Assembly (NCBI GenBank): GCA_965645245.1
Contig: OZ287070.1
Span: 744,001 to 808,000 of the forward strand
DNA: 64,000 nt
Origin: Massalongia carnosa
Lineage: Eukaryota
Direction: 5' to 3'
Below, in pieces: positions 1 through 64,000 of the stretch. Under the pieces are notes generated by a model. The model saw only the letters and a list, made by a program, of their open reading frames with translations, made no database searches and had not been told where the DNA came from. Position numbers and translations under genes: made by a program. Position 1 is the stretch's first letter. Each line of letters opens with the position of its first letter.

Positions 1-1111
1 TTGCTGGCAGCAGGCCGGAGAGTCGTCTCGGGAGGCGTCAGGCCAGTTTTCACTTTTATATCGACTGTCCTAAGCTCTTCTTTCATTTTCACAGATTGTT
101 CACTTCAACGGTACCCTCGGCGACAGGCAATATAGGTGGCAATTGCGGTAAAGGGGTTGATGTTGAGGCAGGTGCAGAGGGTGGTGCTAGGATGTTTGAT
201 TCTGTGGATGGGCAAAAATTAGATTCTGATGGGAGATTTCCAAGGCCCTAGCTATAGTCCCCTCGATCACAGATAAAATAAATACTAGTCGTTCGTTCAT
301 CCATGAAACCAGGCATGAAGCTGCTCGAGATATAGAGAAGAGTTTCAAGGAGTTTATTGCTGGGCAGCCGCTTGGTCCGCTAGCTATTTCCCCTCATATC
401 TCCCTTCATACATACCTCGATCCATGACTACTTCGTTGCTTTTCTTATTGAATAGGTCACTAGGTAAATAACGAATAGTAGATATGTCTTAACTACAAAA
501 AGGTCTAAATATCTCCATGAGCTTTGGCTATTTGATACGGACCCTCACAGAGTGTGGAGTCAACGAAGAAGGGTTTAGGGAACTTTAGAGCCAGCTCATA
601 GCCAGCTCGATTAATGGGAACTTGACTCAGAAGCTTCCGAGTTGAGACACCTCATTGCCCAACGAGCGCGAGATTCGGATCGTGATGGAGATAGTGTTCC
701 GTAAAAGATAAAGTTATGAGAGTGATGATATGTAGAGGTTTATGTATCGAGCTTTGGGGGCTTCGGCTAATTTGTACTTTCCCAAACTGGAAATACGGGC
801 GGCGCCGAGCCAAGGAGCCCGTATCTAGGTTCTGAGCCCTGACATGAGGCTGTATGTCACGGTCTCTGCTCATCGTGAGGTTTGATTTGAAGGTTTGGTA
901 CAATGATCTGTTGGTGCAATTTGGTGTTTGGATAGAAAAATGGGCATCACCACTGGTTACAGTTGTGATGGAAACAGATTAATGGCCATCCAACATTCTA
1001 TCACCGTTGTCACTAGTTAAGCAACGCACCGCCCCTGAGTTGACCGTGTTCCTTTCGTAATCCTGACTGCACAGTTGTCCGCTCCTATATTCCAATAATT
1101 CCCGCTCTTCC

Positions 1112-1993
1112 TCAATCCGTCTTGGCTTCTTCATCCAGTATGCTACCCTCAATCCTCATGAAGGCCTTCTCTCGGTCCGATGTCCTTGAGCTTTCTACGT
1201 TTATGACCCTGAACTGGATTAAGCCCTCAACCTTATGTCCATCTTTGTCAGCAAAGTAGCCTTGCTCCGCATCGCCGCTGTTAGGTTGATTTTTCTCTCC
1301 TTCTTCGTGATCTGGGTCCTCCAGCATCCTATCTCCTTTATGCTTCCTCGGTTTCCGATAGCTTCCATGAACCCACCTCCAGTTTTTTGGTAGCCTGCTT
1401 CTTTCAATGCTCACATTAAAGAAATTCCAGCATACCAAGCCTAGGTTCCCTTCGCTTTGCAGATTGATCCATCCCTCGAGCCTATTATTTTTTCGCGGTC
1501 TGAAAATACAAAAAACGGCTGTAACCCACACGAAGCTGACCGCATATTCATCGACCGACTTTGCGAGTATGGGACCTGTCTTTTCGGCACTAGAGTGATT
1601 TTGGGGAGATCTAGAAAGCCGAGGATTGGTATACGATAATATGACTCCATGAAAGGGTGGGTAGTAGGTAAGGATCAACGGTGAAAGATGTTCTGCACAA
1701 AGCCCCTGAATGGGATGTTGGTAGGATATTGGCGAAAGCGGGAGAAATAGAGAATAGGATTTCTCATAGAACGGGGATTCGTCAACCGATTCTCGCCGGA
1801 ATTCAGAGGCAACCTTTGCCTTCGTATTCCTCAAATGGCCTACCGAGCGGTGCTTTTTAGCAGTTTTTAGAGATTCGGCATCTTCATAGGTATCTCGCTT
1901 GCGCTTTCTGTCCTTCTTTGCGACATCATTCTCTTCTATCTTCTTGTGCTTCTTCTGGATTGAAGGCTGTAAGATTTCTGGATCTTGAGACAT
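1112..1993 (-). CDS. RPA43: DNA-directed RNA polymerase I subunit RPA43
   Basis: Single-exon ORF, likely ATG at 1993 (MSQDPE). Lys-rich N-terminus, then SLFLPLSPI...LCAEHLSPLILTYYPPFHGVILSY, SFVWVTAVFCIFRP and LEGWINLQSEGNLGLVCWNFFNVSI, typical of fungal Rpa43. Confidence 0.88.
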   Translation of the reverse strand: MSQDPEILQPSIQKKHKKIEENDVAKKDRKRKRDTYEDAESLKTAKKHRSVGHLRNTKAKVASEFRRESVDESPFYEKSYSLFLPLSPISYQHPIQGLCAEHLSPLILTYYPPFHGVILSYTNPRLSRSPQNHSSAEKTGPILAKSVDEYAVSFVWVTAVFCIFRPRKNNRLEGWINLQSEGNLGLVCWNFFNVSIERSRLPKNWRWVHGSYRKPRKHKGDRMLEDPDHEEGEKNQPNSGDAEQGYFADKDGHKVEGLIQFRVINVESSRTSDREKAFMRIEGSILDEEAKTD

Positions 1994-2261
1994 GTTATAT
2001 GCAGATAAAGGGAGAAATCGCTGATACAAATTTTTTGCGATTCGGAGATAATTAACTCGGCGGCTATAAGCTAACCTTAACTTTAATTGATTCACCTACA
2101 TTCTTCAAAACATGAGGACACTCTTACTAAGTAATTCCTTGCGACGGTAGAACAATAACTTTTACATTAAGCCTTCAGCCTGTGAATCAAAATTTTTTTT
2201 CCACAAATTCATATTCGACATGATATGATTCGAAAGGCAGGTCTTAGAGCGTACTTTCAAT

Positions 2262-3549
2262 ATGTCCAGTAATCTTCTTTCTTACGCAGGCTGGACTTTT
2301 TTGCCGAATGTGAGGGTCCCTTTGTATGCTTTCCCTTGTAATGTTCTGGCCCGTTGGATCACTCAAGGTCTTCTATTAACAAGTTTGTAATTTTTCTAGC
2401 TCGTCACTGGCTGGATCCAAGCAATATACTATGGCATCACTATCCGCGCCGGCGATCCGAAGCCTCAACCTGGGACGCCAAGATTTATCAAGCACAGACG
2501 GCGTATACATATGACAGTGGTCGTCGCATACCTTTTATACACCTTTTACGAGGCAGATTACTGGGTGCGACAACAGAGTAACTTCTATCACGATTTAGGC
2601 TTGGGTCTAGACGTAGACGAGAAAAGGATAAAGTCGAAATTTAGGAGACTGTATGAACCCCTCTTTTCAATTGGTGGCAGTTTGCAAGAGAGACAGTTGA
2701 CCCCCATTTTTCAGAGCTGCAATTCACCACCCAGATAAGGTAGCTTCGAATGACGACAGTTCCAGAGCAGAAGACTACTTCGTAAAACTCAAGGTTGCCC
2801 AGGACACTCTCGTTGACCCGGTGAAACGTTTTGCTTACGACCGCTTCGGCCCCGATATGTTGAAATGGCAAAACTGCTCTTCTAGCCGTGACTACCTATT
2901 TGTTGGCCTCCAAGCGGCTATCCCTTTGTATGCTGGCTCCATAATGTTCCTTGTCATCCTGGGCGTGATAGGGTATCTCCAATGGGGACGATTCGTACGA
3001 GATCCCTTATATCTCTAGTATATTAGAAACTCACGATCCCTACCGCAGTGGCGATATCTGACGATCTTCGCTCTCTTCCTACTCGAATATCACACCATCA
3101 CCCGCCCTTACTCTTCGCCGCTCCTGTCAAAAATAATCAACCCCCTCCTTGCCCTTTCAACGCATCCTCCGCTCCTCCCTTTCCAGCTTTTAATCCTCGC
3201 CCGCAAAGCCGCCTTCACGATCTTCATCGCCGCCTCGCAGCTTAGCACCTTCTTCCAACCCGCCACACCCACCTCCATCTCCCCCTCCGGCACTCCCTCG
3301 GTTTTAGAATCGCAACAACTCACGAGGCTAGAGCACTTAGCGCAGGCCATCGGAGTCGAGGCCTCAAGGCTGCTAGCGCTCGACATGGCGCCATTTGCAG
3401 GGGACGAGCAGGGGGTGAAGGAGCTGGGGGGGAGGGTGAAGGATTGGCTGGTAACTAATGCTATACGGTCGGATCCCGAAGTAAGGGATGCGATGGGAAG
3501 GGCTCTAGGGAAGAGAAGGGTCGGGGCACCGCCAGGAGCCAAGGCATGA
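2262..3549 (+). CDS. Membrane-associated DnaJ (J-domain) protein, 4 exons
   Basis: ATG at 2262 (MSSNLLSYAGWTFLPN); GT-AG introns at about 2310-2399, 2650-2714 and 2994-3048. Spliced product has FYHDLGL...IKSKFRRLAAIHHPDK (HPD motif)...LVDPVKRFAYDRFG and hydrophobic segments; ends RRVGAPPGAKA*. Confidence 0.88.
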
Positions 3550-5071
3550 TCAAGCTCTGTTTTTTATATTTTTTATTGGATGGGTAGTCGTTGCATTTTT
3601 AGGAGAGTATTTAGATCTATGTAGGCCTATATATTTACTGAGGCGAAGAGGGAGTAAAGTTTGACCCTGGATAAACGGCGCTATCCGTGCCACCCAATTG
3701 CTCTGTCTGCCTTGTTTATAACTAAAGAATGCCTCAGAGTTAGGCCATATATTTAGCTAACGAGATCTCTTTACATTCTATCTGCCATGTTATAGCCCAT
3801 TTAAACATCTAAAGGCCTTCTCTGCTTCTCCCAGTCCTTTACAAATCTCCAGCCCAAACACCCCTTCACTGAAACTGAGAAAACTAATGATGTCTACAAT
3901 CTTGCACCTATACAGAACCCTTTCACCAGGAATTTATAAATCAAGGACCTCCCTTGGACCATTGTGGCTGAGCTGGATTTAGATGGGATTCTTGTGGTTT
4001 TCAAACTCCTTTTCACAGAAATTGGATCTTTGATGAACCATAATTATTTTAGGGAACCGCTATTGGTACACCCCTTTATTATGCTGCTACATCCTCTTTC
4101 CCGAAGGGGAGCGAGACCCCAGGAAGCAAGTGGGTTTTTTCAACTTTACAGTGCAAAGTCGACGCTTTGTGACATGTTTTCTTGGAAACTCGACCTTTGC
4201 ATATGAGCAATCGTCATATGTACGTTTATAAAGCATTTTTTGAGCGTTCAGAAATTGTAATTAAACAAGTTAAAAGCTGTTATCATGTCTCGAGAAACTT
4301 CATTCTCTTCGATAGGGGTCTCCCATAGAAATATTACTTCAACTTCTCCACCACCTAGTCCATCTCGTCCACATCGTCCACCTCGTCCACCTTGTTGATC
4401 TCGTTCATCTTGTCCACTTCGTCCTTCTCGCTCTTCCCGTCCTCCCTACCTATCTTTTTCTGACAACGCCTTTTTTGTTTTCTTGGATCGTTTTGTATTG
4501 ATGACATAGAGTAACTCTCTTCCTCAACGTGTTTGTTGAGTCTACCTTTTATAGATTCTGTGGTCCGATTAATATCAGCTTGTAGCAGACACCCTAGATC
4601 TAGTGATTAAGTTCTTTCCTCATCCCCTTTTTATTCTCTCGTCCACGTTGTGTGTGACAGTACTTTTCACAGCTCCTTTTAAATTAAAGTGGATACCCAT
4701 TCCAGTGGACTCTTTGGATTTTTTAACAAGATTTACCCCTATATGTGTGTTCTATTGTAGGCATTTTTTGAACATAAGTTTCTGTTAACAATGCTCAGAA
4801 AAACCGTTTGTTCAACGTTTAAAAAAGAATCAAATTCGTCCCTCACAACTCGTAGGTTCGCTTTGCTACTGCGGTAACCATGAAATAATCCGAAACAAGA
4901 TTCTAAAACAACCAGCAAAATGTAGAGAGATTCTACTCTCCAGAAAAGGAAGATGAAAATCTTGACCAAAAAATCCAAGTTTGTTTATAAATCTGGGATC
5001 CTAGTAGTAGATAATGTCACGACCTGCCTGAAGTATAGCCTGTCACTCAATATTGATAGACGCTGCGTCAG

Positions 5072-5795
5072 CTACATGTCCTCCGGTAGGCTATTCCATT
5101 TGGAATGCCCTCTGATCATGCAAGTTGTGGTTTGTACGTGTGAGTAACCGTAACAATTCAGGTCAAAAACAACTTCATCAACGGCCCTCTAGCCAAATTC
5201 AAGATAAAATTGAGCGCCTGCTGGTGTGGCGTTCAAATATATTCTCGCTCCCACTGCTTCAGCTTTCTCAATTCCCCATTTAATGTGCCACAACATTTTC
5301 GGTGATAAGTCGGACGAGTATTGAATGATTTTAAGACTATGAAGGCTTGATCAGTTCAATCTGGAAACTTGGGTTGACCTGAACGAGCTAACCATAGTCT
5401 TTCTGCCTATTGACATATATTTTCTGCTTCGCGTCAAGAGCCAAGTAGTAAGCTTTGGTCAGTGGTGGGTTTGATCCTTCCGGCCATGGTCTTTCATTCT
5501 GTCTTTCGGTTTTCGCATCTTTCTCTTCGCCTGCACTCTGAGAGTGGGGAAATTGCCAGCAAGCATTTGCAACAATTTTCTCAGTTGAAGTATCGGTCAC
5601 TTTCAGATATATGTTTGCCCGATGCAGCTGGAACCCTTGAGCTAGGGTTTCAGTCCTCCACACTAGCATTTCTAAGCTGTTAGTAGGATACATGTAACTA
5701 GCCATTGTGTCCCGGTTGCCCTGATATGCCTAAAAAATGACTGCAGCCAGCTTAGGTATATCCTCGACAGTAGCGTGCGCTAATTCGAACTGCAT
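5072..5795 (-). pseudogene. GNAT-family acetyltransferase pseudogene
   Basis: MQFELAHATVEDIPKLAAVIF*AY...LKVTDTSTEKIVANACWQFP...(intron)...TRPTYHRK/KWGIEKAEAVGARIYLNATPAGAQFYLEFG*RAV. In-frame TAG at 5730-5732 and 5189-5191, plus a frameshift in the acetyl-CoA-binding motif near 5280. Confidence 0.8.
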
Positions 5796-6687
5796 CTTCC
5801 TGCCTCTGGTAAGAAGTAGGTGAGAAATGACTTGCACTCAAGGAGTCATCTAAATAGAGAAGTTTGCTTTGAGCGATAGAGGACATAATGGGGGTTTAAA
5901 TGATAAATGCACTTTGAGCAGTGGTCTGTTTTTTATTGTTGCTTGCGCTTACATGTTATATTTGAAAATGTGTTTGACCACGCTGAGAATGTGCCCTTAC
6001 GAGAGCAACACGTCCTGGGTGAAATTAGTCTGTACAGAAAACAAGAGTTCAGTTTACGACTTCTTGACACAAAAAGGAATACTTAGGAGCTGACAGCCAC
6101 GCAGGAGATTTTTATGATATCAGCCTCGTCAGTTCAATGATGAAGAAAATTAAGTCTTGATTAGGCTGTAACAACTATGCCAAAAGTCTGCGTCCCGAAG
6201 CAGTTTTACACCAAATTACGTACTTTTTAAGAATTTATTACATAACGTACAGTCAAAGAAATTTTATTGACAAAAATTCTTTGAACAAGTTTTAACAAAG
6301 GATTTAAAGTATACGATTTCGATTTTATTTTATCTAGGTTTATGATATGCAATGTATCGATGTATTAAACAGAAGTTGAAAAGTACAGGTTTTGGTGTAA
6401 AACCGCCTCGGGACGCAAACTTTTGGCCTAGTACTGTACATAACTACTCCGTACTGCCTAGAGCATGTATGTCGAAGTTCAAACGGACGGTCAGGCGGCC
6501 CTTCAACGTTGGAGAGCAAAACTCTCAATTAAGCTTAGCGCTTTCTCTGAGATGATACCACTGTACCTAAAGCGGACCTTAGATTTTATCATCGCTATTC
6601 TTTTCAGGTCATATAGAAATCCGAGCGGAAACAAATTTTACATCATCCAACACCACTCCTTCTATCTATCGCGACAAATATTGAAAC

Positions 6688-7318
6688 ATGCCGCCTAAAC
6701 GAACTCCGCCATCCTCTGACCGCGCCTTTCCCTTATCGTCATCGGGATCCTCGAGCTCGGCAGCAGCAAATGGACTGTCTAGTATGTATCATGCTCTTAT
6801 GGCAAGGGAGAACCAAACCGTTGTGCGGAGTGTGACCATTTTTGGGGTAAGACTGTTTTTTTCCTTTGCTCTGATAGACGATCTTGGAGTGGGGCAAAGC
6901 GCTGGAAATTCATTCAAGTGGAGAAATGAAGTGTCGACATGAGATGGGTTGATTGAGGCAAGACTGGGAAAGAATATAATCGTATGAAGCCAATTTTGCG
7001 GGAAATGGTCAAAGGGCTTGTAGAGATGTCGAAAGGGATTCATAGTAATATGAGCGACAGCCTTCAGGCCTTCGATGCCAACCCAGAAGCTAGTAGCTAA
7101 TGTCTTGCTTCCCTCCAGCTCGCCGTCGCCTTCTTCGCAAGTAGTTGGAGCGAACTTCTTTTGCCGCCGTAAGCCTTCCTCCTTTCCTTTATGTCTTGTC
7201 TAATACCTCTATTCGTCTCCTGTTCCACTTCTACTTTCCTCCCTGTTCGTCCCGACCCTACAACGTCGAACTAAAAACCTTACTCACCTCGAAGCTAATC
7301 CTACTTTGCAGGATTTAA
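6688..7318 (+). CDS. TOM6: Mitochondrial TOM complex small subunit Tom6
   Basis: Exon 1 6688-6846 (...SMYHALMARENQTVVRSVTIFG), intron 6847-7118, exon 2 LAVAFFASSWSELLLP, intron 7169-7311, then G ATT TAA. Matches the fungal Tom6 pattern Y..L...EN..VVRS...FG.AVAF..SS..E.LL. Confidence 0.85.
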
Positions 7319-8553
7319 ATTTTTCTCAGGGCAAACGGGCTTTTTGTTCTACGGGGAAGCGGGGATTAGGCATATTGTGGGTGCGTCAACGATACGATCC
7401 GGTATATGGTCTTCCATGTGCGTGTTACGGAAAGTGAAAGAACCGCAACCATTCTCGATGAAAGTAGTAAGCGCCATTTGGCATAGATATGACACCCCAA
7501 CTAAGGTTGAAAGAAACATAATGGAAGGAGATTTGGACCATCGTGTAAAATACAAAGTTATCTATTCTCGAGACAGGGCAGGCAGGGTATCTCCATATTC
7601 GAGCATACCTGAGGGTGCAAAAGATTTGGGATATATAGCAATTCGTCCTAGGCAAAGGGTTGTATGTATTGTGAATTAAGCCCATATCACCCCTTTTCAG
7701 AGTTTTTACCTCCTACCCACCTCTTGTTTGTCATTTTCAAAATCTATTACTGTTTCTTTGGATATTACTTCGTATTTCCTTGTATCACCTTCCATATCTC
7801 CCATTCCCCTGCCTCCAACCTCCATCTCCACCCCCTCGATTTTTTTTCAGTTCAAACATATAGCATGGTAACACTATCCCCCGCAACGGGTGCTAAAACG
7901 CGCGAAGACAGATGAAAAGGCATGAAGAAATAGCAAATAGGAGCCATGAAGGTTTTCTCCAACGGGTTTTTTCTCCAAAACCATATGTGGGGGGGGGGTC
8001 TTTACCTTCAAGATGGAGGAACGATAGCGGGAAAGATCGGCAAGCTCCAACACAATTTTCCAGGTCCTCAGGCACTTAGGGATGAAAGGTGATAAACTTT
8101 TGATTTGCTTCTCTCGCCACACTCAAAACCCCGGTTCAAAATAAGCGTTGCAGCTGAATATACAAAGGCCCGCTTATGCACCCAGCGACATGTTCCGCGG
8201 TTTGGTTTCGTCCTCCTCATTAGAGAACATAATACTGATACACTGTATTATAAACTTGGGACTTTGAAAGATCTGAATGCAGCATTTTTCATTTCTCCTC
8301 AGTGAAAAGTAAAACATCTAGAATCAGAAAGATCGTTAAAAAAATAAAGAGCTAACACAAATACCTCCCTTTTCCTTTTTGGATACTCGTAACACCCCGA
8401 GATCGACATAAAAGTCGTGCGGGCGCAGGACCAGCTGACACCCTGATCCCAGACCGAATCCAGGAAGACATACTGTTTTACTGTCTTTTTTCCCTCAATT
8501 TCTTTTGCTTTTCTATTTTCTTTCCAACTTTTTTGGCTTGCGCAAATGGCTTT

Positions 8554-11481
8554 CTAAAACGAAGGTGGATAGGAGACAGGGGTGTGAGCCATGTCAAATT
8601 GCGGGGTCTGGTAGTGGAGATGCTCAAGGTAAGGATGAGGATCAAGTGAACTAGGGTTGATTAGTTGCTGCTGTTGCTGTTGGGAGGTATGCTGTTGGTG
8701 AAAACTCGAACCGTCGAGTAGGAGGCCGGATGGGTTGATGTGAGTAGGATATGATACAGGGTGAGCGTTGGGATCGGTAGGCGTGTTCTGAGGTGGATAC
8801 TGAAGGTGTGCAGAGTATTGGGGAAGATCGTTAGGCTGTGAATGTGGGATAGTGTCGAAACCGAGTTGGAGAGGCGACGTGACGGGTGGATCAAAGTCGG
8901 TGGCTTGAAAAGGTTGATATACGTGCTCATTAGAAAGGAACATAGCTTGAGAGTCATCATGGGGCTGGGTAGGAGAAATGTAATTGAACGAAGAGGCGGG
9001 TTCAGTGGGCAAGATGTGGATATCCTCTGTTGAATCCATCACCTGCGGTTCCTGCTTAGGTTTCTTGGGCGAGAGTCTTCCAGATGGTGGGCGGTTGGTT
9101 GGAGACCGTGGGTTCTTGATACTCAATCTCCGTGCCGGAACCCTGGGTCTTACATCTCGCAATGAAAGGGAGCGGTGTGCTCTCCTCCTTTGCGCCAATG
9201 CAGACTTGGCTGATGAAGACATTGGAAACCCCATCCTGGACCTGCCAGAACCACGTCTTTTCTCATCATACCGGAGATCACTCCCTGCCATGTGGAAATC
9301 CAAGGGCGAGAACCCATGCGGCGATAAGTCTTGCAGGTACAGATCTTCCAGAAGCATCATCCCTTGCTGTCCCATGACCTTTTCCTTAATCGAATCGCCA
9401 GATACAAGACCTTTGAGCAATGGTCCCAGCCTCTCCACTGCGTCTCCCGCGAGTTTATGGATCCCAAGCTTATTCATCTCGATAAAGGTGCTGTAGGTAT
9501 GTTGAACGGCGCCAAGGTCTCTTGTCTCATTGGTCTCCAGCATGGAGAGAGTAAGCAACATGGCTGCGTTGAACGCCATTTGACCCATTGCCCAGCAAAT
9601 CATTGCAGCTCGAGCGCGGGTCTGGAAGAACTGAAACGCAGCTAGTAGAGCTCGGCAGGATTCGAGCACACGTTCACGCCCGCGAGGAACATAATTAAGA
9701 TCAGATGCCACAGATAAACTTGAAGAGTGGGCGGCAGATTCAGTGATGGAGCCATGATGATTCTCGAGACGTTGCCGGTTGATAATAATCAGAAAGTTGT
9801 GAGTTTTTGCATGCAACGTCCCGGCTTGGACGTCAAGTGGCCACCCGGGTACAGATCTTTCTTTATCTAACCATGTCTCGTCGAAATTAACAAGACTAGG
9901 AAGCGTTTGTTTCAGTAATAGCAATTCATCTGAGAACCTATCTATCTGGTCGTTGCTCAGAAAATCGGCCGATAAAATTTGACGCCCTAGGAGGGTGAAT
10001 TTTGTGATGTAGCTAGAAAGACTTTGGCCAAATGGATCGGGGGTTATTGGCTCTGGCGCTGGACAATCGCCAATACTCGACATTGCAAGTGGTCGTCCGA
10101 GCGCCATGGAGTAATGCTGATCCATGTGCAGCATCCACCACCACAGATTTTTGCGAACCATAACCTCTTTGGAAGACGGAGGAGGATTCGCTTGACTCGG
10201 ATCACGATGCACTGAATACATTAGCTGATTTTGCTATTTGCAGAGTGAAAGAAAATACTCACGCCCTATACTTTGTGCGAGTCTGACGGTCGTGCCAAAC
10301 ATAGCGGACGCATCAATGAACTTGCCACAGTTGGTAAGGTACGGGCCCATCATTACCAAAGTTTGAATGGTGAGCAGCGTTGGTCGGTTCAGGAACGAAG
10401 CGAGCCTCAACGCTTGCATTGCAGCAGCGACTAAGCATGTTAATGTAGGAATCGATCTCTTCAGTGATAATCACATACTGTAGACGTCTCCTTTTCTAGA
10501 TTCTTCTTGGACAGACCCCGCAATCCATTTCTCCCCGTTTTTATCATACACTCCGTCTTGCAGCCCTTGCGCTAGAGTTGCGAAAAGCAAAGCAAGCATA
10601 TTAGGATGAACAGCTGCATTATGCTGCACATTCTCTAGAAAACGATGTATCTCGCTTCCGGTGCATTCTTCGGGTATGTGAGGAAATGAACATGCTTGTG
10701 CTCGCCGTTGGAAAGATTCCAGATAAAAATGAATATCTTCATTACTTGGCAGAAGCTCTATTAGGCCAGCTGTTTCGTCTCTAGCAGACCACAGCGTAGG
10801 AAACGGATGAGTGGTTGATATCGGAAAAGCGAAAATATCAGGCCCCCGAGGAATCGAATGTGGAAGATTTGCAGTGTTGCGGTCAACGGACAGATGCGCA
10901 AACTGGAATGATTTAGTTAAAGCAGACACCATGCAGATAGAGATTAACCTCTTCAATTACATTCGTCATACCCGAACTCCCGAAGTAGAAGCCATCGCCG
11001 TTTTGAAATCGTTTGCGGCTTACACCCGGGGGTTTGACGGCCACTTTTGGAGGAAGTCTTATCTTTTGCGTACTTCGCAGCGGGATCAGATCATCAAAAG
11101 GTTCGGTCTTGATGGGATGACCACGAAGGATCTCGACTTCATTTCGAAGACGAGCGATTGCCTTGTCCTTTTCCTTCAGCGCTTCCGCTTGCAAAATTGG
11201 CTGCCTCTCGGCCTCCGACAGGTCATAACGACACTGATCTGCTATTTGGTGCATCGAACAGGCAGTACATGGCTGAATGCGATCGCACTGAAGCGTAAAT
11301 CATCAGCACCACCCACGGCGGCATTGACCAGCCCATGACGCACCTTGACCTTTCGTTGCCTACACGGATTACAGGAGAGTTGAGGACGTTTGGTTTTCTC
11401 ACGGGGTGGGGGAGGCCGGGCGAGTATTTGTTGCTGATCGGAATGGTCGTTGGGGTTGGCAAAGGGGTTGATGGTGTCCAT
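8554..11481 (-). CDS. Zn(II)2Cys6 fungal transcription factor with fungal-specific TF middle domain, multi-exon
   Basis: SCNPCRQRKVK|CDRIQPCTACSMHQIADQCRY is split by the intron at 11288-11343. Later exons give AMFGTTVRLAQSIG-LHRDP and RKNLWWWMLHMDQHYSMALGRP. Gln/Pro-rich C-terminus. Confidence 0.92.
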
Positions 11482-14441
11482 GGTCTGTTTACTCGGGTTC
11501 GAAATCAGTCGAATAGAAAAGGGAAGGGAAGCATGGGATGCGTTTATGTGCGTGGGCCATGGTTCGCCAGATGAAGTTTGGATTGGACGACCTTCTCCAT
11601 GAGCCAATGAAAAGCATCCGAGTTAAAGAAGTTTAGGGCTTGTTCAGTCTATGCGACGAGCAGCCAGCGGTAGAACGCTGCGGATCTAGGCCTTTGTAGA
11701 ACAAGAGCCAGTGAAGAGGAGAGCTGAGGGGACTGGATTGGACAGGAAGGGACATGATGGGGACATGATCACGCTGCAGAGGAACATCGCATGCAACTGA
11801 CGTCGTGCATGTGGAGTTGGGTGTAGCGAGCAGTTTTTAGCTTGGGAAAGGGGGGGAAGAGGGGGGGGAACAGGGAATGATGAGTGGTAAATGGTTGCGT
11901 GGGTGGGCATGCTGGGGGAGTGTGTCAGGTTGTGTGGTGATTTGGTAAAATGTACTCTGTAGCACCGCAGGTCTCAACGTAGATTGCCGAGACGACTCTT
12001 CCTCGATCTGAGCAACCATTGTTGGGAAGGCCCGAAGGCGTCTGTGGACGCTGATAGGCAGGCCTGAAGGATAGCGCCAATGGGATGCAGGACGTGAACC
12101 ATGGTTGACCAGGAAGGAAGGACTTTTGCCTGGCTCGGGCTTTGTGGCTTGCATGGGGATAGGAGCGGGGGTTAAGAGTGAAGCTGAGGAATTGCAGAGT
12201 TTGTGTATGGATTACAGACTGGAATTGGGGGATTACCTTATGACTAGGTTAGGAGAGATGGTAGGAAACGTGGAAGGGCACGGAGTACACACTAGTACGC
12301 ACTAGTATAGACTAGTAATTTCGCTAGTGTAACCTGATACCTTTTTAGGAATAGCTCCGAACGCCGGAACACGCCAAGCCCGTTGACGCTTGTTGATTCA
12401 GTTCTCCCTCTTCCCTCTTCGCTCCTCTTAATCCCATTATGAACTAAACCATTTTCTTCTCTAGAGTCCGTTACCAGCCCGTATCGATTCCATATCCTCA
12501 TGGCCCGCTCCCCCTACCCTTGCCTCGTCGTAGGCACGGTGCAGCGCTTCATCGTGATCTTGATCGATCTATCCTTGTAGCACCATCTTGCATACAACCG
12601 AACTAACTTCGTAGTTTGCGGGTGAAGGAAGCCATGGCTGAACGGCTGCTTCCGTCGTCATCCACAAAATGTCTCTCATGGATCATGGTCCACGACGAGG
12701 AGTGAAGAGGAAAGGGGAAGAAACGGAAAAGTGACGCATCAAGTTAGCGGCTGATCAGCAGCTGATTGGAAATAGCATGTCGTCGTCAAGCCTTCATGCT
12801 TTTACGGACCTTGTCGCTATCATTGGATGCGCAAAGCTTGGATTAAGATGCCAGATTGAGCCATTTACCGGGTCGGCTCGTGAGACCTTCATGATCCTTG
12901 ATGCGGTACGAAGTACTCATTGTGGGCAGGTTTCCTTATCCTAAATTGACCTGTCGGAGGGCGGCCCTAAGATAGGCGAATGGATAGGTAATGCTTTGCT
13001 TTTCCCCCGAAGTCTTTGGGATTCAAGTTGATCATCAGTTCGTGAACCTGAGATTAGATGGCTAAACCCATTACTTGATAAGAAGGTCCTTCATGCTGGA
13101 ATTGCGGGTTGCCAAGTATCCTTGTATAGTCCCGTGCGGGCATCGCTTCCGAGTTTTTGCAAATTCTGGTAAGTTTCGGGAGTCTCCGCCGCTGGTCAAT
13201 CTGATAGGCGGGATCTGATTGCATACCGAGGACAGACTCTTTCCTCTGCAATCGAAAACCGATTGTTTACATTAGCGTTACCAAATCTCAGTCTCTTTTA
13301 ATATAGCCCAATGAGGGAGATCAGTCATCGTGGGGCCTATGGGGTACTTCTTACGCCCTCTGCAAAGCAACGAAAATACCCTCCAATCCCACATTTTAAA
13401 ACCCAAGATCCTTGAAGTTTCGGCATGATGATGATGTTCTTGTACCTTGTACCTCTGTATCACCTAAGCATTCGCATCCATGCGAGATGTACATGACATA
13501 GAGCATCTTTGGTGTTACGCAATATCAGCGTGCGCATCGGAAAACTGCTGCTCTCCAAATTGTCCCCTCAACCTCAACCAACACCCCATCGCCGTCGGAT
13601 TCTCCGTCACTTCACCACCGTTATCGGGCCCCAGCGACAACTTCAAAGTTAATGATTGTCAAGTGTAATGCAGCTTACGGCTGTACTCCTTCTTTTTCAG
13701 GCCGTCCCTTATATGGTATTGGGTGCATTTGTGGTCTTCAGCTGTCTTTACCATGCTGTCGCGGCGCCATCAGTCCGTACGGCGCTGATCCACATTTTCG
13801 GTGTTCTTGTTTGGATCATTTGCATGAGGCTTGCCAATGCGGGGCTGAATCCAGCCTAGGCGTGCGCGTTTGGTCATTGGGAATTGCATGCCCCCATAAC
13901 GTTGGCAAGCTTTCCGTTTGATCATGGCGAGATTATGTTTCTCTTCTCTCTGCCAAATCCACCTGGGGCTGATTGGTGGCGTGTACTATGTATGGCGAAA
14001 AAGCGCTCAAGGTGTGCGAGGTCTAGAACGAGGTCTTCCACGGACCCTAGTGCCGCCTCATGACGAACATTGGAAAACAAGCAAAACCATAACAGCACAT
14101 TAAATTGACCGAAAGTGAGGCAGCAATTTCACAGCTTTTGGGTTGGGAGCTATTTCCGCCTCGAAAGCTCGCTCCTGCGGAAACATTCATGTCCTACGTT
14201 TGCTATTGTTGATGTCACACGACGGCTGCAACAATGGTTTTGTGTGGTAGTCATGGATGATCAATGCTTGTGGCGTTTACTAACGATGCGCAGCACCAGC
14301 ACCACCCTGTTCAAACAATGCTGACCATGGGAGTAAGTGAGCTTTAAGGGGTGCGTACCAAGGTTGACAGGTTCGCTGGTCGCTTCTGCCCCCTCGTAAG
14401 ACAGCCTTTAGACTTTGGATTGCCGTTGATCAACACATGAG

Positions 14442-14490
14442 CACACACACACACTCTCTCTTTCTTTCTTTCTCTCTCTCTTCTTCTCCC
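14442..14490. repeat. Compound (CA)n/(CT)n/(TTTC)n microsatellite
   Basis: cacacacacacactctctctttctttctttctctctctcttcttctccc read directly. Confidence 0.8.
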
Positions 14491-16895
14491 CTCCTTTGCT
14501 TTCAACTTGTCTCTACAGAGTACCGAAAACCCGATTACTCGCCTCTTCTGCGCAATTTCATGCATGCGGACTCCAGCAAATGGCGTGCCTACATCCCGTG
14601 TGATAACCGATAGTCCCAAGCGTGCAGTGATCGTGCTTCCGAGGTGCAGAACAAGAGATCTTGGTCGCAGACCACCCGCGAAATTGATTCGCGAGTTGAA
14701 GCGTGCAGAATCTCAATGTAGGCGAGCTCTGCGGTGGGGCTAAAGTACCTCGAGAATCGCCTTTCTGTCGATCCTCGACCCGATATCGGGTTGTAGATCA
14801 TTTGATTTGGATCCCCAGTATGATATCCATGAATTAGAAGGAACTCATCATGGGCCTGGTTTCTTGCCATTTCTCTGATCAACACGTTCGTAGGAATTTG
14901 TCCACGGTCCTTCGAACAACATTAGAGTTGTATTCAATGGCTTAGAGTTATTCTAGTTTATTAACTAGATTTAGGATACTGTGAGAGTGAAACAGTTTTT
15001 GAAAGCGCCATACCTTGGCTGCCTTTGGGGTCAGGAAATCAAGGTCATACGCACATCGTCGCATATCGGCTAGTACTCTGTTGCTGGGTCTCCTGCGTTT
15101 ACCATTGATGACAGAGTACTCCAAGAATCATGATGTGCAAGACACGATGGACGATTTCACACTAGCGGTGGGCAACGTGTGAAGTCTCACCCAGATCCCA
15201 CATTGTATCAACAAAGCTTGGTGTAAATGGTGGTCAATGAGAATGTTGTGAGCACAATCTGAACACTACCAATACTGCAAGGGCGAATGGCGGGCCTTGT
15301 CGGTCAAGTATGTCATCGTTGTTGACGACATACAGTTATAACTTAGCGCAAGAAGTTACGTGCAGCATACCAGTATTTCTGCTCAGCAATGGCCGAGGGT
15401 TTCGATTGCAGAGACAGGAAACGCAGAAAAGCAGCAGGTGTGCGCGATCAATCCCCGCGCTGGAGAATGTTTAGCAGCAGGCTCAGCACCAAGTACTCCG
15501 TACTCCGTACCTATTCGGTAGGCCTGGTGGATAACTTTTACCGATGAAACCTCCCTGTCTCCCTATCTACTTCTCGACCTAGGTGAGATTTGCTTCTGTA
15601 CAGAGTACTAAGCAATTACTAACCATAACCCACGCTTCTCATTCCCGTCATCCAATCACCCTTATTTTTTGTCTGTCGGCACCTTTTATCTTTGAGGCAT
15701 CGAAATGCCTTCTAGAAGTTGATGAGTACCTAGGTAGATTGATATTGTTGCATGTTTGACGGCTTTTTGCTGGTCATATGCTGCTTGCGAAAACTGTATT
15801 CACATAAGATGGTGTCTAGAGACCCTTCTCATATTAAAAGGTGACTTAGGTCCTGGCTTTGTCTGAACTGGACGGACGGACGAGACAGCATTTCTTTGGC
15901 CGTTTAGTTTAGGAGACCAAACAGTCATAAGGCAACCTTCAGAGAATTTCCTTCCCAGACGTAACCCATATGGCACGGCAATAGGGCCCGCGAGCGGCGA
16001 AGCATCATGAGCGCAGGAGCTTCTGGGATACATAGAATCAAACGGAAAAAATAATGAATAACTTGGTGGTAATCAATACTTCGATATAAACAACAAAGGT
16101 AGGTGGCGTGGTTGTTCAAATGGATATAAACAGCTCAGGCCTGCTGTATCCAGATCAGCGAGAATTGGGCTAGGTAGGCACTTACAATCAGTTCCGCAGA
16201 ACACGAAAGTAGCTGTGGTTTTGCTGAGTTATCTATTAGGCGGTTGCTGATGATTCGCACGTAGAACGGGGTCGGAGGGCTGTACATTCTAGTCAATCTT
16301 TACTATCAACTGCTATCTAGGTTAACACAAAAACACTGTCGCCCTCGTGAGGCGTCAGATTCAATCCAAACATTTGCCGTCTCTCATTGTTGTCAAAGGT
16401 CTCCCTCTTTTATTATATACCCTGTCGAACGCGAAAGCAAAGCTTCAGAACAGTCTTTAGTACGGTTGGTTACCCATGGCCCGATTCATTGGACAGACGG
16501 TTGCTAAGCAATAGGTAACTTACCTCAACTCCGTTTTGCGCTCCCCCAAATATCGATTGCTCGTCGCACATGTTGTCTCAGTTCACGTTGGGTTTCTCGC
16601 ATGTTCCTACGCATATCATTGTAAAATATGTCAGAGTCATTCAGCTTCGCATTCCCCATCCAAGTATTCAAATGAACACATTCATTCGTTTTATTCATCG
16701 TCATCATGACCCTTACGTTTTAAGTCAACATCTTGCTGATCAATACCACGTTGAATTATCATTGTGTTTTGCCAACCTTTCGATGGTTCATCGTCGCTGT
16801 GCAGTGTTCTTTTAAGTACTTATATCAAGAAGTGCTGTCACAACCTTTTGGCGGGAGGGGGTGGTAAACGCCACCAGAAGTTTTATGTAGATTAA

Positions 16896-17187
16896 CGTGC
16901 ACCCTGGCTATAACGATGTTGTCTTTCCATAAGGTCGAATCGATAGAAATAATTCAAGCGGGAGGTAGTACAGAGTAGCAGTTAATACTATTTTTGTATT
17001 AGCTCGATATTGAATTTGGATTGAAACGCTTTCTGATTACTCGTAACAAATTACTCTGAAAAATGCTAACGATATTGAAATAGAGAAGTTATCGATATCT
17101 GTCCAAGTAAATAATCGATTTCACTTAGTCAAATCGCTATAATTAGATTATCGTTATAGTCAAGATCGTTATAGCCAGGGTGCACTG
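16896..17187. mobile_element. Tc1/mariner-pogo-type MITE (~290 bp)
   Basis: Exact 21-bp inverted repeat GTGCACCCTGGCTATAACGAT (16897-16917) / ATCGTTATAGCCAGGGTGCAC (17165-17185). Right end reads ...CACTG|TA. AT-rich, non-coding interior. Confidence 0.8.
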
Positions 17188-17370
17188 TATCAACACCCTG
17201 GATTGTTGGAGTGCCACGCCTTGGGAAAATGCTCGTGAATTCTTTCTTTCTCATCGAGTGCAATCGAAAAGTCTGTACAGTACATGCAGATATACCATGG
17301 ACAGCAAACATTCGATCCTCCGGGGAAAGCCTCCATCTGTCATGCTCTTGCTTTACGAGACATAATACTA

Positions 17371-20300
17371 TTACATTGACCTGAAAACTTGAGCATCCCC
17401 ATCAACCCATGCCCTCGAAATGTCCCTTGCAAGACCCAGCCTCAGAATCCCCAGTAAATCATCCCCGGTCATATCCCTTGCCATTCCATTCCTCCAATCC
17501 CAGCATCTCTTTACCCCATCACCTTTTCCACCATCACTAGGCCGCTTGACTATGACTCCACTTCCGCTTCCGGCGCCGCCTACGCTGGACTCGAATTCCA
17601 GCATCGAAGTACTTACAAGCGAAAACCCGCTACTGGAGGTCATGTTACTCACATTTTTCTTAAGGAGATCCCCTGGGGACGGCGTTTGCTGGAATCCATG
17701 AGCTGCGGCGAGGGTGGAGCGAAAGAAATCTTCGCAAACCGCGTAAACACGGGGGGTGACTGTCTGTAGGTCTTCGATAGCTCTCAGAAGAGCGAAACTT
17801 TGCGACAAAGAGAGGATTCCCTGCGGCTCTATGAGTAATGATTAGTAAACTGATCGTATGCGTTCTAGCTGGCTGGCAAGAGTACTTACGATCAACGAAA
17901 TATCGGGCTTCACCTAGAAGAGCAAGTAGCCCGTCAACCTGCACCACTGAACCACGCTCCTCATCGTAAAGACCACCATGGATGTTATCTGCAGCGCTAT
18001 TTATAACCGCCAAAAGCGCCCCTGCAGCAGCCTTTTCCCGTGTAATGGGCCGCAACCTTGGTTTTTGACCGTTCTCAAGATTCAGCTCCTCGTCCCGTAA
18101 GTCGTAAAACTTCCGCAGCGTAGCATAGCCAGTGAGATACAAGTGCAAGAGTTCAGCAGCTTCGCGGTCAAGCTCGCCAAGCTGGTCGAGACTCGCCCGA
18201 GGGAAGAAGATAAGGGCATGAAGGTTTTGGTCTAGGGAGGATAGAGGGGGAAAGGCAAGGGATTGGACAAGCGAGAACGAGATGAGTAGGTCGAGGACGT
18301 CTTTAACTTTTCTTGAGCAATGCGCACGAGCGTAGTAAATTATGGCTGTGCCATACCTATCCGAATTTTCGGCAACGGAGTCGGCGTATTTCTATCACTT
18401 TATTAGTAATGTGATTTCCTTGTACAACCGAGGCATCATTTACCTCAGCGATGCTGTGAGCTTCTCGCTCCATTTGAAGTTCGCCACATATATCGAGTAT
18501 CTTATCCACCCTTTCATCTGAAAGCAGAGGAATACGACTTAGTAGTTTGCTGACCTTCTTGTTCACTAAGCTAGCATCGTCGACACGAGATAAGACTTCA
18601 ATAGATAGTTCCCAGCCCTCCTTGGATAGGCTTTCAAGTGGCTCTTCAATTATATCCCTTGCGTATAAGGCCTCTGCGTATTCTGCTAGTAGGCTGTTTT
18701 TCTTACTAGCCTGCTCTTCCTGGTCATAGCTGAGCACCATCAAATCACTCTCATTGAACCCACCCCTCATAGCACCTCCGGCCGAAGAGTCGTACCAGCC
18801 TCCAAGACATGCTATTTCAACGACCGCAGAAGCAATCGGAAGAGACCATCCTTGTAAAATGGCAAGCACACTTTCAACGTTTCCTTCGAATAAGGACGCC
18901 AAGCCCACTTCAGCAGCATCAATAGGACTAATCTGAAACATGTTGCCGTCGGAGTCATTAGTAACTCTTTCAAAAGCGAAAGCCAACCGTCGTAGATACG
19001 CTGCAGTAGCATTAAGGTCAACGAACCGTGTATTTCGAGATTGCGAACGCCTGAGAGAACGTCGGGTCATTGCCAAATTGCCTACTGCAAAGTCATCATC
19101 GTCATCATCACCATCCCACCATATTGTAAGGCCTATGGCGGCTTCTATCCAGTCTTGGGCTACCGAGATGATCTCTGTAGTCCCCCCAAGAAATATCCCA
19201 TACAAGGTCTTCAAGCTTCGATATATTGTCCAGGGGACTCGGCTCTCTATTCGCCTCGAGGTTTGGCTGAGCGTCCTAGTTGCGCTCCTGATGCCAAAGT
19301 TTGGAGCTTCAAACGTGGATTCGGTAGGGTCCATATCTCGGTCATGACCCTCGGCAAATATAGCTAGATCGTTCAAGGCTTGCTCGATTCGCTTTCGAAA
19401 GGTCTGCCATTCGCTGCCAGATACATTCCAGTCTCCATCTTGCAAGGCGGGACATAATTCGAGAAGTTGAATGGCTATGTTAATGACCTTTTTGATGTTT
19501 TCAAGCTGAGAGCCTTGATAACCGCTTTGTCCAAGTCCATCTTCTCTGGCTGTACAAGCATCTTTGAAATCTGAACTCTTTAGCAGCTGTATAACTCCTC
19601 GAATCTGGCCCCGTAAAGCAGAGGTGAACATCATGTCCCAGAAGTTGAAGCTTGCCGTTGGGTTGGGTTCGTGCGTCATTAAATTAAGCGTAGCCACGCG
19701 GTATGGGTAGTGATGGTCATTTAACCAGCTTACAAGGACTTTTGGCAAAGCGGTCGGATTCTGAGGGCTATAGGATGGCCGGGCTGGTGAAAAACCTGAG
19801 CCCCGGGATTTTCGCGGTGCTGCTAAAGCTTGTTGGCCTTTGGCTGGAGGAGGATGATGAAGTTGTAAGAGCAACGTAGCAAGGAAAACGGCGCGTTTGA
19901 AGGGCGGTGCGTTCTCATCCGGCCCAATACCGACAGTGTAATCCTCACCTTCAAGAGACTCGTCTCTAACCTCATCACAACACCCTTTCCAAAGAGTTTT
20001 CAAGTCTTCCGAGATTTTCGAGAGTGCAATCTCCAGGTCTCCCTCCCCCCGTTCGGCATTGTGTTTTAGGTTGTAAATTTGACCGACAAGCTGTTCTGTC
20101 CCTATGATCAGATGATCTGGATCATCCAATCTTGCAACGCCAAGTTGCGAAGCTAGGTCCTTCGCGATGCTTGGAATGGCTGAGTCTTGTTTCGGCTGAC
20201 GAGGTTTCCCTCCTCGATTAGTCGACCTAGGAGATATAGCACGACCAACATGAGACCTTTTAATTCCTCTTTGAGTCCCGTCTCTAATTGAATGCGTGCA

Positions 20301-20927
20301 TGGAGAAGATCCAAAGGCTACTTCATCCGTAACTAGACCATTCACCGGTGCATCTTTCTTAGAAGTAGGTTCTCTCGATTTATTTTCGGCATCTACTTCT
20401 ATATCCTCACTCCCATACTCAAAGTCGTCACTGAAATCCCGCTCCTCAGAATCCCCCACGTCTTGCTCATCAGATTCTTCAGACTCGATAAATTCGTCGT
20501 CATCGTTATCTACGCTAGGGGACGGACTGCTATTAAAGGCATGATTTCTCGGTGGTTTCACACGAGGGATGATAGAGGATTTTTGTATTCTTCGGCTACC
20601 ACCAAGATCTCGTGTTTTCTTATTGGGATGTATTGTCTTGAAGGAAGGGCTATTAGGATCCCTTCGAGAGCCCATGTGCAAGCCAATGTTAGACTTTGGG
20701 GGGAAAAGTAGCTGTCCGAAATGGTCCTGAGAGGTTTTCAAAACGCTCGAAGGGGGCGGGCCAGCCGGAGTGAAGGAGTTCGCGGATGATGGGGGAGGAC
20801 CAGCAGGTGTGGTAGATGGGTTAGAGGCAGGGCTTCCGAAGCCATTCGCATGGCTATTGGCATTGTGTTGCTTAGAGCCTGGCGTGGATGGGGAGCTTGA
20901 GGAGACTGGTACCGTCCAATTAGACAT
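17371..20927 (-). CDS. NUP85: Nucleoporin Nup85 family protein, 3 exons
   Basis: Long ORF with low-complexity/acidic N-terminus, then PKVLVSWLNDHH...FWD...LRG, SRVPWTIYRSLKTLYGIFLG, AQDWIEAAIGLTIWWDG and YGTAIIYYARAH. Introns near 18391-18443 and 17825-17887. Confidence 0.8.
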
Positions 20928-21129
20928 GATACAGTGAATATCAACAATCTTTTGCTCGGTTTATCTACTCATAAGCTTAGTATCATGAAAAACTCAGCGA
21001 TCAGGAAACGACCTACAGTTGTTACTTCTTCTCAAACATGATGATGAAAAGCGTGACCAGAAGCGTAATTATTTAGAAAATTCAATCTTCAATCCACCAA
21101 ACGGTTGTTGTACCTGAACTACGAATAGG

Positions 21130-21135
21130 ACGCGT
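21130..21135. promoter_or_regulatory. MCB-like (MluI) element ACGCGT in the divergent NUP85/TinA-like promoter
   Basis: ACGCGT about 215 bp upstream of the TinA-like ATG; a single 6-mer, so chance occurrence is possible. Confidence 0.3.
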
Positions 21136-21181
21136 TAGGTAACAAATGAGCGATTCAATGGAACTTGCCGGTAAAACATTG

Positions 21182-21262
21182 CCGTAATTGTGCTAAACCA
21201 CTTTCGGAATGGAAGGGCATCCCTTCCCTTCCATTCCGCAAGTGGTTTAGCACGATTAGCGG
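21182..21262. repeat. Long imperfect inverted repeat (hairpin)
   Basis: AATTGTGCTAAACCACTTTCGGAATGGAAGGG pairs with CCCTTCCATTCCGCAAGTGGTTTAGCACGATT (32 bp, 2 mismatches). Confidence 0.9.
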
Positions 21263-21348
21263 GTTATTGTTAACCCTTTACCCCAACAACGATTTGTTTA
21301 CATTCGAATACCTTAACATCACCTTACCTCGCTGCCCCAATGATCACA

Positions 21349-23168
21349 ATGGAGCCTCAAAGTCTTCGGACAGCATCCTCATACATCAACAACCTTTTGC
21401 TCTCCCGTGGGCTTCTAAGAAATGGCGTCCCAATTGAATTTGCACCACCATCGAAAGGGGAGGAGGGGCGGGATGCGACAATGGCTAAGGTCATGAATCT
21501 AGTTCATGATCTGATTCTACGGCGGGATGTATGATATTTCAGCGAAATCCTAGATATGTAGTCAAATGTGATATAGCTAATTTAATCCACATTTAGCATG
21601 AGACCGAGACCATGACTACCGTCTCCCAAAGCCTTCAGAGACTGCGCATATCTTCAACGCAACAATCTCAGACCATCGAACGCCTCGAAGTGCGAAACGC
21701 GGAGCTAGAGCGCCAGCTTGCTTTAAACAGCGCTCAGGAACGTGCAGTACGTACGTCGCTCAAAAGTGCCGAAACAAGGACAAGGGCTCTAAAGGAGGAA
21801 GTTGCTAGGCTCAAGGGGACAGTAGGGCAGATAAGGGGCCAATGTGCTAACGAAATCCGGAGACGGGACGAAGAGATCAAGAAACTGAAACGACACCTTG
21901 AAGGGCGCAGAGGACGGGATGGTAGTGGAACTCAGGTTGGTGTGGTGGTCTTAAGACCGGCAACGAACACCTCTCAGCAGAGAAGCAACCATGTAGAAAA
22001 CGAAGTTGACCTTGGGAGTCCAGAATACTCATTGAAGCAAGAAACGACGGAGTTCTTGACTAAATTGAGTCAGAGACTTAGTGACGAGAATGATTCCTTG
22101 ATTGGGCTTGTGAGGAGCACTTTGTCGACTTTAAGAAACTTGCAAGGACTCCCGAAAGATCCAGAATCGGAGTGGAATGGAGCCGAACACGTGGAACTTA
22201 AATATAACAATGTGGGCCTAGTAGCGCCACCTTCATACGAAGATCTGGCGGCAAGCACGGACGAAGTGCTCTATCATTTGCGCGGCTTGCTGACAAACCC
22301 ATCTTTTGTACCCCTTGAGGAAGTGGAAATCAGGGAAGATGAGATAATCAGGCTTAGAGAAGGATGGGAGAAGATGGAAGCGAGATGGAAAGAAGCTGTA
22401 GCCCTGATGAATGGGTGGAGGAAGCGGATGGTCAATACTGGCGATACAGTCAACCTGGAAGATCTGCGGATAGGGTTGAAGCTTGGCGGAGAACTTCCGC
22501 CCATATCGATTGTTCCGGAAAATCTGGTGCTCAAGGAGGAGACTCTCAACGACGATCTTAACAGTTCGCGCTCCCTTGATATGGAGGGCCATGAGATGTA
22601 CAAATCCTTGTCTAAAGCTGGTGCCATCGACGATACATCAGTCAATGGGCTTGACTCGGCCGTGGTTCCCTTTAGAGAAGTTCTCAGGGTCAGAAGTCCT
22701 AATGTCAGGTCGTTACTATCCCCGTCTCCAAAGCCCTTCTCTCTCATTTGTGAAGAAAGTATTAAGCAATTCCGAAACGAAGAACAAGAAACGCTCCGTT
22801 TTAGTTATTCCCCCTACGAGCCACAATCGAGCCCGGAAAGATCAAAACTACCGTTGAGACGTCAGGTGAGTTAGACCCTTATTTTTTCCCCCTAGCTTTC
22901 CTAGCCCCCGTAAACAGGTTCGCTGTAGAAGAGATTCTTTTGCTTACAATAGTCTATGGAACAGGTCAAATGTTCCCCTTCCGCCTCGCCCCGTACCGTC
23001 GCACAGAAACTAGCCACCGCGCAAACGGAGGCGGACGCAGTGCGCAAATTGGAAGAAACGGGAGTGCGAAAAAAAATCTCAGGAGAGGGAACGAGGAAGC
23101 TAAAGAACAGCCGACGACGGAGTACTCTCAGTCCTGAGGAATTGGAGAACTTACTAGGAAACTTATAA
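21349..23168 (+). CDS. Afadin/alpha-actinin-binding (ADIP) coiled-coil protein, like Aspergillus NIMA-interacting TinA / fission yeast Msd1; 3 exons
   Basis: MEPQSLRTASSYINNLLLSRGLLRNG...MNLVHDLILRRD, a coiled coil, QIRGQCANEIRRRD, and LLTNPSFVPLEEVEIREDEIIRLREGWEKMEARW. Introns near 21529-21597 and 22867-22965; ends RRRSTLSPEELENLLGNL*. Confidence 0.8.
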
Positions 23169-26100
23169 GAACGATTGGCAGCAGTGTATAATTTGGTTCT
23201 CTTTTTTCACAGAGGGGGGCTCGTAAAGGCATTTAGCTTTGGATATGTCTTAATGAACGAAATACGCTGCGCATTGTCAGGGTATGATTATACATCCTGC
23301 TGGCTCTTGGATGGAATCAGAGCAGCCCGCTTTTAAATACTTTTGGGGTTGAAAGAGACCTGATGGGGCTTAAAGAGTGAGGAGATGAAGTGAATATCCT
23401 ATGCATTTTAAGATTTTGCCGCCTTCAGCCCTTGCCTCTTTTTGGAGCACGACGTGGTGACAAAGTGAAATACCGATTTGGATGACAGATTGGTTGAAAG
23501 AGTAATTGGTTGTTTCTAGAGCAAAGATGCACCTTCTAGATTACGGATTATTTTGAACTAGATTAGGCGCGTGAGTGTATCGCACAGCTGAGGTTTTGTT
23601 AGCTGCATTGATTAACACCATACCCCTAGTTTGGGATTATTCTTGAGAGTCCATTACGACTAAAGTGATCTACCGTCCAAAATTCACTTCCTTCTAAACC
23701 AACGAGCTTTCCCTATTCATTGTTATGTAGGACTTTCTACTATTAGTCAGTCGGTCATTTCTTACTAATACGAGGAGTCCTTTGCAGACACCATCCTCCC
23801 GAGGTCATCTCTGCCTGGAATGGCAAATCCACCCGTTCTTCTCGATACATTCTCCCCCTTTATCAGAAGTCGTCATGGCCGAAGTAAAGACTAGACTAGA
23901 TGTTACTTCAGAATAGCCAAACTTTGCAAAGCTATTGGATCTGCCCTTGGACTAGATGTGAATGTCAAAGAGCAACATGTTGGCATTACCGCGGTGTAAC
24001 TAGCTGTTGCTTGAGGCTTCAAGGAGATTGTGTGTGTTCTCCTATCAAGAAGAGCGGACTTCGGTGACTAGAATTCGTCTCACTCATTGTTCGGTCCGCC
24101 AAGACTCTCGCTCAGGCTTGCCCACTCTCAGATCAATGCAATCTCTTAGTGAAACTAATGTGCGTTTCTTATGGCTAGATTTGTGAACGGTCGAAAGAGG
24201 TACTCGAAATATACTTCTGGCTACACTTCGTGACGCTGGTTATGGGCATCAGCGGCCATATCAGCCCCATTACACTCAACAGCCAACTCATTATGGGTGA
24301 TCAAGTGATTTGTAAAGAAAACCATTCCAGGATTCCTAATGTACTCCAAGAAACATTCCTTTCAAAGAAGCAACTGTAGTCGCCCGACTCTTCAGGTGAT
24401 AAGGTTTCACTCCTAAGGGTCAAGACGCACTTTCGTCCGATATGTAATAACACGCAGGATGAGTTTTCATTATTATTAAACCCTTAATCAAGTCTCCTGC
24501 CTTATGGAAAGGAAGCTTCGTTAGAAAAAGATACCGTACTTCCAAAAGATGATTTTGTACACAATCTCTTTTCATAGAGTTTCTCTAGAAATCGCTAACG
24601 GCTCAGTTTCAATATAAGTAAGAGGCTCCTTCTTAGGCCTTTTATCTTCCTTCCTTAACCCCAATCGATAAGTTATGATGCTCCGCCGTCAATTCCTGTT
24701 AGAAAGCGATTGAGATGTGGAAAATAGAAGGGATTCATCGCACGATATTCTGTATGCTTTGTAGAATCTAACATGATTTATATACGTATTTTCATTAAAT
24801 CCTCTTTACCATTCTTTCATCTCCTCCTTTACTGCCTATCTTCATCCTTATTTCCTTCATTTCTCCTTCCTTCCCCCGCATCTCTTAAACTCACCCAAAA
24901 AAGCCCCCTTAGAAATTTCCCCCAAAAAATGGTGCGAAGAGAGGTATAATCTTTGTGATATCAAACTTCCAAACAATGAAAATTAGTAGGTACCAAGGCA
25001 TCCCTTTTCGTATGCCTCAAATTACCCACCTAGACCCCCAAGTGAAGATTCAGTGAGATGGTGATATAAATGAAAGTCCACACCATCTGCCCCCATCCTT
25101 TGATATTAAGATTCCCATATGCAATTCGGAATTTCTTCGATCCTTTCAATTTACGTTCTATTTACGTTACGACAACTTCCAAACCCTCATCCCCTCCATA
25201 CCAAAAAAACCCCACCATGAGGTTTAATCCCACATTCAACCCCCCCCCCCCAAAATGACTCAAAAATCGGGCCACCTCATCCTAGGCCTAGAAACAATAT
25301 GAGGATTGGGTTATGAAAGGACTAGTTAACTACGCAAGTTGTAGCTTGGGGTGACTCAGCGCTAGCTATGCCTTGCGATGCGCTTGATGAAATCAGCAGG
25401 GCAACCAATCGTAACCGCTAGCCAAAACAGGAAGGAATCAAGGGTACTCCGTACTTATGAAAACGGTAATTGGTGCCTGCCTACCTATGGAGCTTGAGCC
25501 AGAGAATGTATTTGTATCTGAACATACGGAAACCCGAAAAAGGTTGTCATGTCATGGACTTTCTACTTATATAGACAGGGGTTGAAAGACCGAATGACTC
25601 CTCCAACCCCCCCAAGAACTTGTGACGAAAGGCCCTCCGATAAGGCTATTGAGACCGAACTACCCAGATATTCCCACTCCCATCCCAGTGTATACCAAAT
25701 TCCTAAGTACTTATCGTCGCCTTTGAAACCCTCATAAAATCATATACCCTCGACCGTGGCCTGCATGATCTCAATAATCCCTTTGTTAGAAAAACATGCA
25801 ATGAAATGTAATCCCGACCCCCTTTCGCTGATACTCATAGCTCAGTACATCCTCCCCACTCGTAAACGCTCAATGTGATCGATCGTAGAACGCCGCAGCC
25901 CAGCCGCTAGGCGTGGAAGGAAAGGAAATAGGGGTCCCCGTGGGCTATTTACTTGGTGTCTTTGATGTCCTGGAGAAGTGCACGGAGCGCTGCTCCATTT
26001 AAACTCTCCAGTGCAGGGCTCAATGCAGGAAGAATATATATACCCAAGGATAACAGGCCCAGTGTCTAAGGCAGAGCGCACGGCGCTCCCAAGACGCTTG

Positions 26101-26210
26101 CCGATATCCTCCATGCGTACTGCCATCTTCCTTCCACAGCGCCGGTCTCGGTGGTTGATACAATGGTATTTTTCGATTTCCAAATCCACCATGCACGTTG
26201 CCTTGGTCGG

Positions 26211-26465
26211 TCACCGCCGAGGGCGGTCGTCTTGTTGCTTCTGGATGTAGCCTCCGCTCGAGTAGCCGGAGTCTGGAAAAGTAGGCTGGTAGGATGATGA
26301 TGGCTGGGAGCTGCTGAGCGAATGCCTCAAGCACGTGTAGCCAACTAGGACTTCTTTGATTTTGATAACGTGATCACGTCGTCCATAGGCCGGGCAAGGG
26401 TCAACAGCATGGCTGTAGTAGACGCAGCGGCAGACAGCATAGCGTTCGATGATCTTGATGCACAT
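26211..26465 (-). CDS. Small Cys/His-rich hypothetical protein (84 aa)
   Basis: MCIKIIERYAVCRCVYYSHAVDPCPAYGRRDHVIKIKEVLVGYTCLRHS. The MC...ERY..C.C.YY.H.VDPC..YG...H......VLVGY.C..H pattern resembles small uncharacterised Pezizomycotina proteins (from memory, not searched). Confidence 0.72.
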   Translation of the reverse strand: MCIKIIERYAVCRCVYYSHAVDPCPAYGRRDHVIKIKEVLVGYTCLRHSLSSSQPSSSYQPTFPDSGYSSGGYIQKQQDDRPRR

Positions 26466-29400
26466 CTCGGTTGTGGATTTAACTTGATTGGTTGTGTCTT
26501 AGATGGGCGCGGTGGCAACAGTGATAGTGCTTAGTATAATTTCTGTCTATGATGAAGTGATGAATGCTTTGAAGGTGGCAAAAGGAAACAGAAGAAATGA
26601 GAGTAGTTTGGTAGCGACAGATATACAGCAGGCAGTGCGCGATGACACAGAGCGAATGACACAAATAGCACGTGGTGGACGATAGAAGAATATATATTCC
26701 TGACTCTTCTACCATATAGCATTCCAGAATGACATAACGAACATATTTAGGAGCGGGGCGTATCAGGCAGTCACCATGGCCAAGGCAACCTCTGGTGGGA
26801 ACCCATCGCGGGTTCCGCACCAGAGGGTCGGTATTGGGAAGGAAAATGGAACGCAGGACTAAAGGATTGAGAGAAGACAGACAGTGAAGAACGGCCTGCC
26901 CGAAAGTTTACAGAAAGATGAGCTTAAAGTTACTCGAGTCCGTGCAAGGCAAATATCGAGCAGCCACTCATGGCTCAAAGGAGGCTGTGACTCCAAGATG
27001 AGCTTAGAACAAGTGGAAAGCCACGATTCATAACTGGCGAACCACGACATTGGAGCGCTGAGGCACCCGGACTTTCAAACGGTTTCCTTTGGAATGGCGC
27101 AATTTTTTAGTGTCTAGGTGATGAATACCAGCTAGTGGTGGATATATGACTGTTTGGACGGGCCATATTGATTTGCTTCACATCGGTATTGAGGCCGACA
27201 TTTCGGGTAGGGCAGAGAGGGTGGGTTGATGCTTGGATGCATGGATGCATGGATGCATGAACGCTTTGGATACTTGACACTAGTTAGCAGGGACAGAGAA
27301 AATCTTTTACTTACCACATCATTCTCCACCAGGCGCAGCAGAACAGCAGTGCAACAGCAGCAGCCGCCGCCAGTAGGCTTACATTGAGTTAGCGGGATGA
27401 GAGAAGATTGGCCAACGATCAAGGATAGTCACGTCCGAGGTTAGTTTCGCGAACTGGAGACCTAGAATAGGCCAGGTAACAGACTGAAGTCGCAGAAGGT
27501 AGCAATTTAGAGGCAAGTTGTGGCCTGATGAGGTGCCTAGATGGACGGTTTGGAGATTATGATGTTACCGCCTATGTTAATCTTAGGTTGGATTCCTGTC
27601 GGGTCATGTGATCTCGGCAAATATTGCCAATCAACCCTTCAGGATCCTTCATCTAGGCTTCAACAATGTTTATGACTCTCACCTAGGTCCTTTGACCAAC
27701 ATTCACTCCTCCTGTGAGCCCGAGAGTAGTCGCAGGCCAGTGATCTAGGAACGAAAGATCCTACATGAACGGAGTGTAGGGACCTGTTCTGTACAGAGTG
27801 TCATTGACTGTTTAGGAACATCCTTTGATCAGCCTTGAGAAAAGTCACTATGAATGAAAGGGCCAATCAAGGGTATGGATTTGATCTGAGCCACTTGATT
27901 TAAAACGTAGAATTACGCAGTAAACATTAAATAATTTTAATAGATAATTGCATGCATTCCGTCCCTTGTTGCTTTTTCGAGATCTCATCATCGCATGATA
28001 GAAGTTCCGTTAGGGTACGGAGGATCACGTGTCAGAATGACGTAATTACCTAGAAGAGGACATTCGATCGCAATACGGAGTACCTCCAGAGTACCCCCAG
28101 CGAGTAATTGAAGGCAAGCCTTAAGTGTCTTACGCCGCATTGGAACAGGAAGAGAAACAGCGAAGCGATCTTCTTTTGCTCACCGCTTAGTTAATGTGTA
28201 AATAGACTCGTCCACGACATTCAAGAGATCTTAGTTGCGGTGAATCATAATCAGGACTCAGGCAGAAAGCCTAACGAAACCGAGTCAGGCTTAACTTCAT
28301 AAGGCAACCGAGTACCGAGTACCGAGTACCTCAGTTCCAAGCCTAACTAATTCCTGACCCGCACACGCTCAGCCACTTTGATCTTTGCACCAACCTCCAC
28401 CAATCATCACCTATTCCTCTACTCTCCATTCTTCCTCCTGAAGTTTCCTTTTCGCAATCCTTAACCATCATGAAGTCGTCCTCCTGTTCCAGGGTGCTAA
28501 AAACTCCCACCAGAGTTATCGATCTAGACTCCTTGTTCTACACCCTGGCCCGCGGAGAGGACTCTTTGCAAAGTGTCACTTCCTTAGTCATCAGGAGGCA
28601 AAACATGGCCCAAGATGCCTGAGATCTTTGTGATCCCACCTATTGAACTCAAGGCGCCATGTGCTTAGCAAGGCATCTCATGATTTCTTCCTTCCCCGCC
28701 AGGACACGGCAGTATCACTGGGATTGCGCATTCACTTCAAGTTACAGGTATAGCCCGGAGAAACCTACAGGTCTCACATGAATACGATTTTAACAATACC
28801 CTGAAATGATGTTTCTAGCAAGACTTTTATCGCCAGCAGAAATCGATCACTAAGAAGTTGATTTGGCGACGCTCTTTACTTATCGTGTAAGTATTGCAGA
28901 TGTTTTTCTTGGCACATTAGCTGCCGAAGGGATTATAGAGCGAGATATCATATGTGCCTAAGCTGAATTAATACTACTTTCTCCATTTTCTTTCTGACTC
29001 AATCGGTCCTAGCCTTTTGTTCTTCGCCAACGCGTTACTCTCTGGTGTAACAGGCGGCATTATCAGGAACCGTATTCTTTGTCAGGTTTAGTTTATTTGA
29101 GAATGCTATGACTGTGAAAAGATAAGATTCAGGGGGTAGTACACCAGTAGTTTTTCGAACTAGTACTATTCATATGGCGAGAGTCATCGGTTTATTTCCA
29201 GCTCATTTAGCTCTCCTCTGTAGCTGAAGCAGGCCCATCCCGTTAAAATCCCGCTTAGCTTGTTCTCACCACAGACAGCTATTTCTTCATCCATTTATTT
29301 TGCTATTACCTTCTGCATCTTATCTATTTCGTACTAGTTACTGTACCACAAAAAACTCATGTATAATATATATCTCCCTCTACATAACGTCATATTGATT

Positions 29401-30849
29401 TCATTCCAAATCTTCTGCATGATTGAAGAGGGATGCTTTAGCTGGGCCTTCCTAAAACCACCATGAGTTTTTCGGTTACGTCGATGATATTAAACTCAGA
29501 CGGTGAGCGAGCTGCTTGTGCTCTGTTGGGTTTCAAGGAGAATAGACTATCTCTAATACAGCTTGAATTCATACCCAAAGATGTCGTTATTCAGAAAGAC
29601 GGATTCTTGTCTTGTCAATGAAGGAGCTAGCAGGGTTGAAGAAGTATACCTCCCCTGATTCCTTGTGCCAGAAAAGACAGATTTATCTCACATTAAAGCC
29701 TCCCAGCCAAAAAGGCCGAGGATGATGAAAAAACGCTTATTTGGACATTTAGAGTAAAACTCCACAGATAAAATCTTGAAGATCTTCCCTGGTGCGGAAA
29801 AGAAACGACCACCCTCCAGAAAAGTCGAGCCTTCCATACCACCAAAACCCCCTCTCGTCCATCGAACTGACAATGTACAATCAGCTGCCAACCTAATCAA
29901 CAAAAACCCGCACCAAAATAGACTCTTTCATCATCATTATACGAAACCACTTCTCCCTTGCGCTATAAGTTTGCGCTTGAGTCATAGATCCACATGGCTA
30001 CATTGATACTCTCCTAAGCCTAATCTGGGCATCATCGAAAATTTCAGGCGGACAGAAGTTTAGATTTGCATACAGTGTATGACTTTGTAGCGTGAATGAA
30101 AGACCTATACTCTGTACTCGTTGTTTTACAAGTTTCGTTCATCCTAAACCCCACACTATAATGCTTGTAACTACTTACTTACTGTAGAGGAGAGTGTGCC
30201 AGTAGTATTTTCCCACCGCTCTTATCGCTGCCTGCCGTCTTCTCGTGCAGAGCCCGATGTGGTAATTTCCGGGCGCACTATTTGACGTCCCCCGTATAAC
30301 TTGACACGATCCCCCATTTGCACGTGCTGGTTGGCGAACCAATAAAGAGCCTGGTCGATACGCGGCTACTTCCGTTCCGGAAGGTAAAGGGAGCGAGTGC
30401 CCTAGGCGCGAAACTTCAGTATTCTTAGTTCTCGATAGAGCCTTTTCTTTTAGTGTCGAGGGAACGTAGAAGGACAAGTGCTAACCTCGCTTAAGTGTCC
30501 TGAGAAATGTGCTGATGGCGGTTCCCCTGATTTGTGTTCAAAGGGGCATGAATCCAGCTGGGAATTAATCACGCTTTGAAGGACAGTGCCGGACGTGGAC
30601 ACTCTTTTCGTGAACTCTACTACGATTGCGCAATCGCCTGTCAAATAGCACAAAGGTTATTGTTTTGTTGTGTCAAATATCGCGCCCAAAGCCGATGCTT
30701 ACCTGCATACTCGAATAAGGGGGATTCGATGCCTGGAGTTAAGATCACCGGACCGTTGGTTGGAAACTGAAACTTAGAGCTGCGTTTCGACAATCGGCCT
30801 CGCTGAGGCCTCCTAATTTCGGGTCGCATTGGGTATCGAGAAAAGAGAT

Positions 30850-31656
30850 CTAGGAATCAAGCCTGGAATCCTGCATAAACTGTGTGTTCATCGAAGCAGA
30901 AGTCCATATGAGTCGGGGTTTTCTGCGCAAAATCATTATTGTTTGCTTATTCCCCTGATGCTGTCACCGATGCGGTCTTGGATCGCATTGGGACCGGCTT
31001 TTCGGTCTCTTCACAGATCTTGCACAGCCTCGAGCAGGGTATCGTCTCGATTCGCTCTGGCGTGAAGGTTATTACCGAGTGTAATAGTAAAAAGACGGAA
31101 CGAATCTGGTTGAAGCCGTCAGAACCTTTTTAACCTAGAATTCTGAGCCTCGAATCTAAGTATATCGATATCACTAACAGTTCTCAAGAAGCTCTTGGAG
31201 CCTGACTCTGTCTAGCATGCTTTTCAACCCAACCGCCCAGAACCCCCCAAAACCTAGCTCACCGCAGGTAGTAGCCACATCTTGGACCATTCTTCAGATT
31301 TCGGATTCGGTGTGATCTGAGTTGCGGAAACGAATGTAATATTCAATAGGGGCTTTGTCAAAGAAGATGTGGCATCTTAGGTCTAAGGAGTCCGTATGAT
31401 CCACAGGTATTTCGATTTTCTGACCTAATATCTCATACTCATAATTAATATAGTAGATAGTTCGAACGGTACATCCAGGCATTTCATCAATAGCGTTTGC
31501 GCATAAATTGGTAGTTATGAAGCCGCAGACAGGGTTACATCTAATGAAATTGCCATGGTCTCTAGGGTATAGTATGGCTTTTGCCGTCTGAAGAGTCCAT
31601 AGCAACTTGAGAAGGTAAAGGAAAGGAAAGCCATAGGGTTGAAAAACCTGATGCAT
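30850..31656 (-). pseudogene. Probable degraded gene for a small secreted Cys-containing protein
   Basis: Signal-peptide-like start (FPFLYLLKLLWTLQTAKA) and spaced Cys. The frame continues past a TGA at 31294 as RMVQDVATTCGELGFGGFW; sequence further downstream has more stops. The 3' end is approximate. Confidence 0.4.
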
Positions 31657-32867
31657 AACGACAAATTGGCTGTAGGCAAGCTTCAGCTGCCAAAATTGAA
31701 GGATATTGAGCTCAGAACTAGAATCTAAATAGTCAATGGTGATCACGATGTCTCTTGCATTTTTATCACCACAAGCCTGTACTTAATTTCTGTGGATGTT
31801 AGCTTTGTACTTGTAGCGGGTATATGAACTAGCCTGCTGTTGATAATAAGCATTTCACTAGGGAGCTATCCATCGTATACACTCTCTGTTTCAGGCAAAG
31901 GTTCTCAGAGGTTATGAATAAGTAATAAATCTCCTAGAATACTCTCTACGAGGTAGAACGAGACACGTTAGGCTTGCACAACATGATGAAACAATCGTTT
32001 TGGCGAACTATATCGCTCATTCGAATTCTGATTTAATTTCATGCGCATCGTCGGATAATTAATATGTAGAAAATTTGTAAGAGCTCGAGCACGTTTTATT
32101 TCATTCGGATCCTTTCTCAGTACTCTGTACAGCGCCAATGACTCTTTGAACAAAGCTGTACGTCCACGGATGCTTGGTCCATAATGTTAAACTCTGAATG
32201 ATAACAGAATATGGATAATTAGACAAATTATGATATTTAGTACAATGACACGTTCACTAACAAAAAAGAATAGAAAGACGGTAGCAAAGATATAGATATA
32301 GCAGACAATGAGGAGAAAGACATGATTGCTCAATAGCGCTATAGTTAACCAGTTTTCGCAGAACTGGCTTTCGACTCTGGCAAATCCAGACTAATTGAAA
32401 TTTTCCTGAATAACTCACAAAATTTATTGGCTTTTGTTCCTTGCCTCAGAAGGTAAGCTGCATAATAGCCTGATCACTCTGAAGGGTTGTTGATCCTCTT
32501 GTTTCGTCTTGCTCGCCAAACCTTAGGCTAAATTGAAAAGCGCAGGACATACCAACTCATTACTACATGTTAGAAATATCATTGAGTTGTGATCGAAGCC
32601 CAGGCACTCGAAACTAATATTCCAAAACGTTCACCGAGAAGGTGCACGGGTGCTAGGTTCAAGAATCGATCTGAGTCCTAAATGGACAGTTCTGCTAATC
32701 ATCGAAGCTCATTCCAAAAGCATTCACATTAAACAAGACTGCTAAGCTCCTCATACAGTTTCTCTTGTCATCTTTTAGAGAAGCCAATATTTTTACCAAG
32801 ACTAAGTAGGTAACCACGATGATTACATAGCTATAACTCAGTAAACCTTCCCCGAGTAGATTCGGGA

Positions 32868-34078
32868 CAGACCCCATCTGGCAGACCCCTCGTAAAGTTC
32901 TACTGCTTATTAGGACTAGCTTAAGCCTTATCCTCGCATAAATTAACAGTCCATCTACTAATGCAACGTCCCCCCGCAAGCTTCAAATACCTACCTAATT
33001 GATTATAATCCAGTCACTTGCAACATTACTTATTGCTATAGTCAATTCAAACATCACACGTAGCTAGCCTCTGATTATTTGATGAGGGGTAATCATCCCA
33101 TATACTCAACGGTTATCATCTTTTCGATTATATTCTTTCTCTCAGTCATGGCCTCCGCCTTATTTTCCCTAGATCAGAAAATTGAAAAGATCAAGGTCCT
33201 TCTCCCTTCAGCTCATTGTCTTCTCCCTCAAGAGAGAGAAGGTTTCGCTAGCTGAAAGAAGGGAAAGGCTCGCCTTCAGCACTATGCTTTTACTCAGGGG
33301 TTCGCGATAGTCATAAAATCTTTTCAGAAAACACGAAGAGTCATGTTATCAGAATGCACACGTCGTCATCGAAAAGAGAGAAACATCAGAAAATTGACTG
33401 AGACAGACCGCCAACGAAAGAGTACGAAAGTTTCGTTCAATAACTGAAAATATAGAGTCCGCCTAAGAAAAAAAAAAGATGAGATCTAAAGCTTACTCTA
33501 GCACTCATCAACCCCGTACACAATCATTTCATGGCCAATGACTCTTTTAGTTTCAAAGAACATCATAATAGGAACCCCGATCGAGCAGAAATCCTGAATC
33601 ATGCGAAAGGTCTTCGCGATTCATGTACTAAATATACTCAAGCCTCAAGAACTTCGCGTGTTCGAGGACTTCATCTTTCGCAGAATGATTATAATAATCT
33701 AGTTCGATCTGAAGGAAGTCATACATCCGCAGAGGAAATGAATTATACACTTGAATGCTTGAAAGGAGGAGGGTTTCACGTGCGCTGTTTAAAGAAATAT
33801 ATAGTTGAAAACAACATACGGCAGCGACGTGTTGTGAAGTTATTTTTCTTCTGCAATAAAGAGCAAATCAGATTAGTCGCAATGAGTTGTATATAATAGT
33901 AATGAAATAGTAGAGTGTACATAATAGGTGTGACTTTTTCATAAGTCAATCTGGATATAACGGCTTATCAGCTAGGTATATGAAGCTTTAGTAGATGGAC
34001 TATTAATTTAGTGTGAGGGTGAGGCTTAAGCTAGTCCTAATAAGCAGTAGAACTTTACGAGGGGTCTGATGGGGTCTG
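32868..34078 (+). mobile_element. Internally deleted, decayed Mutator-like (MULE) DNA transposon with ~100-bp TIRs
   Basis: Inverted repeats at 32868-32964 and 33985-34078 (core CAGACCCCTCGTAAAGTTCTACTGCTTATTAGGACTAGCTTAAGCC). Interior 33148-33890 encodes a stop/frameshift-ridden MULE N-terminal region (RLQHYAFTQGFAIV...ECTR...HNH.MANDSFSFKEH...LFFFCNKEQIRL). No clear target-site duplication. Confidence 0.7.
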
Positions 34079-34788
34079 TACAATGACTTTTTCTGATCGA
34101 CGTCTGCAACATAGTTATAGAGCACATCCTTTGCTCATACCAGAATCCGGAAATACCGTGAAAGTTCGTTATTTTGTTCAAATGCTGCGTTTTGAAGGGA
34201 GTTATGCATTATTAAGGGACAGAGTGTAACCCATTTATATTTTGTAGCTGCATTGATATTTGAGTGTCTGCTGTTATTTTCGTATCTTAACTATGTATCA
34301 CGAGCATAATATAAACAGACGGACAGAAAATATTCTTGCACAACTCATCCACCTTTTTCTCTTAGGGAACAATCACGAACGGGTTGAATCAATGACTAAA
34401 AGGATATATGACGTTTTATGTGACGAGGCGGCACCGGGGGCCTATTCAGGTGGTGAAGGTGGTGGCATTGCTAGCTGGCTATACTAGATAGACAAGACGA
34501 ACACAAGGAAGAAAGCAGCAATTGCTGCAGAGATTTTCCATATCTCCCGGAATCCATTTCCTTACCTGAATGCGGTTAGCTTCCCACTAAGCATCTCGCG
34601 CTCACACCATGACATTTTAGATAACTATGAATAAACCGTTGCTATAATTGCAAATGAATTACTTTAAATCTAAATCTGATGATTCACACTTATTTTGGTA
34701 TTTGCCAGCTATAATTACCTTCAGCTGGGTTTTGTTAATTAAATAAATAGTTGATATATATATTAAGAGACATATAATCAAATCATCC

Positions 34789-34934
34789 GCCCGGGTGGCA
34801 CAATTGGGTGAGTTCCAACGTCATTTGATCACAGAATTGCAAATTGCAAATAGCTGACTCTCCATAAGCTAGCGCGTAAGACTTTTATCCTTGATGTAAT
34901 CTTAAGGTTGAGGGTTCGAGCCCCTCCTCGGGCG
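34789..34934 (+). tRNA. tRNA-Lys(UUU) gene with two interruptions: 61-nt D-loop insertion (34808-34868) and canonical 11-nt anticodon-loop intron (34888-34898)
   Basis: Removing both gives GCCCGGG TG GCAC AATTGG|CTA GCGC G TAAGA CT TTT A|A TCTTA AGGTT GAGGG TTCGAGC CCCTC CTCGGGC G. This has a 7-bp acceptor stem, 5-bp anticodon and T stems, intact A box (TGGCACAATTGG) and B box (GGTTCGAGC), and one D-stem mismatch. Confidence 0.88.
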
Positions 34935-34940
34935 ATAATG

Positions 34941-34945
34941 TTTTT
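34941..34945 (+). terminator. RNA polymerase III oligo-dT terminator
   Basis: TTTTT 7 nt after the tRNA discriminator base, followed by further T runs. Confidence 0.7.
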
Positions 34946-35245
34946 GATTTTGATTTGTTTGGGTCGTTGAAATGTATTTTTACTGAACTTGTTGTTTGAT
35001 TTTCAAAAACTTGTCGGATGTTTCTTAACTTCAAAAAATCAGACTCATCTATGATAGCCCTAGTCACTAGATCTCAGCGTGGCTAATCAATCTCTCTTCT
35101 GCTAAAAGAAGTGATGACTCGCTGCATGAAACTCATGACCCTGCTCCGCCTGAATAAACCCTGCCAGCCCAGTGACCCTGGATGGAGTCATGGTCACAGA
35201 TTCAAAGTTTCGCTTTCTTCATTACAATACTGACACCACTGATAG

Positions 35246-36235
35246 ATCTGCTTCCTAGATATCTGTCCCGAGTTGCGCGTTCTGATCTATGATCACCTCT
35301 TCGACCAGCCAAACAATACGATTCTAGGAATCTCCCGTGAACCCCAGCATGACTATGAATACGGCCCTCCAAGTAAATGGATCGCCGACTCGCGCCAGCA
35401 AGGCCTTGTCTATTCTAGTGATAATGACCGTGCGAACCCTACCAACTCTAGCATGCTACTCACCTGCAAAGTCGTTAACGAGGAAGCTACGCCGATCTTC
35501 TACGGCGCCAACAAAATTGTGCTTTACGCCGAGGACAACAACGATATTTTCTACTGGTTGCTCGACATCGGCGACACAAATCGGCGCGCAATCCGCCACT
35601 TAGAGCTTGGATACGCGTACGGGGTCGAGATCGCGTCTGGGAGGGGGAACTTTCATGGCATCGTGGCGCGCATCAATGAGATGGATGAGTCGCAAGAGGA
35701 GGAGATTCAAAAGCATCGCGGCCAATTGTTGAAAGTAGCACAGCGCATGGAAAGTAAGATGGTGCGGTTAATCATCCGGACGCTAAACCTGCTCGTCATC
35801 AATCAGAATCTTGTTAGCCTGGCCGTTTACCTTCCCGGTGTAGATGGCGGCGACATTTGGGACATCCCAAACGATAACATTTACTTCGCCGAGGAGATAT
35901 TTTCCAACTCGACCACGAACGTATATGCGTGTATCCCGAACGCGCTACGGAAGATGGTTGGGATCCAAACGCTCACGATTGGATATACAAAGGACATTGT
36001 GCTGGCGGAAGAGATCGCCAGGGATATCGGGACGAAGGAGCTAATCATTCGTGTTCATCCGGAAGGCAATTCACTTGGGCTAAACACGGAGGAGCGGGCG
36101 CTCTGGTCGGATGCTGGATGGTCACTGGATGGGTCCAAGGCACATAAGTGGTTGACTCAGGAGAAGCAGAGGGGAAATGAACTAGAGCATGCTGAGAAAT
36201 ATTCAGAATCCAACAAGGCGAAAGGATGCAACTAA
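35246..36235 (+). CDS. Hypothetical fungal protein with N-terminal F-box-like 'FLDLPxELRxxIY' motif; first exon upstream uncertain (possibly from 35114)
   Basis: Acceptor CTGAC...GATAG ending at 35245, then ICFLDICPELRVLIYDHLF...MLLTCKVVNEEATPIFYGAN...WLLDIGDTNRRAIRHLEL; uninterrupted ~330-codon exon. Confidence 0.75.
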   Translation: MCFLDICPELRVLIYDHLFDQPNNTILGISREPQHDYEYGPPSKWIADSRQQGLVYSSDNDRANPTNSSMLLTCKVVNEEATPIFYGANKIVLYAEDNNDIFYWLLDIGDTNRRAIRHLELGYAYGVEIASGRGNFHGIVARINEMDESQEEEIQKHRGQLLKVAQRMESKMVRLIIRTLNLLVINQNLVSLAVYLPGVDGGDIWDIPNDNIYFAEEIFSNSTTNVYACIPNALRKMVGIQTLTIGYTKDIVLAEEIARDIGTKELIIRVHPEGNSLGLNTEERALWSDAGWSLDGSKAHKWLTQEKQRGNELEHAEKYSESNKAKGCN

Positions 36236-37289
36236 ACCACGTAGCCGGCTGGCTATATGCCACCATTTGGACAAATCACGTTACGGAACAGGCTATAATT
36301 AGCAATCCTTGAAGATCAATGATCTATATATGAGTTTCGCTCCAGGAGCTCAATCGCTGGTCAGCAAACTGCTCTGCCCAACCTCTCTACTCAAGGCTAT
36401 TGATGACTTAGATGTGGCGGAGAACATCAGCCAGATCATCCATTTGATTCTGTGAAGCTAGATATCTCAACAGATGATTTTCTTTAGTCAAGCCATCTAC
36501 AGAAGAATGTGGATCGATAGGGGGGCCAAGCTTGAGGATTTGAGTAAGCCCCAACCCCTGTAGTAGTTCTGCCGTTTTTTTGGACGGTAGTGGGTGATGA
36601 CCACAGGATATGATAACTTCAAATGATAAACATAAGTTCCCCTAGCTCGGGAAATGGTAATCGAAGTCATTATTTTCCAGATCGCGCGCTCCTCGAGCTG
36701 CACTTTGATGATGCCTTAAGCTTTATGAATATTTTAAGGTCATTGAAGTTTTTTCAGTTCGAAATTAATTTCAATCTTAAAACAAATCGACTGATCGACA
36801 TCATTGAAGACCCCTCTTCACTATGTGACTGTCCGCCTGGGCATATGGATACCGCCTCCTGAGTCAGGGTCTAGAAACAGGGGTATTTTTTTCCTTTCAA
36901 ATTCTTCGTAAAGGCCGAATTGGAGGTATATTTAGAAGATCTTGAAGACATTAGCGAATGTTGGAACGAAAGGTTGAAAGTGGTGGTGTAATGGAAGTGG
37001 ACGACTGTGATTTTCGAGGAAAGATACATCATACATGTACTTCCTTTTGACATTAGAAAGGACAAGGTTTTGTGAACCAAACTCCCCTAGGACTAAAATA
37101 AATCAGTCACAAAAGGTTCTTAGTCAAGAGGGTTTTCGAGTCAATGAGGGTTTAATATGCTAAATTGTAGGGTATATGAGTAGAACCCAGCAGAAATTGG
37201 CCCATACTAAGTCTAGATATGCTAAATGGTTTGTAAGTAGAGAAAGCAGCTGCCTCTACTCGAACCAGCCGCGAGGAGTCCAACGGCAT

Positions 37290-38386
37290 ATCTAAATATA
37301 TAACTCCTTATAGGCCTTCAACAGCCTCGTGGGTGAACTATCCTCGTGAGTGAGATTAGGGTTGTACATACACGTGAGGGTTCTCTCCACCTATAGGCCC
37401 CTATACACAGTTATCAGCTATCATTCCACAATCTCTTTCACCGCCAGCATAAATATATCGGAAGAAAAGAGAAATCCGCTCACCTATTCTCCGTATTCCA
37501 GAAGATCTTATCCCCATACCCCAAGCCTACAATCTGCGGCAACAGCCTGCGCATTCAGTCAATCACCCCATCTGTGTCCAACCCACAGCCCTGATTTGCG
37601 TTACTCGCGAGCGTCAGCTCCGTGATCCAAATGCGCCTGTCGGGGAAATCATCATATAAGGACTGAACCTGTGCTAACGCGATCTTGGTGTCCAGGCTGT
37701 ATATATGGGCGCTGACGATCGGGATCTTCACAAAACAGCCCGCGCAGTTGTCGCGGAATGCTTTTAGCCAGTTGCCATTTGTGAACGCTACAGCTGGTAA
37801 GATAAACTGGGTGGTGGTTTTGGCATTGAAGAGGCTTCGGTAAGTGGGCAGCGTCGGCCGGGGATGTGAGCGGCGTGAAGCCCATGAACGAGTAATCAGG
37901 TTCGTTGAAAAGTTCGAGGAAGGGAGGAGGGGAAGGTGATGTTATGGCAGAAAGGGCGGCGTCAATTTTGGATGGGTCCATGCAGATAAGTATTTGGGCG
38001 TCATTCAGGGACGGAGTTGTGGCGGCTGGTTTGCCCGATAGGAGATTGTAGTGCAGGTTGGCGCTAGGAGGGACACGAGAGAATCCAACTAATCATATGG
38101 AAGGGTCTGTTTAGTACTAATGTGGTGAAGAGAAGCTGAAAACAAAAGAGAAGACAGCGATTGCAGGGGCTATATACTCCATTTATCCACGTCATGAGAT
38201 TTGAGCGAGTTCCAAGTAGTATCAGGCCAGCCGGAGTACCTAGGAGTGACGATATTGAAAACTGTGTTCCGGAATCCGGGGGCGTTGTATATGACGAGTT
38301 TCAAGTGGCGACGCAGCGCTGCCTACAGCGAATAGCACAATTTTCAAAAGAATGGACGACTTTATGGCAGATCGATGATATGACAT
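37290..38386 (-). pseudogene. Secreted glycoside hydrolase (GH128 / Glyco_hydro_cc-like) pseudogene
   Basis: Signal peptide (MSYHRSAIKSSILLKIVLFAVGSAAS), FLELFNEPDY, ISPAVAFTNGNWLKAFRDNCAGC, SAHIY and RIWITEL. Frameshifts near 38280 and 37840 and an in-frame stop (VID*MRRLLPQI). The 3' end is approximate. Confidence 0.72.
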
Positions 38387-38949
38387 AAAAACTGTAATAA
38401 ATGAAAATAAATGCAGAAGCTTGAGATAGCATTGGGGAAGCAGATGTAGCAGTAATTGTACCTGACGTTGGATGGGCGCAGATCATTTAAATTCAGGATG
38501 AGGCAAGATCCTTCATGCCGTTTCACAAAGACAGCAGCAAGGGCCTATTCCGTAGCTAATATGCTGCTGACCAACACCGCCGCAAATTCCTATACCAATG
38601 TGGATCTAGGCTTGAACGAAGTACCTGATAGGCACGGCATTATTGTTCACCACTGAACGAGAGATTGGTATGAGATGCTGTTTGACCCTCCAGCTAACAA
38701 AACAGAACGGTTTCCAATCGAAAATGCCAATGGTGCGTTAAAATGAATGTGAAATGACGAGGTGAGCCTTTTCATCTCTCAAGCTGTGGTGGATTTTGCG
38801 CGGCAATTAAATGGCCGGAAAATGTGATGCATCTCTCGCTCGAGACCAGGTTCGGAGCATGAAAATTCGTGGTCTTCCATTGTTAGCTCTCATTCTTTAC
38901 GGCCTCTAATCGTCGGCCTCGCTTAGCTGCCTCCATACGAGGTGTACCA

Positions 38950-41650
38950 GGGTGACTGTAATTTTCCTATCTTTTAGCTGCCGCAGCCGCTTAATAAGCA
39001 TCCTACCCCTACCTACCTACATCTCCCTACATACCAACTCACCCTGCTGTCGCCAAGTTTTGAAGTTATTCAACTCGCCGACATAGAACCCTCCCCCGGC
39101 GCCCCCCCGGCGCCCACATAAAAATTCCCGCCGCTGCCCACATAAAAAAATTTCCCCGCGGCCCCTAATAAAATCCCCCCTATTTCCCTCTTTATTCGTC
39201 ATCATCCCGCCGACGATTCCTACTCTCCTCCGCCGCCATCGTCATCGCCAGCGTCGTCGTCTCCTCATCTTCCAACTCCTGCAAGGCCTCCTCCACCCTC
39301 CGTCTTCTGATTGGTCCAGTCAACTTCTCCAACCAGTCTAGCCATCGCTTTATTTGTGGATTTCTTTCCTCGGCAGTCCATTCGGCGGTGTACTCGGCTA
39401 TTTCGTAGTATTTGTCTTTAATTGCGTCCAAAACCTCTCTCATCTGTAGCATATGTCGATCCGATCTTTCTACCTCCTCGTGATGATCAAAATCCAGCCT
39501 AGTCGACGTTTCATACACCTCGAAGCCGCTATCCTCAAACATCTCCGCCCAGACTGTCCAATTGACTTCCTGAAACGCGTCGAAAACGATGTTATAGTGC
39601 CACAAGTGTCTGCATGGGAGTTGATACTGACGCCAAAATAGACAGTCTACAGGACAGATTAGCTCATCAGGCAGCTCACCTGCCGGCTTATCACCGTCTG
39701 CTAAACTTCTAGCGGCTAGCTTCCATTGATCAACTATGAGCATTTGCACGGGATAGGGAAATTTTCGAAGATATGGGCATTCCTGACATTCGGGAGTCAT
39801 AGTAGTACGAAAATTAGCCTCTTCGCTGCGGGCTCGATTTTCCCATTGATCCCCGATTCGAATCACATGGCTTGCAGCCCCGATCAGAGAAAAAGTCATG
39901 AAATGCGCTTTACCTACAGTACTAATTAGTATGACGAATGAAGCTCAAGAAATAGTCTCACCGTCAGCATGCTTTTTAATAGATGCGTGCCAGGATTCTA
40001 CCGCATTAGTCGTCATGCACTGCAGTAAAATGCATGAATGCTGACGTGCGTAATTAGCCCATTTGGATTTAGTCTGCACCCATTCTCGATCTATATATTG
40101 ACGTTTTTCTTCAGGGCAGCTGCCAATGCCTTTTTGAGACTATCATCGCATCCGAGCTCCGTTTTTCTAAAATATAGAGCATCATACAAATGCTTTTTTG
40201 CATTTTTGCAATTGGGACCGACCAATTTTCGATTCAGGGTACGCTCGGAGTGAGTCCGACAAAGTAGATGAGTAACCTCCATCTCCCCGTCGATCAACCC
40301 TCGAAATGCAAGACTGACCCCTCGCTGTTCAGCTGCAGAATCGTCGGTGATAATGTATCGAAGTCTCCAAGCTCTAGACCATCGCTTAATCTGACGAAGA
40401 AACTCTCCTATAATGTCACCGTCCTCGTTACTACTCAGCATGTGGGCTCCGGGAATCCAGCTTCCACATTCGTCACGAATCATCAATGTAAATATCTTCC
40501 ATTTAGCTGATTGGTGTTATGAGTACTGTCCATCAATGTCAGATGTCCACGTTTCATCAATACTGATAACCGAGATCTTTTTGCAAATGCTATTGCATGT
40601 GATCTTTCTCTATCAATGAGACGAGTTATTTCAAGCTTTGCAGCTAGAACATCTTCACCCAATGCCTGCAATGCATCAAAACAGCTATTCAATTGATTAA
40701 TCCATGACTCCCTAGCTCCCTGAATTCGTGCATCAGGATTCTGCTTTTTAAAGCTTCTTCCAGCATTGTATACGGTTTGAAAGTTGAAATTCGACCCCCC
40801 GGCCTGTTTCAAAGCTTCAAGATTCCCTTCCCATCTAACGCCCTGCATGTTTAAATTGACGTCTCCCGGGGTATATCCTTTTGCCACCTCTTTACCAGCC
40901 GTCAGTCTGATGGCGGAGTTGATTTTGATATTGTCCACAACCTCCAAAATGTGATTATGTTGCAGCTGATTAACTGAGTCGTCAAGCTTCTTGTTGACGT
41001 GACGACTCAAAGTCACCGTCAACAATTCATTGATCTCATCAAATTGTTTGATCATAGCCAGCTTTATAGAGCAAGCATCAGTTAACCGCATTCGTTTAGC
41101 ACGTCGTCCTGAACCTTGACTTTTAATGTCAGCATCTTGCTTCCAAAGTCTGCAAAACCAATATGATTTTTGAGTTCTCTTCTTGGTAATAGGCTCCGTG
41201 TGATTATGCACCCAGATGTTGTCCATAAACGGCCAGTATGAAGCATAATTATCCGCAGTCCAAGTTATTGGTGCATCTAATGCAAAGACAAGCTGACGCA
41301 TCGAGACCAGATGAGAAGGTAGAGCCAAGACAGTGGAAATAGGGGTCGAAGCGGAGCGAGAAGATCCTCTGGCGATGGTGAGCTGACTATCCAGCTGACT
41401 ATCTAGCTGACTGTCGACGTCGCTTTCGGGCTTGGTGGTATCTAAGTACGAAGACATCTTGAATAGCCTCAATAAATGAGAGCAGCGAGGTATGAGAAAA
41501 GTGATAATAAGGGGTAACCAGGGGATGAGAATTACGGTTGGAAGACGCGACATTAATATTTACGAGATTTGGTCATGTGCCAGCTTACTAATTGGCTGGG
41601 GCAGCTAAATGGTATGGAAAATAGAAAACCTCTGAGTTTTACAGCCTCCC
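38950..41650 (-). mobile_element. Mutator-like (MULE) transposon, 2701 bp, with 9-bp TSD
   Basis: Direct repeat GGTGTACCA at 38941-38949 and 41651-41659; imperfect termini GGGTGACTGTAA / TTACAGCCTCCC; MULE transposase inside. Confidence 0.92.
39192..41457 (-). pseudogene. MULE transposase with SWIM finger, two single-base frameshifts
   Basis: WFCRL...CSIKL...HNH DNA-binding region, LMDSTHNTN, YIITDDSAAEQRGV, HLLCRTH, TTNAVESWHASIK and the SWIM finger CPVDCLFWRQYQLPCRH. Frameshifts at ~40503 and ~40115; intron near 39915-39961. Confidence 0.88.
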
Positions 41651-41999
41651 GGTGTACCACCTCACGTGCACCTCTAGTCGGGGAAAGCGATCTGCGTAGT
41701 TTCAATCTCAGGATTCACCCATTTTACCACCTATTTTGCAGCTTTTTGCAACACTTCTCGACCGCAACCTACGACCGTTAGCTGTTATTAATCATACCAT
41801 AGATAGATATCAACTGCACATCCTAACTGCTCATTTATCAACCGGGAATGCATTATATTTTTCCAATTTCACCAGTTTTATCACCTATTTACAACTCATT
41901 TGCGACGCCGTCTCATCATGATTTGCAACCTCCATTTGCTTTATTTTCAACCTCATTTGCAAATATTATTAATAAGTAGATATATATCAACTATGCGTT

Positions 42000-43148
42000 C
42001 TAATAGTTACTCCTAGTCTGACGATAGCCCCCTTGATAAAAGTTAAACTGCTCATCCTCATCACCCTCATCACCCTCATCATTCTCATTATTCTTAGTGT
42101 TGATCTCTGCAAGGACATCTTGGATAGCCTTATCATGCCAATGCTTATAGGGTTGAAATACGCCCACATCAAGGGGTTGCATACAATGAGTCAGATGTGG
42201 TATCAGGGGGAGAGGGCGAATGTGATTTTCATTGGTAAGCTTTATAAACTCAGGGGTGCAATAACTAAGTCCCATGATTATCCATGAGCATCAATTTCTA
42301 CTGCTTTGTAGGCCCCGAGTTTGTATTCGCAATGAAATGCTTCAAAAATTCAATTGCTATTTTATCGGTGATGAACCCACTTTTTGATACTTCAGTCAGA
42401 GTCCCCGTGGGCAGCCCCTCTTGGAACCAGTTCTGCATTATTCTACGACCTTGCATAATTAAAACGGGAGAAGGTGGTTGATGACCGGCGGCGTTGATGC
42501 TTTCGATTATGATGAGAGATTTGCGATTTTCTGGACTGATTGAATAGAACTCCTTAATATCTGATGGAACTAGAATTTCATGACCCTCCATACACTCAAC
42601 TCGAAATCCTGCTTTATCAAAGTTCCAGATATCTTGTGAATGAGTTATCCCCAACTCTGCAAGAACCCGCTGATATCGATCAAACCATAATCTTACATCT
42701 GACTCCCGAGCTGCAGTATATCGAACAACTGCCAGCGGCTTAGTCTTTATCTTGTGCAGGCCATTGTCTTTCCACCGTTGCCTAAACCACCGCGGACTTG
42801 GATCATTGAATTCGGCATCTTGAGCACGTTTCAGAGTCTTAATGGCAGCAAAAGCCACTTTATGAGTAGGTTGAATGCCATACGCATTCAGAGATCGAAT
42901 GAATTCGTGAATGGCTCTGACCTGATGCTCATCCAGTATTTTGTTCTACCCTTCAATTTTCTTCGGCGGCATCTTTTCACGTTCAATTGAACTGTATAGA
43001 GTGATGTCGACGAGGTTGAAGATTCGAGCAGCGCAAACGATGCTCTCCTTGGGGTTTTCTAATAAAACTGCTTAGCATTTTGCACGCGCGTTGCAATAGA
43101 ATCACTGGTTTTAATAAGGTTCTTATTCATGATGCTGCTGCTATTCAT
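42000..43148 (-). pseudogene. pogo/Fot1 (DDE_1) transposase remnant, C-terminally truncated
   Basis: IWNFDKAGFRV, PENRKSLIIIESINAAG, SGFITDKIAIEFLKHF, *KLMLMDNHG and PHLTHCMQPLDVGVFQPYKHWH; at least two in-frame TAGs and a frameshift. Confidence 0.88.
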
Positions 43149-43682
43149 GATTGAGGTGGGGAGCGGTTGATGAAATAGGGAGAGAGTGATTGACGAAATA
43201 GGAGGCATGCAACTGATGCGGTCGCGATTGAATAAAGGTGAATATCCCGGTTAATCAATGAGTAGTTAGGATGTGCAGTTGATATCTATCTATGGTATGA
43301 ATAATAACAGCTAACGGTCGTAGGTTGCGGTCGAGAAGTGTTGCAAAAAGCTGCAAAATAGGTGGTAAAATGGGTGAATCCTGAGATTGAAACTACGCAG
43401 ATCGCTTGCCTACGCAGACCGCTTTCCCCGACTAGAGGTGGTACACCTCGTATGGAGGCAGCTAAGCGAGGCCGACGATTAAGCCTGGCTACCGACATAC
43501 GACTGCTTTGCAACACCTAGCGTTAGTTCAGTCGTCAAGCATTTCAAAAATAAAGTTGAAGTCTCAAACAATTGATAGGCTAGTCCCCTGAAGGTATGAG
43601 ATCCTTCGTTGATTGGATATCGTGGCAAACTAGTAACAGGTGGGTGGAGGTGCTGTGTTTTTGATTCAAATGTCTTAATATC

Positions 43683-43956
43683 TGTTGAAATAGGTGTATG
43701 ACTATGGCTATATGGCTATGTAATAATAAAGGTATGTATGACCGTGATGTTAAGGATGAAGAGTTGCTAGGCAGCAATCTTTTCCTATTACTGGTCACCC
43801 CCTTCTAAGCGAGGTGATCTTATCTTATCTTGGGACTAAGCCTAATGCGGCATCTACGGTTTCCGTAGATGATCTGTCCATCTATGGCAGCCGTAGGTGC
43901 TATGTTCATCGTACTGATAGGTGTTCATTGTGCTGGTAGGAATTGGATATTCAACA
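43683..43956 (-). repeat. 3' LTR of Copia element
   Basis: TGTTGAAATAGG...GGATATTCAACA; direct repeat of 48624-48897 with one difference seen (43885 T vs 48826 G). Confidence 0.95.
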
Positions 43957-43963
43957 CCCCCCC
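43957..43963 (-). other. Polypurine tract of Copia element
   Basis: G7 on the minus strand directly next to the 3' LTR. Confidence 0.75.
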
Positions 43964-44022
43964 AAGTCCTACCAGTACTTGTTTCCATCGTGGATTCAAC
44001 CGTGGTTGAACTTCTTTACCTC

Positions 44023-47000
44023 TCATGTCTGTTTGTCCATGTTGAGCTGTCTGATAAAGGAGAAGAACTTGACGTGCGTGAGGGTTTTTGTCAGTCCATC
44101 TGCAATCATGTCTTCGGTCGGAACATAGGTGAGGTCGATTCTTCCTTCTAGCACCTCGTTTCGTATCAAGTAGTGCTGAATGTCGATATGCTTGGTCCTG
44201 GAGTGTAATACGGGGTTATTGGCCAGTGCTATGGCGCTTTGATTGTCGCCTTTCAATGCAATTGTGCCTTCTCCTCTTAACACGTTTATTGTCGGGGATC
44301 CGTCATCAGAAGTCGTCAATCCGAGTTCGGTCATCAGTAAACGTAGCCATGTTGCCTCCTTTGCTGCTAAGGTGAGTGCCATATACTCTGCTTCGGTTGA
44401 TGACAATGTGACGGTTATTTGTCTTTTGGAACACCAGCTTATTGGTCCATTGTTCAGCATGAACACATAACCCCAGTTGGATTTTCGCTGCTATTTGTCG
44501 AAGGTGATGTCTCTATTCTTGGTACCGCTAAGGTATCTGAGAATGTGTTTGGCCGCTTCCATATGTGTTTTGCCTGGATTCTTTGCATTTCGACTGATTA
44601 CGGACGTTGCGAAAGCTACGTCTGGCCTGGTTTCTATCATTGCGAACATGATGGATCCGACCATGGTTTGATATTGCTTTATGTCCTTGTCGGAGTCCTG
44701 AAATTCATTGATGAAGAGACAGCCTTCTCGCATGGGAGTGCTTTTATGGTTTTGTTGACTCGATCTCGTTCGACTTTAAGGCCTAGATAGTAGCTGATTG
44801 GTCCCATGTCTACCATCTTGAAAGCTAGCTTGAGCTGTTTCTTGACTTCGGTGATCATCGGGGAACCCTTGGGCCTATGATGTTCAAATCGTCAACGAAA
44901 GAGGTAACAATGTGTCCTTTTATCCCTTGAGGTGTGACGAAAATGTTATGATCTGCGTGGAGTTTCTCCAATCCTAATTTGCTCAATAGAAAAGCTGACA
45001 GTCGTTCATACCAGGGACGCGGAGACTGTTCAAACCGTATAGGGCTTTGTTCAACCTGCACACCATGCCAGCTGTGTCATATCCTTTCGGCATGTGGACA
45101 TAGATGAGTTGATAATGAGACCGTTCAGAAAAGCTGTCACTATATCCAGTCGCTCGATGTGCAGATAATGATGAGCAGCTAACGCGAATAGCAAGCGAAA
45201 AGCCATTGTTTGGCCATAGATGCAAAGGTTTGATCGAAATCTACTCAGTATTGTTGGAGATATCCTTGACAACCCATCTGGCTTTAAAGCGAACGATCTT
45301 TTCATTTACGTCCCGTTTCAGCTTGAATACTCATTTGCCACTTAAGACTATATGTTCGGGTTCCATGGACTCGGTAGGTAATGTATCCCATCTTTGAATG
45401 TGGCGTCTTCATGAATTCGTAAGTTCTTGACCCTAATGACCTTGTAGTCTTTTTCCATAAAGACGCGATAGATGGTGCTTCTGTCATATCCACACAGGAT
45501 TCCTTTCTGAGCCCTCGGAGAAAATTTAGCAGCCTTGCTGTTTATTCCTTTTCGCTCTTCTTCGTGAATTAATGCACAGACTGTAGATCCGAGAATTCTC
45601 AGGTGATCCAGCTTAGGTGACTTCTTCTCGAAGATCTCATACGGGGTTTTACCTGCTAAGGCGTTGGTTGGTCTGACGTTCTTGGTGTGAACCATGGCTA
45701 GAACCACTTCTGCCTACAAGTAGTCTGGAATGTCTCTGGCAATGACACTGCATCTTGTCATGTCTATGATGGTTCTGCCCATTCGTTCCGCGACTCCGTT
45801 TTCATCTTGAGAGTATGGAGCAGCTGTTTCAAACGTTATGCCTTGTTCCAAGGACCAAACGTCTGACTTGTGACTGCGAAGCTCCGCGCCGAAGTCAGTG
45901 CGAAAACTGCTTATGAGTTTAGCCTTTCCGGATTTGTTTTGAGCCATGCTGTAGTATGTCAACAAGTGATCAAACCATTCACTCTTCTTGTGTCCGGTAT
46001 AGACATGAGTGTATCTGCTAGCATCACAGGTGAAAGGAAAGAGGTAAAGTTCTTCAAGAAGTCCTGATGGCTTGATTAGTCCCACTAGGTCAGAGTTTAT
46101 CTTTTGAAAGAGCTCTGTGGCCTTCTCTTGCCGTGTTCGGTTATATATCTTTTTGGCTTTTCCCATTTCGCATGCATGGCAAAACCAACCGTGGTTGATA
46201 TCGTCATCGTACGTTATGTCTAGCGTTTTCAGATATTTTCGACACGTTGCTATGTTGAGATGACCAAGCCTTCCATGCCATGTAGTGAGTTTTGATTTGA
46301 CAGATAATGACGTCCAGTCCTTGATAGGTGTCCTCGTCCACTTTGCTCAAATGCATCCTCAAATCTGGAGTGTCAATGGTCGTTGAAATGTTGGTTGATG
46401 TATGAGATAAGTCCGCCTTCGTTTCTAACGAGGTAGTCTTTTGTTCCTTTGCTCTTCCGGATTCGAGCGAACTTCTATGTCTTTTTAACTGTGGAAACTT
46501 CTGCAAACAGGTATCTAGCCAATGACGAGTGTTCTTTCTCTTGACACATTAGGAGAAGGTGCAGTTCCCTGATGGGGCTCGACCTCTTGAGTCAGGTGTG
46601 CTGATATGAAGTGCCTTGGTGATTTTCATGTTGACATAATAAGCAATAATGGTCTTCATTGCTTCCGACAGGTTTGTGGTTTCGTATGTTCAATCTCGTC
46701 GAAGTTGGGCTATCAATGGGGAATAGACGTCTGGTGTTACCCAGCATCATTCCCTTAAGCATAAACTCCACGGTATGCACATCCACTTTGGCCTTGTCGT
46801 CCAGCATTCCTTTAATCTTGTTTAAAGCGCTCTCGTAATATGCACAGTATAGACTGGTCGTCTCGAAGTCGGTCATCTTCTTGGAACTAACCTTCAGAAT
46901 GATGTCGCTGATGCTCATTGGTGCTATATCTTGGAATCTATCCTTCAGGATTTTCCACATTTCTGCCACATTCTTGTTGTCGATGAGGCTGTAATGGCAC

Positions 47001-47284
47001 TCCGCAACTAATCCGTGAATGATTCCTATAGCCTTGGTCATCTCGGCCTTCTGTCTATTCTTCTAGTCACGCAGTTCTTTTACCAAGATGCTGACTGAAA
47101 GACCTTTGGCGTCGAAGCCTGCTTGTATTAAACCTTCCTCGATGGTTTCAGCGGTGATTTCTGATTGATTCTCCAGAATGGCTCCTTCGCAGTTGTTCTT
47201 GAGCAGAATGCCCTTCGTATAGCTTGCCCATGCCGAATATCTTTCGGCTTTCTCCAAAAGATGTGACGTATCTATGATAGACAT
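44023..47284 (-). pseudogene. Copia gag-pol, fragmented
   Basis: Gag (AEMWKILKDRF), GAG-pre-integrase WHGRLGHLN...CHACEMGK, integrase (FRTDFGAE, APYSQDENGVAERMGRTI), RT (RFKARWVV, LDIVTAFLNG, LNKALYGL, SFVDDL) and RNase H ([45 protein letters not shown]). Many stops and frameshifts. Confidence 0.93.
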
Positions 47285-47768
47285 AATGGGAGAATGGGGA
47301 GCAATTGAACAAGGCGAGAAACTTAGTAGTGACTGAAAGAATGTGGATCTGTGACCTTTCTTATAGACAAGGAAAAAACAGTCCCTCCTTAGCCAGTGTC
47401 CACTCTGATGTCTCAACAGAGAAACCTGTTAGCTTAACATGCTTGTTTGCCATGATGAGAATTTCAACTCCGGCTTTTTCAAGGGTCCAATTGACCAAAA
47501 GCAAATTGATTATTCCAATTTGATTTAACCGGCCTTAGGCCGGTTAGATAATAAGAGGCAACTGCCGCACAATCTCATCTAGTGCCTTAAGGAGGCATAA
47601 TTGCCAAAAAGAAAGGTCTTTGTGCCTTCGATCAATGAGTTTACTAAGCTCTTTGATGTCCGAGGGATTTTGTATTTTTTGCGTGTCCAGAACTCAACAA
47701 CGGGTGAACTGACGCTTTGATGATTTTTGAACCAATGGGGCGCTCAGGGCCAGCGATATACTTTTTTT

Positions 47769-48377
47769 TGCCTTCGACCATCGAGCTTAGCGAGCTCTTT
47801 TGGTGTCCGAGGACTTCGGTGCCTTCGACCATCGAGCTTAGCGGGCTCTTTGGTATCCGAGGACTTGAGCGCCTTCGACCATCGAGCTTAGCAAGCTCTT
47901 TGGTGTCCGAGGACTTGGGTGCCTTCGACCATCGAGCGTAGCAAGCTCTTTGGTGTCCGAGGACTTGGATGCCTTCGACCATCGAGCGTAGCAAGCTCTT
48001 CTGGTGTCCGAGGACTTGGGTGCCTTCGACCATCGAGCGTAGCAAGCTCTTCTGGTGTCCGAGGACTTGAGTGCCTTCGACCATCGAGCGTAGCAAGCTC
48101 TTCTGGTGTCCGAGGACTTGGGTGCCTTCGACCATCGAGCTTAGCAAGCTCTTTTGGTGTCCGAGGACTTGAGTGCCTTCGACCATCGAGCATAGCAAGC
48201 TCTTTTGGTGTCCGAGGACTTGAGTGCCTTCGACCAGCGAGCTTAGCAAGCTCTTTGGTGTCCGAGGACTTAAGTGCCTTCGACCAGCGAGCATAGCAAG
48301 CTCTTCTGGTGTCCGAGGACTTGGGTGCCTTCGACCATCGAGCTTAGCAAGCTCTTTGGTGTCCGAGGACTTCGGTG
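47769..48377. repeat. Tandem array, about 12 copies of a 50-51-bp unit, in the Copia leader
   Basis: Unit GTGCCTTCGACCATCGAGC(T/G)TAGCAAGCTCTT(C/T)TGGTGTCCGAGGACTTG(G/A); a degenerate extra copy lies at about 47622-47666. Confidence 0.95.
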
Positions 48378-48611
48378 TAGTACGATCAATGTGTTCATGC
48401 TTTCTAACACGCAGTTTTTGTGCTTCTGACAAGAAATCGCTGTGTACAGAAGAGAGAACTGATTGATGTGATTTAAGGGATCGTTTCTAAAGACACAGAA
48501 AGATTTTAGTCATGTGTCTACGATTCATTGAATAGGAACGATGCTTAGCTGATTGCACTGCGAAGCTGCGGATTAAAAGTTTCGATTCGTTTAAATCGAT
48601 AGCACCCTTCC

Positions 48612-48623
48612 GGGCTCATAACC
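48612..48623 (-). other. Primer-binding site GGTTATGAGCCC (half-tRNA iMet type)
   Basis: Immediately follows the 5' LTR on the minus strand. It matches the initiator tRNA-Met anticodon-arm PBS type used by yeast Ty5 and Drosophila copia. Confidence 0.8.
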
Positions 48624-48897
48624 TGTTGAAATAGGTGTATGACTATGGCTATATGGCTATGTAATAATAAAGGTATGTATGACCGTGATGTTAAGGATGA
48701 AGAGTTGCTAGGCAGCAATCTTTTCCTATTACTGGTCACCCCCTTCTAAGCGAGGTGATCTTATCTTATCTTGGGACTAAGCCTAATGCGGCATCTACGG
48801 TTTCCGTAGATGATCTGTCCATCTAGGGCAGCCGTAGGTGCTATGTTCATCGTACTGATAGGTGTTCATTGTGCTGGTAGGAATTGGATATTCAACA
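48624..48897 (-). repeat. 5' LTR of Copia element
   Basis: Direct repeat of 43683-43956. Confidence 0.95.
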
Positions 48898-49977
48898 ATA
48901 TCATACCCCCATTTTCGTTTGATGTCAACAATCTTTATTTTCAAATCATTTCCTTGCCAATTTCATTATGTTTTTCGCCTGTTTGCTCAAATCTTTACCC
49001 TTCTGGTATTTTCTCTAGCTTTAGAGGTAGGTTAGAGAAATAAAATAGCGAATAAAGGAGTTACAGAGGCGGACAGGCAGATAAGCAGAGAGTTAGAAAG
49101 ATAGGTTGAGCACCAAAGAAAACATGTGAAAACAACACGAACAATACAAAAGAACTTCGGCAGATTCAGCAACAGAATTATATTACGAGTAGGTGACAAG
49201 GGAAGTATGAATGTAAGAAATCAAGTAAATTACTCGGAAGATGATCAAAGCTCTTCAGAGAAAACCTTTACGACGGTAAACAGGTGTAGGTAGCCTGCGT
49301 GGCACCGTCATCAGCAGGCGACAAATGAGCGGCCAGTTCAACTCTTCACAAGGAAACCCTAAGCACACGAGCCCGCCGTAACTCACCCCTTAACGGAACA
49401 GCTATTTTCCCCGCATATCTCACAAATTTTCAAAAATCCATTATGTCATAATTATATAATCAATTTACATGAAATAAAATAAAATATTCACAAGAATATC
49501 GAGTACCGGGATAAATCTTTTTTTGAATTAATCGAAACTTAAAATCATCGCGGTTTACATAAATTCAATATAATACATAAAAAATACGTAAAAATACATC
49601 AAGTCTCGAAACTACGTGACACATCATGTTTGTAACGGTCCGTACGAAGTACACAGGACCTACTGCGAACATAGCACGAACCACTAGTTATAGTAGAATA
49701 GAGCTTAGTCTGCGGACTAAGTATTGAAGTCCAGGCCAGGTGGCGCAATGGTAGAAATATATTCATATCTCGCTTCGTCACAATGTTAAATTTAGTAATT
49801 CTTCTTTGAAGATTAATTGGAACATTTTATGGCCCATAGGTGTGACCCCCTTTTCTGGACTCATAACTAGCTACCTAGTTTCCAGTTCGTAGAAAGGTAC
49901 TCGTAACTACGGCAGCATACTTAGAAGTCACAAAGTAATCAAAAGTAATTTCATGGTAAGTTATACGTTGATTGATA

Positions 49978-52165
49978 CGGGATTTCCCGGTGAAACGCCG
50001 AACCCGGTGAGAACGCCGAAATTTCTAAATTTCGGCACTTTGCTATTTTTTGCTACGATGCGACAACCACCACGATTGATACACTGCAGCTTTGGTAATT
50101 GTACATAGAAGGTGTCCAATTTGATGTATAGAAGAAAAATTCTATTCGCCAAAATGATTTGGCTTTCGCACCTCTCTCCCCCTAGATGTACGAGAAATTA
50201 TCATTTCCACTCCACCAACCACCTCGACATCATCACTTTGCTCCTGGGACTGCTTTCGACACTTTGGCACCTGCTTTGGCCCTGTAGATGTCGATTTCAA
50301 CCTCATCGATAATTCAGAAGGCTTAGTACTTGCGGTTTTCAATTCGTTTTGGGCCTGCTTTTCGACCGCTTTAGACTGCCTCGCCTCCTCGATCAATCGT
50401 TTTTTTTCTATAGCAACTAGGGCCCGTTCTTGCTTTTCTTTTTCCTTCAGCGACTTGTTAAAAACTAATTTTGCCCGTTTTTCAGCGAGATCCTGTTGCC
50501 GTCGTGTCTTTTCGTCATCTTTTGAAGCCTGATAGGCTCTGGCCGCTGCCACCCTACCCGGACTGAAAAATTGAGGCCCAGAATCTTCTTCACCTAGCAA
50601 ATTCAGGCGTTTACCACGTTTTCGTCGTTTCTTTTCCTCTTTAAGTGCCTCGCATAGGCCCCTAATTACGTGTTGATCAATAGAACGATTAGCTGCGAGA
50701 CGCTCATTTGCAGCAAATATCTTGGACAACAAAACTCTATTTGGCTCTTTTACGTAGGCTTTTTGTATGCGACGAACCGCCCGTCCCGTCATAGGTGTCT
50801 TGGGTGCTTGTGTGACGTTAGGTATCTCCTCTGGTGAAGGCGATTTGGTGATTTTATCTAGTAGGATGTTTGGATTGTACGGCCATATGCCTGTCTTCTC
50901 AAACCCAGAGTTTATGTTCTTTTCATTGAAGGCCTTCTGCCAGGCAGGCCAAAAAACACCCCAGAAGACTCTTTTTGATATGTTCACTGTGCCCAATGAG
51001 TTAAACATCATATCATTGAGGCCATTCGTATAATACCGGGCCAGGGGGGCAAACAATGAAACATTTAGGGGTTGCAACCGGTGCGTAGTATGCGATGGTA
51101 GAATCATCAATAGAATTCGTAGTTCATCGCATTTATTGATGAATTTCATATTGACGTGGCTAGAATGACCATCCACCACCAGCAACCGCCTTCTATGCCC
51201 CATTTGCTTCGTACATCGTTCAAAAACACGCTCAAGCCAGTTCAGACCAAGCAGGTCACAACTCCATCCATTGGAGGAGACCGCGAAGAAAGCTTGCTGA
51301 TCTACACTCCAATCTTCCAACCATGTATCCTGAAGTGTCTTTGAATCGCCTCTATAGATCAGCGCGGGTGGTAAAGCGGTACCGTTTGCGCATATGCAAG
51401 CCAGTAGACTGATGAATTCACGACTTCCATCTTGACTCGCATGGGTTATGCGCCCCGATTCTAGAGCTTCAAGAGTCATTATTCGCTTTACGGCAGAGGC
51501 CATGCCAATTAAAAAGCCCTTTTCGTCCCAATTATAGACGTTATCTGCTGTGATGTTATATTTTTCGATGCCCGCGATCAACTAGAAGAAATGTTGACTA
51601 TTAGGCACAAATGCGACGCAATTAGGGGCAGTTATATTGTCAAAACTACGGACCTGATCATAGAATTGTTTGAATGTAGGTGCATACTCAGACTTTATGC
51701 GTAGACTGTCCATGTTGCGTAAATATAGACTTTTAAGTCTATCTTGATTTCGCTTAGTGAATTCTCCCGCCCAGTTCCTACCTACTGACGACTGGATCAT
51801 TTCTTCTGCCAAATTGCGCACAATTGTAGGGGTAGGAGGTATTCCTCTGTCGGTTAATCGATTGATTTGTGAGATTAGAGCCTCTTCTTGGACCGTTGTG
51901 AGGCGTTGCTTATGTGTGGATGAAGCCTCCCGTCGGGAGACCGATTGGCCTTTCCATCGCCGCCGAAGAGTACTTTCGACTAGGCCAAATTTCTTAGCAG
52001 TTGCAAGTATATTTGGTCGCTCTTGCGATTCTAAATTAGCAATTGCTTGGTCAATTGGCGCGGTGGTGGTAGTGTTATTCATGGTTGAAGAGGGTAAGGT
52101 GGTGCGGAGTAATTTTCTAAAATTCGGCGTTGTCACCGGGTTCGGCGTTTCACCGGGAAATCCCG
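49978..52165 (-). mobile_element. Fot1/pogo-type Tc1-mariner DNA transposon, full length (2188 bp)
   Basis: TA|CGGGATTTCCCGGTGAAACGCCGAACCCGGTGAGAACGCCGAA ... TTCGGCGTTGTCACCGGGTTCGGCGTTTCACCGGGAAATCCCG|TA (~43-bp TIR, 1 mismatch, TA TSD). Confidence 0.96.
50142..52082 (-). CDS. Fot1/pogo transposase (HTH + CENP-B-like HTH + DDE_1), 2 exons, ~622 aa
   Basis: Exon 52082-51654, intron 51653-51582 (GTCCGT...CTAAT...TTCTAG), exon 51581-50142, in frame. Motifs VYNWDEKGF, LLVVDGHSSH and THRLQPLNV. Confidence 0.9.
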
Positions 52166-53209
52166 TAGAACAAGTGGTTGAAAAGCTGAAGTCACCGCCT
52201 AACTCACATGCTCCAGATCCAATATACAGCCCCTGACTAAAAAGAAATCATACAGTCATGCAAAACCACTCCAATCGTCTTCCTTCCGTACATCTCAGAC
52301 CTTCTACTTCCATTCAAGATTTAAGGCTCAACCTGAATTGAGAGAAAACCTTAACATCGACACCTTTAAGTAATAGAATTGTTGTGCACACTCATACATC
52401 GTCTGATTGACGCGATTCTTGCTGTTGGCACGGATGGGAATACACCGTTTGCTCCCGATTAGCGAGAAAAAACACTTCAATGAAAATATGACTATCAGCC
52501 TGAGCAGTAGCTTTGGATGACTGAAAGAAAACGGTGCTCAAGCACCTCTTATTTTACTTATTTGGCCTTGCCTCCTTCCAGCTCCAAAGCAGAGTTTTAG
52601 GGTTTCAGTGTTATCAATGATACCACTAGAGAAGAGAATGAAATGTGCGTTAAAAAAACACCTGTCCTGTTGCTCACGCTCAGTGGCTCGAATGTCGAAA
52701 CAGTTACAAAAAGCACATCTTATGTACCTGCTCCCTGCTATCCATTTTCGGCAGCTTTGCAACTTGAAGAAGTATTCTATGGAGACGACAGAGAAAATAT
52801 GCGAATTTGATTGCATAGGCCGCTAAGCAAACAATATGGGACCAAATTTGAATAATGAACAAGATCGGACATTTTTTCAGGACAACAAAAATGAGGTGAG
52901 CTACCTAATGAAATGACTGGCTTTGCACTCCCCGAATCCATCTCTATCTTGCGTTGCCTCCTCCAGGTATCAAAAGGGGGGAAGCGCAAAGCGGAATCGT
53001 GATCACGCTCAGAATGACAAAGTCACCAAGGCTACCATGAATCACGGATTTTGAAACAATAAGCTGAAATATGGAAGGCATGATGCAGTGATGGATAGCA
53101 ATATATGAAAATATTTTGACAAGTTCTCTTCACGTATGCTTCCAAAAGAGCCGTAAAGGCAAGTAGAGTTAACTTTCCAACATCCAGTCGCCGGAGGTAT
53201 TGATAGCGT

Positions 53210-54759
53210 TCAAGACCTTATCTTTAACAGTCGTCGTATTATTTCCGATTTCAACACTAGCAGATCTTCTTTAGTACGCCCCACCGCATCTCTGTTTTCC
53301 TCTGCTCTTCTGACCAGATATTTCATGCATTCACCTACTGAGCCCCAAGGCAAGTATTTATACGCTTTGATATCCTGAGTTGCAGGTGTTTGAGATATAC
53401 CTGAGCGTTTTGATATTGCTCCGGTCATGATTAGCTCACAGCCGACCTCGTCTGCCATACCCAATAATTGCCCGTATGCCATCTCAATCTGTGGGTGCCC
53501 TGTATCTGCTTGTTCTTTCTGAATGCTTAAGGCTTTTCTAACGGATTCATGATTGTGAGTTGCTAACACTAGGTTTATCTTCGGGAATTCCACAATCTCT
53601 GCGCTGTGGGAAGGCTGTAGCGTCTTATGGTATTTCTTTTGGATTAACTCCTCTGCGATGCTATCAAAGGTTCTATCGGTATCCTCTTTGGTCGCCCAGA
53701 AAACATGGCGAGGATCGCTACCCATGTAGGCTCCTCGTACTAGTTTAATACCTAACACAAAGCCCTCATCCCGCGCAGTTGAGAGGTGCTGAGAAAGGGT
53801 TGTCGCACACGACTGAAGATAAGATTGATACGTGCCATATATGAGGGCCCTGCCTTTTAAGTCACGGTTGTATTTCATTTGATAGCGAAGCGTCCAGATG
53901 TCAATACTTGACTGAAGATGATACTGCTCTGAATCGACGAGTAGCCGCACACCTTTTTCCTTAGCAAGCTCGCATATTTCTAGCATAGCAGCTTCTAAAT
54001 TATCATTTGGCGGCAAGCCTTTAGCAAGATGATTTACAATCTGACGTCCAGCGCCACTAAACCTAAGTGGAGATTTTAGCAGATATAGCCAGGGTAACAT
54101 GGCAATCAAGGCAACCTAGGGTACCCTTACTTTAAGGCAACAAAATCTCCTTCGTCGACCAAACCTATAGTCTTAAGATTGCCCTGCTTCCATTTTTCCA
54201 AGCCCAGTTGGGCACTCGGACTGAGGTTCTTGCATTCCCCGTCATCCTTTTTTCTACGGTCCTGCCCAACCTCTTTTCCGTACACAAGGATTACCCCTGT
54301 ATATCCTAAACCTTTTAGCCCTGATAATGTGGCTCTCACTTCCTTGGTTGTTTCTCCGGCGCAGAAATGTGCATAGAGTGTTTTCTTAAGTATATATCGG
54401 AGAGCATGGTTCCTGTCGGGACTCAAAATGACACTTTGAGAGTTTGCCAGGATGGAGAGAAGTCGAAGAGAGGATGAGAGCAAAAGCGAGGAAGATGATA
54501 GGGCTGAGACCAAGTATGATCGGAGAAGAACAGCAAAAGGGAGCAGAGAAAGAGGCGACGGCAATGGCACCGTGGACGATGAGTTTGAGTTAAGAGACTG
54601 ATGGGAGGCATGCTTGGTTGCAAGGGCAGCTGTAGTGGGACCTCGACGGGTAGGAAAAGTATGTATATTGTGGAACCTCATTCTAGAATTGAAACAATTG
54701 AAACGTCTCAGAACATGGCGGAGTTGCACCGAGCAGAATGAAGGAACTAACAGTGACAT
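53210..54759 (-). CDS. PUT1: Mitochondrial proline dehydrogenase (proline oxidase), 2 exons
   Basis: Arg/Ser-rich targeting sequence, LKKTLYAHFCAGE, ALK|FSGAG across an intron near 54064-54129, LLVDSEQ, YGTYQSY, GIKLVRGAY, VLATHNHES, GQLLGMADE and YKYLPWG...YLVRRAEEN. Confidence 0.95.
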
Positions 54760-56464
54760 CGTGCTTTGTAGGCACTAAAGTTCAGAGCTGTTGACTGATT
54801 GCTAGATCTGGTACAAAGAGACGCAAAGAAGGAATGATGTCAACTTGCGCCGACAGCATGCCAAAGGGTCTGGTGACCGCATGCTTGTCCTGATCGCGTG
54901 AGCAAGGAGGCTCTTACTTATCATCGCACAGCCTTGATAAAAAAGGATATGATCAGCTATTGGGATACCCGAATTCGCCGCATCTAGCCGATGAGAAAAA
55001 ACTCGGAACTTCCTTGACCGAACCGGGCACGTGTTGGTTATGCCGGTGTTTACCTAATGAGTTGGGCTCTACGAGCTGTCTAAGCCTCTCCAGGTTAGCC
55101 TATTTCTCTAAGCTCCTTCGGATTAGCGTTCTCGCTGACTAACGTAGCTACGATAGAACGTCTGAGCGCAAAACTCAATATTACGGTCGATATTCGTAAT
55201 AAACCGTGTATTATTGCGATTTTTCGATATTTTGACGTCTTGCTTTTTTTTTTTGACACGGGCTATTTCTTCGAAAGAATCAAGTAGAGTTTGCATAGAA
55301 AGTTTCCTGAAATTTCTATTCGTTGTAAATTTCCAGTGGGGGCAATCTGATTGCACTTCGCATAGAAATCGAGAATCGACTAAACGACAATAACAAGATG
55401 TATGTAAAATTGCTCTGCACGTTATAGACATAAATAAACTTTGAAATTTATAACAAAAAAATCAAGAATACATTGATCATGATCATAACAAGCGACGACG
55501 ACGTTACAAACATGAAAAGAATGAAGTTGTCACGTTGTTCTATGAGGTCGAAATCGTTCTCGTCGTGATCGTTAAGCCATATCTGCTATTCTGTTAACCC
55601 AAAGGGGCTTAGCCGGGCACGTCAGAGGTACTGAGGCAACTAACATCGGGCGGACGAGCACCGGGCACCGAGCATACTCTTGTGGAGGATTGAGGTTATT
55701 CCCTCTCAACTGCGAGTCCCGCTCCAAGCCAAGCTTTAATTTTTGCTTTGGCTGTTAAAATATTTATTCTCGTGAATTTCCGTTGTCATCTTTCTCAGAT
55801 ACCCATGTCTGTGACTTGTTGTCTGGAGACCATGGATAAGGCGGTGTCCCCCTTGATGCATACGTGTTCCTTTATTCTATCTACATCTAAATGAAATATC
55901 TAGAGACATTGGTTTGTTGAAAAAATAGCTATATTATGCGGTGTTTCTTTTCTCTCAATTTCGTCGAGTTTTTTTCTAATAAGACAGCTGGAAATGTTTC
56001 TTTCAGGAAGGCTGTCTGATCAAGATGCGGAAAGAGCTACAAAGAGAGCTTTTGTAATAAAGCATCAATAGGAAGACTACTCCCAGCCCCTTCTGCGAAT
56101 TTTATCCAAGAAAAGAACTGCATCTGGAGTGGAATAAAGACTTTCCTATCAGCCTTTCGACTTTCTTATAAAAATCTTCGTCGAGAACCACAGCCAATCG
56201 TGTGAGCGCAAGCCCCTGTATAAAGAACTCGCAATAATTGGACAAATGCGGGTTTCCATCGTAAAAGAACAAAGCCATCAATCGCACCCTCGCGGCTTCA
56301 TTTTCCAAATGAAAAGGGGCAGCAGGTGTTGGGACCCCCGCCTCCGAAAAAAAAGGAAGTTTTCTCCATCTCTGCTACACACAATACATAACATTTTTCA
56401 CTGTCATCCCCCCGTCCTTACCCTCACCATATCTATACCTACAAAAGAAAGAGTCCGACGCATC

Positions 56465-56692
56465 ATGGTGATGATCACGCGCGCAGCGCAAGCTCGCCTG
56501 CACGCAGATCCCGAATCTATCCCTTATCCAACTCGTCCACCTTTGCCTCGCCGGCCAAAACCAGTCAAGGAACCAAAATTTCTGAAATACCCATACTATG
56601 GCCATACGCCGCCCCCGGAGCGGAAGCCGCGGAAGCGCAAGGCCGGAGGACATGGCTGGTCGCATAAGAAGAAGGGCAGGAAGAGCAAGTAA
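56465..56692 (+). CDS. Possible small basic Pro/Lys/Arg-rich protein (75 aa)
   Basis: MVMITRAAQARLHADP...ERKPRKRKAGGHGWSHKKKGRKSK followed by TAA TAA; good start context (ATCATGG); no recognisable domain. Confidence 0.4.
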   Translation: MVMITRAAQARLHADPESIPYPTRPPLPRRPKPVKEPKFLKYPYYGHTPPPERKPRKRKAGGHGWSHKKKGRKSK

Positions 56693-58182
56693 TAAGGACT
56701 ACCTAACTACTCCAATTCCTTCCTGCTCAACCGCCGTTTCCGCTTCAGTCCTATAGATTCAAGACTGCCCTAACGGCTCAGCACAGCCACTAAGATAACG
56801 ACCGGGAGTGGCTACATCCTGATTCGGCATTCGATTGACTTGCTGATCGAGGATAACGCTCTCCGGATTTCGAGGAGAGATCTTGAGCCGGGAGGATGAT
56901 ACTGGGTGATGCTTGGCAGCGGGTTCTACTCCATTCTTCACCTCGATACGAGTAGAGTTCTTTCCGCAAGGATTTTGGTGGTCGATCGGTAAGGTTATTG
57001 TTTAGTTAGGGGTCAGGCTTTTTCTTTCCTCAGGGGGGGCCGGTTTGTCAACAAAAGGAGTTCCTACCGTGAGTTTCATATAGGTGTTTCATCCAGATTG
57101 CATTTCTCTTTGAGCTGCACAAAACTTGTTTCTTTGCGTCGTTGCTGCATTAACTGCCGTTTTTCTCCCCTGTCGAATCTCTGCACTCCTTCAAGATCTG
57201 TATTCATCTTCCACCCTCCACCCCTAAGCCACTCCACCCAAACGACCGAGTCCACAGTGCTTAACTCTTCCCATGAAAAAAGCAGCTCCCTCCTCCTTTT
57301 ATTTCTCCGTTAACCCAAGCCCCCACTTAAATACGTCCAAGTACCCGTTTACATTTCTCGTACCCGTTTCTCTCCCAGTCATCGACGCAAGGCTTGGTAT
57401 CTTATTCACCACCACCACGACCAAAAATAACTAACTAGCTAGCCCCATCGTCCGAATATCCCCTACTCCAATGTATACTATCCTCTTTCTTTCCAACACC
57501 ACGGAAGCACCCTAATAAGAATCATGTAGCGAATTATTCTCCATCTATCATCTATCCCTACATGCAGCGTCTTAAGTCCCCCAGCTTTCCAAAATCTCTT
57601 TTCAGAACAAGCTTGTCCATGTCATCTTCTCTACATCAAATCAAAGATCAACCTCGAGGCGCAAAACTCTCCATCCATTTCCGCCCCATAACCCCCCACA
57701 AAAAAAATCAATAGCAAATTCTCATTTCATGTTCTCATGGTGCTCGGATGCCCATGATGTATTATCGAGCAGAAAGGGAATAGCATGTACACGTGAGTAT
57801 TAGACTTCCCATTTGTTCTTCGCTTCTCATGCTAACCACTACCTATGGACATGAGAGGGAAGAGAAAGGCGCCGAAAGGACTGGTTACTCAAGCGCTCCG
57901 CCTTTCCGTCCCAGATCTATTAAAAGTATAATAAAACAGATTACAGCCGACTCCAAATCCTTTTTTTGGTGGTTTATATGCGTATCTTCCCCCCAAATCC
58001 TCAATGATGTAGTGCAGTGTCCAGTGCTAACGGTAGCTAGTAAAAGGCATGTACAGTGGGAGGCTATCGTGTATCATCAACTCGTAAAATCCATATCTTT
58101 GCCCCCTTATCATGTTCGAGTCTTGGAGAAGCCACTGATATATAACGCGCCCGTTGGCGCATTTTGTTTGGATATTAGAGAC

Positions 58183-61148
58183 TCAAGAATGGCCCTGCAG
58201 GTTCACATCCACGTCACCACCTGGGGCGACCATTCCATCTACTGTGCGGGATTCTCCGCCACCTTGATTACCACCGTTACGTTCATCCTCGCTCTGACTA
58301 GCGCTTTCGTCCCCTTGCAATTCATTCCGCAATTGCTCGGCGCGATCTGAAAGGACCTTCGCCTCTTGCGCGGCCCTCTGCGCTCGTATTTGCTTGCGCC
58401 ACATGCTTGCATACCGCCCTTTCCGCGCTAGAAGCTCCTCGTGTGTTCCACTCTCGGCAACCTGACCGGCATGCAGCACTAATATTTGGTCGGCAGTGAT
58501 GATTGTAGACAAGCGGTGAGCAATGACGAGCGTAGTGCGTCCTTGGGATAGCTTATCCAAGGCTGTTTGGATATGTTGTTCGGTGTCGCTGTCTAGAGCT
58601 GCAGTAGCTTCATCCAGCAGGATGATGCGTGGATCTTTTATGATGGCTCGTGCAATTGCCACACGCTGTTTTTCACCCCCGGACAGCTTAAGCCCTCGTT
58701 CGCCCACACGGGCCTCATAGCTGTCTGGAAAATCTTGGATCTTTTCATGGATGCTTGCGGCCCTGCAGGCATCGAAAACATCTTCGTCAGTTGCCGATGG
58801 GTTGGCGTATTTAAGATTATACATAAGGGTTTCGTTGAATAAGACTGTGTCCTGCGGCACAACGCCAATATGATGGCGCAGCGAATCAATCTTAAGACTC
58901 TTAACATCATGCCCGTCGATTTGGATGCTTCCTTCGCCGAGATTGTAAAATCGGAATAGCAAGCGGAATACGGTTGATTTGCCACCGCCGGACTCCCCGA
59001 CCAAAGCCGTTGTAGTACCAGGAGCGCATCGGAAACTCAACCCATCCAAAGCAGGTTTTCGTGGATCATAGGCAAATTTAACATCGTTAAAACGTATTTC
59101 GCCCTCGCAAGACGGTAGATCCTGTGCATCTGGTTCGTCAACAACACTCGGGCGCTCCTTGAAAAGTTCTAGCATACGTTCGGAATTAATCATTGCAGAC
59201 TGGATGGATCGATAGAACGTGCCAAAAAAGTTCAGCGGGCCTTGAAGCTGTGCCATGTATGTGAGAAGTCCAACAAACTTTCCCACCTTTCGCTGGCCCG
59301 TTGTGACTTGATAGGCAGCGATGAAGCAGGTAATCAAAAGGCCAAGGGTGAAAACGAGGTTTTGCGAGACATTCATGATATTCAGCGAAATTAAGACTTT
59401 ATATTCGGCACGCTGGTAATCTCTGACAGCTCCACGATATCGATTAAACTCATATTGCTCCGCATTGAAGTATTTGACGGTTTCATAAGATACCATGGAA
59501 TCATTTCTACACGACAATGTCAGGGAAATAATGCAGAGTAGGGAGTTGTATAATTGCTTACTTTACAGCGTATTCTTGACGGCTGGAGTTAACCATCTCG
59601 CGTCGAATTTCTGCACGCCATTGGGCCAAGCGGATGGTAAGGTAGAGATATGCAAATGTTACGATGGCAACGACAAGCGCGTAATAGGCATCGAAAGCAA
59701 TCAGGAAGTAGCCAATAGCAACGGCCAAGTCGATGAGCATAGGAAACACTTGGAACGTCACCTGCTCAAGAAACGTATTTATCGAGTTCCCTTTGCTCAA
59801 GGCCGAGAGAACTTCTCCAGTCTTCTTTTCTAGGTGAAAATCAAGGCTTAGTCCATGTACATGCTCGAACGAAGCCGTCGAGAGTTCTTGATAGGAGTAT
59901 TGGCTTATAGGGACCCAAAGCGTCCCTCTCACAGCGCCCAAAAGGCCATTGCTGCCTTGCAGAAGTCGGAAAAGAATGTAGAGACAAATTTGACCCCACG
60001 GAACCTCCAAATTGCCCCCACGCTCTCCAGAAAGTATGTCGGTAATGACGCTGACTTGATAGGGAACCAGCACATTGACAACCCGGGCCATCATAACAAG
60101 TAGGAAACAAATTACAACTGTAATTTGTAACCGGAGCGACCTCGCAGGCCAAAGATAAGGAAAGAAAAGGGAGTATCCTCGGAGGTATTCCCACCAACTT
60201 TTGGACGGAACCTTATCTGGCCGAACCCATCCAGAGGTCTCTTCTTTCTGTAAAGTGCTCCCATAATCTTGGCCATTGACAGTACCGTTGCCCACCGGGT
60301 GGCCATTTAAAAGCCTAATTCTTTCGGGCGGGGTTCCGTTTTCTCCCCGATCGGCTTGCCGAAGCTTCGCAATACGAAGACCGAGAAACAACGCATAGAA
60401 AAGGACCAACGCAAGTAGAAAAATGATGCGCAGCACATCAAGGACAACCTCAATGACTTCCCATTCAGTCATACCCGTCCTCATCCGGCCACCGTCAGGG
60501 TCGCCTGCCTTGGGTTCTCGGTGCTCGTAGGCGTAGATAGCAAATGATGCGCCAAGTAGCAGGATTTCCAAACCGAGAGCCACCACCCAGGTTGAGAAGT
60601 GCGCCCACGTTGGAGAGGGCTTAGTATCCAGTAGGGAAATAAGGAAGAGAGTGTACACGAAAAAGGAGGATACTACATAAATCTAGGTTCTTGAAGTTAG
60701 CCAGATCATGCTGCGTAAGGACCTTGGAAGATTGGTGGTGCTATACTGCCACAGATTCACCGCACCACCAGTGATCCACTCGATCCAGAACGGCATGTAG
60801 GATTACGACGATGGAATTCCCCACAAAGGTCAGAATCGTCCCAACCGAGAGCCAGGTGAAAAGTAGTTTCCGAGCCGGGCTAAAATCCAGGGTTTGCTCC
60901 TCTCGTCGTGCTTTGGCGGATGCTGAGGATTTTTGGGGTAACGGTTTGCCACCTGGGCCGGTTTGGTCTGGTGGGGCAGGGACCACGGCATCTTTGGAGG
61001 CGGTAGCAATACTATGGGCGGTAAATGCCACCAGAAAGACTACAAGGAGAACGATAGGAGAAGCGAAGTGAATGTATACAAGAATGCTTTGAGCAGTACG
61101 CCGCGACGCCCAAGGGGTGATCGGCCCCGTAAAGAGTGAGAAAGCCAT
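58183..61148 (-). CDS. HMT1: HMT1/ABCB6-like heavy-metal-tolerance ABC half-transporter, 3 exons
   Basis: N-terminal membrane extension, LFFPYLWP, FEHVHGLSLDFHLEKKTGEVLSAL, NDSMVSYETVKYFNAE, Walker A GESGGGKST, signature LSGGEKQRVAIARA and Walker B ILLDEAT. Introns near 60683-60746 and 59508-59560. Confidence 0.9.
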
Positions 61149-61667
61149 AAAGAGCAGTGATGATACCTCGATAACGACGGACAAGAATCACCCGAACGCC
61201 CATTCAACGACTGTTACTTGCACCAGCAGTATTGCTTCACGCCGATATCATATGCAGGTCGATTTTTTTTTTCCAGAATGATGGCAGGTATCAAACTGTC
61301 CTATGGGAGGGGGGATGGGAGGCCGAGTGAGTATATGAGGGATATGGTTTGTTGGGGCGGGCAAGGTCAAGGTCACGCTCCACACATATTAGCTAGTTAT
61401 TTGGTGGCGGATAGTTAGATAGATAGCGAGGCTTCTGAGGGGAGTGTCGCTTGAGCGGTTTCTAAGGGAATTCATTTTTGGTGAAGTCTAATATGTATGT
61501 CGGTATTTGAAGGAAAGGCGGCTAAAATGGCATACGAACAAGCAGAAGGTAGCAAAGCAGTAAGGACGACAATACGAATAACTAATGACAAAAGCGATAA
61601 TAGTAATACCGGCCTACCATTCTCCCAATTGCCCTGGTTTTACTCATTTTCTTTTAGTTTGAGTACA

Positions 61668-61727
61668 GGTACTTGTGGGTACTTGTGGGTACTCGCAGGT
61701 ACTTGTAGGTACTGGCAGGTACTTGCT
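61668..61727. repeat. Six degenerate copies of a 10-bp unit (GGTACTTGYR) in the HMT1/RTC1 divergent intergenic region
   Basis: ggtacttgtg ggtacttgtg ggtactcgca ggtacttgta ggtactggca ggtacttgct. Confidence 0.8.
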
Positions 61728-62892
61728 CGGATACCGCAACGTGAAAGGTTCGGTATGTACTCGTACTCCCGTACTTCGACCTGAATAAGTTACGGGGAAA
61801 GACTAGAGGAGACTTTGGCCGAATTAGAGAGATTAAGGGCGCAAAGAGGCGAGTTAAGTTCGATATAGCTAGACATCCCGTTCTTTAAACTTCATCAGGT
61901 CACAAGCGGTGTGCAGATGGCTTCTCGACGTGCTTTAGACATGGCTTAGGCTGCCTCTCCACACCACGCGACAACAAGTACGGTTCGAGTACAGAGTACA
62001 AGAGGAGAAAGGTCGGCGGTCGGTAAGGAGGAGAGATGGTTCAGTGGGTTACGTGCACAGAGTACTCCGTAACGGGGTCAAGAGTCTGGAATACCCTTTT
62101 GCACCGGTTGACACAACATCGATCCATCACCATCTCTCTCTCTCCTTTATTCCTCTTTCGTGTAGTCTTGTAGGGATATGAGGAGAGAAACGAATAGATG
62201 GGGATGGAATCGACAGACATGTGGAGGATCGCAAGGGAGCAGGAGTAGTGAAATGCCCTCCACATTCAGACACGAGAACTGGAGACAGAATATGTACAGA
62301 GTATGTATATGTACTCTGTACGGAGTATCCCTTTACGATGACACAGCGGTATCGTGTCTGGTTCCGCCAATCAAGGTACGTACACAGGTATGCTATGTAC
62401 AGAGTACTCAGTCGTGTCTGTACCGCATTGCAGAGTACAGAGTACAGAGTACAGACCCACTGCCTTTGCAGGCCAAGACCTGTCCTGTTGTAGAAACGTG
62501 GATGATTTGGAAAGGATTCACATCGAACGGGCAGGCCGGGATGGTCCTATTATCATCTTTACATTTGTAACTGGGTATGCCCTACGGAGTGGAAAGAGAA
62601 TGATTGATTTCTGGGGTCTGCAAGCACAGCTCACCAGTGCATCGGCCTACACCTTGATCTTCCCCTCCTACAGTTTTCATGAATACTCCAAACTCTATCC
62701 TTCAAGCCTGCATCCTCACCAGAATCCACGCAGATTGTGCAGGAAGGTGCACAAGCGTGCCCAAACGTGCAGTAATGCCGGTGCCGGTATCCAACGTTCG
62801 TCGACGGATCGCACCTCTGATGGGGCCGCCCTAGCTAGCGGGAGAGGCACCATACCACCTCTCCACGCCCATATTTTGGGTAAACTGCTTAA

Positions 62893-64000
62893 ATGTCGTT
62901 CAATATCGACGATGCCAGAGACCCAAGCTTAGTGCCAAGATCCGCACTAGCTGAGGGTCCAGCCTCAGTCTCAGCTCCTCCCCCTCCTCCACCTCCACCA
63001 GCTCCTCCTTTGCCTCCCCAACAGTATGGTTCTCGTGCAGCAAATGCCCTCTACCGTCTGGCGCAACCCTTGATATACGGCTCTCGACCACCTAGTGCCA
63101 ATGGGGAGCGCCCAACTCACCCCAACACCGCGGGGTTGATACCCAGTGTTCAGAAGAACCACAGGTAGGTGCGGTATTGATAACCTTTGAATCCGGCCTC
63201 AGCGCTCAAACTTGCTAATCATTCAACTGACCGCAATGGCAGCCAATTGTCGTCAAGAAGTACAACCCACAAGACTGGCATCCCAATCGCCGCCCTTGAT
63301 ATCTCTCCCTATCGAACGCATGCTATCTTAGCGGGAAGAGATATTTTAAAGACGATTCAGGTGGCAGATTCTGCCTCCGAGGACTTCAATCTCCGTTCTG
63401 CCATCATAGCATATGCGTCGACTCACAATTATGCTGGAGGTGCAATATCAGCAACCCACAAGGACCAACTAGCGGCAAACGATGTCAAATGGTCGCATGG
63501 AAAGTTTGACACCACTGTGGCGACGGCGGCCGCAAACGGTCAAATTGTGATCTATGATATAAACCGGCCAGGAGTGGAATATGGCCGGCTGCATGAGCAT
63601 GTACGTCAAGTACATAGGATTGCGTTTAATCCGCACCAGGGAGCCTTGTTGCTGTCAGGAAGTCAAGATGCTACGGTGCGACTTTGGGATCTGAGAAGTT
63701 TGGCAGGCGACAGAAGTGTTATGACGTGCCATAGCACACATCAATACCCAGGCAACAACGAAGGGATCCGGGATCTGAGGTGGTCTCCTACGAACGGGGT
63801 GGAGTTTGCTGCCGGAACAGACAATGGGGTGGTTCAGCGCTGGGATTTTCGAAAGGAAAAGGTTCCAATCGTCAAGGTGAACGCTCATGAGAAAACCTGT
63901 CATTCTATTGATTGGCATCCGGATGGTAAACACCTTGTCAGTGGGGGAGCCGACAAATGCATAAATGTATGGGATTTCTCTTCTGCAGATCGCAGAAAGA
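62893..64000 (+). CDS. RTC1: WD40 protein RTC1/SEA2 (WDR24-like, SEACAT/GATOR2); 5' part only, runs off the window
   Basis: Pro-rich exon 1, intron near 63165-63242, then [75 protein letters not shown] and IRDLRWSP. Confidence 0.85.

What the first reader, a model, noticed from the sequence alone, without database searches (positions are those of the whole stretch)
34808..34868. Spliceosomal-type (GT-AG) intron in the D-loop of a tRNA-Lys(UUU) gene
Seen: the tRNA is interrupted right after G18G19 by 61 nt. The insert starts GTGAGT, has GCTGAC at 34853-34858 and ends at the first AG after it (CATAAG, 34868). Exact removal restores a normal D-loop (AATTGG|CTA). The length and signals match the mRNA introns in this window (about 46-72 nt for many). 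The A box, B box and T5 terminator are intact. Established: nuclear tRNA introns normally sit at 37/38 and are cut by the SEN endonuclease; spliceosomal introns are known in other non-mRNA genes (U6 snRNA of S. pombe, rDNA of some ascomycetes). I do not know of this arrangement in a tRNA. Inference: a Pol III pre-tRNA is processed by the spliceosome, perhaps after reverse-splicing of an intron into it. Standard tRNA scanners would probably miss or down-score such genes, so a whole class could be hidden.
Basis: partly seen in the sequence, partly recalled or inferred. Interest (0 to 1): 0.92.

Follow-up and report, generated by a model that had tools for sequence, protein, structure and literature searches.

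The report
Spliceosome-type intron inside a tRNA gene
A lysine tRNA gene of a lichen-forming fungus is split in its D-loop by a 61-base insert that looks like one of the fungus's own messenger-RNA introns, which would be the first such intron seen in a nuclear tRNA gene, though its removal from RNA has not yet been shown.

Summary
A nuclear-type tRNA-Lys(UUU) gene lies at 34789-34934 (+). It is interrupted after G18G19 by 61 nt (34808-34868) that start GTGAGT, carry GCTGAC with its branch A 11 nt from the end, and end at the first AG after it. Only 2 of 127,880 61-nt stretches of the window carry this full signal set: this insert and a homology-backed 61-nt mRNA intron. Deleting each of 114 signal-bearing segments gives a tRNA in 1 case, this one. 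The D-loop insert has no bulge-helix-bulge fold, while the 37/38 intron has a relaxed one. A box, B box, T5 and an upstream TATA-like tract are intact. The exon-insert junction stands in contigs of three studies, one a lichen metagenome. The host is a Lecanoromycete, the lineage known for spliceosomal introns in rDNA. Not shown: transcription, splicing, other Lys(UUU) copies, orthologues. No RNA run, no whole genome and no related DNA could be reached. My searches found no published tRNA case. Best reading (0.55): a working spliceosomal intron in a Pol III tRNA gene. Main rival: the same kind of intron in a dead gene copy.

The parts
34755..34766 (+). TATA-like tract (TATATATATTAA) 34 to 23 nt upstream of tRNA position 1
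   Evidence: Read. Its role as an upstream Pol III element is inferred, by analogy with fission yeast and plants (recalled).
34789..34807 (+). tRNA exon 1: positions 1-19, that is the acceptor 5' strand, the D stem 5' strand and the D-loop up to G18G19. Contains the A box at 34796-34807.
   Evidence: ARAGORN cloverleaf after removal of the insert; A-box pattern hit at 34796.
34808..34868 (+). 61-nt spliceosomal-type intron in the D-loop: 5' site GTGAGT 34808-34813, branch site GCTGAC 34853-34858 (branch A 34857), pyrimidine stretch CTCTCC, 3' site AAG ending at 34868.
   Evidence: No BHB fold. No other copy in the window. One strain difference, 34816 C>T, lies outside the signals.
34869..34887 (+). 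tRNA exon 2: positions 20-37, that is the rest of the D-loop (CTA), the D stem 3' strand, the anticodon stem 5' strand and the loop CTTTTA with anticodon TTT.
   Evidence: Rfam partial alignment.
34888..34898 (+). Canonical 11-nt tRNA intron at 37/38 (TCCTTGATGTA)
   Evidence: a 12-nt insertion at this place in the Rfam alignment; ARAGORN reports an 11-nt intron; relaxed hBH: 3 of 4 central pairs plus the 5-bp anticodon stem. In another organism (run X6) the same exon 3 is preceded by AGACTTTTA and then a different intron (table 7).
34899..34934 (+). tRNA exon 3: positions 38-73, that is the anticodon stem 3' strand, the variable loop, the T arm with the B box (34913-34923), the acceptor 3' strand and the discriminator G.
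   Evidence: 34898-34935 is identical in a contig of another organism (X6).
34941..34945 (+). TTTTT, a Pol III terminator-like run 7 nt after the discriminator base
   Evidence: Read. Its function as a terminator is inferred.

Best explanation
This is a working nuclear tRNA-Lys(UUU) gene of a lichen-forming ascomycete (Lecanoromycetes) that carries two introns of two different kinds.

Proposed pathway:
- RNA polymerase III, using the intact A and B boxes, transcribes a precursor of about 150 nt up to the T5 run.
- In the nucleus the spliceosome removes the 61-nt GT-AG intron from the D-loop. U1/U6 act on GTGAGT, U2 on GCTGAC with the branch at A34857, and the 3' cut falls at the first AG 11 nt downstream. 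This joins G19 to C20 and lets the D-loop/T-loop elbow form.
- Only then can the tRNA splicing endonuclease and ligase remove the ordinary 11-nt intron at 37/38.

The intron probably arose when an excised mRNA intron reverse-spliced into a nuclear pre-tRNA that still carried its 37/38 intron, followed by reverse transcription and recombination into the gene.

Shown: the anatomy, the non-random signals, the lack of a BHB fold and the presence of the junction in independent data sets. Inferred: transcription, splicing, the order of steps and the origin.
For: (1) The full spliceosomal signal set sits exactly at the edges of the insert. 2 of 127,880 61-nt stretches of the window pass the test, this insert and a true intron. 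3 of 1,280,000 shuffled positions pass.
(2) The insert has the architecture of homology-backed mRNA introns of the same window. The Nup85 gene has introns of 52 nt (GTAAAT, ACTAAT, 11 nt to the 3' site) and 61 nt (GTAAGT, ACTAAT, 13 nt). Further ORF-joining introns of 51-78 nt are listed.
(3) Removal restores a cloverleaf with G18G19, A21 and a 9-nt D-loop. Of 114 signal-bearing segments in the window, deletion gives a tRNA in 1.
(4) There is no BHB at the insert's edges: the best case has 3 of 4 central pairs, 0 outer exon pairs and at most 2 inner pairs. The 37/38 intron of the same gene gives 3 of 4 central pairs plus a 5-bp outer helix.
(5) The Pol III elements are intact. The insert begins right after the A box and has no T run longer than 3.
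(6) The gene with its insert stands in a whole-stretch contig of a lichen metagenome from another study (X4), with exons and signals unchanged and 1 change inside the intron. The exon 1-intron junction also stands in a third study (X5).
(7) The host is a Lecanoromycete. In that lineage spliceosomal introns lie in rDNA, and a 57-bp one is removed from Pol I transcripts even in yeast (PMC8527467, passages). Pol III U6 genes of fungi also carry such introns (PMC5855946, section 14 passages).
(8) The canonical intron 19 nt downstream was kept. This fits insertion into an unspliced nuclear precursor (inference).
Against: - There is no RNA evidence at all.
- No whole genome is held, so intact Lys(UUU) copies may exist, and this copy could be dispensable or dead.
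- No orthologue or paralogue with the insert was found, so conservation of GT, branch site and AG over evolutionary time is untested.
- X4 is about 98% identical, so its unchanged exons carry no statistical weight: about 0.7 changes would be expected in 74 nt.
- The D stem has an A12.C23 mismatch.
- The cloverleaf (-24.0 kcal/mol) is not the computed minimum-energy fold of the unmodified sequence (-27.3).
- The 3' site is AAG, not the preferred YAG.
- The flanking exon bases (TGG|..|C) do not match the usual AG|G proto-splice site (recalled).
- The A-to-B box gap is stretched to about 105 bp. This is long for a tRNA gene, although yeast TFIIIC is known to tolerate it (recalled).
- Splicing of uncapped Pol III transcripts is generally inefficient.
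Confidence: 0.55

Rival explanations
1. Dead or dispensable gene copy. The 61 nt are a genuine spliceosomal intron by origin, reverse-spliced or transposed into a tRNA or its gene. This copy is not spliced usefully, and other intact Lys(UUU) genes do the decoding. Exons and signals still look perfect only because the event is recent.
For: - No RNA evidence and no genome to count other copies.
- The insert was not found elsewhere: 0 hits in the metagenome, genome and viral collections. Those collections also returned no intact gene of this tRNA type, so this is weak.
- A12.C23 mismatch in the D stem.
- AAG 3' site.
- Fungal genomes usually hold several Lys(UUU) genes (recalled).
Against: - Every promoter, terminator and tRNA identity element is intact, and so are all three intron signals.
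- The copy is present in samples of three studies, with one substitution accumulated inside the intron and four substitutions plus two indels in the 189-nt 5' flank, but none in the exons or signals. This is suggestive but not significant.
Confidence: 0.3
2. The tRNA is made from a Pol II transcript. The locus is read as part of a longer Pol II RNA, for example the upstream leader of the same-strand neighbour gene whose reading frame opens at 35246. The intron is spliced co-transcriptionally, and the tRNA is then cut out by RNase P and RNase Z.
For: - The next gene lies on the same strand about 300 nt downstream.
- Spliceosomes work best on Pol II transcripts (established).
- A TATA-like tract lies upstream.
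Against: - The A box, the B box and a T5 run directly after the gene make an ordinary Pol III unit.
- Further T runs follow.
- No evidence exists for a transcript that starts upstream.
- The region 32500-35245 shows no convincing coding frame.
Confidence: 0.07
3. Non-canonical tRNA intron cut by the tRNA splicing endonuclease, as in archaea, red-alga and nucleomorph tRNA genes. The GT...AG signals would be coincidental.
For: D-loop introns of this kind exist in other lineages (PMC3978253: search listing and abstract only; the rest recalled).
Against: - No BHB or relaxed hBH can be drawn at the boundaries.
- Fungal endonuclease measures from the mature domain to 37/38 (established, recalled).
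- The coincidence of three spliceosomal signals has odds of about 1e-5 to 1e-4.
Confidence: 0.03
4. Chance insertion of unrelated DNA (repair filler, transposon footprint) or an assembly error.
For: None specific. A 7-nt unit (AATTGCA) is repeated twice inside the insert.
Against: - Identical in three runs of the source organism, and present in contigs of two other studies.
- No repeat copy in the window.
- The signal set is far beyond chance.
Confidence: 0.02

Closest known systems
Ectopic spliceosomal introns in nuclear rDNA of lichen-forming ascomycetes (Bhattacharya et al. 2000, seen only as a citation; Armaleo and co-workers 2021, PMC8527467, passages read)
   Same: - Same fungal class.
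- Short introns (for example 57 bp) with mRNA-type signals inside a non-Pol II, highly structured, translation-related RNA gene.
- Absent from the mature RNA.
- A lichen rDNA intron is spliced from Pol I transcripts in yeast.
   Different: - There the host gene is rRNA (Pol I); here it is a tRNA (Pol III).
- Here a second, endonuclease-type intron shares the precursor.
- Removal is shown for rRNA and not shown here.
mRNA-type introns in fungal U6 snRNA genes (Tani and Ohshima 1989, 1991; Canzler et al. 2016; all as described in PMC5855946, section 14), and in U1, U2, U5 and U3 genes (PMC5832005, passages)
   Same: - U6 is a Pol III transcript carrying a canonical GT...branch...AG intron.
- The introns are otherwise unconserved.
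- Reverse splicing is the favoured origin.
- Many cases rest on sequence signals alone.
   Different: - U6 sits in the spliceosome's active site, which explains its exposure to reverse splicing. A tRNA has no such proximity.
- None of the papers I read lists a tRNA case.
Canonical eukaryotic tRNA introns at 37/38, cut by the SEN endonuclease
   Same: The same gene has one, 11 nt at 34888-34898, with a relaxed hBH fold. A related organism keeps an intron at the same site.
   Different: The 61-nt insert lies in the D-loop (19/20), has no BHB fold and carries spliceosomal signals.
Non-canonical BHB introns in tRNA genes of archaea, Cyanidioschyzon and nucleomorphs (PMC3978253: listing and abstract only; details recalled)
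   Same: Introns at D-loop and other ectopic positions, more than one intron per tRNA gene, and genes missed by standard scanners.
   Different: Those fold into BHB motifs and are cut by the endonuclease. This one does not fold so.

Membership tests
U2-type GT-AG spliceosomal intron (short fungal class) | 5' splice site GTRNGT at the first base of the intron | tested here: met
   GTGAGT at 34808-34813. The same class of site is seen in homology-backed introns (GTAAGT, GTAAAT).
U2-type GT-AG spliceosomal intron (short fungal class) | Branch site CTRAY a short distance upstream of the 3' site | tested here: met
   GCTGAC at 34853-34858, with the branch A 11 nt from the last G. The Nup85 introns have 11 and 13 nt.
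U2-type GT-AG spliceosomal intron (short fungal class) | 3' site AG, the first usable AG after the branch | tested here: met
   No AG lies between 34859 and 34866, and the intron ends AAG at 34868. AAG is a weaker variant than YAG (recalled).
U2-type GT-AG spliceosomal intron (short fungal class) | Length within the host's intron length range | tested here: met
   The insert is 61 nt. Window introns are 51-78 nt and 52 and 61 nt.
U2-type GT-AG spliceosomal intron (short fungal class) | Removal as a lariat with exact exon ligation in vivo | not testable with these tools
   No RNA holder was listed. Only contigs were laid, and they show no joints.
BHB / SEN-cut tRNA intron | Bulge-helix-bulge (or relaxed hBH) fold with both cut sites in 3-nt bulges 4 bp apart | tested here: not met
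   the best arrangement has 3 of 4 central pairs, 0 outer exon pairs and at most 2 inner pairs. The positive control (the 37/38 intron) has 3 of 4 plus a 5-bp outer helix.
BHB / SEN-cut tRNA intron | Position 37/38 (eukaryotic nuclear rule) | tested here: not met
   The insert lies between positions 19 and 20.
Nuclear Pol III type-2 tRNA gene, tRNA-Lys(UUU) | Cloverleaf with conserved positions after intron removal | tested here: met
   ARAGORN calls Lys(ttt) after removal of the 61 nt. There is one A12.C23 mismatch. The cloverleaf is -24.0 against a minimum of -27.3 kcal/mol. The Rfam score of the spliced form could not be computed.
Nuclear Pol III type-2 tRNA gene, tRNA-Lys(UUU) | Intragenic A and B boxes and a downstream T run | tested here: met
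   A box 34796-34807, B box 34913-34923 (the only strict B box in the window), TTTTT 34941-34945.
Nuclear Pol III type-2 tRNA gene, tRNA-Lys(UUU) | Expression and aminoacylation | not testable with these tools
   No RNA data.
Introner / introner-like element | Many near-identical copies in the same genome | tested here: inconclusive
   No second copy in the 64-kb window, where the longest other match is 14 nt. The rest of the genome is not held.

The most novel reading that the evidence does not exclude
Lichen-forming fungi have let spliceosomal introns colonise tRNA genes as well as rRNA genes. On this reading the Lys(UUU) tRNA can only mature if the spliceosome first cuts a Pol III precursor in the nucleus and the tRNA endonuclease then removes the 37/38 intron: two unrelated splicing systems acting in series on one 150-nt RNA. 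It would be the visible tip of a class of tRNA genes that every standard scanner misses. It could also belong to the same growth-throttling strategy proposed for the rDNA introns of lichens.
Probability: 0.4. Interest if true: 0.92.

Novelty: new variant of a known kind. Interest (0 to 1): 0.78.

Why it matters
- Textbooks divide nuclear introns cleanly. tRNA introns are protein-cut, structure-defined and placed at 37/38. Spliceosomal introns belong to Pol II transcripts, with a few exceptions in snRNA, U3 and rRNA genes.
- A spliceosomal intron in a tRNA gene would extend those exceptions to the last major class of stable RNA.
- It would give a natural substrate for asking how the spliceosome engages a short, uncapped, La-bound Pol III transcript.
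- It would support reverse splicing into abundant RNAs as a live route of intron gain.
- It would show that tRNA gene sets of lichen fungi, and perhaps other fungi, are under-counted by ARAGORN, tRNAscan-type and Rfam searches. All tools here missed the gene.
- It also makes the proposal that lichens use ectopic introns to slow their translation apparatus testable on a second component.

Tried and rejected
- Whole genome: none is held, so other Lys(UUU) genes or further split tRNA genes could not be counted.
- RNA evidence: no RNA holder was listed for 34560-35160. The four runs laid were contigs only and showed no joints. This says nothing about expression.
- X5 gave only short pieces that break at GATC and run on into unrelated sequence. 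They look like proximity-ligation chimeras and are useful only for showing that the exon 1-intron junction exists.
- X6 shares only 34898-34935, so its D-loop was not visible.
- Relatives' DNA:
  - A pattern for this D arm, a 40-70 nt insert and exon 2 found 0 hits in metagenome contigs.
  - Exon 3 alone found 0 hits in metagenome contigs, genome contigs and viral contigs.
  - A looser pattern of anticodon arm plus T stem found 0 hits in genome contigs.
  - These collections evidently hold no fungal DNA of this type, so the blanks are not evidence of absence.
- Earlier scan notes: 5 look-ups gave nothing relevant.
- Literature: searches found no paper describing a spliceosomal intron in a tRNA gene. 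'Spliceosomal tRNA intron' matched only 'non-spliceosomal tRNA introns' in a ciliate preprint. Subscription journals are not covered.
- Intron catalogue: blind ORF-bridging searches for mRNA introns were too noisy. I relied on signal-plus-ORF cases and on two introns backed by protein homology. P0001, the window's own Nup85 protein in the database, is a single-ORF call and gave no intron information.
- Folding: the whole precursor is unremarkable (z = -1.04). The maximum T run in the insert (3) does not differ from that of the mRNA introns listed (3-4), so it does not discriminate.
- Introner idea: no second copy in the window. Inconclusive.

Full report
WHAT IS THERE

Reading the sequence gives a nuclear-type tRNA gene on the + strand at 34789-34934, in five pieces:
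- Exon 1, 34789-34807: tRNA positions 1-19, ending in the D-loop residues AATTGG with G18G19.
- A 61-nt insert, 34808-34868.
- Exon 2, 34869-34887: positions 20-37, that is CTA, the D stem 3' strand, the anticodon stem and the loop CTTTTA with anticodon TTT.
- An 11-nt insert, 34888-34898, at the canonical 37/38 position.
- Exon 3, 34899-34934: positions 38-73, including the T arm and the discriminator G.

TTTTT follows at 34941-34945, and a TATATATATTAA tract lies at 34755-34766, that is -34 to -23.

It is visible as an insertion in the Rfam partial alignment and as ARAGORN's 11-nt intron. ARAGORN's alternative call of Thr(tgt) comes from placing that intron one base off the canonical site. 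With the eukaryotic 37/38 rule the anticodon is UUU.

SCANNERS MISS THE GENE

- ARAGORN finds 0 tRNA genes in the untouched window.
- Rfam at gathering score finds 0 families in the 64 kb.
- With relaxed thresholds Rfam gives only a partial tRNA match at 34870-34926, 19.5 bits against a gathering score of 29.
- With introns allowed, ARAGORN forces a spurious 'Gln' with mismatched arms.
- After the 61 nt are removed in a script, ARAGORN returns a normal cloverleaf, tRNA-Lys(ttt).

IS THE SIGNAL SET MORE THAN CHANCE?

The insert starts GTGAGT and has GCTGAC at 34853-34858 (branch A 34857). A pyrimidine stretch CTCTCC follows. The insert ends at the first AG after the branch, 11 nt from the branch A.

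I asked how many 61-nt stretches of the window, on both strands, start GTRNGT, end AG, and have a CTRAY 7-35 nt from the end with no AG in between.
- 2 of 127,880 pass: this insert and (-)17829-17889.
- In 20 shuffles of the window, 3 of 1,280,000 positions pass.

The boundary can slide by one base (G|G), and a D-loop tolerates a few lengths. I therefore allow a factor of roughly 10-25 for alternative acceptable boundaries. The coincidence still stays at or below about 1e-4.

As a converse control, I deleted each of 114 segments of the window that carry such signals and ran ARAGORN on the result. A tRNA appears in 1 of 114, this one, and in 0 without deletion. The window has a single strict B box, at 34913. 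There is therefore no second such gene in these 64 kb.

COMPARISON WITH THE GENOME'S OWN mRNA INTRONS

The other 61-nt stretch that passes the test is a real intron. Three Lecanoromycete Nup85 proteins (P0005, P0029, P0036) align to the minus strand in three blocks. This leaves two introns, which I read:
- 18392-18443: 52 nt, GTAAAT, ACTAAT, branch A 11 nt from the 3' site.
- 17829-17889: 61 nt, GTAAGT, ACTAAT, branch A 13 nt from the 3' site.

Further segments that join long open frames have the same build: 51 nt at 10212-10262, 56 nt at 11288-11343, 55 nt at 59507-59561 and 78 nt at 63165-63242. The tRNA insert (61 nt, GTGAGT, GCTGAC, 11 nt) cannot be told apart from these. Its only weak point is an AAG rather than a YAG 3' site.

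NOT AN ENDONUCLEASE-TYPE INTRON

I enumerated all placements of two 3-nt bulges around the two boundaries, including the one-base slide. For each I counted pairs in the 4-bp central helix and in the flanking helices.
- D-loop insert, best case: 3 of 4 central pairs, 0 pairs in the exon-exon helix and at most 2 in the inner helix.
- 37/38 intron of the same gene, as positive control: 3 of 4 central pairs and the 5-bp anticodon stem as outer helix, the relaxed form expected in eukaryotes.

Folding the whole precursor is unremarkable (z = -1.04).

IS IT REAL DNA, AND WHOSE?

- The 601-nt stretch around the gene is held completely by three runs of one organism (X1-X3).
- A lichen metagenome from another study (X4) holds 54% of its sampled words.
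- Laid on 34600-35100, X4 gives one contig across the whole stretch with 7 other letters and 10 gap letters.
- The 5 listed substitutions lie at 34637, 34689, 34718 and 34753 (5' flank) and at 34816 (C>T, intron position 9, outside the signals). The two deletions lie in the 5' flank. No difference lies in the exons, the 11-nt intron or the 3' flank. With about 1% divergence this has no statistical weight.
- A third study (X5) holds 34732-34830, across the exon 1-intron junction, in a piece that then breaks at GATC.
- In another organism (X6), 34898-34935 is identical. It is preceded by AGACTTTTA and then a different sequence, which fits a canonical intron of different sequence at the same site, and it is followed by a T7 run (table 7).

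The Nup85 frame of the window has its best named relatives in Lecanoromycetes: Pseudocyphellaria 56%, then Lasallia, Pleopsidium, Xylographa, Lambiella and others. The host is therefore a lichen-forming ascomycete without a close sequenced relative in that database.

CONTEXT

- The region 32500-35245 has no convincing coding frame.
- The next gene, which has a weak DUF7730 match, opens at 35246 on the same strand.
- The insert and the flanks have no other copy in the window; the longest other matches are 14-15 nt.

HOW IT MOST LIKELY WORKS

Shown: the anatomy above. Everything below is inferred.
- Pol III transcribes the unit from the intact A and B boxes, now about 105 bp apart, to the T5 run.
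- The spliceosome removes the D-loop intron in the nucleus. Without this the D-loop/T-loop elbow cannot form, so the endonuclease, which measures from the folded body, and the export machinery would not accept the RNA.
- The 11-nt intron is then removed by the usual endonuclease and ligase.

The canonical intron only 19 nt downstream was kept. This argues that, if the intron came in by reverse splicing and cDNA recombination, the target was an unspliced nuclear precursor rather than mature tRNA.

- A 57-bp spliceosomal rDNA intron of a lichen fungus is removed from Pol I transcripts even in yeast, and lichen mycobionts remove all such introns from rRNA (PMC8527467; abstract and passages of sections 3, 18, 23, 25 and 28).
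- Fungal U6 genes (Pol III) and U1, U2 and U5 genes carry canonical spliceosomal introns thought to stem from reverse splicing, and that review names rRNA as a further case (PMC5855946, passages of sections 3 and 14).
- Fungal U3 genes carry such introns too (PMC5832005, passages).

None of these lists a tRNA. Nine full-text searches found no report of a spliceosomal intron in a tRNA gene. Subscription journals are not covered by that library.

WHAT SPEAKS AGAINST, AND WHAT IS OPEN

- No RNA holder was listed, and only contigs could be laid.
- No whole genome is held.
- Five scans of public collections for this tRNA type returned nothing at all. These collections do not seem to hold such fungal DNA.
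- So three questions are untested: whether intact Lys(UUU) copies exist, whether the intron is conserved in other species, and whether more tRNA genes are split this way.
- The D stem has an A12.C23 mismatch.
- The cloverleaf is 3.3 kcal/mol above the computed minimum for the unmodified sequence.
- The 3' site is AAG.
- The flanking exon bases are not the usual proto-splice site (recalled).

A recently hit, dispensable gene copy would look exactly the same. That is the main rival (0.30), against a working gene (0.55).

VERDICT

- The reading 'spliceosomal-type intron in a tRNA gene' is well supported as anatomy, at about 0.9 for an intron of spliceosomal kind.
- The claims that it is spliced and that the tRNA works are plausible, have good precedent in this very lineage, and are unproven.
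- I file it as a new variant of a known kind: ectopic spliceosomal introns in stable-RNA genes, here for the first time in a tRNA as far as my searches reach.

Noticed in passing
window 34888-34898: The same tRNA gene has a second, ordinary 11-nt intron at the canonical 37/38 site, with a relaxed hBH fold. A contig of another organism (X6) keeps an intron of different sequence at the same site.
   Followed up: yes
window 43682-43956 and 48623-48897: Two 275-nt direct repeats, 100% identical and 4941 nt apart, look like the LTR pair of a young retroelement or a recent segmental duplication. Several minus-strand frames lie between them.
   Followed up: no
window 47769-48406: A tandem array of about 12 units of 50-51 nt (17 codons) inside the open frame 47644-48486 (-). 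Several units are 91-97% identical.
   Followed up: no
window 41682-41847 and 43245-43410: An inverted repeat with 166-nt arms, 97% complementary and 1397 nt apart. This is the shape of a small DNA transposon with terminal inverted repeats.
   Followed up: no
window 50142-51581 (-): An open frame with a DDE_1 endonuclease domain (Pfam PF03184, E = 5.8e-25), that is a pogo/Tc5-like transposase.
   Followed up: no
window 34835-34851: Inside the tRNA intron the 7-nt unit AATTGCA occurs twice in tandem. It resembles the exon 1 D-loop letters CAATTG just upstream. This may be replication slippage or a trace of the intron's origin.
   Followed up: no
window 35114-35260: The same-strand neighbour gene (weak DUF7730 match) has no ATG at the head of its long frame at 35246. 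A short first exon and an intron ending at 35245 (ACTGAC...GATAG) seem likely, but I could not find a frame-consistent 5' site.
   Followed up: partly
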